Below, piece by piece: positions 1 through 64,000 of a DNA stretch of 64,000 nt. The DNA comes from Felis catus (taxonomy: Eukaryota): assembly GCF_018350175.1 (NCBI RefSeq), contig NC_058368.1, positions 22,012,001 through 22,076,000 on the forward strand. Reading direction: 5' to 3'. Under the pieces are notes generated by a model that saw nothing but the letters and a program-made list of their open reading frames with translations, had not been told where the DNA came from and did not search any database. A program made the translations under genes and the position numbers. Each line of letters starts with the position of its first letter. The first letter of the stretch is position 1.

Positions 1-234
1 GTAAAGAAAACAACAAAGATTGGTATATATTTGTAAGGAATAAAATATATATAAGAAAAAAAGACATAACAATGCCTCTATCTTTTAAAATAGCATAAAC
101 TATTATAGAAACAAGAATACATATTAACTGGAAAAATGTGTAAAATATCAAAATTATGCAATTACAGAGAAATTAAGTATCACCCATATTTAAAATACTG
201 TCAATTAACATAAACTATCCCCATTTTTTTACTT

Positions 235-453
235 GTTTTTTAATTTTTTTTTTTTATGTTTATTTATTATTGAGAGACAGAGAGAGCATAAGCATGGGAG
301 GGGCAGAGACAGGAGGAGACACAGAATCAGAAGCAGGCTCCAGGCTCTGAGCTGTCAGCACAGAGCCCAACACAGGGCTTGAACTCATAAACCACGAGAT
401 TGTGACTGGAGCCAAAGTCGGACACTTAACCAACTGAGCCACTCAGGTGCCCC
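235..453 (-). mobile_element. Can-SINE (felid type)
   Basis: Reverse complement of ggggcacctgagtggctcag head, (CT)-rich segment and A tail. Confidence 0.9.
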
Positions 454-1357
454 ATTTACTTTTTTAACTTTTTAAATTTTTAATAGATACTTTATAAAAA
501 CTTTTAAAATGGGGATAATAGCATTAACTACCTCAAAGGCATGTTGTGAGGATAAGAGTTACTTAGAATGGTGCCTGGCACATACAAAGGACTCAATAAA
601 CACTAGCAATTATTATTATTCTTTCAGTATATATACTTTAAAAATAAATTTTGGATTTTAGTGTATACAATTTCTTAATAATCTTCTACTGGTAACATAT
701 CTTGCACTTTTCCCCCTCATTAATATTTTTCTATAATATGACTTTTAAGTGGCTGTATAATGTACTTTGGTCAATAAACCACATATTATAGTACACTCAA
801 AACTTTTAGTAATTAAATTTTAATAAATTATTAATTAGTACTGTACATAAACCTCTGTATTGGGGATTTAGATTATTTCCATTTTTTCAATATGATAAAT
901 GCTGGAATATACTTTATGCATATCTCTGATTATTTCCTCAAGAATACACTTAGAGATGGAACTACTAGGTCAAAAAGCGATCAATAATTCTCAGTCTCAG
1001 GATATTAATCAACATATGATAAATTCTGCTTCCACTCCCACACCAAGCCCAAATGTCAGATTTTTTAAAATTAAAAAATATAGTCATGCTAAAGACAAAA
1101 AGGGAATTTTCTATGGACCAAGTCTGTGAGACCTCCCTAGGGAAAAGAAACAGATGGGAAGCTGAAGAGATAATGCCAACCACCATCATAACACAGCAAA
1201 TCCTCTCAGAGAAGATGAATGTACAACCCAGAGTCATCAAATACCCAAGGAAAGCTACACCATCAAAAAGAGACTTAACAAGCCCACCGAAAGATGGGCC
1301 TATCGTCAAGAGGAAAACAGAGCATCCTGAAAATAATTTTAAAACAAATGTTATTAA

Positions 1358-1491
1358 GGCACCTGGGTGACTCAGTTTGTTAAGCATCATGATCTCATGG
1401 CTTGGGAGTTTGAGCCCCACTTCGGGTTCTGTGCAAACAGCTAAGAGCTTGGAGCCTGCTTCAGATTCTGTCTTGGTCTGTCTGTCTGTCC

Positions 1492-1557
<66 letters not shown>

Positions 1558-1802
1558 AATAAACATTAAAGGGGCACCTGGGAGGCTCAGTCAGTCAGTT
1601 GAGCGTCTGACTTCAGCTCAGGTCATGATCTCGTAGTTCTTGAGTTAGAGCCCTGCATCTGACTCTGTGCTGATAGCTCAGAGCCTAGAGCCTGCTTCGG
1701 ATTCTGTGTCTCCCTCTCTCACTGCCCTTCCCCTGCTCACACTCTGTCTTTCTCTCTCAAAAATAAACACAAAACAACTTTTTTAAAAATGTTAAAAAAA
1801 TT
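1358..1802 (+). mobile_element. Two tandem Can-SINEs (1358-1570, 1571-1800); the second appears inserted in the tail of the first
   Basis: Two ggcacctggg heads and a shared outer TSD aaatgttatt (1346, 1803). The first copy contains (TCTG)n(CT)n. Confidence 0.88.
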
Positions 1803-2774
1803 AAATGTTATTGCATTTAATGTCCTCAAAGAGCTAAAGAAGGAAATCTCATCCATGAAATAACACAATTTTGAAAAATAACCAATTAGGTATCTTGGAT
1901 ATAAAAATAGTTGTTGAATAAACTCAATAGATAATTGAATAACAGCATAAACTCAGATGAAGAGCCAGTAGTAAGCTGGAAGACTGAGTTGAGTAATTCA
2001 GAACGCAGAGGAAATAAGAGGAATAAAACAGAGAGAATGAAGAAGAGGCAATAATGACCAAGAATTTCTCAAAACTGGAAAACATACAAGCTCACTAAGG
2101 GTCCACTGGGTACCAAGCAGGATAAAATACACACTACTAGACAAACTGTGGATAAACTAAAATATCAAGAATAAAGGCAAAGTCTTAGAAGCTTCCAGAA
2201 AATCTAGATTATCTAAAAGAAACACATATCATACTGGTAATCAAACTTCTTACCAGAAATGTCAGAGGCAGTAAGTTAAGGCAAAATAAGTCTGAGCCCA
2301 GAATGCCATTTCACCCAAGCTATACTTCAACAGAGAAGGTTAAAAAAAGAGACTTTTATAGACATTCAAAAAGCCAAATAGAGACTCTCTGAAAGAAATA
2401 AAGAAGTACCATAGTTGATTAAAAAAACTAACCTAGACTGAGGTATAAGAAGCAATAATGAGCAAATGACTAAAACACATTAATGCTAAAGACAGATTAA
2501 AAACGGGTTTTAATAATAAGTGAAACAAAAATGATAGAAATAGCCATAGGAAGTTGTATTCTTTTATAGAAGGGGGGTGGGAGGGGATCACTGCAAAAGT
2601 AGAGAAAGTAAAGTAGAAGCATGTCAAGTTCTTCTTCATAGGGAGAATATTAATACTAATTAAATTTGGATCTTGTTAGGAAAATATAAATTTAAGAACT
2701 ATGCTGAAAATATAAAGGTAATATATATTTTTTATTATTTTTTTAAATAAACTCAAGACGGGTCAAAGAATTTA

Positions 2775-3520
2775 AATAAAAAAAAATTTTTTAATGTTTA
2801 TTTACTTTTGAGAGTGTGCGCGTGCCTGTGTGTGTGTGTGTGTGTGTGTAAGCAGGGCAGGGGCAGACAGAGAGGGAGACACAGAATTTGAAGCAGGCTT
2901 CAGGCTCTGAGCTGGCAGCACAGAGCCCAATGCGGGGCTCGAACTCACAAACTGCAAGATCATGACCTGAGTCTAAATTGGGCGCTCAACTGACTGAGCC
3001 ACCCAGGCACCCCTAGAGGTAATAATATATTTTAAAAAACATGTAGAACATAGAAAACTTGGGGCCAACCTCAATTAGAAAATGGAAATGGGAGGGGCGC
3101 CTGGGTGGCTCAGTTGGTTGAGCGTCGAACTTCAGCTCATGATCTCATGACTCATGGGTTTGAGCCCCATGTTGGGCTCTGAGCTGTCAGCCTGGAGCTG
3201 AAGCCTGGAGCCTGCTTCAGATTCTGTGTCTCCTTCTCTCTCTGCCCCTTCCTGGCTCTCCCTCTCTCTCTCAAAAATAGACAAACATTAAAAAAAAAAA
3301 AAAAAAACGAAATGGAGGGGCACCTGGGTGGCTCAGTCGGTTAAGCGTCTGACTTCAGCTCAGGTCATGATCTCCCAGTTTGTGGGTTCGAGTCCTGCAT
3401 CTGGCTCTGTGCAAATAGCTCAGAGCCTGGAGCCTGCTTCAGATTCTGTGTCTCCCTCTCTCTCCTCCTCCCCCACTCACGTGCGCTCTCTCAAAAATAA
3501 ACATTAAAAAAATTTTTTTA
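2775..3520. mobile_element. Three Can-SINEs: 2775-3013 (-), 3094-3307 (+), 3317-3520 (+)
   Basis: Canonical heads and tails. aaatgga is repeated at the junctions of the + strand copies. Confidence 0.88.
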
Positions 3521-3698
3521 AAATAGAAATGGAAAAATAAGATATAAAAGATGCAAAGAGAAGTACTGTAAATAAGAGGACAAGAAAAAGGCCAAATTGT
3601 TAATCACAAAAAAGGTGACTGTGTTAATCTTACTTACTAAAGGACTCTCAAACTGGATTGTAAGCAAAGCCTAGTTATATTTTAAAATAAGAGACCCA

Positions 3699-3919
3699 GG
3701 GGCGCCTGGGTGGCGCAGTCGGTTAAGTGTCCGACTTTAGCCAGGTCACGATCTCGCGGTCCGGGAGTTCGAGCCCCGCGTCAGGCTCTGGGCTGATGGC
3801 TCAGAGCCTGGAGCCTGTTTCCCATTCTGTGTCTCCCTCTCTCTCTGCCCCTCCCCCGTTCATGCTCTGTCTCTCTCTGTCCCAAAAATAAATAAACGTT
3901 GAAAAAAAAATTTTTTTTT
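3699..3919 (+). mobile_element. Young SINEC_Fc-type Can-SINE
   Basis: CpG-rich head ggggcgcctgggtggcgcagtcgg...gccaggtcacgatctcgcggtcc, with TSD aaataagagaccca on both sides. Confidence 0.93.
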
Positions 3920-4074
3920 AAATAAGAGACCCACTTAAATTACACAAAATGTCATCAAAAGCTTGAAATAACACTATGTGAAAAAAGATACACCAGCAAA
4001 TTTAAGAAATATTCGTATCAAACAAAATAGAATTTAATATGAAAACCAATAGAAGAGACAAAGAGAAATATTTT

Positions 4075-4295
4075 TTTTAATTTTTTTTTCAACGTTTTTT
4101 ATTTATTTTTGGGACAGAGAGAGACAGAGCATGAACGGGGGAGGGGCAGAGAGAGAGGGAGACACAGAATTGGAAACAGGCTCCAGGCTCTGAGCCATCA
4201 GCTCAGAGCCTGATGCAGGGCTCGAACTCACGGACCGCGAGATCGTGACCTGGCTGAAGTTGGACGCTTAACCGACTGTGCCACCCAGGCGCCCC
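4075..4295 (-). mobile_element. Young SINEC_Fc-type Can-SINE
   Basis: Same diagnostic positions as 3699-3919, with TSD aaagagaaatatttt (4060, 4296). Confidence 0.93.
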
Positions 4296-5239
4296 AAAGA
4301 GAAATATTTTACACTGACAGAACAATTCACATGTGTATCTAACTGAAATTACTGACTTAATACCAAATAGGCTCAAGAAGCAGAAATCCCAGTTAGAGGC
4401 AAAAGTATAAAAAAGCTAAAACAACAGTGAAAGATCTTACCAGAGCTACACACCACGTATCTCTACCTCATCCCCATTATACTAGGTCTGTTAAGTTTTA
4501 TAGATATATTCTACAAAACTTTCAAGGAATGAATAATTTCTATCATATACGAACTGTTCCAGGGCAGGAAATATATGGGAAGCCATTTAACCTTTTTTTT
4601 TTTTTTTTTTTAACATTAGTATAACCTTGGCATGTAAGAAATTCAAGGTCAAAAGCACTTAGGGGTATAGAAGCAAATATAGTTAAGTAAAAATATACCC
4701 AGTAAAGTATATTACCAAAATAAAATTTATCCTAGGAATACCTAAAAAGTTTAACATTGGAAAGTTTATCAATGTAAATTCCTACATTATCATATGAATG
4801 GAAAAACCAACATCTGAGATGCAGAAAACAAAACAATTCAATGAAAGTCAGCAACTATTCTGGAGGCTGGGAGATGGGGGACTCTTAGCAAACTACCAAT
4901 AAAAGAGAACTTCTTTAGGCCGATAAATACTCTCTACTAAAACCTAGCAAGGAACATCATACTTAATGATTGATGAAACCTTAGAAGCATTTTTATTAAA
5001 GTTAGGCACAAGGATGAGGACACTTGCCACCACTGCTCTTATTCACTATTGTACTGATGTCTGTGACAAATGCAGAAGATAAAAAAACACCTAAAGATTT
5101 TAAAGGAAAACAAGATCTACCTGTAGAATAAACAAAAACAAAATAAAGTTAAAAGACAAGGAAAGAGCTGAGAGAAAAGACTTGTAATCTATTTTAACAA
5201 TAGTAACAAAAAGGGTACATAGCCAGAGACATTGAAGAA

Positions 5240-5954
5240 AATTTTATTTATTTTTTTAATGTTATTTATTTTTGAGAGAGAGAGAGAGAGAGAGAGTGAG
5301 AAGGCAAGTGGCAGAGAGAGAGGGAGACAGAACCCAAAGCAGGCTCCAGGCCCTGAGCTGGTCAGCACAGAGCCTGATGCAGGGCTCGAGCCATGAACCG
5401 TGAGATCATGACCTGAGCCAAAGTCAGAAGCTTAGTCGACTGAGCCACTCAGGTGCTCTGACACCGAAGAAATTTTTAAAAATTGTATAGGATACATGGT
5501 ATCTAGGACACATAAAGAACTCTTTAAACCATTAAGAAAAAGATGACTCAACAGAAAAATGGGTAATTTTTAAAATAAATTATAGAAATTTACATAAATT
5601 ATAGGTTAATAAACATGAATAGATACTGCAACCTTACTTAGTAATCAGAGAATGAAAACTTTTTTTAAAAAATGACTATTAATTTCACTCATCACATGGA
5701 CAAAAAGAAGACAGTATCTCGTGTTGTTCTAAAAAAAATTTTTTTAAATGTTTATTTTTGAGAGAGAGTGAGAAAAAGAGATGGACAAAGTATGACCAGG
5801 GAAGGGGCAGAGAGAAAGAAGAGAATCAGAAGCAGGCTCCAGGTTCTGAACTGTCATCAGCACAGAGCCTGATGAGGGCCTCGAACCCACGAACCCTGAG
5901 ATCATGACCTTAGCAGAAGTCAGACACTCAACTGACTGAGCCACCCAGGCACCC
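5240..5954 (-). mobile_element. Two Can-SINEs (5240-5460, 5730-5954)
   Basis: Reverse-complement SINE bodies. The first has TSD-like gacattgaagaaa / gacaccgaagaaa. Confidence 0.87.
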
Positions 5955-7334
5955 CATGGTGTTGGTCTAGACTGTAGGAAAATTGAACTTTCAAAACCTT
6001 TTTTGGGATGTGTAAATTAGTAGAGGTATTTTGAAGACAAATTTGTCAAGACCAATTAAAATTAAAAATGTTCATAACTTAAAACCAAGCAATCCCACTT
6101 TTAGGTACATATCCTTGAGAAATAGCACATGTACACAAGATAATACATACCAGGATTTCCCTGCAGCATTGTCTATAAGGTGAAAAACTGGGAACAACCA
6201 ATGTCCATCAAAAAGAGAATGGCAAATAAAATGTGCTATATAGTACCTATCAAACAAGATATGACTTAATATAAAAAACCAGTAAGAGACAAAAATAAAT
6301 ATTTTACATTAACAGAACAATTCAGCCATACACTAAAACACTACCCAGCATGCATAAAAAATGAGGCATAAATTATAAGCTACAAATAACGTGTATAGAC
6401 TTCAAAAACACTGTCAAATGAATAAAGCTACAAAATGATAGAGTATGCCACTATCACCATTTTTGAAAAACTACAAATGCATACATGAACGTATAGAGAA
6501 TATTAAGTAAAAAAAAAAGACTTGAAGGTTCTGCACCAAAGTGTTTAGTATGGGGTAGTGAAGGGAAACTCGGGGATTGTGCTATCTGTAAGGTTCTAAT
6601 TTTGCAAAAGGAGAATGTTAATAGTGTACTTAATGTAAAACTTAAGTATAAAAGTCCGTTTTACAGGCTTTTGGAGCACACTGCCAAACTGCTCTCTAAA
6701 AAGGTTCTACCAACTCCTATTTCCACCTACAGTACACAAGCAGACTAAAAGTTTTTTAAAGAAAAGCTCTCACCGCTGTTGTTCATACCCTGTGAAATTT
6801 TAAAAATTACTGAACAGTAAAGCATGTTTAGTGAAGAAAATTTGCAAAATATAACACATAAAGAAGAAAAGTTAAATCACTCTATTTCGCTTCAACTTAT
6901 GGTTGCCTTGGTTTTGAAAAAGAGGCTGTTTATGAAACTGTGACCATTTCCTCTCTATTTCTCATTTCTTAATTATGATGACGGTAATAAAGTTTATTGA
7001 GTATAAACCATGTGTCAGGCACACTTCTACATACTTGACTTAATAATCTGCGTAACAATCAGGAGAGAAAACCAGCATGCACGTTTTTGAAGAGGATGCT
7101 AAAGTGTGTCATACGGTGACAGCGACAAAAAATAAGGAGCCAGGCAGGATGATTTCAGAGCCTGGTTGTTTTTTTTGTTTTTTTGATTATTCCACTCTAC
7201 CTTTTGGAAGTTACCTCTTTGCCTCATACAGAACTCACTGCAGGTTTCCACATAATGAGGAGCACAGTTCATTAGCCACTGTTCCTTATTTTACTTAATG
7301 GGTGATTACTTATTGGGTTGTGGTTGATGAGAGT

Positions 7335-7430
7335 CAGGTGCCTTTAGGATCTGATCTCAATTACGTGATCTTGGACAAATGATTTCTACTTATTTAGGGC
7401 TCGTGTAAGTCTTACCTGTGAAATGGGTCA
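7335..7430 (+). mobile_element. MIR fragment overlapping the SETDB2 exon 1 donor
   Basis: gtgatcttggacaaatgattt...cttacctgtgaaatggg resembles the MIR core gtgaccttgggcaagttactt...ctcatctgtaaaatggg. Confidence 0.62.
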
Positions 7431-7945
7431 GTGGTTAAACCTTCATATTCTGCTTCTGGATTTTACACTGCAGTCCATTTTTCTGCAGTCCCTTTTACAG
7501 CCTCTGGTTCCCAGCTGCTTAGGAGTCACCTCACATTTAAGGTGTGCACTCGGAGACAGAAACTGAAATGGGGGTTGAGAACTCAAAATGCCCGCGGTCC
7601 CTTCTACAGCCTGGGACCGCAGGTGGGTAAAAGAAAAAAGGAGGTTGCAAGGGCTGGGGTCCACTCGGCCGAGGGTTCCGCCGCGTTCCCAGGTCTCAGG
7701 CCAAAGGAGCTGTCAGGGGGCCACCCAAGGCCGTGCCTCGGCTCCACTGCTTTATTCCGCCCGCCAGACCTGAAGGCTGCACTGGGCCCGCTCCGTTGGC
7801 GAGGCTGGGTTTCCCCGCGGGTCGGGCTGTTCTCCGACTCCACGCCACCAAATCCCACGACCCCAGATGCTCCCAAGCCAGGAAGTACTTCACCATTTAC
7901 TAGACCTCACCTCTGCAACAACTGTCCCGCCTCGCCTCAGGCGGG
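7416..7945 (-). other. SETDB2: SETDB2 non-coding exon 1 (start approximate)
   Basis: Minus-strand donor CAG|GTAAGA with last exon base 7416 (+ strand cttacctgtgaaatggg). The reverse complement closely resembles the human SETDB2 5'UTR as I recall it, and synteny with CAB39L fits. No SETDB2 coding sequence lies in the window. Confidence 0.75.
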
Positions 7946-8500
7946 AAAGGAGGACCGCCCAATCTCTTTCGTCCAGGCCTTCCTAACGCTAATCCCAAAA
8001 GGGAGGAGTCGTTCACCGAAAGCTCCCCCTACTCGGCCAGGAGCCCATTGGTTGGACACCCTACTGGGTCCACACCTCTGAGGATCCGCGCGCTTATCGC
8101 CGGCAGCGCGGCGGCGCCGAATCGCGCCGCCTCCGGATTGGCTGTCAGCGCTCTCGGCTTGTCTCGCGCTCTCTGGCTGGGCCAATGAGGATATCTGCAG
8201 TCGAGAGGCCAGCATCGTTGGAGTGGTGGCGCAGCTGTTTCCTCCGGTAGGTGTTCCGCTGCCATCTTGTGTGTGGCTAGGACTGGGCTTCTTGGAGGTT
8301 GGAAACTTAGTTAGCGGCTCCAGGTGTGGAGGGGTCCTGAGGGAGCAATGGAGGCGAAGAGCGGTCGGAGGGAATACACCTGGTGCCTTCCTCACTTACC
8401 TGAAATGGAGAGGTTTTCTTGGGCTGAGTCTCAGCCCTGGCTAGAGAGAGTGATGAATGGTGGTTCTGGTGGGGCGGGGGAGATCCCAAGCTTTGGTTTC
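7550..8500. promoter_or_regulatory. CpG island / bidirectional promoter shared by CAB39L (+) and SETDB2 (-)
   Basis: Only GC- and CpG-rich non-repeat stretch in an AT-rich window. Motifs: CCAAT 7959, ATTGG 8047, ATTGG 8137, CCAAT 8182; GC box CCGCCC 7955; E2F-like GGCGGGAAA 7940; ETS CAGGAAGT 7879; YY1 GCCATCTT 8261. No TATA box seen. CAB39L and SETDB2 are head-to-head in mammals (established). Confidence 0.88.
8200..8246 (+). other. CAB39L: Candidate CAB39L non-coding exon 1 (TSS approximate)
   Basis: Lies just downstream of the 8182 CCAAT box, with donor CCG|GTAGGT at 8246/8247. A weaker alternative donor CAG|GTGTGG is at 8323/8324. Confidence 0.5.
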
Positions 8501-10188
8501 TTCGTCATTGTGAGGGCTCTGCTGCCTTAACACTGATTCCTTGGGTGCCAGAGAGCTACACCCATAATCTTTGTCTCGGAAGACTGACCATCAACTCTCC
8601 TAAGGAGGTTGTCTGATGGATTGATTCAGAAAGGAAGAAGGCTGGTTATTAATAGAAGGGGAAAGAGGGAGATGCCTCACCACTATCCTCAGGTTAGCAA
8701 GAGACATCTTTATTGTCTGTCGTTTGCGAGGGAGTGACTGCTAAAGTGTTGGTTCTTGTCATTAGTTACCCTCTGACTAAGGCCATCCTTTGGTAATAGT
8801 AGGCGTCTAGTTCTGCGTTTGGGCAGTTTTATATATTGGTATGCAGCCAGCATTCCTGCAGTGGTCTTTTTTTAAATCTAGAAAGTGGTGGTCTTTGCAG
8901 AAACAGGGGAAGTGAAGGAAGAACTTTGGTAAATCTTTGTTTCGCTGGTTACGATCTGTTGAAGCTTTAGGAATTTCTTGGTCTGCCTTGACTTGCTTGG
9001 TTGCTTTGTCAGGGACAAGGAGGCGTTTGTAAGGAAAAGCACCTTCTGAGCTCTTTATGGGGTGGGAGGAAGAAAAGAATTACCTCCTTTTCTTGCTCTT
9101 TTTTTGTTTTTTTTTTTAATCGAAGTAGAAAGCACGCATTAGCTTTCATTTTGGGGGAAAATTTATCAGATCTGAAAACCTAGCCGATAAAAGGCTAATA
9201 TTTTTGATGAGAAGTTTTGACATGCATTAGACCAAAGCAGAGATACTTGCCTTGTTGCCTTGGGTTTAGTTTTACAGTTACCCAAGGTTAACTGATGACT
9301 CAACCTAGTCAACAGCAGTAAAACAATGGAATGATTAAAAAACTAATTTTCTTTTTAAGATTTTCTTTTTAAATCTTAAGAAGCCTAAGTTTCAAGAGTT
9401 CAATAATTTAGTGTTGAGTTGATGGCTAAGGTACTTGTTAATACCAGCTATCATAAAGTAGCTAAGAAAGATCAGTGGCTAAAAAACATAAAGAGCACGT
9501 AATGGCAGCTCAGTACTTGTTTGCCGAAATTTTTGTATAGCATTCTCATGTAATAGCATCTGATATATGTTCAGAAGTATAATTGTTGAATGAATAAATA
9601 AAATAATGCAGTAATTGGAAGGTGTGGACATACATTTCTTTTTAGCCTAACAAAAATAATTTTTTAACCTGCTTTCTAGAATACTTGATTGTCAGTTCTC
9701 TGAACTAAATTTATTTGTTGCTTCCAGTTTATGCATACAAATAATGTTATGGAGAGGTTCATAATCCTTTTTTGTGAGGTCTTTTTATGAAATCTTAATA
9801 CAGAGAAATTTAGAAATGAAGATGAGCCCTTAAGTAATAATGCTCTATTTGCCATTTTTTTTGAAAGCAGTTTCAGTAAATGAATACCAAACTTACCAGT
9901 GCTTTAGATCTCTTCTGCTTAAGAATTTCTAGTTTCTTTTTACCACTGCTTAAAGTCAAAATACTGCACCTGTAAGTTTATTTTATTGCTTGATATGTTC
10001 TGTAATTTTTAAATAATAAACTAGGGAAGTATGAGATTTTTCTTTGAAGAATACAGTTCTCTAAATTTCATAATGTATAATTTGAAGATCCTTACAGATT
10101 TTTTAAATAGTACTTTTGCATGAACAATGCTAAGTGATTTTAAGTACAAGTGATTTAACTTCCATTGGTATGTTAAGGATTATTTTTC

Positions 10189-10410
10189 GGGGCGCCTGGG
10201 TGGCTCAGTCGTCTGACTTCGGCTCAGGTCATGTCTTGCAGTTTGTGAGTTCCAGCCCTACATTGGGCTCTGTGCTGACAGCTCAGAGCCTGGAGCTTGC
10301 TTCGGATTCTGTGTCTCCCCCTCTTTCTGACCCTCCCATGCTCATGCTCTCTCTTTCAATAATAAATAAACATTAAATTTTTTTTAAAAAAGGATTTTCA
10401 TTGCAATCTC

Positions 10411-10458
<48 letters not shown>

Positions 10459-13350
10459 AGTGTAGATTTTTTCCCCATTATCAATTGATGCATGCTGTTT
10501 AATTAGAAAAAATGTAGTAACACCTTTGAAATGAATATGGTATTTTGTGGCAGAATATAGAGTAAATCTACTTATCTTCATAAAAAATCAATAAAAACTG
10601 CTCTCAATCTGTTTGGAGTTACTGCATTTGATATTTTAGAAATCCTAATGATTTTATTAGTGAAGTTTTTGGGGTGTAAGCACTTTTAAATAAAAATAAC
10701 ATTTAAAATATGATAGATTTTTCCACCTCATTAACTTAAAAACCAAATTTGCATGTAAGTCATCTCTGTTTAAAATTATTTTTGAAGTACTACTTGAAAT
10801 ACCTTTTTATGCTTTGCAGTAATTTTGATCATACAAATGTTACTTTGGGGGAACATTTTGAGATTAATTTTCAGAAATATTTCTATATTCCTTATTAATT
10901 GGTGCATTTTGCCATCACTTTTCTAGTCTTTAACAAAATGGTTCATTATGGGGATAAATGTGACTAAAAATAAAAAATGATTTAAAACCGTATGAAGATC
11001 AAAATCACCATTGAAGTTTGTGGTGTTTGTTAATCAATGAAATGATTGAATGAATGCCTGAGTCATGAGGATGACCGTTAACTACAAAAAATGCTTGTGA
11101 GATAAAACATGTGGGACATTCAGATTATTTCATTTAAAGAGAAAATGTTTCTTTTTAAAAGGAAATATTTGAAGTATTATATATTTAGCCTTTTTTAAAA
11201 GAAATTGAAAAACTATAATTTTGCCTTTACTATGACTTCTCCCTTTGTAATAATCTCATTTGTTTCTGCTGTTTAAACTATAATTTTTGTGGGGGCACCT
11301 GGGTGGCTCAGTCAGTTGAGCACCCAACTTCAGCTCAGGTCATGATCTTACAGTTTGTGAGTTCGAGCCCTGCGTCAGGCTCTTTGCTGATGGCTCAGAG
11401 CCTGGAGCCTGCTTCGGATTCTGTGTCTCCCTCTCTCTCTGCCCCTCCCCCACTTGTGCTCTGTCTCTGTCTCTCAAAAATAAATAAATGTAAAAAAATA
11501 AAAATAAAAAACTATAATTTTTGTGCAGATAAGCCATAATTCTATGTCAAATTCTGTTCTTTTAAGCTCTTAGCACTCATTTCTCATAGATTTTTGGACA
11601 GCTAGATCTACTCAACTTGTATGCAACTCAACATCTTTTATGTTTCCTATCTTGATTAACGGTGTAGTTATCTTCTGAGTGGATCAGATTTAAAACTTCA
11701 AATTCTTGGGGCACCTGGGTGGCTCAGTCAGTTAAGTGTCCAACTTTGGCTCAGGTCATGATCTCACAGTTTGTGGGTTCAAGCCCCGTGTCGGGCTCTG
11801 TGCTGACAGCTCAGAGCCTAGAGCCTGCTTTGGATTCTATGTCTCCTCTGTCTCTGTCCCCCCCGCCCCCCGCATAAATGAACATTAAAAAAATAAATAA
11901 ATAAAACTTCAAATTCTTCCCTCTCCCTTTTGCCCAACTCTACAATCTGTAGCTTCAACCTCCAAAATCACTTTCCTCTTTTTTCTACTTTCATTGCCAC
12001 AGCCTACTGTAGGTCCTCTTTTTCTTAACGTTTTATATGCCACTGTATTTTTGACAAAGCCTTCACTTCTCAACTTGGAATTTGTATTAGTTAAGATGTA
12101 TGTTTGTGACATTCTGTATGTATGTCCTGTGACAACCTAAAAAATAATTGTGGCCCCAAGTTTTTTAATAAAGTTATTTTATTTTAAAAAATTACAAATT
12201 TCTTTCATATCCAAAAAGATGAGCTAATTAGGTTGCTTTGCTGCAAAAAATTGTGGGGAGTCTCCAAGATCCTTCTGACCTGTTGCTCTGCCACTTCATC
12301 CTTCAGCTCCATCTTGTGGACCAAGATGGCTGCTTCACTTCCTGCCATTTTTATGCCACATGCTTAGGTTAAAAGGCTGAAAGGTATAATGGTAGGAAAC
12401 ACAGAATATTTGCACATGGGGGTTGAAATAGGATTTTATCCTCTAATTTTTAAAAAGCTATATTGTCACAAATTTTTAAGTAACAATTTCAGTGAGAATG
12501 TCATGAACTTTTGATGATTCTGTTTGGTTCCTACAATTAGATTTGGGAGGAACAAGGTGTGTAGCTTGTGATCCTAAACTATCACTTGCAAACTTGGGGA
12601 CTACTTTATACTTTCCTTTTCTCTGTGAAAACGGTTCTCACTGCCTTCAATTAACCTTTGAAAGTAATGGATGCCTAGCTCAGCTTCCTCTTTGGAATAT
12701 AGACAGGTTTAATTTAATCACAACCTCTTGCCCTGTACTCAAAGTCTTCATTTAAGCATGTTTTATATTACCTTGTTTCTCACAGGCTGTGACAAACAAA
12801 ATAATTCCTTGGAAAGCAAGACTTGTTCCTGAGTCATGAACAAGTTTGCATGCAGTTGGTATTGGATGCATGTTTGCTCATTTGAAGTATATTTCATATT
12901 TCAAATAGGATAAAAAATTGGATGGGAAGGTCCATGGTGGGCCTAGCTTGCCTTACATGTAAAGTAGGATCTATACCTCTGGAGGATGTACTGGTCTCTT
13001 ACAAATCAACAAATAAGAACATCAATACCCTGACAAAAGGAGCAAAGGACATGAACTCATAATCACAAAATAACAAGCACAGATGGCTTATGTGAAAAAT
13101 ATTTAACTTGTAATTAGGGAAATAAATATTTACATAAGCAATTTGTAGGGCACCTGGGTGGCTCAGTTAAGTGTCTGACTCTTGGTGTCTGCTCAGGTCA
13201 TGATCTCGCAGTTTATGAGTTCGAACCCCACATCTGGCTCTGTGTTGACAGTGCAGAGTCTGCTTGGGAGTCTCTCTCTGCCTCTCTCTCTCTGCCCCTC
13301 CCCTACTCACTCACCCTCTCTCTCAAATAAATAAACTTTAAAAAAATTTA
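10189..13350 (+). mobile_element. Four Can-SINEs (10189-10388, 11292-11510, 11708-11905, 13148-13350)
   Basis: gggcgcctgggtggctcag heads and A tails. TSDs include aaactataatttttgtg and taaaacttcaaattctt. Confidence 0.88.
10413..10456. repeat. (TA)n microsatellite
   Basis: Perfect dinucleotide run. Confidence 0.95.
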
Positions 13351-16300
13351 ACAAGCAGTTTGTCAGAATGCATTGAGACAAAACTATATATACTCTGACC
13401 CTTTGTAAGGAAACTTCTATGGAAATGGAGATGGGGTCAAAGCTTTATGAACACAGTGTAACTGTATTTGGGAATAACTGGAGGTAAGGAATAACTAATG
13501 GTAGAAGAATGGTTTTATAAATTATTACACATTCATCATGGTAGACTATATTTCAGCTTGTTAAAAGTATTTTCAAAAGGTGTTTAATGATACAGGGTAC
13601 TTAGTGATGTTGGAGAAAGGTCACCATTTTGTGTTAAGTGAGAAAAGTATAGAATAGTAATTGAGGAAATGAAATGAGATACCACTATGCAGCCTATATA
13701 GAATGGCCAAAAAAAAAAAAAAAAAAGGAAGGAAGGAAAAAAAATAGCAAGTGCTGGCAAGGATGCAAGGCAACAGGATTCAAATCTTGCTGGTGGGACT
13801 GCAAATACCAGTCATTTGGAAGACAGTTTGGCAGTTTTTAGAAAATCAAACATGCATTTATTATGAGACCTGGCAATCTCACTTCTAGGTTGAAGTCATC
13901 TCATTTCTGAGTTCTTTTTATTCTTATTTGTTGGGTTCTTTCAAGGGTGTCATCTTTTCCTTAATGTAATGTTATATGGCTCATTTTTATGTTTTTTTTT
14001 TCTTATAACAGTATGTATTTATAGCATAGTCAGTTTCCCTGTGTATTTATGTTATCCTGCACTAGGAAGAGGTTTGTTTCTGTATTACATTGCAAGGATG
14101 TACTACTGCAGTTTTAAAAAACCCATTCCCCAATTAAGAGACATCTGGGTTATTTCCAGTGTTTAGTGATTACAAATACAACTGTTATAAATATCTGCAG
14201 AGAAGTGATTTTAGGTTTCATTTCACTTTTCTTGAGAAAAGCATAGAAGAGTCCTTGGGGAAATGCAAATTAAAATCATAATGAGACACCATTACATATT
14301 CCATATAATGGCTAAAAACTAAAACGCACACATTTTCTCTAAGTATTTGTATGTACAGATACTCAAAATGTATAAAACATGAAAAGTTACCAATAACACC
14401 AAAAATATCAGATGTATTAGTAATATATGGGCTCAACTTAATGAAAAAGGTTTTCGGATTTGTGTATACAAAAGGTAGAGCTATACAAGTTATTAATATT
14501 AAAGGGAATTAATAAATGAAGAATTTAAAAAACAATAATCAAGGGAAGACCAAAGATACATCAGATAAATGCAAATTTTAAAACAGGGTTTTCATCTTGG
14601 TATCAGACAAGGCAGGATTTAATTCAAAAAGCATTAAAATAAAGGATATTGTCCAAGTTAAGGGCTACATTCACAATTAAGATTTTTTTAAAATGCCTAT
14701 TTATCAAATAATACATCAACAGCTTTTATGAAGTATAAACTATAAGGGATGTGAGGAGAATTAGAAATCTGCTAATAGAGGACTTTCACACACCTTTCTA
14801 GTACCACTAAGTATATTGTAGGGTAAATCTCCTAGATTTATATCAAAGTTTGAGTCCACTAATGGAGAATACATCTTTTCAAGTGCACAGGAGACAGTTT
14901 AAAAAAATCTGCTATATTAGACCACAAAGAAAACCTCAGTCCCCCCCCCCCCCAAAGTCAAACTTTTGATTACATGCAATAAAACTGGAAGACAATTTTT
15001 AAAATAAAAAATAACACGTGACTAAAGGTGTCTGTAGGACTATGGTAACTTTCTAAATCCAGATCTCACCATACATTCTTTAAAAACCATACAGATCTAT
15101 AAAGAGAGCAAATAAAACCACCACCATCCTTGCCTAACTAATTTCAAATTATGGGTATGTACGGAAGTAAATGCTGAAATGCAGCAGAGTGAGCTCTGGC
15201 ACCCATGCTGAAGTGGCAAATGAGGTTGACACTGCTGAGAACAGGAAAAGGAAGCAAGATCTAGAATCAGTAGAATGCAGATAAAATAACTCCAGAAAGT
15301 GAAAGCCCTACCCTAAGGAAGGAAATACTAACAAATTTGAGACCTGTTAGACAAAAGGAAGGGACTTGAAAGCTCATGGGACCAAAGAGGCAGTCTGAGA
15401 AAGGTATTGCTTTTGAGATAAGAGGAGAGTTGGAAGGGACACTATATACCTGGAGACCTGGTGGTAAGAGTAAGAAAAGATAGTAGAAATTAGGGATCTT
15501 GATGAAAAAGAAGATACATCAACCACTCTCACCCAAAAAGGAATCATTGATTTAAAAAACTGTACTTTATCAAACCAACAGAAGGTGCTGTTGAACTAGA
15601 AAATCTAGTAATCTTTCTAAATCCCTCACTCCTGTCTATATGCTATTGTTAATCTGGTTTAGGAAAATTAGAACATTTCAAAATGAAAAGATACTGGCAC
15701 ATAACATCCATATAAAGTTATTATAAGTAGAAAACATAAATTTTGAGTCAGAATATTTCAGCTGATGGAAAGTCTCTCCCAAAATATTCGACTATAAGAG
15801 CTAAAGAAAACCATAGCACAATACTCCTACCTGAATTAAATATCCACGGATAAGCATTTGCAGAGATAAAGTTCAAATACAAATTCAGAATCCCAAAACA
15901 AATGGACAAAAAGAGGAAGATGTGAAAAGTGAACTTTGCTGATGTGAAATTTGCTGAACTGAGGAAATAAAATGAAGAAAAATCATCTTTTAAAATGAAG
16001 CTAAAGTCCAAGATACCTAAGGGAGAATAGAGTTCCTGAATGTAAGAGGTATTGAGGAAAGACTTGAAGATAGCCAGAAAAAGGAAAATTAAATGAAGAA
16101 AGAGAAAGAGCAAATGATACAGACAATATGTAAAAATTAGAGTTCTTAGGAAGAGAAGAGCAATAGCAGAACTAATATTTAAATTTCAATCCATGAAAAC
16201 ATTCTGGAATGAACAGAAGACTCAAATTGAAAAGGCTGATTGTGTACTGAAAAAATTGATCTAGAATGGTCAACTCCAAGGAATATCCTAGTAAAACTAT

Positions 16301-17500
16301 TGGACATTCAAGTAGTGAAAAATTCCTCTAGGCTTCCAGGTAGACAGAAGACATTAGGAACAAATTTCTCAAGAGCAACATACAAAGCAGAACAGGCACA
16401 GATTGTTAAAGTCTATGAAATTGTAAGACGGGGATTTTATAACTATGACTCCATCCCAGAAAAAGTGAAAACCATGATAAATTCCATACACTAAAAAAAA
16501 GTTACATGATGAAAAGTATCATAAGCAACGTAAAAAGACCAGTGACAAGGTAGGAAGAAATAATTGAATTTACATCACAAAGAGCTGATCTCCTAGCTAA
16601 TCTCTTCTAATAACCTAGAAGTCAGAGCAAATGACTGGCAACCCAATAGAAAATTGGGCCGAAGATACGAGAGGTCATAGAAAAAGAAATGCAGCTGACA
16701 AACACACAAAAGATATTTAACTTCAGTCATACTAAGAGAAATATAAATAAAAGCTATACTAAGGGGTGCCTGGGTGGCTTAGTTGGTTAAGCGTCTGACT
16801 CTTGATTTCAACTCAGGTCATGATCTCATGCTCAAGCCCCAGGTCTGGCTCCTCTCCGAGCTTGGATCCTGCTTAAGGTTCTCTCTCTCCCTCTCTCTCT
16901 GCCCCTCCCCTGCTCGTGTGTCTCCCCCCCGCCAAAGCTATACTAAAAATTATAGCTACACTCAAGCCTTTCTCACCAAAATCCAAAGTTATATAATATG
17001 TTCTGTGGATTGTGGGGAAACAGGCACTTTGATGAATTGCTGGTAGGGATACAAAAGCACAAATCTTGGGAGGGAATTTGGCAGTATCCAACCCGTGTGT
17101 ATAATATACATATATTATATGTATACTAAATTACACGTGCGTTTACTTTTTGACCCGGGCACCTAACTTCTAGGAATCTGTTCTAAAGACACAGTGACAT
17201 AAAATATAAACTGGCATTTGTATGAAGCTACTCACAGCAGCATTACTTGTATTAGCAAAAGATTAGAAACAACCAAAATGCCTGTTAATAGGGGACTAGG
17301 TAACTAAAGTACATTCAATAGTGGAATAATCTCCATTCCCCTTCCAAGTTGCTGTTTTCTCCAGAAGTCATAAAAGAGAGTGTAGAAAGTCTACATGTAC
17401 CAACATTGAATGATCTGCAGAATATATTATGAAGTAGAAAAAACCCCAAAGGCATGAAACAATATATAATCTATAGGTAGAAGGAGGGAATGTGAAAGGT
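13000..17500 (+). mobile_element. Fragmented ancient L1 remnants, mostly + strand
   Basis: L1-like motifs aaatgagataccact...aagtgctggcaaggatg (13672-13766), atcagacaaggcaggatt (14602) and tggagggaatttggcagtatc (17068). Confidence 0.62.
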
Positions 17501-17771
17501 GCCAACAGCGGACAAGAGATTTCTCTGTTACTTATTTATATAGTTTTGACCTTTGAATCATGTATGTTTACATATTCAAAAATTAAATTAAAAAAATAGA
17601 ACTGAAGGCACCTGGATGGGTCAGTTGGTAAGTGTCTGACTTCAGCTAAGGTCATGATTTCATGGCTCGTGAGCGAGCCCTGAGTCCGGTTCTGTGCTAT
17701 CAGCTCAGAGCCTGGAGTCTGGTTTGGATTCTGTCTCCCTCTCTCTGCCCCTTCCCCCTCCCCCCCCCCCC

Positions 17772-17827
<56 letters not shown>

Positions 17828-18174
17828 AAAATAAACATTAAGAAAAAAAGAAGAACTAAAAGAAAAATTTAAGAAGGAATGGAAATAAATTTACATAACT
17901 GTATAGCATTTTGGTGTCATAACCATACAAGAAAAGGAACAATTTCTAGTGACTTTAGGACCTAGATTTAGCATTATTATTGTTATATTGTTATTTTTAA
18001 AGTATTTTATGTATATTATTGGGCAAAATAGATGTAAAATATTGATAATTATTGAATAAAACCACAGAAGTTCATTAAGGCTATAAATTAAGAAAATGTA
18101 GTCTCAAAATTTCTTTGACAGATTGAGCAAAATGGAAGCGAAATACAAAAAAACATAGGACAGCTACATAACAG

Positions 18175-18383
18175 AGTACATGTTATATGGCACTGTGTCA
18201 GACACTATATATATATCATTTGACTCTTGCGTATACATATGGAGAATCATGATATTTTATTCCTAAAAGGTTCAGAGAGGTTACATAATTTGCTTCAGAT
18301 TAGACAGTTACAGAGTGGGAGGTTGAGATTTAAACCCAGATCAATGTGATTCCAAAGCCTGTGCTTTTTCTACTACATTATTG
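18175..18383 (-). mobile_element. MIR SINE inserted within the ZC3H15 retrocopy
   Basis: aggttcagagaggttacataatttgc...gagatttaaacccagatc...gattccaaagcctgtgctttttctactac matches the reverse complement of the MIR 5' half. Confidence 0.78.
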
Positions 18384-18386
18384 CAG

Positions 18387-18535
18387 GATTTCAAATATTG
18401 AGAAGAAAGAACATCAGGAGCTAAATGTTCTATTTAAACCAGTAGTTGCTGCTCAGAAAATACATTAATATGCAGACCCTAAGTCAGTGGTTTATATGTT
18501 CTTCATGCAAGAGCAATGCACTAAAGGAGAGAAGT
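18387..18535 (+). other. CAB39L: Candidate CAB39L 5'UTR exon (149 nt) inside the ZC3H15 retrocopy
   Basis: Acceptor ctttttctactacattattgcag|G at 18386/18387. Donor AGT|GTAAGT at 18535/18536. Confidence 0.62.
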
Positions 18536-19386
18536 GTAAGTTTTCTCTTATTTCTGATGGGGAAATGTAAACACACATACACATATATCCTTATATTGAT
18601 GTCGAAGATAAAAATTTTGTGAAAGTTGCCATCCATGACTGAAATTAATAAAAGATGCAAACTAAAAGTGTGGGAAGTAGGAAAGAAAAACTCTAGTAGG
18701 CATGGATTTTCATGATGCTGTTAAAAGCAAAAAACCCTTCAAAGCTTCTCTTTGTGATACTTAAAAGCTCTTTTAAGCTTTGCACAGCCTTTTTATAAAA
18801 ATTGGCCTCTAGGGGCAACTGGGTGACTCACTCAGTTAAGCGTCTGACTCTTGATTTTGGCTCAGGTCATGATCGCGTGGTCATGAGATTGAGACCAGTG
18901 TCAGTCTCCGCGCTGGACCCTGCAGGCATGGAGCCTGCTTAGGATTTCTCTCTCTCCTTTTTGTCTGCCCCTCCCCCCACTTGTATGCACATGTGTGCAT
19001 TCTCTCTCAAAATAAATAAATAAAAACATTTCTAAAAATTGGCCTTTGAGATACTAGCTTAAGTAAGTTATGTTTCCTGTGGAAGATGAGGGCTAATGGA
19101 TATATTTTGGGGGTGCTAGGGCTCCCCTTCTCTAAGCCACCCCCTCATACCACTACTGGTTTCTCCTGATGATAAAATATTTTCACTTAGTTCAATGCTA
19201 CTTTCTAAAAGTTCTGGCACTTGAAGTAATTGGGGTAGAGGGATTTTCCTGTTTTAATTGGTTTATCTATATATGATTATGGTGGAAATTTAATTTGTAA
19301 TTCTATATACCTGATAACAGTAAGAAAATATATTTGATTTTCTATAAAAGTTTAAAAATTAATTTTGAAGCTTTTCTTTTTGTCAG

Positions 19387-19460
19387 AAGCTGTGTTGATC
19401 AGTGACTTTGGTGAAGACAGAAAGTTGAAACCGATTTGCATATGATATACAACTTCTAAG
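19387..19460 (+). other. CAB39L: Candidate CAB39L 5'UTR exon (74 nt)
   Basis: Strong acceptor cttttctttttgtcag|AAG (NAGNAG tandem) and strong donor AAG|GTAAGC at 19460/19461. Confidence 0.68.
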
Positions 19461-19549
19461 GTAAGCTAATATAATGCCTCAGTCAAGAGTGTAAATGTTC
19501 TTCACATACTTGAAGATTACAGTTAACACACTAAAATAAAACTATACAG

Positions 19550-19551
<2 letters not shown>

Positions 19552-19583
<32 letters not shown>
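19552..19583. repeat. (TA)n microsatellite
   Basis: Perfect dinucleotide run ~90 nt downstream of the 19460 donor. Confidence 0.95.
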
Positions 19584-19585
<2 letters not shown>

Positions 19586-20382
19586 TAATTTAAATTTCAC
19601 AAAGCAATTATAGAAATATTAAATAGATTTCCCTTTCTGGCAGTATGATAGACAAGTGTTCTTGAATTCGGCTCCCCCCACCAAAGATGAAAAACACTAG
19701 ATTTAATATTTAAAAAACCTTCATTATGAGTGGATGAACCTATAAGAAAATAAGGGAAACTTTTTGTGGCTTGAAACAGAAGAAGTACATCCTGTGAGGT
19801 AAGCAAGTGCTGAAGTCACTGAATACTCTGGGGAAATGCATGGATTTCTGTTGGTATTGAAAGTTGTGTATGGAGAGGGATGGGGACAGGGAAAAATTCC
19901 TTGGGTTCTGCAGAGTGTAGGGGGCCTGATCAGACACCATCTTGGAGAGGCATAGAGCTCTGGGTGGAGTTAAAATCTCTCCTACTGGGGCACCTGGCCA
20001 GCTCAGTTGGTAGAGCATGCAACTCTTGATCTTAGGGTTGTGAGTTCAAGCCCCACGGTGGGTGTAGAGATTATTAAAATAAAATAAATAAACTTTGAAA
20101 AAATAAAATCAAATCTCTCCTACTACTTCCTGGTTACTGGCTCACATTCACTTGGATTTGAGGCCTTAATTTATACTATTTTCATGATCCCTAAATACTT
20201 ATTTTCACGGTCTCCCACAAATAGAGAATTTTAATTTGAAATGGACCTTGGTCTCTAACACTTTTCAGTACCTGACAGAAACAATTAAAAATCTTCCACA
20301 GAGGGAGTTATAAATGTTCTTGACAAACATTTGTTTGTCAGAGTATCATTATTAAAATTCTAACAAATAAGCTCTTACACAG

Positions 20383-21783
20383 TTTTTTTTTTAAGTTTAT
20401 TTATTTTTGAGACAGAGAGAGACAGAGCATTAACGGGGGAGGGGCAGAGAGAGAGGGAGACACAGAATCGGAAGCAGGCTCCAGGCTCTGAGCCATCAGC
20501 CCAGAGCCCGACGCGGGGCTCGAACTCATGGACTGCGAGATCGTGACCTGAGCTGAAGTCGGACGCCCAACTGACTGAGCCACCCAGGCACCCCAGTCTT
20601 ACACATTTTTTAAAATCACAAAACATGAAGGGAGAAAATCAAAATTCCATGAGCAAAGAGCAGAAACCACAACCAACCAAAACAAATCTACACAGGTTTT
20701 TCCTATTAGGAATATCCAAGGGGCACCTGGGTGACTCAGTCAGTTAAACATCTGACTCTTGATTTTCACTCAGGTCATGATTTCACAGTCATGAGAAACT
20801 GAACATGGAGCTTGCTTAAGATTCTGTCTTGGGCGCCTGGGTGGCTCTGTCAGTTAAGCATCCGACCTCGGCTCAGGTCATGATCTCACCATTCGTGAGT
20901 TTGAGCCCCATGTCAGGCTCTGTGCTGACAGCTCAGAGCCTGGAGTCTGCCTCAGATTCTGTGTCTCCCTCTCTCTCTGCTCCTGCCCCACTCATTCTCT
21001 GTCTGTCTCTCAAAAATAAATAAACATTTAAAAATTTTGTTAAAGATTCTCTCTCCCCCTCTGCCTCTCTTGCGTGTGCGTGCTCCCTCAAAAAAGAAAT
21101 ACCCAATACATAAAATAAATATTTAATATTTAATACATAAAGGAGGGATGCTAAAACATAAAGAGTAATAGAATTAAAAAAAATTTCTTTAATGTTTATT
21201 TATTTATTTATTAAAAAAAAATTTTTTTTTCAACGTTTATTTATTTTTGGGACAGAGCGAGACAGAGCATGAACGGGGGAGGGGCAGAAAGAGAGGGAGA
21301 CACAGAATCGGAAACAGGCTCCAGGCTCTGAGCCATCAGCCCAGAGCCCGACGCAGGGCTCGAACTCACGGACCGTGAGATCGTGACCTGGCTGAAGTCA
21401 GACGCTTAACCGACTGCGCCACCCAGGCGCCCCTTTAATGTTTATTTTTGAAGGAGAGAGAGACAGCATGAGTGGGGGAGGGACAGAGAGAGGGAGACAC
21501 AGAATCCGAAGCAGGCTCCGGCACAGAGCCTGATGCGGGGCTCAAACTCGCGAACTGTGAGATCATGACCTGGGCCAAAGTTGGACGCTTAACCGACTGA
21601 GCCACCCAGGTGCCCCAAAGAGTAATAGAATTTAAAAGTGACCAGGCATATTAAAATAAGAGCCAATTAGAATATCTGAAATGAAGGGCACCTGGGTGGT
21701 TCAATTGGTTAGGCTCCTGACTCTTTAAAAAAATTTTTTTTATGTTTATTTTTGAGACAGGGAGAGACAGAGCATGAGCAGAG

Positions 21784-21857
<74 letters not shown>

Positions 21858-22148
21858 TCCGAAGAAGGCTCCAGGCTCTGAGCTGTCAGCACAGAACTTG
21901 ACGCGGGGATTGAACTCACAAGCTCTGAGATCATGACCTGAGCTGAAGTTGGACACCCAACCAACTGAGCCACCCAGGTGCCCCAGGTGCCTGATTCTTG
22001 TTTTCAGCTCAGGCCATGACTCACGTTTCGTGGGCTTATGCCCCACATTGGGCTCCGTGCTGACAGTGCAGAGCCTGCTTGGGATTCTCTGTCTCCCTCT
22101 GTCTCTCTGCCCCCTCCACTGCTCACTCTCAAAATAAATAAACTTAAA
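20383..22148. mobile_element. Cluster of seven Can-SINEs including three nested insertions
   Basis: 20383-20594 (-). Host 20720-21095 (+) with insert 20831-21040 (+). Host 21176-21616 (-) with young insert 21202-21433 (-). Host 21686-22148 (+) with insert 21725-21984 (-). Confidence 0.88.
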
Positions 22149-23844
22149 AGAATATCAGAAATGAACAGTATAATAACATAATTTAAAGATTAAATGGTAC
22201 GGTAAGTCAGCATATGAGGCACAGTTAGAAAGAAACTGCATGGAAGACCATACACAGAGAAAAAAGTTATAGAAAACGAAAGATTGTAAGGTGATCTAAT
22301 CAAAAGTTCCAGAAAGAAAACATGAAAGGTTACAAGGAACATTAAAAATACTCTTTTTATCCCTATATTTATCAACAGAAACAGAATTAATTTGGGTAGG
22401 AAAAATTTGTCAAAATGATTTTTTTAATGAAATATCCAAGGCTCTCTTTCCCCTTAATTGAATCAAAGATGTTGCTATCTTAGAAATACCATTTGCATCT
22501 AATTTGCTAAGTAGCTGAGAAAGAAAGTACATTTTAAGATATAAGAGAAAATAGACACTGGGCCACCTGCTCCCCATAGGTCTCGGCTCCCAGAGCTGGG
22601 CCAGACCTTGTGGCCATGGGGCTTCTCTCTCCTTTCTCCCCAGCAGAGACCAGTGACTTGAGAGCACTTTCCAAAACTTCCCCTGTCTCTCAGTGTGAAA
22701 TGGAACCTCTGACACTCAGGTGTGGCATCAACAAAGTCAAATATAGCAGCACCAGTCAGAAATAACAGGAATACCTCTGTACTCTTCTTAACACAGGAAA
22801 AGACAAAAGAAAGAGAGAGGAGATGTGTTCATAAGAACAGACCCATGTGCTATGAAGAAAGAAAAGTATGCCAGAGAAATGAGGGAAATGATTGGCATTT
22901 CAGTTATTTTTCCTCTCCTTTACTGGAGAACCTGATTGGCTTTCAGTCATTCCTCAACTACAAAGAATTCTCACAAGTGTCTCAAAGAAGCTTCTAGAAA
23001 CCCAGAGGAGTCCAAACCGTTAGATTTCTGCTAACATTTGTTGCTAGAAATGCTAGCTGGTTTGTGGTACTAAGAGGATCATGAAAGAATAGGATAGTTA
23101 ACAGGGTGTGGAGCCAAGGCAGACTAACATCAAGCAATTCTCTAAAGGAGGCAGCTATAACTAAGGGAATTATTGAGTGATAGCTATTATAAATGGAAAA
23201 TGAAAAAAACAATATTTGTTAGACAATATCAGCACCATTCAGTCCTGCCAGTCACCCAGCAAAAACATTCAGCCCACTTAGCAGTTGTGTGATATCACAG
23301 GCTAAATTCCGTGTATTTGCTATGAAAAGAAAAAAGACAAAATATATCCAAAATATGAAGAGTTGTGAGGATATCATTTTATAAGAATGTACGATTAGCA
23401 ATATTGAGCAGATATGAACCTAGAATTAATGAACAACAATGAAAATAAAAAGTCTAAATAAAGAACTTTGTGGGAGGCAAAGAATTCCTTTTTTGTTGTC
23501 AGAGGAATGGTTATTAAAAATAACTTTTAAACCAGTATTTATGTCAAAATTCTTGATGATTCTTGATTGTGGGAGTTAGCCAGAAATGAATTAAAACTAT
23601 TCATAAACTCATTTATTCAGAAAATATCTTTTGTGGTGCACATATCTTCACAAAATAAGCTCTTCTGGTGAGATGTTTTTAAGTATAAAAGATCAAAATT
23701 ACAGTAATTTTGAAATCACAATTAACCAAATGTTGTTTCAAACGTAATGCTGTACCAAACCAAATAGCGGATATTAGTAAAAATGCGGTAGGATTTGAAC
23801 CCCGCTGATACCACTGACAAGTTGGCATCTAAGTCAAGCTTGCT

Positions 23845-23846
23845 AT

Positions 23847-23885
<39 letters not shown>

Positions 23886-24242
23886 CTTATTTAGAGAGGA
23901 TGCATATGAACGAGGAGCAGAGAGAGAGAATCCCACGGGGGGGGGGGGGCAGAGAGCCAGGGAGAGAGAGAGAGAGGGAGGGAGGAAGGGAGGGAGAGAG
24001 AGGGAGGGAGGGAGGGAGGGAGAGAGTGAGCGAGCTAGCGAGAAGTGGGGCTCACGGGGGGGGGGGGGGGGGGGGGGGGGGGTGGTGGTGCTCGTGCTGT
24101 CACCGAAAGCGGGACTGGAGCTCACAGAGGCGGACTCCGACTGGTGCTCAGCCAATGTGGGACTTGAACTCACCAACTGTGAGATCATGCCCTGACCTGA
24201 GCCGAAGTCAGATGCTTAACAACTGAGTCTACCCAGGCGCCC
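23845..24242 (-). mobile_element. Can-SINE with an expanded, atypical G-rich interior
   Basis: SINE head at ~24155-24242, (ATTT)n tail and TSD ctaagtcaag (23829, 24242). Interior has long G runs and (GGGA)n. Confidence 0.8.
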
Positions 24243-25514
24243 TAAGTCAAGATTTTAACTTTCAGTTTCAATTTCCTTATCTGAATCTGCTATAGTAAAA
24301 CCATTCACTTTATATTTCTTATCTTTAAGGTGGAGCTACTAGAATCATATTTCCTTTATGTTCTTTTCAAGGCTTTTATAGAGAACATATATATGAACAC
24401 TCTTTGATATTATAAAATGCTATATAAATAATGATGAGTGTTAAATATTTAGAGGTTGTTTAAATTTGTATCCACTTAAAAACAACTTTGCAAATACTTT
24501 GAGGTAAGCCATTTAATTTCTGGAATTTAGGAATATAAACTCAAAAAGTATAGTTGTAATCACTGATTTATGTATCTTTATTGTGCTTTTTACTTAACTG
24601 TTGTGGCAGACTATTGATGGTCTATCCAAAGTCATACCAAACCTCATATTTTCATGCCTTCTTCCCGTGATTGAAGCTGCAAATGTCAGATGCTCATTTT
24701 TTCTAGGCTCCTTTGCTCTTAGGGGTAGTCATTTTAGCCTTTTCAGACCAGTGATTTGTAGAAATTTTTTGGAAGATATCCTGAATGTATGTTTCCTCCT
24801 ACATTTTTGATTCTGATTGAAATGGAGAAACCGTCAATCTTTCAGTAGTTGGCATAAGAATGGCTTTTGTAGAAAACACTGGATTTGTTTGGAAGAAATG
24901 CCTTGATAATTCATTTGTGATGAATGTTGAGTCCACAAGGGGCTTAACAACTGTCAGAAGATGATTGTTAAATTGCCTTAAGTGTGTCCTGTCAATTGGA
25001 AGTGACTGTTTTGTTGGTGTCTAGGATGAGTTATGTATATAGATTTGGAAGTAGACCCTGGGACAGAAATAATGAAAATAAAAATTTGAAGGGCACAGGG
25101 AAAATCCAGCAAGAAGGGAATAAGAACTCTGGAGAGATATTAGATGGGACTTTCTATATGAAATACTGTGTGTTATGTAACAGTGACTCTAACCCTGACC
25201 CCACAAATAAAAACTTCTGAAAATCAGGAAATCCTTGGTGTACCTGGATATGGGGCCAAAACATGTTTGACCAAGTGTGCGGAGAACAGCTAATATCTGG
25301 GTTTCCTCTACCATCGAGAGGATCTCTCTAAATGCCTATTTATCTTCACTTTTTCCCTTACCACTGGCTTTTTTTCTCATTAGGGTATTTCAGTTTTACC
25401 TCTCTACAGGTTTCTTCCTGACAACAAATGTATGCACCTGAAAAACCAACAACCTTCCCTGCTCACCATTCCACCTCAAAACCTTATCCCTATATGTTTC
25501 CCTCTTTCTGTTCT

Positions 25515-27175
25515 TTTTTACATTTTATTTATTTTTATTTTTTTTTAATGTTTATTTTTGAGAGAGAGACAGAACCTAAGTGGGGGAAGGGCAGAGAGAG
25601 AGGGAGACACAGAATCCTAATCAGGCTTCAGGGTCCAAGCTGTCAGCATAGAACCCTATGCGGGGCTTGAACTCACGAAGCTTGATATCATGACTTGAAT
25701 TAAAGTCAGAAGCTTAACTGACTGAGCCACCCAGGCGCCCCCTCCCTATGTTTCCCTCTTAGCCATGTTTTTTTTTTTTTTTTTCTCTCTCTTTCCTAGC
25801 TCTCTTTCCCTTTTCCTTTTATTTCTTCTTTCATTCCAGTCTTCAGGTTTTTGCTAAAACATTTCCCCTTGCTGGAAATATCTCCCCCCTCCTTTTTATT
25901 TTTTTTAAGTTTATTTCTTTATTTTGAGAGAAACAGAGAAAGTGTGAGCTGGGGAGGGGCAGAGGGAAGAAGAATCTCAAGCAGGCCCTGAGCTGACAAT
26001 GGGGCTTGAACTCTCAAAACTGAGATCATGACCTGAGCTGAAATCAAGAGTCACACGCTCAATGGACTGAGGCACCCAGGCGCCTGCCTCCTTTCTATCT
26101 TACTATCCAAACCCTAGTAATTTTTCAAAGTGCCTCTAAATTCCCATTTCTTGCATTAACTCTTTACCTTTTCTCACTAGGTATGATCTATGTTTTATCC
26201 TATGATTCTTGGTCCCTTGATTATTTCCTCTTCCTTTTACATTTTCTTTAGTCTTTATATTTTGGTGCAATTATTTCATACAGATGACTATGTTTCGCCA
26301 CCCCCTTCCCCCCAAATTGTAAGCTCCTTGAAGGCAGGTCCTTTGTCACAGACTTCTTTTGAATTCTTTAGAGAACTTGGTACTACAGTAGGCTTATAAA
26401 AATACCAATAAAGAGTTGTTAAATTTAATCAAGTAGTGGAGGATTAGGCTATAATGTGTAGTAAGTTTGAAAACCAGTTGTGTGTCTAAGTCCTTAGACT
26501 TATTGATAACATTGTATTGAAAATGTGACAACTTTTGTTTGTGTTTATCAGCTATGAAAAGCCAAGATCTTTATTTAAGAAAAAAAGTTTATTACTATTA
26601 GATGATCATTTTATAGCTTCTTTCAAAGGACAACTAGCACCATGAGTTTTTAATCCTAATTCATGCTTACATTATCCCTGAACAAATTTTAAAAAGATTA
26701 TAAGGGGACACCGGGGTGGCTTAGTTGGTTAAGCGTCCTACTCTTGATTTCAGCTCAGGTCCTGATCTCACAGTTGTAAGATCAAGCCCTGCATCAAGCC
26801 TGTTTAAGATTCTCTTGCTCTCCCTCTACCACTCATGTGTCACTTGTTCTCTCTCTCAAAAAAAAAAAAAAAAATTATAAAATAGGAAAGGAAAAAAACG
26901 AAACAGCATCAACCTGACTGCATATGGAGAAATGGCTAAATAAATTGTGGTGCACGAATATTAAGAAATGCCATGTAGGGATGCCTGGATGGCTCAGCCC
27001 GTTGAACATCCAGCTTCAGCTCAGGTCATGATCTCACAGTTCATGAATTCAAGCCCCACATTGGGCTCTCTGCTGTCAGCACAGGGCCCACTTCGAATCT
27101 TCTGTCCCCTTCTCTCTCTGCCCCTCCCCTGCTTGTTCTTTCTCTCTTAAAATAAATAAATAAACCTAAAAAAAA
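25515..27175. mobile_element. Four Can-SINEs: 25515-25742 (-), 25892-26084 (-), 26703-26875 (+), 26978-27175 (+)
   Basis: Canonical SINE bodies. Confidence 0.86.
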
Positions 27176-28489
27176 TATCATGTAGCTTCTTGAAAAGAAT
27201 GAAGTCTTTTTACTAAATCTGACATGTAAAGAAACCAGGATCTACTATTAAGAAACAAAAATAACTTACAAAGCAGAATATATGGTATGATACCATTTTT
27301 TTTAAAACTGTATATATACTTAAACAGATTATGTCTGGGAAAAAATCAAAGAACAGAACTAAACTGTTAACAGTGGTTAACTTTGTAGAGTGGAATTAGA
27401 GAAAAGGAAGACAGGAGATCTTCAAGCAATAGAGAAGCATGTAAAATAAAAAGGTTTTTTTTTCTACAGGGAGCATTTATTTTGAAATCGAAATGCAAAA
27501 TGAAAGATACATTTTAAAAGAGTCAATAAAGCGAGAAAAGTACACCAGTTTGTTTTGTAAAACAAGATGCAATTTTGTGTTTGCATTTATTAACCATATT
27601 CTTCTTTTATAGTTATTAATAGATTGTAATAATTTTTCCTACTCTAAATCATGTTTTATAAGTCTTCAGTTATGGTAATGGAATCCAACTAGAATTACTG
27701 AACTAATTCTATAGATATTTTCCTGTTCAGTACATTACCTGAATATGTTTTACCACAAATGCTGTGTTTGTTTGCAATAAATGGCCATGTTTGAATCTGA
27801 AAATTAAATGTCTTGTTCAAGATTTTCTGTTACTTTACCCAGACTACTTCTTTCTTTGTCTTTTCTGTGTTCTTTCTGGAGTCTGTTTTTCTTCTTGTGA
27901 GCACCAGCTCACAAATTGTACTTTGAAAGATTTGTAACAGTAATAATGTGATTTTCCAACGTAACATTTTTGTGTAGTTCTGATTTCAGTAATTTGTAGA
28001 AAAGTGAGTTTGTAAAAGTTTGGAAAATTGGGAGATGATATACCTTATAAAAAGAGAATGTGTGTCAGTTCTCAATTGGATGGGAGTTGTTCTCTTATTG
28101 TAAAGGTATATTGTGTTTTTAACTAATTCAAATAAGAACTTTTCACAGAAGTACCAACTATGGAAAAAAAATAGATCAGCAAAGAAGGGCAGGAAGATAT
28201 GAGAATTATTACCATTTAACTGGTTATAGTGCTAAGCCCACTTTTATTGCTTATGATGCTAGTTATCTATTGTATCTTAGGATTTCATCAATTCTTTCTT
28301 ACCTCATTCTTTGTTATTCCCTAAATTGGGAAATTGGAAGAAAATCATAGCATGTATTTCACTTAGTGTAGTTATATTTTTTGGAGGAAGAGGAATTGTA
28401 ACTATTAAACTTAGAGTTTGGTGTATATGAATTAAACCTTTAGCTTTTATTCTTACTAGATATGTTTTTTTATAAGATCAATTTTTACT

Positions 28490-29295
28490 CTGCTCAAAGG
28501 CACATTCTATTATTCCACCTCATTCTCTTCAGATGAACTTGAGTCCTTTTCTGAGAAAATTAAAGCAAATGTGTGCTCCCTAACTTCATTCCTCTTTACC
28601 GTGACAGTTTCTTTATTCAAACGTTATCTTTCCTTCTTATTTTAGAAAAATATGTGTCATTCTTCTTGGATATTAAACTTTTCACTTACATTCTTGATCC
28701 TTTCTTTCATTGTGAGCTCAAGAATTTCATCCCATTGATTATCCCCCTCCTCTCCTGCATCTTCCTCATATCTGTCCCACTCAATCTACTGAGAATTCAA
28801 AGTAAGAAAAAAAAAAGGCAAACAAAACCCCCTTTCTTTAGCCCTTCAAGTTTTCCTTCCATTCTTCACCAAACACCTGGAAACAGTATTATGTGCTTGT
28901 GCCTTCAATCCTTAACCTCATATATTCCTGATTTTGTCCTTGACTGTTGTGTGTCAGGCACTACTAAGACTTCTGCCTCTCATCCAGTCTTCTAGGCAGG
29001 GTAGTTGGGCCATGCTACCTGGATCAGATGACCAGTTTCCCTGGAGGACTGTCATCTGCCTGCTTTATGCTGCAGTATGCTATGGTGGTCCCAGCCTGGC
29101 TTTGATGTCTCTATCAGCCTATGTCTTTAGGATTTTAGGGGAATATGAATGCTCTATAGCATCGTACTGTTGAATGCTTCACATTTTTGAAGTTCTCTTC
29201 TTTTTTTTTTTATTATATGTTTATTTTTCATAGTGCTTTTAACTTATAAAAGAAAAATATTCACTGTTTTAATTTTTATATGTTTTATTTTTTAT

Positions 29296-29335
<40 letters not shown>

Positions 29336-31125
29336 ATGAGTAGGGGAAGGGCAGAGAGAGACAGAAGCAAAATCTGAAGTATGTTCCAGGCTCCAATCTG
29401 TTAGCACAGAGCCCTACATGGGGCTCGAACTCACAAGCAGCGAGATCATGACCTGAGCCAAAGTCGGACGTTTAACCGACTAAGCCACCCAGGTGCCCCC
29501 AAGTATGCGCTGTTTTAAAAAGCAAGTTTTAAAAAGCAAGTTCAAGGCTTCCAGTCCAGAAAAGATGATATAAAATCCATTTCTCCATATTAAGTACAGC
29601 TATACCCCTGGAAATAACATAAGAGGCAAATAAGAATTATGAAAGACAGGGGCGCCTGGGTGGCGCAGTCGGTTAAGCGTCCGACTTCAGCCAGGTCACG
29701 ATCTCGCAGCCTGTGAGTTGGAGCCCCGCGTCAGGCTCTGGGCTGATGGCTCGGAGCCTGGAGCCTGCTTCCGATTCTGTGTCTCCCTCTCTCTCTGCCC
29801 CTCCCCTGTTCATGCTCTGTCTCTCTCTGTCCCAAAAATAAATAAACGTTGAAAAAACAAATTAAGAATTATGAAAGACAAAAAAAATTTTTGAAATATA
29901 ATGAGGGAAACAGTATGATTAGAAACTCTGGGGCTGGAAGAACAGTATAGTGGCAGGATGGCTTAGGCAGGATGGCTTATGACCATCCTGCCCCACCTCC
30001 ACTTAACAGAAAAAGATATTTTATACCCAGCATTGTACTTTTTGTATCTTTACATGTAGGTGCTTCCTAAAGTTTTTTGTTTTTTGTTTTAAGTAGGCTT
30101 TGCACCCAGCGCAGAGCCCAATGTGGGGCTTGAACCCTGAGATCAAGACCTGAGCTGATATCAGGAGTCGGATGCTTAACCAGCAGGGCCACCCAGGCGC
30201 CCCAGTGTTCTCTAAAGTTTTGTTTTAGTTTTTGGGTCTTTTTTTCTTGTACTCCATTGGCAGAATGAGTGACTCTCAGGTGTATTGCTCTGGTTCTGTT
30301 TTCTCTCCCAAGTTCTGGTTCTGTATGTTCAAGTGCCCACAGGCATATATCCAGAAGTCTTGCTGGCACTTCAAACTTTTACATATCAAGCATTGGTTAT
30401 TTTGTAAAAAAAATTTTCCTCCTGTGATCCTTATTTCTTTTGAGATATTACCAGCCTATTCTTTCAGGTAGAAAACAAGGAAACTCATTGTTATCTTGAG
30501 TGTTTTCTTAATTACCATTTGACATTTATTCAGTTGCCAAGCCTATTTCCTCTGATACTCACATAGTCCTCTCATTCCCCTGCTGAGTAACCTTCGCTGT
30601 CATTTAATTTCATCACCTACTGTTTCTCTTCTCTGCTCTTTTGGTTCTTATACACCACCAAATTCATAATCGTGACATAGAGTTTTGATCACATTATGGT
30701 TGCCTTTTGCCCAGAAATTAACAGTTGAACTCATTACCCTACTCTTAAAGGCTCTCCATAATTTGGCTCAAACTTGTTTCTCCATTTTATTACTATCATT
30801 CACATAGCATTTGCTTCTGATAAACTAACTTCTTTGTTATTTACATTTTGCACTTCCTAAACCAAATCATACCCATCATTCAAGACTGAGTTCCAGGGCT
30901 ACCGTCTCTGTGAAACATTCTCTGATTCCTCAAGATATACATATTTTTTTGTTCTTCTGAATTTTTATGGTATTTCATTGTTCTTTTCCTTTGTGATTCA
31001 TAACTTTTTGCCTTACACTGTATTTTTGGTACATATCTTATATCCCCAATTAGAATATAAATTCCTTATTCCAACCTGTATACCCATAGAGCGGATTGCC
31101 TTCAGATGGCTGGATGAATGAATCC
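28490..31125 (+). mobile_element. L2 (LINE2) remnants, fragmented
   Basis: Pyrimidine-rich L2-like segments ending in tagaatataaattcctt...tggatgaatgaat (31050-31123). Confidence 0.5.
29270..30203. mobile_element. Can-SINEs: 29270-29500 (-), young 29649-29862 (+), short 30070-30203 (-)
   Basis: The young copy has a perfect 18-bp TSD taagaattatgaaagaca (29631, 29863). Confidence 0.9.
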
Positions 31126-32338
31126 TGTACATTTTTTTACTTTATTTATTCATTTAGACAAAAAGCATTATTATAGAGCATCTCCTTGATAATTTACTAT
31201 TATCTTCAAATTCACACTTCCATAACGTTTGAACTTGTTTGTAACTTTTTACTGACATCATTTGGCTAATAGTCCCACTTCCCTTGCCCCCACTTCAAGT
31301 CTACCTTTTCGTTAGGGTAATCTGATATGAGGTAGACATTTTTTGCGTTGTTTCTTTAGCTCTGTTGTGGTGGGGACAATGATAGTGGCTTCTGGAAGTT
31401 TTTCTAGTTGATTTGACGGCTAAGTCTTAGAAAAAAAATATTCTTTAAACTCATTCCGTTTTACTAGTTTTCTAGTTTACTAATTTGTCTCTAGTCATTT
31501 ACTTATGTGTGCATAATCCTCTGAGATGGAGTGTTCCTACTTAAATATATAGAACAAAGCTTAATTCACTTGGGCACAAGGCAAGCAAATGATGAAGCTA
31601 GGCTAAAATCCAGGGTTTCTGTATTATCCCTATCCCATGCTTTTCTAAAATGTTGCATCCAGAATTCTTTTGGAGTTATTTTGTTCTGGATGGTATATAA
31701 GGCAATTTAAAAAGTCCTTAAACACATAGTTACTGGCTTATTGGCATGTGGGTATGTGTATCTCTGGAGCACCTAGTATAGCCCTTTGTTTAATTGTTTT
31801 AATTGTTTAATAAAGGAAGTTGATTACACACTGCTTGTGAATCTTCCAGTGGATCTGCATCATTCCAGAGTAGTGACAGGGCAGTAAGTGGACTGATATA
31901 CTTTTAATATGTGCTAGAGTTTGTTTTTTATTTTATGAGTGGAGAAATGTCTAACATTTGGCTCTTAACTGATTGCTAGGCCCATGTGCATATTATTTTA
32001 CTTGATCCTCACAGCCAGTCCTGGCACTGTATTATCATCTCTGATTTAAAGTTATGTTACTTATATACAGTCAGTTTTCATTCAAATCTAGGTCTGCCTA
32101 ATACCAGAGACTACAGCCTATGAAACTAGCCGCTTGATATCTGAAGAATATTCAGAACAGCTTATCACATACAGGCCTTCAGAGGCTATATATCTGTGTC
32201 TGTTTATTGCTAAATATGTTTAGCTGTACATTATACTATCTTAGCGTTAGGGAAGCAAAGCAATCAGTCATTCCTTGGACTGGCATAGGAGATCTTAATG
32301 CTGGGGCTGAATATTGCAGCTGCCACTGCAGCTCGGAA

Positions 32339-32353
32339 CCAGCAGGGGGCCAG
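32339..32353 (+). promoter_or_regulatory. CTCF-like core motif
   Basis: CCAGCAGGGGGCCAG versus consensus CCASYAGRKGGCRS, in a short GC-richer patch of non-repeat sequence. Confidence 0.55.
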
Positions 32354-32900
32354 AGTAGTGCTGGAAAGAGAAAAACCCTGACTTTTCTCAGTTTGAAAGT
32401 CTGCTCTGGTGTTTTGGAAATACAGCCAATAGGAGTAAGAATGACGCCTAATTTTTGTTATTCACCTTCCTCCCTCCTGAAACACACACACAAAAAAAGG
32501 AGATGGGAAGCAGAATAGAGTAAGAGAAAAACCAGAATAATTGAGCTTTGTTATCTTGTTCAAGTTAGTTATGAGACCTTTTAAAGATTTCCAGATTTGG
32601 CCAAGGATTAGCAATTAGTGGACAGCTGGAAATGTGTGGTTTTTTTTTTTAATTCTTTATTTTTGAAGTATGGTTGACATACAGGGTTATATTAGTTTCA
32701 AGTGCACAACAGGAAATGTGTTTTTAATTCTGTCAGTTAAATTTTATTTCTGTGCAACTTGGATACCTCTAAATTATTTCTCCTATAACATTTCTTCTAT
32801 ATTCTGCTTTTATGAAAGCAATTTGAATATCTTTAAGCAACTTCCAAAGCCTCAGTGTTAATAATGTTTGAAATGGAAATTATGAGAAGGAAGAACTAAA

Positions 32901-32979
32901 GAAATCTATGTTTCTTGGGTAGAACCTATGGTTCTCAAGGTAGAATCTTGGTTCTTGGGTAGAATCTATGGTTCTCAAG
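32901..32979. repeat. ~20-bp unit x4 minisatellite with dimeric (A-B-A-B) structure
   Basis: gaaatctatgtttcttgg / gtagaacctatggttctcaag / gtagaatcttggttcttgg / gtagaatctatggttctcaag. Confidence 0.85.
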
Positions 32980-33292
32980 ACTTTATTGGCTTTTAAGGCT
33001 AACGGCTATCAAAAAATAAATTAAATGTTATTTCTGTGTTGCCTAAAGATGTATATAGCTGTGATATTCTGGATTTACACTGTGGTCTTTAGGAATAGAG
33101 AAAAACAAACAAAAACGTGAATGAGAAGTAAAGAAAAGAAGTGAGAATAAGAGAGAGGTAAATGCCACTAAAACAGCCAAAGATCTGTAGTTACTCAAAT
33201 TAGCAAAATTGCAATAATAGGCCTACAATATGTTTAGCCTACTCGAACACATATGTATGTATACATACATATATTTTATAGTGGTAAATGTA

Positions 33293-34040
33293 ATAGTCAT
33301 TTCTGCTATACCACTTGTTTTGAAACAGATATGTTCCAACATGATTGATTGATATATTAGGGAACAGTGTGAGCATAATACACTTTCCTTGTTTACTTTT
33401 GGGTAGTTTCATTTCAGAGAAGCACTATGGGAATGCACAAACCACCTTGCTGAACCAAGCCACATAGAAATACACAAAATGTATACATGCACACACTTCA
33501 ATTTTTTTAATGTTTATTTTTGAGAGAGATAGAGAGAGAGACCACAAGCAGGGGAGAGGCAGACAGAGAGGGAGACACAGAATCCGAAGCAGGCTCCAGG
33601 CTCTGAGCTGTCAGCACAGAGCCCAATATGGGGCTCGAACTCACAAACCGTGATACCATGACTTGAGCCGAAGTCAGACACTTAACCAACGGAGTCACCC
33701 AGGTGCTCCAACATGCACACACTTCAAATACCAACCAGCAATCTCAGTGTAGCACATATTATGAGTCACATCCATGTACATTTGATATTAAAACTTTCCA
33801 ACTGATTTCAGATAACCCTATTACCACTATTTCAAAATAACTCACAAACTACAACTCATTAACACCTACCTTCGTAAGCAAATGCCAGGTCTTTTTCAAA
33901 GTAAAGTGCCATAGTTATTATTTATGTTTATGTTATTATTATTTATGTACTTTTAAACCATTTAGCATGTAAGACCATGCTGTTTTTATTAGGTTCCTAC
34001 CTTTTCTTAAAAAAAAAAATTGTGATGAAGTTTTTGAATA
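33293..34040 (+). mobile_element. Tigger-family DNA transposon (Tigger13a-like) interrupted by a Can-SINE at 33502-33710 (-)
   Basis: tagtcatttctgctatacc...gatatattagggaaca...gatttcagataaccc...ggtctttttcaaagtaaagtgcc matches the consensus as I recall it. The SINE is flanked by a 17-bp TSD acatgcacacacttcaa. Confidence 0.72.
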
Positions 34041-35449
34041 TTGAGTTCCATCCTCACTGTACCTTGCTATTTGCCTCTTCAGTGTGATCACAGCCCTGAG
34101 CTAAATGACTATGGGCAAAAGCAGGGAGGCAGAAAGTGTGAGAAACATATGAAAGAACCTAGGAGAAGATATGGTTAGAAAATATGAAAGATATGATGAG
34201 AAAGAAAAGATGTGTTCAGAACATAGGAGAAGCCTGAGGACCCAAGCATCTCTTCGCCCTTGGGCAAAGCTAACAGTCAACCCAGAATACAACATGATCT
34301 GTTGGGATGCATCCTGGGTGTAAGGGGGCAGGTTTACCCTCACTGAGTTGGAAGAAACAGTGTAACCTGGGGGCTGGAGTAATGGACAGAGCAGTGAAGC
34401 CAGTAGAGACAAAAATCACAGCAGCAAGTTCAGATTCAGCGATTTCTGACTTTGATTAGTAGAAAACACAAAGCCAAAGAGAATCTAAGAGAGTTGTATT
34501 GTCAAAGATATTTAAGTCTGAGAAGTAAAGGCTTGTGATTTCCCATCCCCTGGAAACTCCCAGACTACTGAATGTGATTCCGAAACAAGTGGACTGCTTC
34601 AGCAGGAAACCTCCCAGTCAGGAGCCATCCACAGTGACTTTCTCAGTGTGATTTTGGGGGATGGCTGGTAGGGGAGATCTCCCAGAGATTAGAGACTAGA
34701 ATCAGGGGCAAACAATTTGGTAACTATGGAACTCATTTCCTTTCCCAGACAGGGAAGCTTGCTCTTCCTGTCCAACAAAATATCATATATATTATGGATT
34801 GATGGATTGATTTTTTATCTCCCTTTTTTCATGTAGGAGTATTTATTGCTGGTGTCCTTTTTTTTTTTTTTTTTTTTTACTTTGCCTTGTTTATTATTAG
34901 ATGTCTTGGTGTGGGGGTGAGCCATAGGATGATAGACCATAAGGAGCAGCTTCAAACTTGATTGAGCATATAATCAACAGATATTGGAGCTGGAGGCAGT
35001 AAACAAGTTTGAGTAAGAGTGAGTGCACTGTTCATCACGTGTGGAAACCTTGCCTAATGTTAGGCGGGGCCATTGTTGAAAGTATAGATGTAGGAAAAGG
35101 GTAGGTGTGGATGCTGGGCAACCAGTTGGAACTTCTTTATGGAATGGTTTTATGTAACACATAAATGTAACTGAGTGAATCCAGATACATATGCTTTGAA
35201 GTTCAATCTTACTATAGATAATCTCACCCAACATTTCACTTGACTCTTGACTTGAAGTTGCTCTTTCATAGTGAGCCTCATAATTCACCTTTTCCTACCT
35301 CACAGGCCTGTCAATCTCTTGGCACTAATGCTAACACACTCAGCAGCCAAGCTGGTTAATAAGTGGGCCCTGTTCTTACGCATGCGGTTATTAACAATTG
35401 GTTACCTAAACTAGCAGGACCAAAATCATTTTTCAGGTTTGATATGGCT

Positions 35450-35870
35450 ATTGAAAGAGAGGATCAGGACCAGAGACCTCTTCTTTTGAGATTGTGGGGG
35501 CCAAGGCCTTGTAATCTGTTCTACCAGGTAGGGAGAGCCCAACTATGAATGAAGGCCACACAAAAAAAAGCAATGCAAAAAGAGAGAGAAAGAGCTCTGG
35601 TGACCTTGTTTAAGCTTTGGCAGAAGTTAGCTTTAATCCAGGATCTCTCAACCTTGGTACTGTTGACATTTTGGGCTGGATAACTCTTTGTTGGGGGAGA
35701 GGATATTCTCTGATTTTAGGATGTTCAATAGCTTCTCTAGCCTCTCCCCACTAGATGCTTCCCCAGTTGAGAACCACTGCTCTAATCCTAGGCTTGTGGC
35801 TACATGATCCTTAATTTCCCTTTTTGCTGAACTTATTTGCATTGGGTCTATCACTTGCAGTCCAATTGTT
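35450..35870 (+). mobile_element. MaLR (MLT1-like) LTR remnant hosting the MER20
   Basis: gaatgaaggcca...gagagagaaagagctctggtgacc and 3' end aatttccctttttt...gggtctatcacttgca are typical of old MLT1 LTRs. Confidence 0.55.
35639..35779 (-). mobile_element. MER20 (hAT-Charlie) DNA transposon, internally deleted
   Basis: TIR-like ends caggatctctcaac / gttgagaaccactg and body tgacattttgggctggataa...ccactagatgc. 8-bp TSD ctttaatc / ctctaatc. Confidence 0.85.
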
Positions 35871-36114
35871 TTAGTTAACTTTCTCCTCCAGTTTTTATAT
35901 GTAAATAAAAATAAATGTACTCATTAAACATAAACAACCCTGAAACCAATAAGGTAAAATTAACAATAATTTAGTTCAATAAATAGCACTAAATTGCCAA
36001 TAAAACAATCATAAAAATATGTATTTGTGTGTTTTGTATTTTACATGTTAGAGTCTTGATTTTTTTTTTAACATGACAAATCAGTTTTTGTGTCAATTAT
36101 TGTTACTGCTGACA

Positions 36115-37357
36115 GTATGTTTATTTATTTTTGAGAGAGAGAGAGACAGAGCATGATCAGGGGAGGGGCCGAGAGAGAGGGAGACACAGAATCCGAAGCA
36201 GGCTCCAGTCTCCGAGCTGTCAGCACAGAGCCCGATGCAAGGCTCGAACCCACAAACTGCGAGATCATGACCTGAGCTGAAGTCAGACACTCAACCGACT
36301 GAGCCAGTCAGGCACCCTGACAGTAAACACTTTTTTAACCACCAGTGTGTTATTTTGATGAACTAATCAGTTTAATATTGTGCCTTTAAAAAGTCTGTAA
36401 CTAGTTATAAGACTTATGGCTAGTGAAGTAGATATGTATCAAAGATGGAATCTAAGTCTTAACAATACTCAATAATGTGAATGTGACTACTAAGGTAGAG
36501 GAGGTATTGGAATTCTGCATAGTTACACTACCACATATAGTAATAACTTTTCCCACCATGTTTTTGTATTTGAATTACTGTAGAATCATTGCTTATTTTG
36601 TGAACCATGATGTCATTTGACCGTAACTTGATCTATATGTATCATTTACATTTTTAACTTTTCCTCTCTGCTTTTCTCAATAGCTGATACAACTCCATGG
36701 CAGTACATTATTTATAGGTTGTTAAAGTCTCTATCTAATAATAAACAATTAAAATCTCATTCTATGGAACTTTTTTCAATTGTGAATTAACAATGTAAAA
36801 TAGAAGTTTTGATTTTGTATCAGGTAAACTAATCCAACATTTTGACATTGGAACTCTCTAATATAATGGTAGTTGTATATGCTTAAAAGTACATTACAAG
36901 TTAAATTAGAAGTTAACTTGAGGGACACCTGGGTGGCTCAGTTGGTTAAGCATCTAACTCTTGATTTTTAGCTCAGGTCATCATCTCACAGTTCTTGAGA
37001 TTGAGCCCTGCATCAGGCAGTGTAGAGCCTGCTTGGGATTCTCTCTCCCCCTCTCTCTCTCCTCCTCCCCAGCTTGCTCTCTCTCTCTCTCTGTCTCTCT
37101 CAATAAGTAAACATAAGAAATTAAAAAGAAGCTAACTGAGAAAAATTGATTTTTTATTTTTTAAAGTTTATTTATTTTGGGGGAGAGAGAGAAAAGAATG
37201 AGCAGGGGAGGGGCAGAGAGTGAGGGAGAGAGAGAATCTCAAGTAGGATCCATGTGGAGCCCAACACTGAACTCAAACTCACAAACCACTGTGAGATCAT
37301 GACCTGAGCTGAAAACAAGTGTTGGACGCTTAACCTATTGAGCCACTCAGGCGCTCC
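36115..37357. mobile_element. Can-SINEs: 36115-36317 (-), 36922-37127 (+), 37150-37357 (-)
   Basis: Canonical SINE bodies; the last two are tail-to-tail. Confidence 0.86.
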
Positions 37358-37869
37358 TGCAAAGAATTATTTAAACTTCACTTATTAGTTTTATTGTTAG
37401 AAATTTGATAATGTTATTTTGAATCTATGTTAGGTATATTGAAAGATAACCACATCATTATGTTAATGTGTTTTGAACTAAGATTTTTATGTAAGAGAAG
37501 ACAAATATAAAATTTAAAAAGTAGAGTTGAAACTCTGTAATGTTAGATATAAACTAATGATATTTTTTAAAACATATTTCCTAACTTTGATCACTGAAGG
37601 ATCTAGAAGCAGTGACATCCTGGTAGCAATGAGTATGCCTGGTACCCAAACTTCACTAAAAACACTGGAGCTCCCTGGAGAAATGGCTCATTCCAGATCT
37701 GTGACAGAGTAAATACAAAGTGAGGCTGGGACATTCTGGTGAACTAGAAAGCCATAAAAATTTGAGGAGTAATGGAATTGTATCAAAAGTATGCAGGAAG
37801 TATCTTGAAGTGGCTTCCACTGGACATATTTGGGGAAATTTGCACACTTATTATAAATACCTCTTCTAT

Positions 37870-38370
37870 ATGATTGCATATCCCCTAGGGTTCACTGGTC
37901 TCAGTTCAGCTCTGTGCAAACTCTAGTGTAGGTGGAACCATACATGGCTCTATTTCCTGCTGTTCTGCAAGCCCCTGGCTTTTTGCAGTGTCCACAGGGA
38001 AGACTCACACATATGCACGCTGGAGGTACAGAGGAGTTAAACTCAAGTGTATGGCAGTTAATGCTCTTTTGGGAAAGCCTTTCTTTAATCAATGGAAAAT
38101 GAAGCCAGTGAATAAATTTTATTCTTTCTCTTTTCTTCTCATACCTTAGCAGTGGTCCTGAAATGTGCTTATATGGCTCTTAAGAGGTTCAGTCTGACAA
38201 ATTAAATAGGTGGCCAGCTTGATGATGCATATTGTCATAATTGGCTCTCCCTCCTTTATTTTATTCCTCTTGTCCCTCACTCCTGCTTATTATGATTGGA
38301 TTACTTTTAAAACTAATATTACATAAGGCTTTTTCTTCAGACTCTTCTTTTTTGGGAAACCAAGCTAGAA
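37870..38370 (+). mobile_element. ERVL LTR remnant (LTR16-like)
   Basis: gcatatcccctagg start, ggagttaa...ccagtgaataaat interior and tttgggaaaccaagctagaa end resemble the LTR16 family. Confidence 0.5.
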
Positions 38371-38899
38371 GGATGGCATCAAAAAAACTAATGCATGTAA
38401 TTTATTGAAGCACTGAATATGTAAAGATTTATGAACGATTTTGAATGATATTCAAAAGAAGAGAAAGACTTACCTCACCAAAAACAATCTTTTATTTGCA
38501 ACCATTGGAAGTGAAGGTTACCAGCTTTTTACTCTCAGAATTGGTAATTAAAGGAAGAGAATTAAGCCATTATCATTCTTTTTCAATTAGAAATATAGTT
38601 GAGGAGAAGCTCTTTCCTACAAAACAGTGCCAGCCAATATAGCAGAAAGGAGAACAGAATTTTTTAAATGACCAGTTTTCAACCCCTGATGAAATGTTTG
38701 ATTTAGGTTAGGGTCATCAGTGAAGACAAATTCTTGCAGAAAGTGTTAGTGGAGAACTGTATATTACTGCATGCGTGTTACAAATGATCACTCTATACCT
38801 TGTTAGCTAGTTAAAAAGGACAGAAAGTCTTTTCAACAAATAAATTTGCTATTATTACCTTAACTCATAGTAGTACCTTAATTATTACTTAAGATTTTA

Positions 38900-39121
38900 T
38901 TTATTTTTTTTTCAACGTTTATTTATTTTTTTTTTTGGGACAGAGAGAGACAGAGCATGAATGGGGGAGGGGCAGAGAGAGAGGGAGACACAGAATCGGA
39001 AACAGGCTCCAGGCTCTGAGCCATCAGCCCAGAGCCCGACACGGGGCTCGAACTGACGGACCGCGAGATCGTGACCTGGTTGAAGTCGGACGCTTAACGG
39101 ACTGCGCCACCCAGGCGCCCC
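38900..39121 (-). mobile_element. Young SINEC_Fc-type Can-SINE
   Basis: CpGs intact; TSD attacttaagatttta (38884, 39122). Confidence 0.93.
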
Positions 39122-39539
39122 ATTACTTAAGATTTTAAAGCCGTATTGTATTTTCCTGGTTTTTTGCATGCCTAGTAATTTTTGACTGGGTGCCAGACAT
39201 AAATTGTATGCTGTGTGCTACATGTCTAAAAATTCCCTTAAATATTTTGAATCTACTCTAGGATGCAGTTAATTTATTTGGAAAGAATTTTAATCTTTCA
39301 GAATTTACCTACTTGTAAGCTCTATAAGGAAGCACCAGAACAACTTTTAATCTAGAGCAAATTTGGTCTCACTGCCAAGGCAGTATCCTTCAGAATATTC
39401 AACCCAACTTTCCATATATTATGAGATTTCTTCATTCTGGCTGTTGGGAACAGGAACTATTTCCAGCCCTGTGTGAATACTGGGAATTCTTCAGCCTGAT
39501 TCTTTCCATTGGTTCATCTCTTGGCCTTGGAGAGTTTTT

Positions 39540-39768
39540 TTTTTTTTTTTTTTAATTTTTTTTTCAATGTTTATTTATTTTGGGGACAGAGAGAGACAGA
39601 GCATGAACGGGGGAGGGGCAGAGAGAGAGAGGGAGACACAGAATCGGAAACAGGCTCCAGGCTCTGAGCCATCAGCCCAGAGCCCGACGCGGGGCTCGAA
39701 CTCCCGGACCTGAGATCGTGACCTGGCTGAAGTCGGACGCTTAACCGACTGCGCCACCCAGGCGCCCC
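39540..39768 (-). mobile_element. Young SINEC_Fc-type Can-SINE inserted in an old L1 3' UTR remnant (~39160-40140)
   Basis: CpGs intact, long pure T tail, TSD ccttggagagttttt (39525, 39769). Confidence 0.92.
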
Positions 39769-40221
39769 CCTTGGAGAGTTTTCTCACAGACGTGCTAATC
39801 AGTTCTCAGATGAAGATCTGAAGAGAATTCTCTGCAGATCTCTGGGACTGTCTTTGCAACTCTCTCCTCTCTGGTATTCTGCCCTGTGATTTTAGGCACA
39901 TTGGCCTTCTTGAATTCTCAACCCTTGTCTCTTTAACTCAGGGAGACTGCCATGCTCTGTTTGGGTTCCTCTTCCTGTTCTGCTGCCTGGGGCTATTACC
40001 TTGTTTGTTTCCCTTCTCTCAGGGATTACTGGGCTGAGCTGCCTGGTGTCCAGTGTCTAAAAACCATTGGTTTATATATTTTGCCCAGTTTTTAAGTTAT
40101 GTAAGACAAGAGTAAATTCAGTCCCTGTTACTTCATCATATCCTGAAACAAAAGTCACTGTAATTGTACTTTTTAATTACTCTGTTCAAATAATTTTTAG
40201 ATGACTGTACTTTAAGAAAAA

Positions 40222-41987
40222 TTTTTTAAACTTTTATTTTTGAGAGAGAGAGAGAGACAGAGTGCAATCAGGAGAGGGACAGAGAGAGAGGGAGACACAG
40301 AATCTGAAGCAGGTTCCAGGCTCTGAGCTATCAGCATGGAGCCTGATGCAGGGTTCAAACTCATGAACCACGAGATCATGATCTGAGTCCAAGTCAGACA
40401 CTTAACCTATTGAGTCACCCAGGCAACCTAGAAGAATGTGCTTAAAATTTTTTTCAAGTATTAATAGGATTAGTTAAAGAATATTTGCTTATCTGTTAAA
40501 AATTTTTTTAAATAACTTACTTTTATCATCTTGTTTTCAGAGAATGAAGTTGTACCATTTTTCCTTTGGAAATTTACTGCCTTTTTTTGTGACTTAATAT
40601 ATGGCCACTTTTTGTGATTTCTTTGTGTGCATTTTAAAAAGGTGTTTGGTAGGAATCAAATGTAAACATATATAATCATATGTAGTCAGTCTTACTATAT
40701 ACTTTAAATACCTTGTCTTTATTTTGTGCCTTAGAATCATAGATTGATATAATGTCTCTCAGTGCTAAAATGACTTAAAAAAATTTTACCTCGTAGTTAT
40801 TCTAAGCACCATCCTTACAAATTCTGAATATCTTCAGGTATACCAGAACTTTCTGAGTATAATCTTGGACTCAGGAAGATACAAGGCACTTAATACCCTT
40901 TAGTGATAATATCCATTTAACACTTTATTTATTTTTATTTTTTAGAGAGAGAGTGCAAGTGGGGGGGGGGAGAGAGAGAGAATCTTAAGCAGGTACTGTG
41001 CTCAGCATGGAGGCTGACACAGGGCTCGATCCCAAGACCCTGGGATCATGACCTCAACTGAAATTAAGAGTTGGACGCTCAAATGACTGAGCCACGCAGG
41101 CACCCCTCCATTTAACATTTTTTAAAAGTAGGGAATAAAACTCTATGTTTTACAAAACTACAAATTAAAGGAATAATTGACAGACTAATTTCTAGTCATC
41201 TTTGGTGCCTATTTCTTAGGTGTTAAGAACCAAATTACATTATAATATACTTAAGTTTAAAAGTCTACTTTAAATGAACCACCTTAAGAAATACATATTT
41301 TAGAATACAAATATATGTATATTTGGGTATATTTATTAAACATGATATATAGATTAAGAAATAAAGCCAAGCTTTATTTGCTTTTTTCTTAAGGGTAATA
41401 AACAATTTAATCTATTTACAGATTTAAAAAAAATTTTAATAATTTTTTAAAAATGTTTATTTATTTATTTTTGGCAGGGGGAGGGGTAGAGAGATGGGGA
41501 GAGCAAGAATCCCAAGCATGCTCCACACTCTCAGTGCAGAGACTGCCACGGGGCTTAATCCGAAGAACCGTGAGATCATGACCTGAGCTGAAATCGAGTT
41601 GGATGCTTAAGTGACCGAGGCACCCAAGTGTCCCTGTAGATTTTTGCTTTGCACTTTATTTAAGCTCATATTCTTAGGGATGCTTTAGTTCTGCAGAGAC
41701 TAAGATTAAAATACAGTTGGTCTACTGACTATTGTCAGTTCTGTAATTGAGAGGTCTGTCATCAGAAGAGGAGCCCTAGGGGTACCTGGGTGTCTCAGTC
41801 GGTTGAGTGTTCAACCCGACTTCAGCTCAGGTCATGATTTCATGGTTTGTGAGTTTGAGCCCCGTGTGAGGCTCTGAGTTCTCAGCATAACCTGTTTCTG
41901 ATTCTGTGTCTCCCTCTCTCTCTGCCCCACCCTCCCCCACCAAAATAAATAAACACTAAAAATAAAATAAAAATAAAATAAAAAAAG
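40222..41987. mobile_element. Can-SINEs: 40222-40428 (-), 40924-41106 (-), 41425-41635 (-), 41779-41987 (+)
   Basis: Canonical SINE bodies. Confidence 0.86.
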
Positions 41988-43019
41988 AAGAGGAGCCCGA
42001 GAATTTTGATTGGAAATATACACTGGGAGACAGAACCTGAAAGTCTTTGGGACTGAGGAACTAGAAGGGAAAACTCCAAAGCAGGCCCTGACTGGCATTC
42101 TCTCAAGGCCAGCATGTATTCCAAGCTGAGTACATTGCCTCTTTAATTCCAAAGAATCCTACAAATGTTGTCTAAGCCTGTCACCAGCCATTCCACTCAG
42201 TTTTCTACTTCATTCTTCATTCTCAATTTTTCAGAGAGATCCATAATTTTAAGGTATTTTACATTATAAATCTACATGTGTAATAATGAAAAAGTGGTAT
42301 TATAATAGTCTTTAGCCTTATAAATTCTCATTGAAGAGATATTAATCATCCTGAGCAGTGTTTGTGTATGTATATATGGAGGGACGGAGGCTTCTAAACA
42401 AAGTAATTGTATTTGGTTTACACGTAAGTAGTATAAGCTGTTCTACTTAATATTTTCAGGGTCTATATGTTTCTGTGTTCTTTGTAATTTTCCCTTTTGT
42501 AACTACAAATGTTGTTTCTAAGTTTCAAAATATGCCATATTTTAAAATACAGTAAACTTCCACAAAATTACACTTAAAATTAAATTATGAATACTAATTC
42601 TAAAATCTTCCTTGCTTTTTAAAATCTGAAGATTAAATTCATAATACTTGAGTATTTCCTTGCTACATTTTTATTATGATTAGGAATCAGCATCTTCCCT
42701 GAGAAGCTAACATATTAACAGATGAATCTGTTATTATCACTGTCAACACACCTTTGTTAGAAACATTTTTAAACAGCATTGTCAGGCCAGTTTAATCTGT
42801 GGACAGAACCCCATACATGAACGACTATAGGACTTTAAAGGGAAAAGATGGGATGAGAAAAATATTTTGTTTATCCCTAGACTGTTTTGGGAGGAGGGAG
42901 CAAGATTTAAATTTGCCTCAGCTTTAATTGCTTTACACACATTCTTGTGACGCACAGTTGGGAGGGAGGAAGAAAAAGAGGGAGCTGTTACTGTGTGGTA
43001 TGTATCTAAAAGAGTGCAT

Positions 43020-43151
43020 TTGAAAGGGAGAGGAGAAAGCAGAAGCAAGCTGGTCTGACCAGAAACAGAACTGCCTGTGACAGATTAAGAGACAAGCGAG
43101 GCTTGGAATCTGAGAGCAAGCAAAGAGAGTGGAAATTTACAGCTGCCCTGT
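43020..43151 (+). other. CAB39L: Candidate alternative (internal) first exon of CAB39L, non-CpG promoter; start approximate
   Basis: Unique purine-rich sequence ending in donor TGT|GTGAGT at 43151/43152, with no good upstream acceptor. Resembles a human CAB39L 5'UTR as I recall it. Sits in the longest SINE-free interval of the window. Confidence 0.62.
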
Positions 43152-44582
43152 GTGAGTGTTCAAGTGATCATTTTCTGCTAACGTTTTCCGGTGGTAACTG
43201 TTACTCTTCAAAGAGAGAGAGAGAAAGTCAAGACGGGATTGTGGAAACTCTTTTCTCTGCAACGCTCTGGTAATAGGAGGCACCCTCTATTAAATGGAAG
43301 ATAAAGCTACTTCATGTAAAGTGCTTTGAGCCCAAGAGAGAGCTGTCTTCAGCACCTCACCATGTGTCTACTTTTTGTTGCTTAGACAAGCCTGGACATT
43401 TCTGTAACATTTGGTGAGTATCAGCCAGGTTATCTATACTAGTTCATAGAAATGGAATTAATATGGTAAACTTTAGTTTTAGTAAAGGTTTTACAGTTAC
43501 TGCTTATACATTCATTTTAAATTGTGTTGTTACCTTATTTCTTTGTGCATGATGAACTGCTGTTACTAGGAGAGGTTTAAAAAAACAGCAACTACAAAAC
43601 AATACTTCTCTGTTGCCTAAGGCACTTGAACCATTACCAACTATTCTGTGTCCATGGAATATCTTATTTTGGAAATGGGTTTTTATTTACAGAGGGTTAC
43701 CAAAAATAAAATAGTGGCAGTATACTACTTTTCATGTTTCTTTTTCAACTGCATAAAAATTCAGGAGTTACCTCTTTCTGTGTATTGTCACTAAATTTAA
43801 AATTATCAATGTGATGTTTGGTATCTTCAATTATTATAAATTACACCCTTCTCTCATAATCCCAGTGGAAGTGTTAATGATACCATTATTTACAAGGACA
43901 TACAATTTAAATATTGAATGCTTCTGTTAGATCCAATAAGTGACACATGATTTTTTCCCCAAATTCTGTAATGAATGTAAAAATTAGACAACGTACATAT
44001 CAAATTTACCATTTGATACAAAATGGATGCACATGGATTTCAAATTAAGGATTAAAACAGTTATTTTCTTATAGCTGATACCAAGCTCTCACATAATATT
44101 TTTGTTCTGCTGAAGAACTGTTATAGCCAAATGCATATATGTATACAAGCAATACAGCAGAAAAAAGAAAAATAAACTCATAAAATATGTATTCACACTC
44201 CAAGAAAAACTTTAATTGTACAACCTTAACATAGGAGATTGTATACTCATTTTTTATATGTCTTTTTAAAGGCATCAGTGGAAGACACGTAATCATTCTT
44301 CTGTGGGAGGAAGGAAATATACATTGTTAGCTGCTAAAGTGAGTCATTGCATAGAGGTGCACCATTCTAGGCAAAGTTTCTAATTTCCTCTCTGCCGGCA
44401 TCAAAAAATATGTCCTTAGTGATTCAAGTGAGTCCTTTAAGGCAGAACAACTTAGCTGAAATGAAAACTTCAATAGAGTGTCAGTAAACATATCAAAAGG
44501 GTTTATACCCTAGACATAATATATAAAGTGGTGCATTTCCTCTATGTGTGCAGAAGCCTGTAGAACAGGTTTTGTTTTGTGG

Positions 44583-44584
44583 TT

Positions 44585-44636
<52 letters not shown>

Positions 44637-44637
44637 T
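44583..44637. repeat. (TTTC)13 tetranucleotide microsatellite
   Basis: Perfect run, not associated with a SINE. Confidence 0.95.
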
Positions 44638-47600
44638 AATGCCTTTGACCTATGTATAAGAAGAAACTCAGCTGATCTTTGGAAACCTTTTCTGGACCAG
44701 TATCTTGCACTTAAAGTCAAAAGTAAATAAAATAAAGATAATATCACAAACCAACTTTTCTTCTTTACTGAAGTTCCCATACTCGGTCCTTCTTAGACCA
44801 GTGGAAGGTTTGCATACAGCTTCACAATTGTCAGAATAATTTTTTATTTTAAGCTAGTAAGTCACTGGTATTACCTTGGTGGTGGCACCATTTCTTAAGC
44901 CCATAGGAATGTAAATATAACAATAAAGATTAAGTCATTCTCAGTTTACAAATATTTTGTACTTCAGAAGTTTATTGTGAATGGGTTGTTGGGAATTTGG
45001 GACCCATCTTCCCTGGAAAATAATTCAATAAATGATTGACTTTTATTATAACCTGAGAACATATTACAGTCACAGTATAGAAAAACCATTGCCACCCTGA
45101 AAAATACTAGAAAAGCAAGTCTAGTAATGAAACTAAATGTAAAAACAATTCTATTGAATAAGACATTATTTTTATTTATCTTAGATATTAATGTTTGAAG
45201 AAAAGCAAATTTAATGAGATGAATGGGTTTTGGGAAAGATGCTTATAAATAGGATTTCTAGGTACTTTTGAGAGCTTCCATGGTTGATTGCATTCCCTTT
45301 ATGAGACCTTATCCCATGTTAAGATTAGTGATTTTTGTTTCCCTTGCCATAGGCATATTTCTAGCCATTGCTTTTACCCTTATTACCCATTTCTAGAGTC
45401 TAGCTCAGTGGCACATAAGTAGATACCTAATAAATAGTTACTAGATGAGGCCTAAACTTTTTCTTTGGTTCACAGAAATGGAACTGATGAATTTTTCCAA
45501 GATACCCAAAAAAGGAAAGGGGTTTAGGGGCGCATGGGTTTCATTATGAGAGAGATATGGCCTGATAAGAATCATTGAATTGTGAGACACAAAGCAATAT
45601 TAGTACAGAATAGGCCTAACTATTCTGAGAAAAAGGGAAGACCTTGGTATAACTTAGTGGCAGCCCTGAATGAGTAGGGATGGTGATGGGGGAGGCAGTT
45701 TACAAGCTTGGTATCTCGAGTACATGGGACATTCTAAGGTAAGGTGTCACCTTTATGTATTTGCATAAGTGTACCAGGACTCATGAAGAAATGTGGCCTA
45801 TTAGGAAAACTCAAATTAGGTCTATCTAAATTAAGTTTAGTGACACTGGTCCTAAGAGTTTCTCTAAAGTGCTGTAGTACGAAATTTAAAAGTTGGCAAT
45901 GTAATAAACACATATAATGAAATAAACAACACGGTGAATGTAGATTGCACTTAGATGACTTTCAGTGGCAGAACAACTTTTCCATTTGATCAAGAAATAC
46001 TTTCTTTGTTCTATTTCAAAAACTATAAACCTTGTCTTAATAATAACAATATCTAACCAAAACTTGATGATGTTATGTATAATATGTATGTGCTTACAGG
46101 AAAGACTAAAAAAAAGTCAATTTTGAGTTTCCCTTGATAATTCTGTTGTAAAGAATAACCATTTGTGAATTTCAGTGAGATCTGATGCTTTGAATACAGG
46201 TACTAGTTTTTGAGAATACGGACCTAGCTTCAGACCTCTGCTATAAGTTGAGATTATGAAATTCTAATATAATATTCTCATTCATTGACAGTCATTAATC
46301 AGTAATAAATGTAGAAAATTTTAGCTCTGACAAATGCCTGGATCTGTCAACAGAAACATCGCTATAAACCTAATGAATGAAGTTACTGGTTGTTTTTCCT
46401 GGAATAGTAGTCTAGTAGGTTATTATTTGTAATAACAAATACATCAGCTGTTGTGTGTCTTCCTACCTTCATATACTAATTGTGTTTTTAAAATTATTTC
46501 ACTGGTTACAGTACACTAGAATTAAGGAACAGTTCTCAAGGACATGGGTTTCTCTTAAAAAAGAGTTTTTATTCTGATGCAAGTCTGACCAAGGCTTCCA
46601 GATGAATGAGGATGCATAAGAAACTTCTCACAAGTTTTCCATTTCTGTGTAAATTGTCCAGTTTTAGAAAAGCTGTCTCCTAAACTCTGTTAATAAAACT
46701 TAAAAAAACAAAATCATTCTTAGTCATTTTGAACTGAGAAAAAGAATGATCAAAGTCCTTATTTATACTCTATTGCCTACAGTTTCACTCATTTCTATAG
46801 GTTTTCAAGTGAAAAATTTAATTGTAGTGCCTAATTACATTTAACATATGTATTTTAAAATAGAATCATTAAAGAAGCCATTGATTGGAAAACACTTTGA
46901 CATATATCATATGCTCTATAATGGATTTGGTGTCATAATATGCATAACTAGAATGATATGCTTTGTAATTTATTATCTTTGTGAAGGCACTTCTAAATTA
47001 TGACTTTGTCAGTGGGGGGAAAGGGGACTACTTGGATATGACAAATACAGCAGAACCATTGGGAATACTTAAAAATTTTTTAAATATACATTAAATCAAA
47101 TTTACCCATTTAAAGAGAACAGTTCAATGAATATTGACAGATGTATATACTCATGTATATACATTAAAAAAAATGAATCTTACTAGCCCAATTATCTGCC
47201 ATAGATGCACTTTGATCATATCATGTCTGTGAGTTCTATTTGCAATACAGATAAAAGAATGCTCATTACTGAACTTTTGTGGTTTTTTTTTTAAATGTGG
47301 GGCTAAGTTTGTTTTATTTTTTTTTAGTTTAAGAGAAGGTAATTATGCCTTAAGTTTAAATTAGCAAGCTCTAAGAAGGAATTTTGGAAATGTTCCTCTC
47401 TCACTCATTGTTGATTGTAAAATAAACATGTGAAAGGAAAGAAGGCTCATTTTTGAGTTGGCTTTCTTTCAGTGAATAATTTAAATTAAATAAAATGATT
47501 TAAAAATAGAATTAGTACATGAAGTTAGGAAGATATATAACCACTAAGTTAGAAGTTTGGTTACTTTTTATGTTTTTATCTATGGAAATCTTGAGATTTT

Positions 47601-48935
47601 TCTTGGCTTCAGAGATGAATTTCTCACTTCCTTAAACTTTTACGGGAAACCTTTGAACTATTTTTGAACAGTATAATTGGAGGTTAAACATAAAGGCCTG
47701 GAAATGCTCATTAGCCCCTACAGATAGACATTTATTCCCCTTTAAATATTTTAAGGAATAAAAAACAAGGAAATTCAATGTCCCAAATGACCTTTTCTCC
47801 TAGCTTCCTCTTCTCATTCCCCTATAAACACTCCTCTCCGCTTATATCACTGAACACGTTCAGATGACTCACTCGAGTGATTGACTCGGGGCCACCTTTA
47901 ACAACACTCACATGTAAGTTAGGGATATGAAGCATTTTACCATGTATCAGAAAAGGGAATGCTGCCAAAATCTACTACAAAATCTACAGGGCCTGAGTTC
48001 TCTGGGAGTAGAGCTGAGTAATTTTTTTTGGCTTTCTCTCCAGAATCTGAGCCAAGTTCTACTCTTTATGAAAATTTCATAGCCAAAGTAACAGAAATCA
48101 TATTTGTTTGACTAATGCTTTGAAAAGACATGGTGACCAGATATTCCACAGTTTGAACTTTAAAACACAGTTAGTTGTTCAGTTATTGAAAAACATCATT
48201 TACGAGAAGATGTTTCCATTATAAGAGCATTTGCATGGCCTGTTAAACAAAGTTTGGGAAAAAAACCCAAAATCTGAAGGAAAAAGAAAATTTAGCATAC
48301 ATAAACCGACTACCCAGAAACCATCACCATTAACTTTTGTAAATTATTTTTTCTATGTGTATGTTTTGTGTATTTGTGTTTTGTTTGCTTTTAAACAGTT
48401 CCATAATATGGAATGCTGTTTTTAACATTTCCATTTTATTTCACATTCTTTGCAAACATTTTCATAGCCATACAATGTACTGCATTTCATCAAATCTAAG
48501 AAGCCATTGGTTATAAGTCATATACTTTATATACCATTAAAAAAGAAGGAAAACAACCTACTATTTAGGGTAAAGTTTCCTCAGTTGTAAAAAACACCTC
48601 AATTTCAGAGATGTTAAAATGTTTTTAATAATGTCTCAGAGAAAACCCTTAGTTTTTCTTGCTAACATAGGTTTCCAGAAACAGAAGTAAATCAGAGGTT
48701 GTGAACATTTAAGAGTTCTAGATCCATACTGCCAAATTACTGTCCAAGTAATATTCCCATCAGTGTGACCCGAAGGGGAATGGGATCAGGGAGATGTACC
48801 AAGGGGGTTGTTTAAGTTGTTTTGTATTTTTTAAGCTGGGTGGTAAATATACAGGAACTGGTTACATTGTTTTCTATTTCTTCTTCTATATGCCCCAAAT
48901 ATTTTATCTAAACCAAATTAAAATATCTAAGGTAA

Positions 48936-49170
48936 GGGGCATCTGGGTGAATCAGTTGGTTAAGCCTCCAACTCTTGATTTTGGCTCAGTTCATTATCTT
49001 ATGGTTTGTGAGTCTGAACCCCGCATCGGGCCCTGCATGAAAGTGTGGAACCTGCTTGGGATTCTTTCTCTCTCCCTCTCTTTCTGTCTCTCTCTGCCGC
49101 TCCCGTGTTTTCTCTGTCTCTCAAAATAAATAAAATAAACTCAACAAAATTATTAAAAAAAATAAATAAG
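48936..49170 (+). mobile_element. Can-SINE
   Basis: ggggcatctgggtgaatcag head, A-rich tail and TSD-like atatctaagg. Confidence 0.87.
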
Positions 49171-50954
49171 ATATCTAAGGGGAAAAGTGCTGTTGAAGCA
49201 TTTTGATTAGCTTAATGGTGTCACAATCCACTTGTGAGCCAACTGCAGTAGCCAAGGCAGTGGAAGGAATATTTTGGCCACGCCTGGGTCATGTTCTGCC
49301 CTTTGGGTAGGGTGGGGTGGGAAGTAGAGCAGACAGGTCTATCACCAGGAGAAACAGGGACCAAATAGCTACCAGAGATTTTCTTTTTCTTTTACTTTTC
49401 TGATTCAGTTATTTCTGCTTCTATTGTTGCTATTTCCATCTCTCTCTTCTTGGAGATTTTTGGGGTGGTTTCCTTTTTAACTTGAATTCTTATTTATCTT
49501 TATTCCTGTATGAATTAATTATAATTGTAGATTCTTACCCTCCCACATGTCCTACCAACAATAACAAGGCTTCCTTTCAAGAATTATTTCTGATTTTTAG
49601 CATTTATTTTGTTGAACCCTTGTGGGTTTGATTCCGTCTCGTCTCATACGATTTTTAGTAAGCATACACAATCTGTTCACACACAAATATGTTTGCTAGA
49701 GATTCAGTTAAGAAGTTACAGACTTTCAGAACTCTGTAGGTTTTTGTCTATGTGTTCTTATGACATTTAGTTTTGCGGAAGTTCAAAGGCAACTTGACTT
49801 TTATCCTTTGTTTTTGTTAAGGTCATTTTATAGGAATGAGCTTTGAGAGCATAAATTTTGTTTCTTTTAAAAGCCACAAGACACTGAATTTGGGGTGTCA
49901 TCATTAATCTCAACTAGAGAAGTTCTTTAGGGGAATAGAAGTTTTGATTTTTTTTTTTTTTGTCTGCTGAAGCTATTATATCTTTCTTGCCTCTGCTTCA
50001 TTTTTTAGATTTTTTTTGTTCTTGTTGGCTTCCTCCACCTTCCCCCATTGTTGTAATACCTGTTTTTGTAGGATAACACTTTATCTTTTCCACATCTCTG
50101 TAATATACATATATAGGTGCTCAGTAAGTGTTTTTTTAATGAACAAATGTAGACTGACTAATTTTGTACCTTTCAGTTGTCCTCAGTCAATTTTCCATGG
50201 GGTCATTTCTGCTCTGTGCAGGTTTGGATTACTAGACTGTATGTGTGTGTATGGATATGTGTTTTTGATCTTTCATCTTGGCTGGGTTTTAGCTGAAGTC
50301 CTTTTTTCTCTCTCTCTTTTTTTTTTTTTTTTTCCAGTTACGTTTGTTCTGTCTCCTACAGAGAACTGATTTTGGAGGCAACCTTTCCTGCCTAAGCCCA
50401 TAGGGCATTTCTCCCCTTTCTTGGGCTGCATTTTCTTTTCTTTTTTTTTAATAGACCCTACATTATTTGTTGTTTATTCTGTTTACTCACTCTTGAAAAT
50501 GGAAAAGTACAACAGGGCCAGTGTCAGTCCACAGACGTTTGTTTGCTGCATGGCCCACTATCAGCACTACGCTAGAGGGCATGTTGGTATGCGCGGCCTC
50601 CATAGTTTTCAGTGCTCAAGAGGCATTCCTCTAGTGTCAGTCTGTTGGACATAATCTGGCATCTTCTCCTGTCCCTGCTTCCTGCTTTGCTGAAATATAA
50701 TGTCTATTCTAACAACTCTGAGGTGGACTTTATGGAAAAATTACTACTACCCCTTTCTCCCCAGAAGGCACCATTTTCAGGACTCTGTCATTCCTTTTGT
50801 CTCTACCTGAAGCACTTTGTCTTTAGCCATGATGGATAGATAGTAGGAGTCAAAGACAGAATGGATATGGACCAGTGATGAGCAACCTAGAGCTCACTGT
50901 ATATAACCGGTCTAATTTCAAAATATGATGCTCTTTCTTTAAGAGCCCTCTCTT

Positions 50955-51525
50955 ACAGTATGGCAGTTCCTCAAAAAGATTAAAAACAGAACTACCGTAT
51001 GATCCAGCAGTTCCACTTCTGGATATTTATCAGAAGAAAATGAAAATACTAATGTGAGAAGATATATGCACCCCCATGTTCATTGCAGCATTATTTACAA
51101 TGGCCAAGAAATGGAAACAACCTAAGTGCCAAGCAATAGATGAATGGATAAAGAAAATGTGCCTCCCTGCCCCTGTCCCTGTCCCTGTCCCTCTCTCTAT
51201 ATATAATTCACACGTAAGTATGATTCACCCACAAAAATGAATGAAATCTTGCCATTGATCAATATGGATGGACATTGAGGACATTGTGCTGGGAAAGTAA
51301 GACAGATGAAGAAAGACAAATATGAGTGTACTTATGTAAGTGGAATCTAAAAACAAAACAAAACAAAAACGAGCTCATAGATGCAGAGAACATATTGGTG
51401 GTTGCCAAAGGTGGGGGGGGGGGTGGGAGTGGATGAAATGGGTGAGGAACAGTCAAAAAGTACAAAGTTCCAGTTACAAAAAGCAAATAAGTCATGGGGA
51501 TGCAATAAGTAAAATAAAATAATTA
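50955..51525 (+). mobile_element. 5'-truncated L1 3' end
   Basis: acagtatggcagttcctcaaaaa...gatccagcagttccacttctgg...gatgaatggataaagaaaatgt...tgaaatcttgccat. Confidence 0.88.
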
Positions 51526-52823
51526 AACTAGTATTAACAAACAAATACAATGTATCTGGCCTTTCCCAAGGCATTTGGCAATTTTTTTCGATATCTTCAT
51601 AAATGAAATGAAAAAATATGAGTTAGGGTGATATGACTAACTGAATTCACCGTTAAAGTTTTTGAAAATGAATGCCCTCATTTTATAGATAGAACAAATG
51701 ACACACAGACAAGGGTGATAATTTCTGAATCATAGTGCATCAGTTACCAACCCAGACCAGATGAAGTTTTGTTTAGCAGGTAGTATTGAGTGTTGGTGGC
51801 TCATTTGTTAAATGACCAGTGGGGTAAATGATGTGATGCACATGCAAGTGACCAGCGTGGCTGCCCAGAGTAGGAAGGGCAGCCAGGAATTTGAGGGCGA
51901 TACAGGAAGGTGTTCAGTCTAGAGGTGGGGTGGGGCTGGTTATGATCTGAAGAGAACAGAGCAGTTAGGAGAGTTTCATCTTAATTTGTGGAGGATCAGG
52001 GGCTGGGGCTGCTTAGTTTGAGATACAGGTTTTGATTTCCCTCATGATATGGATCCCAGAACTGAAGAATAATGATCCTATGAAATTTAAAAGTATTATT
52101 AAACTGATTTTATATATAGTGGTTATAGTAAGTAGATATACCTAAAATATGAAAATAACAAATTCAAGAAAGGAATACTGTATTGAGGGGCATTATACTC
52201 TGTGTCTTTCTTTCCCTCTGTTATATGATCTCATTGATCCTAAAATGTTTATTTTCTCCATTTAATAGTAAGTTCTAAAGAGCAAAGATTGTATTTTTCT
52301 TGTGCATAGCTCTATCCTAAGTACTTAGCAAGATTCTCGTGCTTAGTACTTACTGATTGTTGAATGAATAAGTAAATGAATAAATGAACAAACCAACACG
52401 CAAATAAAAAGTTGGGACACAGCAAATCAGGAAATGCTGGGTAACTACCATGTTAACATGGGAGTCCTGAAAACATTTGTAATTTTACCAGAATTCTCAT
52501 TAGAATTAGCTCAATACAAGGAGAACTGAGCAGAGCAATAAGTAATGAACAAAAATCACGTCATATGATACCATATTCTAATTTGTGTTTTGTTTTGATG
52601 TCAGGAAGCATTTAGTTGAAATTCCCACAGTCAATTATCTTTACCTTAGTGCAGAAGAACCACATGAGGAAAAAGAACAATTACACAAATGCATTTAGCT
52701 AAAAAAACAACAACTTATAATGCTAAGTATTTTATCATTAAATATTTAACAATCAAAGAATAAATGTACATTTTTTAAAAGAAAAAGTGTGTGAGTCAAA
52801 GAGCCAGAAATACCTAGGGCACT

Positions 52824-52910
52824 TAATTAAGACAATATCATATCTCAATTATGTCTCAATTATTATTATGTCTCAATTATTAAGACAATATCCTATCTCA
52901 ACTATGTCTT
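52824..52910. repeat. Local nested tandem duplication
   Basis: attaagacaatatc(a/c)tatctcaa(t/c)tatgtct occurs twice, with internal attatgtctcaattatta copies. Confidence 0.8.
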
Positions 52911-53995
52911 TCTCTTTCATGAAATAATTTATTCATTATGACGTAGAACCTTTTGTAATAATAGCAGCTAAACATTATAGAGTACCTTACTTATACAAGG
53001 GCCTTATACAAGGCCCTATGCAAGGTGCTCTACTTTTTAATCCTCATAATCCTAAGAGGGAGATATTATCATCACATTTACAGATGAGAACAGAGCCTAT
53101 AGAGGGATCACATCCTGTGCCCAAGATCACTCAGGTCAGAAGCAACAATTTGCTTGCTCTGCCCAACTCTGTAATGACTGTTTCAGCACCCACCCTACTT
53201 CCACGCTACATATGCTTTTAAATTATATGCTACCTTCATTTATTTATGTGTAGGGCTGATTACTAAAGAAAAACCTAGTCTATCTTTATAATTTTATTCT
53301 TGAATTTTATTAAGGTGCATGATATAATATTCTTCTGATTCTTTTTTGCACCTGACACCATCCACTGAGAATCAGTGTGATCCTCACATGCTTTATCTTT
53401 GAATCCTCTGTCAACTTTCAGTATCCACTTTAGAGGCTCCCTGGGATCTCTTAACTTGCTTTTCAAACTTTTCCTTGCCTTGAGGGTGGGCAAGTTCCCT
53501 TCCCACTGACTTTCCCCACACTGAAAAGCTGAGGCACCCGACTGAAAACAGCATCTCTTCTGAAAACAAGAATTGTTTTTTTAGGTCTTCTGTTTTATCA
53601 TCAAAATCCACACTTACCACTTTGATTTCTACTTCATAACATATACATATCTCACTGGAAATCCTGATCACAAACAACACATACTGAAGGAATTTATTGG
53701 AAGGATATAAAGTAGCTCATAGAATGGCAGAAATGCTAGAGAATCAGAATCGGAAATAGGAATCTAGGGGGATTAGGGATTTAGGACCATAACCATGGTT
53801 TTGCTATAGGAATAGCTAGTTAGAATGCTGCTATCCACTGATGTGCATGTTTGTGTGTACACGTTTGCATGATATCCTGCATTGATTAATTGCATCATTG
53901 TTAGTAAGAAAAATATTAGAAAAAATGGAATTAACCCAAATGTCCATCAATAGGGTATTGGTAGAATAAATGATATAGTAATTTAAGAAGAAAAT

Positions 53996-55192
53996 GGGGC
54001 ACCTGGATGGCTCAGTCGGTTAAGCATCCGACTGCAGCTCAGGTCAAGGTCTCGTGGTTTGTGAGTTGGAGCCCTGCCTTAGGCTCTGTGCTGACAGAAT
54101 AGTATATTGGATAAAAGTTATTGTAATAGAACTAACCATACACTCATAGAATGATATTCAAGATATTTTAAAAAATGGGAAAAAGTTACAAAATAATGTT
54201 TAATATTATATTTTTGTCTTAAAATATATTTATTTTGGAGGTGCCTGGGTGGATCAGTCAGTTAAGTGTATGACTCTTGATTTCAGCCCAGGTCATGCTC
54301 TCACAGTCGTGAGATCAACAACTAACAGCATGGAGCCTGCTTGGGATTCTCTCTCTCCCTCTCTCTCTCCCCTCCCCCACTCACGTGAGCATGCCCTCTC
54401 TCAAAATAAATAAATATTTAAAATACATATATATATATATATACAGGGTGCCTGGGTGGCTCAGTTGGTTGAGCATCTGACTTTGGCTCAGGGCATGATC
54501 TCGTGATTTGTGAGTTTAAGCCCCAAGTCTGGCTCTGTGCTGACAGCTCAGAGCCTGGAACCTGCTTCAGATTCTGGGTCTCCCTCTCTCTGCCCCCTCC
54601 TCCACTCATGCTCCATCTCTCTCCCTCTCTCTCTCAAAAATAAACATTAAAAAATTAAAAAAGTATATATATATATATGTGTATACATATATATGTGTAT
54701 ACATATATATGTGTATATGTATATATATGTGTACACATATGTATGTGTGAATACATATATATGTGTATACACATATATATATGTCTACACATATATATAT
54801 GTGTATATGTATATATATGTGTATACACATATATGTATGTGTGAATACATATATATGTATGTATACACACACATATATATGTATGTATACACATATATAT
54901 ATGTGTATACATACATATATATGTGTGTGTATACATACATATATATATATACACACACATATATATATATATATATATTTAGGGGCACCTGGGTGGCTCA
55001 GTCGGTTAAGCAGCTGACTTCGTCTCAGGTCATCGTCTCGCGGTTCACGAGTTCGAGCCCCGCGTCAAGCTCTGTGCTGACAGTTCAGATCCTGGAGCCT
55101 GCTTCAGATTCTGTGTTTCCATCTCTCTCTCTGCCCCTCCCCTGCTCACGCTCTGTCTCTCTGTCAAAAATAAATTTAAAAAAACATTAAAA
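53996..55192 (+). mobile_element. Four same-orientation Can-SINEs (53996-54095 truncated, 54238-54420, 54446-54662, 54982-55192)
   Basis: Four heads in 1.2 kb, separated by TA-rich sequence. Confidence 0.88.
54664..54977. repeat. Complex (TA/TG/CA) alternating purine-pyrimidine tandem repeat, ~310 bp
   Basis: Recurrent units such as tatatatgtgtatacaca. It generates the YI/VY low-complexity ORFs in the track. Confidence 0.95.
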
Positions 55193-55919
55193 ATATATAT
55201 GTTTATTTCTATATGTATAAAAAATTTCAGGAGGAATATATACCAAAGTTTTTTTCTCTAGGTGGTTAATTAATGGAACACTTTGATTTATTATATCATA
55301 TTTCTGAAGTGTTTGAAATGTTTTTGTTAATAACTATACAGTACATGAATATGCCTCTCCTCACTGAAGCTTTCAATTATAATTTTCTCCCTAATACTTA
55401 TATTTTTATGACAGCTATATTTAGCTTTCTCTGCTCTACGTAAATAGATGTTCTCAAAAACAAGAATTAATACTCCTTTTCCTCACTCTCCTCACCCTCC
55501 ACTGTGGTAGGCCTCATTTCTTTAGTGAGTATGGCCAACTGAATATGGAAGAGTAAATAAAGAACAGATTCTAAATAGTTTCACATTGCAATTTTGTGAT
55601 TGTCATGGAGTAGCATTAAATATTGCTTTACCACAGTATGTAGATTCTAATCCCACTTTTGTTTTACATTTTTATTTTATCTATCATTGTTGTCATCACT
55701 CTCATCAGTTAAAATAACTAGTTTTAAATATCAGCTTATTCTCTAAAAGTACTCCTTTTCCCACTGGGATTTTTTCCCAATCATTGTATTGTAGAAAAAA
55801 ATTTTAAACTTTGAGTAAAAACTATTAGGCAAAGTTTTTAAAATATGTCTTAAAATACTTATATGTATTTAAATTTGGTGTAAAACTTGATGAAACTCAT
55901 TTTAGTTTGATCAATATTT

Positions 55920-56122
55920 AAAAAAATTGTTTTAAATGTTTTATTTATTTTTGAGCAAGAGAGCATGAGCTGGGGAGGGGTAGAGAGAGGGGAACAGAGG
56001 ATCCAAAACAGGCTCTGTGCTGACAGCAGTGAGCTCAGTGCAGGGCTTGAACTCATGGACCTTGAGATCATGACCTGAGCTGACGTCAGACTCTCAAGCA
56101 ACAGAGCCATCCAGGCACCCCT
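55920..56122 (-). mobile_element. Can-SINE
   Basis: TSD tagtttgatcaatatt on both sides. Confidence 0.9.
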
Positions 56123-56219
56123 AGTTTGATCAATATTAATATTTCAAATTATTGAATTAAGATTATTAGAAACTTATAAGACATTTTGGTATAATAATTT
56201 AATCATGTTAAGAGTTAAA

Positions 56220-56803
56220 ATAATTGCAAACTGGTGGAGCCACTCTGGAAACAGTATGGAGTTTCCTTACAAAGTTGGGAACTTGCAGCCCAACATTTAT
56301 AGCAGCATTATCTACAATAGCCAAATTATGGAAACAGCCCAGGTGTCCATTGACTGATGAATGGATAAAGAAGATGTGGTTTATATATACACAGTGGGAT
56401 ATTACTCAGCCATAAAAAAGAATGAAATCTTGCCATCTGTAACAATATGGATGGACATGTAGGGCATTGTGCTAAGTGAAATGTCAGACAGAGAAAGACA
56501 AATACCATATGACTTCACTCATGTGGAATTTAAGAAACAAAACAAGCAAAGGGAAGAAAAAGAGAGAGAGCAGCAAACCACGAAACAGACTCCTAACTAT
56601 AGAGAAAAAACATGGTTACCAGAGGGGAGGTGGGTGGGAGGATGGGTGAAATAGGTGATGGGGATTAAGGAGGGCACTTGTGATGAGCACTGGGTGATGT
56701 ATGAAATGTTGAATCACTTCATTTTATTTACTGAACACCTGAAAATAATATTACACTGTTAACTGACCAGAATTTGATTTAAAACTTTAGGAAAAAAATT
56801 AAA
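56220..56803 (+). mobile_element. 5'-truncated carnivore L1 3' end with an internal deletion
   Basis: tgcaaactggt...gatgaatggataaagaagatgtgg...gatggggattaaggagggcacttgtgatgagcactggg, then A tail. TSD aagagttaaa (56210, 56804). Confidence 0.9.
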
Positions 56804-56849
56804 AAGAGTTAAATTCATGATTTTTGTTTGCTTATTTGTTTGTTTTTAG

Positions 56850-56880
56850 CATTCTATATTGGAAGAAGAGATTTCTATAG
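56850..56880 (+). other. CAB39L: 5'UTR portion of the CAB39L first coding exon
   Basis: Polypyrimidine tract 56821-56847, AG at 56848-56849, then 31 nt to the ATG. Confidence 0.8.
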
Positions 56881-56991
56881 ATGAAAAAGATGCCTTTGTT
56901 TAGTAAATCACACAAAAGTCCAGCAGAAATCGTGAAAACTCTGAAAGACAATTTGGCCATTTTGGAAAAGCAAGACAAAAAAACAGACAAG
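56881..56991 (+). CDS. CAB39L: CAB39L (calcium-binding protein 39-like / MO25-beta) first coding exon, coding part
   Basis: Translates from ATG 56881 as MKKMPLFSKSHKSPAEIVKTLKDNLAILEKQDKKTDK (37 codons), the MO25-family N-terminus. Ends at donor AAG|GTATGA (phase 0). Acceptor ttttag|c at 56849/56850 follows a T-rich tract. Too short for the supplied ORF track. Confidence 0.97.
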
Positions 56992-57129
56992 GTATGAACT
57001 AAAACAATAATGTTATTTTTTAAATGCATATGTTCCAAAACCAAAAACCAGTATAAAATCTTGATGAAGAATCCCAAATATGGTCTGTGATGCTCACATA
57101 AAGTTTCTATAAATACATTTAAGTGCAGC

Positions 57130-57564
57130 GGGGCACGTGGGTAGCTCAGTCGGTTAAGCATCCAACTTCAGCTCAGGTCATGATCTCACAGTTCATGGGT
57201 TTGAGCCCCATGTTGAGCTCCATGTCTGTGCTGTCAGCACAGAGCCTGGAGCCTGCTTCGGATTCTGTGTGTCTCTCTCTCCCTCTCCCCTGCTCACCCT
57301 CTGTCTGTCTGTCTGTCTCTCTCTCTCTCCCTCTCAAAAATAAATAAACATTAAAAAAAATAAAAAATAAATTGATTTCAGGTTTTATGCAATTGTTAAG
57401 TCTATTGTCTTGAACTCTTAGTTCACTCTCTTGAGCCTCTGACCAAACTTGGATCCCTTTAGACTATAGAGCTTAAAAATCTAAGGGGTTACACTGGAAT
57501 ATAATGTTATACTGACATGAAGGATAAAATGGTTTTTGTTTTTTGGGTTTTGGTGGGGGGTTTT

Positions 57565-57614
<50 letters not shown>

Positions 57615-57791
57615 TCAGGGCATGCACAAGTGGGAGAGGGTCCGAGAGAGAGGGAGAGAGAGAATCCCAAGCAGGCTCCATGCTGTCACTGTGGAACCTG
57701 ATGTGGAGCTTGATCTCATGACTGTGAGATCATTACCTGAGCTAAAATCAAGAGTCATATGTTTAACTGGGTGAGCCACCCCAGGTACCCC
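57130..57791. mobile_element. Can-SINEs: 57130-57372 (+), 57533-57791 (-)
   Basis: Canonical bodies; (GA)n expansion at 57568-57611. Confidence 0.88.
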
Positions 57792-58139
57792 AAGACATTT
57801 TTATTTAAAGATCAACTGATAATTTCTACGACAGTGAACCTCATTTTAACATTTTTCAAAGGTCCTACTAAGCAGGGTTTCCTCATAGGAAGGATTGTTT
57901 TTATTATTTTATTCCTTCAAAGGGATGTTGGATCCTGCATATTCAATTTCTCTCTAAAGTGACTAGTATATGGCAAGACTTAAGAGATCTATAAAATAAA
58001 TATTCTTCAGTTCACAGTATCTTTCTATCTCAATGTATAATACAATCTTGTATTCTTATAGGAATGTAGGAATCTATTTTCTATCCAACATCTTTTAAGG
58101 GATGTAGAACTGTATTTTAAATTCTTGTGTACTTGTATA

Positions 58140-58985
58140 ATATTGAACCAAATATTGGCCCAATTAGAAGAAATGACCTCCATAAAAGAGTAAATATGAA
58201 TGGCAGAAGACAGGAAAAAAAAATACCATAAAAAGATACTCATTTCCATAGTAGTCAGGAAAAAGCCAATTAAAACCATAGCACATTCCTATTATACACC
58301 CACTATCTTGGCAAAAATGGAAAATGTCTCATATTAAGTGTTGGCAGGGATGGAAAGCAAATGAGAACTTCCATCCAGTGTGAAGGATAAAGTACAAACT
58401 GGTGTTACTGCTTTGGAAACTAGCTTAGTATCATCTGTCGTATATGAAGATGTGCCTGTGCTAAAACCTGCAGTTCCACTCCTAGGTACAAACTCTAGAG
58501 ATAGTCTTGCACTTAGGCACCAGGATGCATGTATAAGAGTGTTCATAGCATTGCTCTTCATAATAACCCCTCAGTGGAAACAGCCCAAATGTCCATCAAA
58601 GGTAGAACTGAAAAATTGTAGTCTCACCATCAATGGAATACTTGAGAGCAATGAAGTTTAAGGCACTGCTGCCTACATGCAACCGCATGGATGAATCTCG
58701 CATACATAATACTGAGTAAAAGAAGCACCTCATAAAAGGACATAGGTACTATTCCAAAAAGTTCAAAATTGGCAGGACTAGACTATATTGTTTTGGAATG
58801 CAAACACAAGTAAGAAAACTGTAAAGAAAACTAAAGAAATGATGGTCATCAAAGACATAAAAATATTTTCTTCTAGGTTGAAAAGGTTGCCTTCAGGTGA
58901 CTTCAGGGTTTCTGAAAATACTCTGTTCTTGCCCTGTGTTATGGTCACATAGCTGTTTGCTTTATAATTATTCTAAACTATGTAG
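58140..58985 (+). mobile_element. Ancient L1M 3' end
   Basis: aagtgttggcagggatgg...cagttccactcctaggta...tggaaacagcccaaatgtccatcaa...catggatgaatctc. Confidence 0.78.
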
Positions 58986-59289
58986 AATATAAAGTATTCT
59001 TCTCTGAGTAAATCTCACACTTTGAAGAGACTTCCAACCTTTAATAAATTAAGGATTGTTTCAGTCAGATCTTAAGATATATCTGGAAATTATGTTTTTA
59101 AAGTAGTGTTATGCTGCTATGAATTACTTTTATTTAATTTGCCTTATTCTCTTAATTTCCTGCTTCAATTATAATGATTACAGTAGTACACTTGAAAGTA
59201 TAAAACTATATTTCTTTTAAAATATTCAGCAAATTAAATTATTAACTTATTGGCCTGTTCTCCTTTGCTCGCCTGCATTAATTAAAAAA

Positions 59290-59535
59290 GATTTATTGAG
59301 TAAATTCACATGCCATATAATTTGCTCCTTTAAAGGGCAAACTTTAAAATTTACAATTCAGTGATTTTTAGTATTCTCACAAGGTTCCACAATCATCACC
59401 AATATCAAATTCCAGAACATTTTCACCACCCCCAAAAGAAATCCTGTACTTGTTAGCAGTCATTCTTCATTCTCCCTTCCCCAAGCCTGAGCACCCACTA
59501 AATCTACTTTCTACTTCTATGGATTTTCCTATTAT
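59290..59535 (-). mobile_element. L1 3'-end fragment
   Basis: tttattgagtaaattcacatgccat...tacaattcagtg...ttccagaacattttcaccacccc. Confidence 0.78.
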
Positions 59536-59659
59536 TCTTTAAAATATAGAGAATTTTTTTTTTAAGTTTCCTAGATAGCAAAAAAAGGCAATGATTATGT
59601 GGGAGAGATAAGTGGATTAACAAAATTTAATGGGTTTTGATAATCGATTGTGTGTTTGA

Positions 59660-60321
59660 CAATTTTTTTTTAATTTTTAAAATTTTTTCTTAAAAAAAAT
59701 TTTTAATGTTTATTTTTGAGGGAGAGAGAGAGAAACAGAGTGTGAGCCCGGGAGGGGCAGAGAGAGGGGGAGACACAGAATCTGAAGCAGACTCCAAGCT
59801 CTGAGCTGTCAGTGCAGAGACCAACGTGTGGCTCAAACTCACAAACCATGATATCATGACCTGAACTGAAATCAAGAGTTGGATGCTTAACCGACTGAAC
59901 CACCCAGATGCCCCAACAATTCAGTTTTATTACTTAGTCCGTTAAAAAATCAGAGTAATAGGAATTTGTTGAAAAACCTTAACAAATGCTTTGAATAAAG
60001 ACAAGTAGCTACGGATAGGTCTTCAAAACAGTCAATTTAATTTTTAAGAGTAAAATTTATAGTTAATTACTAGCAAAGTTGGACTATGAGTATGGTTTTA
60101 AAAGTTTTTTTTTTTTAAGTTTATTTTGAGAGAGAGAGAGAAAGAGAGAGAGGGAGGAGTGGGAGTAAGAGAGAGAGAGGGGAAAGAGAGAGAATCCCAA
60201 GCTGGCTCTGCACTGTCAGCATAGAGCCCAGTGTGGGGCTTGAACTCACGAACTGTGAGATCATGACCTGAGCCAAAGTCAAGAGTCAGATGACTAACTG
60301 AGTGAGCCACCCAAGGACCCC
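59660..60321 (-). mobile_element. Two Can-SINEs (59660-59914, 60104-60321)
   Basis: Reverse-complement SINE bodies. Confidence 0.87.
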
Positions 60322-60580
60322 GAATATGTTTTAAAAGAAGATTGTTTTAATTACATTGACTAACTAGAAATACTAGAGATATTTTTTATGTGAATAAATT
60401 TTTGCAACATTTTCCAAAATAGAAAAAGAAATGTCTATGAAAAAGTGTGTTTTTGTTTGTAACTGTAGTGTTCTTTGATCATAAATAAACAGAATCCAAA
60501 AAGTAGATTTGTTCGTTTGTTTGTTGATAGCTTGAAAATATTCATTCCTCATAACTATGAGTGTATTTTTTGTTCACCAG

Positions 60581-60745
60581 GCTTCTGAGGAAGTGTCGAA
60601 ATCACTGCAAGCAATGAAAGAAATTCTGTGTGGTACAAATGACAAGGAGCCTCCCACAGAAGCCGTGGCTCAGCTCGCACAAGAGCTCTATAACAGTGGC
60701 CTGCTGGTGACATTGATTGCTGACCTACAGCTGATAGACTTTGAG
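60581..60745 (+). CDS. CAB39L: CAB39L second coding exon
   Basis: Acceptor ttttttgttcaccag|GCT and donor GAG|GTAAAC. 165 nt, phase 0-0, encoding [55 protein letters not shown], in frame with the previous exon. The gene continues beyond the window. Confidence 0.97.
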
Positions 60746-61026
60746 GTAAACTATCTGTAAAAGGATGACGCTTCTGTTTTTTAATTTTAGTGTATACAAG
60801 ATCATAAATACTTGACTTTTTCTATTATTACCATTCATATATTATATAAAAACCCAGTATTTTTCTAAAACTTCTAAAATTTCTTTAATAAAGCAAAAAT
60901 GTATCTTATAGTTAAGTTTTCTGCAGGTAGGTAGCAAGGTTGGTGGCCAATAATAATAGTAATAATAAGAGATAACTTTGAGTGCTTACACATGCCATAC
61001 AGTTCTAAGCACTCATCTCCTTTAAT

Positions 61027-61196
61027 CCCCCCCCCTTTTTTTTTTTTAATTTTTATTCTCAAGTTAGTTGACATACAGTATAGTCCTGGATTCAGGAGTA
61101 GAACCCAGTGACCCATCTCTTACATATGACACCCAGTGCTCATTCAGAAGAGTGCCTCCTTAATGCCCATCACCCATTTAACTCACCCCTCACACC
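61027..61196 (-). mobile_element. Very short 5'-truncated carnivore L1 inserted in a MIR (~60950-61345)
   Basis: T tail followed by acacccagtgctcat...gtgcctccttaatgcccatcacccattt. 15-bp TSD ctcatctcctttaat (61012, 61197). Confidence 0.85.
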
Positions 61197-62974
61197 CTCA
61201 TCTCCTTTAATTCTTAAAACTACCTATGTGATTGCTACTATATGATTAGCCTCATTTTACTGATGAAGAACCTAAAGTTCAAAGATAATAAGTAATTTGT
61301 GCAGTCACTCAGGTACTTAAGAGCCTAAGCTGTATTCAAACTTAATGTCTCTCAGGCCTGTTCATTTAGTTAAAGTATTATACCAATGATTTAAGAAGTT
61401 TGTTAAATGCTAGTAATATAGGATATTTATCTCATTTTGAAAGCAGTTATACCTCATTTATCTAGATAATAAGTGAGCTAAATAAAAAAAAAATTAGAAA
61501 TGTTAAGTGGTGAATAAGTATAGGCATTTAATTACCTGTGGCCTGAGAGCAGTGTTTTTCAGTGAACAGGCTGTATGTAAGGCAAGTTTGGCCATTGGCT
61601 GTTTGAGTGATGGAAGTCTTAGCTTTGATTTGTTTGCTGTTTTGTTACCACCATTACTAAGTGCTTGGGTTTCTATTGATTTTCAGAGATAGAAGAAAAT
61701 GCAAATTTCTGAAATAGCTTTTAGTTTTCTCTCTGAGGAGATGAAAGGAAAACTAATTATGGTGATTACAGTGATTAGACCAAGATAAGGTCAGGGCTCT
61801 GGGGATCTGTGGAAATACTAGCCCACAGCTCTCTGGATGGCTTAGATAGGGGAAGATTTTTGGCTGAGGGCACGGGGAGGAGGAATGCAGAGCAAGACTG
61901 TTCTGGAGACGTGAAGCCAGGTGTGTGGGCTGAACACTATACTGAGTGGAGGACCCCAAAGGGTCCAGACTTCAACTCATCCTTCCTTTCAGACACACCT
62001 GCCTTTTTCTTTCTTTCCTTCCCTTATCTATTCTTCTGTCTTTGACATTTCTGCTCAATAATCTCTTTTCCTACTTTCTCCTCTTGCCTAGCTCGCTCAC
62101 TCGCGCTCCCCATCTTACTCTTCACTTTTTCAACTGGCCATATGTGGAATGAAGTGTAGTTTTATCATTGCATCTGTGTATTTTCACGTTTCTTTTATTT
62201 AGTTTCAAATGAGATATTATGAACATTTATAGGAGTCGTGCCTAGTGGAAAAATACTTGGAATTAAAATTGTTTAGAGTCCCTGCTGTGCCATTTGATAG
62301 TAATGTAACCTCTTTGAGACTAACTTTTGTCATCTCTAAAATAGGAAAAGTATGAACTTCCAGCAGTTTTAAATATTAAACTGAATTTAAAAAATACATG
62401 TTGTATAAGAACAATAAATACATGTACAGACTATACACAAATGTCAGATAGTATATTCTTATTTCCTCTCTTAAACTGAAGTTAAATGTAAGCTGGTTTA
62501 TTTTTGTTATAACCCTTGATTTTTTTTTATTATTTTAATTTTAGATTTAGTTAATCAGTGACCATAAATGGGAAAAATACTCCCTACTCTTGGATTATGG
62601 TATTATATTTCTATAAATCTCCTATTGTTTTGCAGATTTCCCTCAAAGCAGCAGTATATTAAGCCATTATCGTGATTAATTAGTATGTTAGCTTGAGTTG
62701 GTTTATGAGATTAGCCCAATTTGCAGTTGGATGCTGGAAGAAATATGACCAAGGATGGTTATGGTTTGAAGAATGAGTCAGGGATGAGATGTCATGAGGT
62801 CCAGTGAACTAGGAAAGTCTTGAGCAGCCACAGAATAGTGTTGGTTCAAAGCACTACCCAAGAATTAGGGAGGTAAGAGTATATCAAGACAGACTTCGGG
62901 TATCTTGCAACTTTGCTTAGCGTTGGTTTAGATATCAAAAGAGGAACAATAAGAACTACTTATACAAGACTCTG

Positions 62975-63079
62975 TCAGTTAAGTGTCTGACTCTTGGTTT
63001 TGACTCAGGTCATGATCTCAAGGTTCGTGAGTTTGAGCCCCACATCAGGCTCTGTGCTGACAGTGGGGAGCCTGCTTGA

Positions 63080-63125
<46 letters not shown>

Positions 63126-63165
63126 GCCTCCCATCTCTCAACAAATAAATAAACATTAAAAAAAT
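62975..63165 (+). mobile_element. Can-SINE lacking its extreme 5' end
   Basis: Begins tcagttaagtgtctgactc; has (CT)n and an A tail. Confidence 0.87.
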
Positions 63166-64000
63166 ATTTTTGGATTAAGACATCCAGTTGCCTAAAAGTT
63201 GACTTACACATTATCAAGTCAACTTTTACTGTCTGGAATCCTTAGGGAAAGAAGTATCTTTCTGAATATTTTCATTTTCCATGTAAGTGAAGATTAATTC
63301 TTCAAATAAAGGAAGTCAAACAAATTACTTTCGTGGATTACATTTTCTCTAAAATGCATTGTATACTTGCCCCTTTCCAAAGTAGTATTCTAGATATAAT
63401 TTTTTACTGTTGACTCAGAACTAACATTATGAAGATCTATTATTGTAGCAATAAAACAGCAGACAGTTCTTTTTGTTTTCAACTTTACTAAGGTATAATT
63501 GACCAGACAGTTCTTTCTTGACTTTGTCCATTCAACTGATGTAACATGATGCCTAGAACTCGGTTATAAATGAATGTGATATTCAGTAGGTGCGGCTGTC
63601 CTTCTCAAGCCCATAAAAAAATAGACACTTATAAGTACTTCTTGGTTGACTAAGTGAAAAACAGTTAAAATTTAGGACAGTTCAATTTTAAGCATTCCAC
63701 TCATGACATACAGTATTTTCAGGAAGGAGGCACCATTTGTAGCATTATTAGCTTACTTGCAGAAATGTGCTATGTATCTCTATGGACTGGAGGTACTAAC
63801 CGTCAGCCTGCAAGCAGCATATTTCTATCTCAAGCCTAAAGTATCCATATAAGCTAGTGACAGCTTGAAAAAATTCATCCTAACTTTAGAACTCAGTCTA
63901 ATCACACAGAACTCTTGCCCTCCTTGTCTCTTGGTTCGTAGGTAGAACTGGTATAGCCCCTTCTGGATTGAAAGTATCTTGAGTACTAGAACCCTGTTTC

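Follow-up and report, generated by a model that had tools for sequence, protein, structure and literature searches.

A ZC3H15 retrocopy in the CAB39L 5′ region, split by a nested insert, very probably became the spliced 5′UTR exon 2

Is the ZC3H15-like sequence in the 5′ region of the cat CAB39L gene only the relic of a processed gene copy, or has part of it been taken into the CAB39L transcript? The locus lies in a 64,000-nt stretch of the Felis catus genome (NC_058368.1, positions 22,012,001 to 22,076,000), and this whole stretch is called the window here. It was present at share 1.00 in 14 genomic or unlabelled sequencing runs, so it is not an assembly artefact; the RNA contig shares in the same run list are uninformative on splicing.

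The original prediction had placed a ZC3H15 retrocopy here by manual translation through stop codons, and database searches confirmed it. When the whole window was compared with mammalian ZC3H15 (P0038) by tblastn, one significant block was obtained, at 18403-18546, which covers aa 75-122 with 38/48 identical residues (E 7e-17). A protein search with this central block returned 59 database proteins from 196 candidates; those named at the top were all ZC3H15, with no better-matching different protein among them. Read through its stop, the block had yeast Tma46 as its top solved-structure (PDB) match (E 6.8e-6), in keeping with the ZC3H15/DFRP1/Tma46 family. A back-translated nucleotide profile of ZC3H15 then gave a single colinear path on the plus strand (18059-18734), with aa 38-72 at 18059-18163 and aa 72-191 at 18395-18734, and skipped 231 nt at 18164-18394 between both blocks; the three colinear pieces that had been predicted were also seen again in three-frame translation. 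The upstream block scored 26.1 bits and the downstream block 36.4 bits, each above 200/200 shuffles, while the insert was not significant in this profile (13/200 shuffles reached its score) and no significant ZC3H15 match lay beyond aa 38 or aa 191 (21/200 and 142/200 shuffles equal or better). With a cruder BLOSUM frameshift aligner, the upstream block was marginal (36 vs a shuffle maximum of 35) and the downstream block alone was not significant (reached by 8/100 shuffles). A candidate continuation after a SINE, aa 195-221 at 19105-19176, beat 25/25 shuffles by BLOSUM and was rejected, as it failed in the nucleotide profile (142/200) and was not colinear. The two blocks that flank the best-preserved part are as follows.

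18059..18163, plus strand: retrocopy 5′ block, ZC3H15 aa 38-72; spans the aa 59/60 junction of the parent; interrupted by stops at 18089 and 18116 and by six small indels.
18536..18734, plus strand: retrocopy 3′ block, now predicted to be intronic, ZC3H15 aa 119-191; spans the D148 junction and probably that at aa 178/179; has decayed, matching the parent at 81/118 non-degenerate sites.

The ZC3H15 frame is disabled by stops at 18089, 18116 and 18466, by frameshifts and by the insert. The C-x8-C-x5-C-x3-H finger is not intact, with Cys105 lost and the Cys119 codon cut by a predicted splice donor; the three stops and the loss of one finger Cys were found just where they had been expected. The retrocopy scored below the cut-off of the Pfam CCCH model. 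Compared with members of the ZC3H15/DFRP1/Tma46 family, the copy retains aa 38-191 only, with stops and frameshifts, and lacks Cys105, the second finger and the DFRP_C domain.

Parental exon borders were taken from L002, a metagenome contig of host-like vertebrate DNA, in which positions 701-1158 carry two ZC3H15 exons (aa 60-97 and aa 97-148) with AG/GT flanks and a 193-nt intron between them. This gave borders at Q59/V60, G97 and D148, and isoform gaps in database ZC3H15 proteins gave further borders after aa 25, 59, 178, 239 and 288. The intron positions given in the original prediction (RQ/V and K-G/A) agree with the first two of the L002 borders. In the window, both of these junctions are contiguous, as had been claimed in favour of retrotransposition, and D148 is a third without an intron: aa 96, 97 and 98 lie at 18466, 18469 and 18472, the alignments of both L002 exons abut at 18468/18471, and the aa 59/60 and 148 borders lie inside gap-free profile blocks. 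The aa 178/179 border adjoins an 11-nt deletion and is hence ambiguous. No poly(A) tail, target-site duplication or flanking repeat of the retrocopy was found; homology stops at aa 38 and aa 191, and the true ends were not located. These data support the reading of the copy as a processed ZC3H15 pseudogene that no longer codes for ZC3H15. Searches matched 0/560 candidates among viral contigs and 2/597 among metagenome contigs (L001 and L002), neither of them orthologous to this locus. The ZC3H15 gene on L001 is more distant and poor in introns, those near aa 61 and 186 being short. Separately, the 114-residue ZC3H15-like ORF P0108 is without aa 97-101 and probably represents either a splice variant at the G97 junction or a different retrocopy.

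As predicted, CAB39L is the host gene. The window carries its 5′ region on the same strand as the retrocopy, with a CpG island at 7500-8500, a donor at 8247 and coding exons at 56850-56991 and about 60600. A search at the CpG-island promoter with two SETDB2 motifs gave no head-to-head neighbour; the human neighbour there is presumably SETDB2. Human CAB39L (MLAA-34) has exons of 68, 138, 76, 138 and 142 nt, of which the 138-nt exon 2 is untranslated and is followed by the 76-nt exon 3, and the same table has a second 138-nt non-coding exon (exon 4) 5′ of the first coding exon (PMC5494830). The corresponding features in the window are listed below.

8179..8246, plus strand: first exon of CAB39L, which lies in the CpG island and has its donor at 8247; the start is set by assuming the 68-nt size of human exon 1.
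8615..8692, plus strand: alternative first exon, 3′ part; spliced to exon 2 in P0065 from the donor at 8693; 5′ end not located.
18692..18711, minus strand: human CAB39L exon-2 reverse primer site, 2 mismatches, 1 match, 0/100 shuffles; inside the retrocopy.
19387..19460, plus strand: CAB39L 5′UTR exon 3, 74 nt (76 in human); its translation matches P0101 and P0116 at their C-termini.
56850..56991, plus strand: first coding exon of CAB39L, start codon at 56881; 142 nt, the human size.

The human exon-1 reverse primer mapped at 8443-8462 (2 mismatches, one match, 0/100 shuffles), the exon-3 forward primer at 19205 (4 mismatches) and the exon-5 reverse primer at 57371 (2 mismatches), while the exon-2 forward primer mapped weakly; three primers (2F, 3R and 5F) among five scanned had no close ungapped match in the window. 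The mapped primers fall in gene order, and with the site of the exon-2 reverse primer located within the retrocopy, human too has this element just downstream of exon 2. The alternative first exon lies about 450 nt downstream of the main one, and a 77-residue uORF that starts in it runs through exon 2 in the P0065 lineage.

Within 17900-18800, the best acceptor (18387) and the best donor (18536) bracket the best-preserved block of the retrocopy. Their window-wide scores, calculated from frequency tables, are modest (ranks 131/3199 and 88/2334).

18164..18394, minus strand: insert splitting the retrocopy at aa 72, about 231 nt by the profile alignment; candidate antisense MIR SINE, by resemblance.
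18341..18386, plus strand: putative CAB39L exon 2 acceptor region, within the insert; acceptor at 18385-18386; 40/46 residues identical in three orthologous ORFs.
18387..18535, plus strand: putative CAB39L 5′UTR exon 2, 149 nt; a few insert bases and ZC3H15 aa 72-118, with the G97 junction inside; carries five upstream ATGs and the stop at 18466.
18536..18541, plus strand: putative exon 2 donor, made of the parental Cys119-Lys120 codons; best donor in 17900-18800.

Use of this donor cuts the zinc finger ahead of its third Cys and its His, and with Cys105 gone and the Cys119 codon cut, the spliced exon cannot encode the finger. Evidence for splicing came from ORFs of the orthologous locus, which were 2 of 59 matches in one set, 3 of 3 in another, and further ones among 10 new ORFs examined out of 105 matches. 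Seven of these ten came from this locus and three were other ZC3H15-like sequences; three of the seven (P0065, P0101 and P0116) were spliced. The first 26 residues of P0065 match 8621-8691 (E 6e-8) and then join at the exon 2 acceptor; over 47 residues it is 96% identical to the window, and its end is a stop codon that arises where exon 2 joins exon 3. Both P0101 and P0116 pass from the ZC3H15 frame into the translation of exon 3 (best matches at 19386-19415), and P0116 reaches exon 2 through the acceptor used by P0065, coming from a segment that matches 16509-16595 (E 7e-6) and that we take to be decayed L1 ORF2 sequence. This segment appears to serve as a further upstream exon in the P0116 lineage and has no good donor in the window. 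The ORF junctions thus show retrocopy sequence joined by splicing into CAB39L mRNA in other lineages.

The implied length of exon 2 is 153 nt in four ORFs, 138 nt in three (P0068, P0101 and P0116) and 149 nt in the window. The 138-nt form has the published size of human exon 2, and its base 59 takes the third position of a Cys codon; in the window homologue this position is a C, as the reported human C59T variant needs, an agreement expected about 1 in 4 times by chance. Exon size and primer position strongly imply that human CAB39L exon 2 splices retrocopy sequence, and this exon is very probably the one whose variant was reported to track the CAB39L level in leukaemia. The cat window has a 4-nt loss at the start of exon 2 and the stop at 18466, with both splice sites intact, and splicing is predicted in cat as well. 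P0059 and P0063 have Trp at the acceptor position and P0062 keeps the acceptor, which may thus have been lost in one lineage. Residues derived relative to ZC3H15 are common to all 9 in-frame ORFs at aa 109, 111 and 117 and to 8/9 at aa 105 (the frameshifted P0062 was left out), which indicates one insertion event. Taken as a whole, we consider it very likely that a ZC3H15 retrocopy was turned into the spliced 5′UTR exon 2 of CAB39L. The original prediction stands as far as a processed and disabled copy goes; it was incomplete in that the 231-nt insert and the apparent exon in the central block had been missed.

We propose the following history. Before the human and cat lineages separated, a copy of a spliced ZC3H15 mRNA landed in the CAB39L 5′ intron region in same-strand orientation. 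A SINE-sized element, probably an antisense MIR by resemblance, then inserted at aa 72, its end giving the acceptor and the Cys119-Lys120 codons giving the donor, by which aa 72-118 would have become 5′UTR exon 2; this order of recruitment is the one we infer.

The minus strand of the insert (18164-18394) resembles what we take to be a near full-length MIR. P0001 has the insert in another lineage, with 19/36 residues identical in the rest of it. A B-box-like site with one mismatch at 18335 on the minus strand was not above chance (128/1000 shuffles equal it). No second copy was found in the window at E<1, and the best nhmmer match (E 1.1) was similar to the reversed control; Rfam on the locus gave an AT-microsatellite match only and nothing on the insert, and no convincing target-site duplication was seen (best 9 nt with 1 mismatch, A-rich). 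MIRs are described as about 260 bp long, with their spread ended about 130 My ago (PMC5381342), and as 25-35% diverged from their consensus (PMC6822395). Divergence from the parent is 27% at the non-degenerate sites of the retrocopy flanks, which fits a MIR-like age. The insert postdates the retrocopy and occurs in several lineages, whatever its family.

The preservation of the exon was compared with that of its flanks. At non-degenerate sites the exon matched the parent at 74/87, vs 130/179 for both flanks (p 0.03) and 81/118 for the downstream block (p 0.008); against the upstream intronic block (49/61) it was about equally near the parent (p 0.51). Of 11 small indels, none lay inside the 153-nt core (p about 0.01), and the flank indels may be over-fitted. 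Between the window and three genomic ORFs, identity was 40/46 before the acceptor (45 nt, outside the first query), 58/108 downstream and 120/149 in the exon, a value biased upward because the ORFs were found using the exon block itself. P0059 was identical at 12/16 positions beyond the copy. These comparisons show, modestly, a slower apparent divergence of the exon and acceptor region than of the downstream intronic remainder.

What the exon does was considered from the modelled leader, which has 7 upstream ATGs, none reaching the main frame; two remain when exon 2 is skipped. Since five of the seven come from exon 2, our best guess is translational tuning: exon 2 would be a leader element whose upstream ATGs and upstream ORFs dampen or tune translation of CAB39L (MO25beta). 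This is the most likely job, and we would give it about an even chance. Most of the upstream ATG contexts are weak, and the one at 18425 is not retained in all ORFs. In 40 AML patients, expression was higher in 12 carriers of the C59T variant in CAB39L/MLAA-34 exon 2 than in 28 non-carriers, a small study that reports an association only and leaves the expression mechanism open (PMC5494830).

A more specific and rather unlikely possibility is selection on the translation of the former ZC3H15 frame. A Met derived at parental Lys109 is present in the window and in 9/9 in-frame orthologous ORFs (ORFs searched in that frame), the short uORF starting from it stops exactly at the exon 2/3 junction in the cat window and in P0065, and paired deletions in one lineage bring back the ZC3H15 frame. 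CAB39L/MO25beta activates LKB1-STRAD, and if such selection were real, what is left of a translation-factor gene would serve an LKB1/AMPK activator as a conserved switch of translation or as a source of micropeptides, and the C59T expression association in human would be explained.

The strongest competitor to a regulatory role, less likely than translational tuning but to be taken seriously, is that the exon is real and spliced yet only a tolerated passenger, its decay slowed by splice signals and purine-rich enhancers alone. This would agree with exon lengths that vary (149, 153 and 138 nt), with frames that shift across lineages, with the possible loss of the acceptor in one lineage and with an upstream flank preserved about as well as the exon. 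However, the same two splice sites persist across lineages as distant as human and cat, five upstream ATGs would be expected to cost translation, and a human variant in the exon was associated with higher expression (12/40 AML patients; small, association only; PMC5494830).

It is improbable that in cat the block is an intronic dead retrocopy only, with use of the exon lost here or confined to other lineages: the 4-nt loss at the exon start and the stop at 18466 would suit such a loss, and cat splicing is read from sequence, but both splice sites are intact and the best within 900 nt, and the spliced P0065 is 96% identical to the window over 47 residues. Slightly less probable still is a block constrained as a DNA element, such as an enhancer or an alternative CAB39L promoter, with splicing incidental. 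The conserved stretch does begin about 45 nt upstream of the exon, but the branch point and pyrimidine tract have to be in that same interval, and conservation drops past the donor (58/108). An unprocessed, DNA-level partial duplication of ZC3H15 is hardly credible, for although a 231-nt non-coding stretch ending in an acceptor between two coding blocks is mistakable for an intron, it sits at aa 72, where the parent has no intron, three parental junctions are contiguous in the window, and the L002 intron gives no significant match (10/200 shuffles reach it).

A retrocopy that became a leader exon belongs to a described class, that of retrocopy-donated UTR or internal exons, and this case was found in no paper searched. 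In the survey of Baertsch et al. (2008, PMC2584115), 726 events included 10 new 5′ exons and 6 internal exons acquired by the Type I route, in which likewise a same-strand retrocopy within a host gene donates an exon; in contrast to the events of that report, the CAB39L event extends beyond primates and takes its acceptor from another element that had inserted into the retrocopy. CAB39L is not named in its main text or six supplements, nor ZC3H15 in those supplements. Retrocopy sequence was also reported in 71 transcripts, likewise mostly in UTRs of protein-coding genes (Genes 2020;11:542, PMC7290577); one supplement of that paper had no match to CAB39L or ZC3H15, a weak result given possible other identifiers or an incomplete list. 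The MIR plus AluSp exon of BLOC1S2, as described in PMC6822395, is also an element within an element, the pair giving acceptor, donor and branch point, but that exon is specific to Old World monkeys and is built from SINEs in both parts, whereas in CAB39L the outer element is an mRNA retrocopy whose own codons form exon and donor, and the exon is old. The human CAB39L/MLAA-34 report, whose primers map in order to the window, does not discuss the origin of exon 2 (PMC5494830). Among papers on ZC3H15 pseudogenes this copy was not found by title or abstract start, and the search for CAB39L together with ZC3H15 gave a single paper, which mentions each of them once as a list entry.

The proposed history would give an annotated human 5′UTR exon an origin, in which an old retrocopy and a nested SINE-like insert built a lasting exon. 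It suggests that exons from very old retrocopies are missed by surveys requiring high identity to the parent, and the reported association of C59T in CAB39L exon 2 with expression in AML becomes directly testable.

Other features of the window were recorded in passing. A short interspersed repeat at 18812-19030, presumably a carnivore-type SINE, begins about 80 nt past the end of the retrocopy and has 39 blastn matches in the window including itself. A 20/40-nt minisatellite lies at 32903-32979, and a 315-nt degenerate TA repeat at 54664-54978 yields long spurious ORFs.
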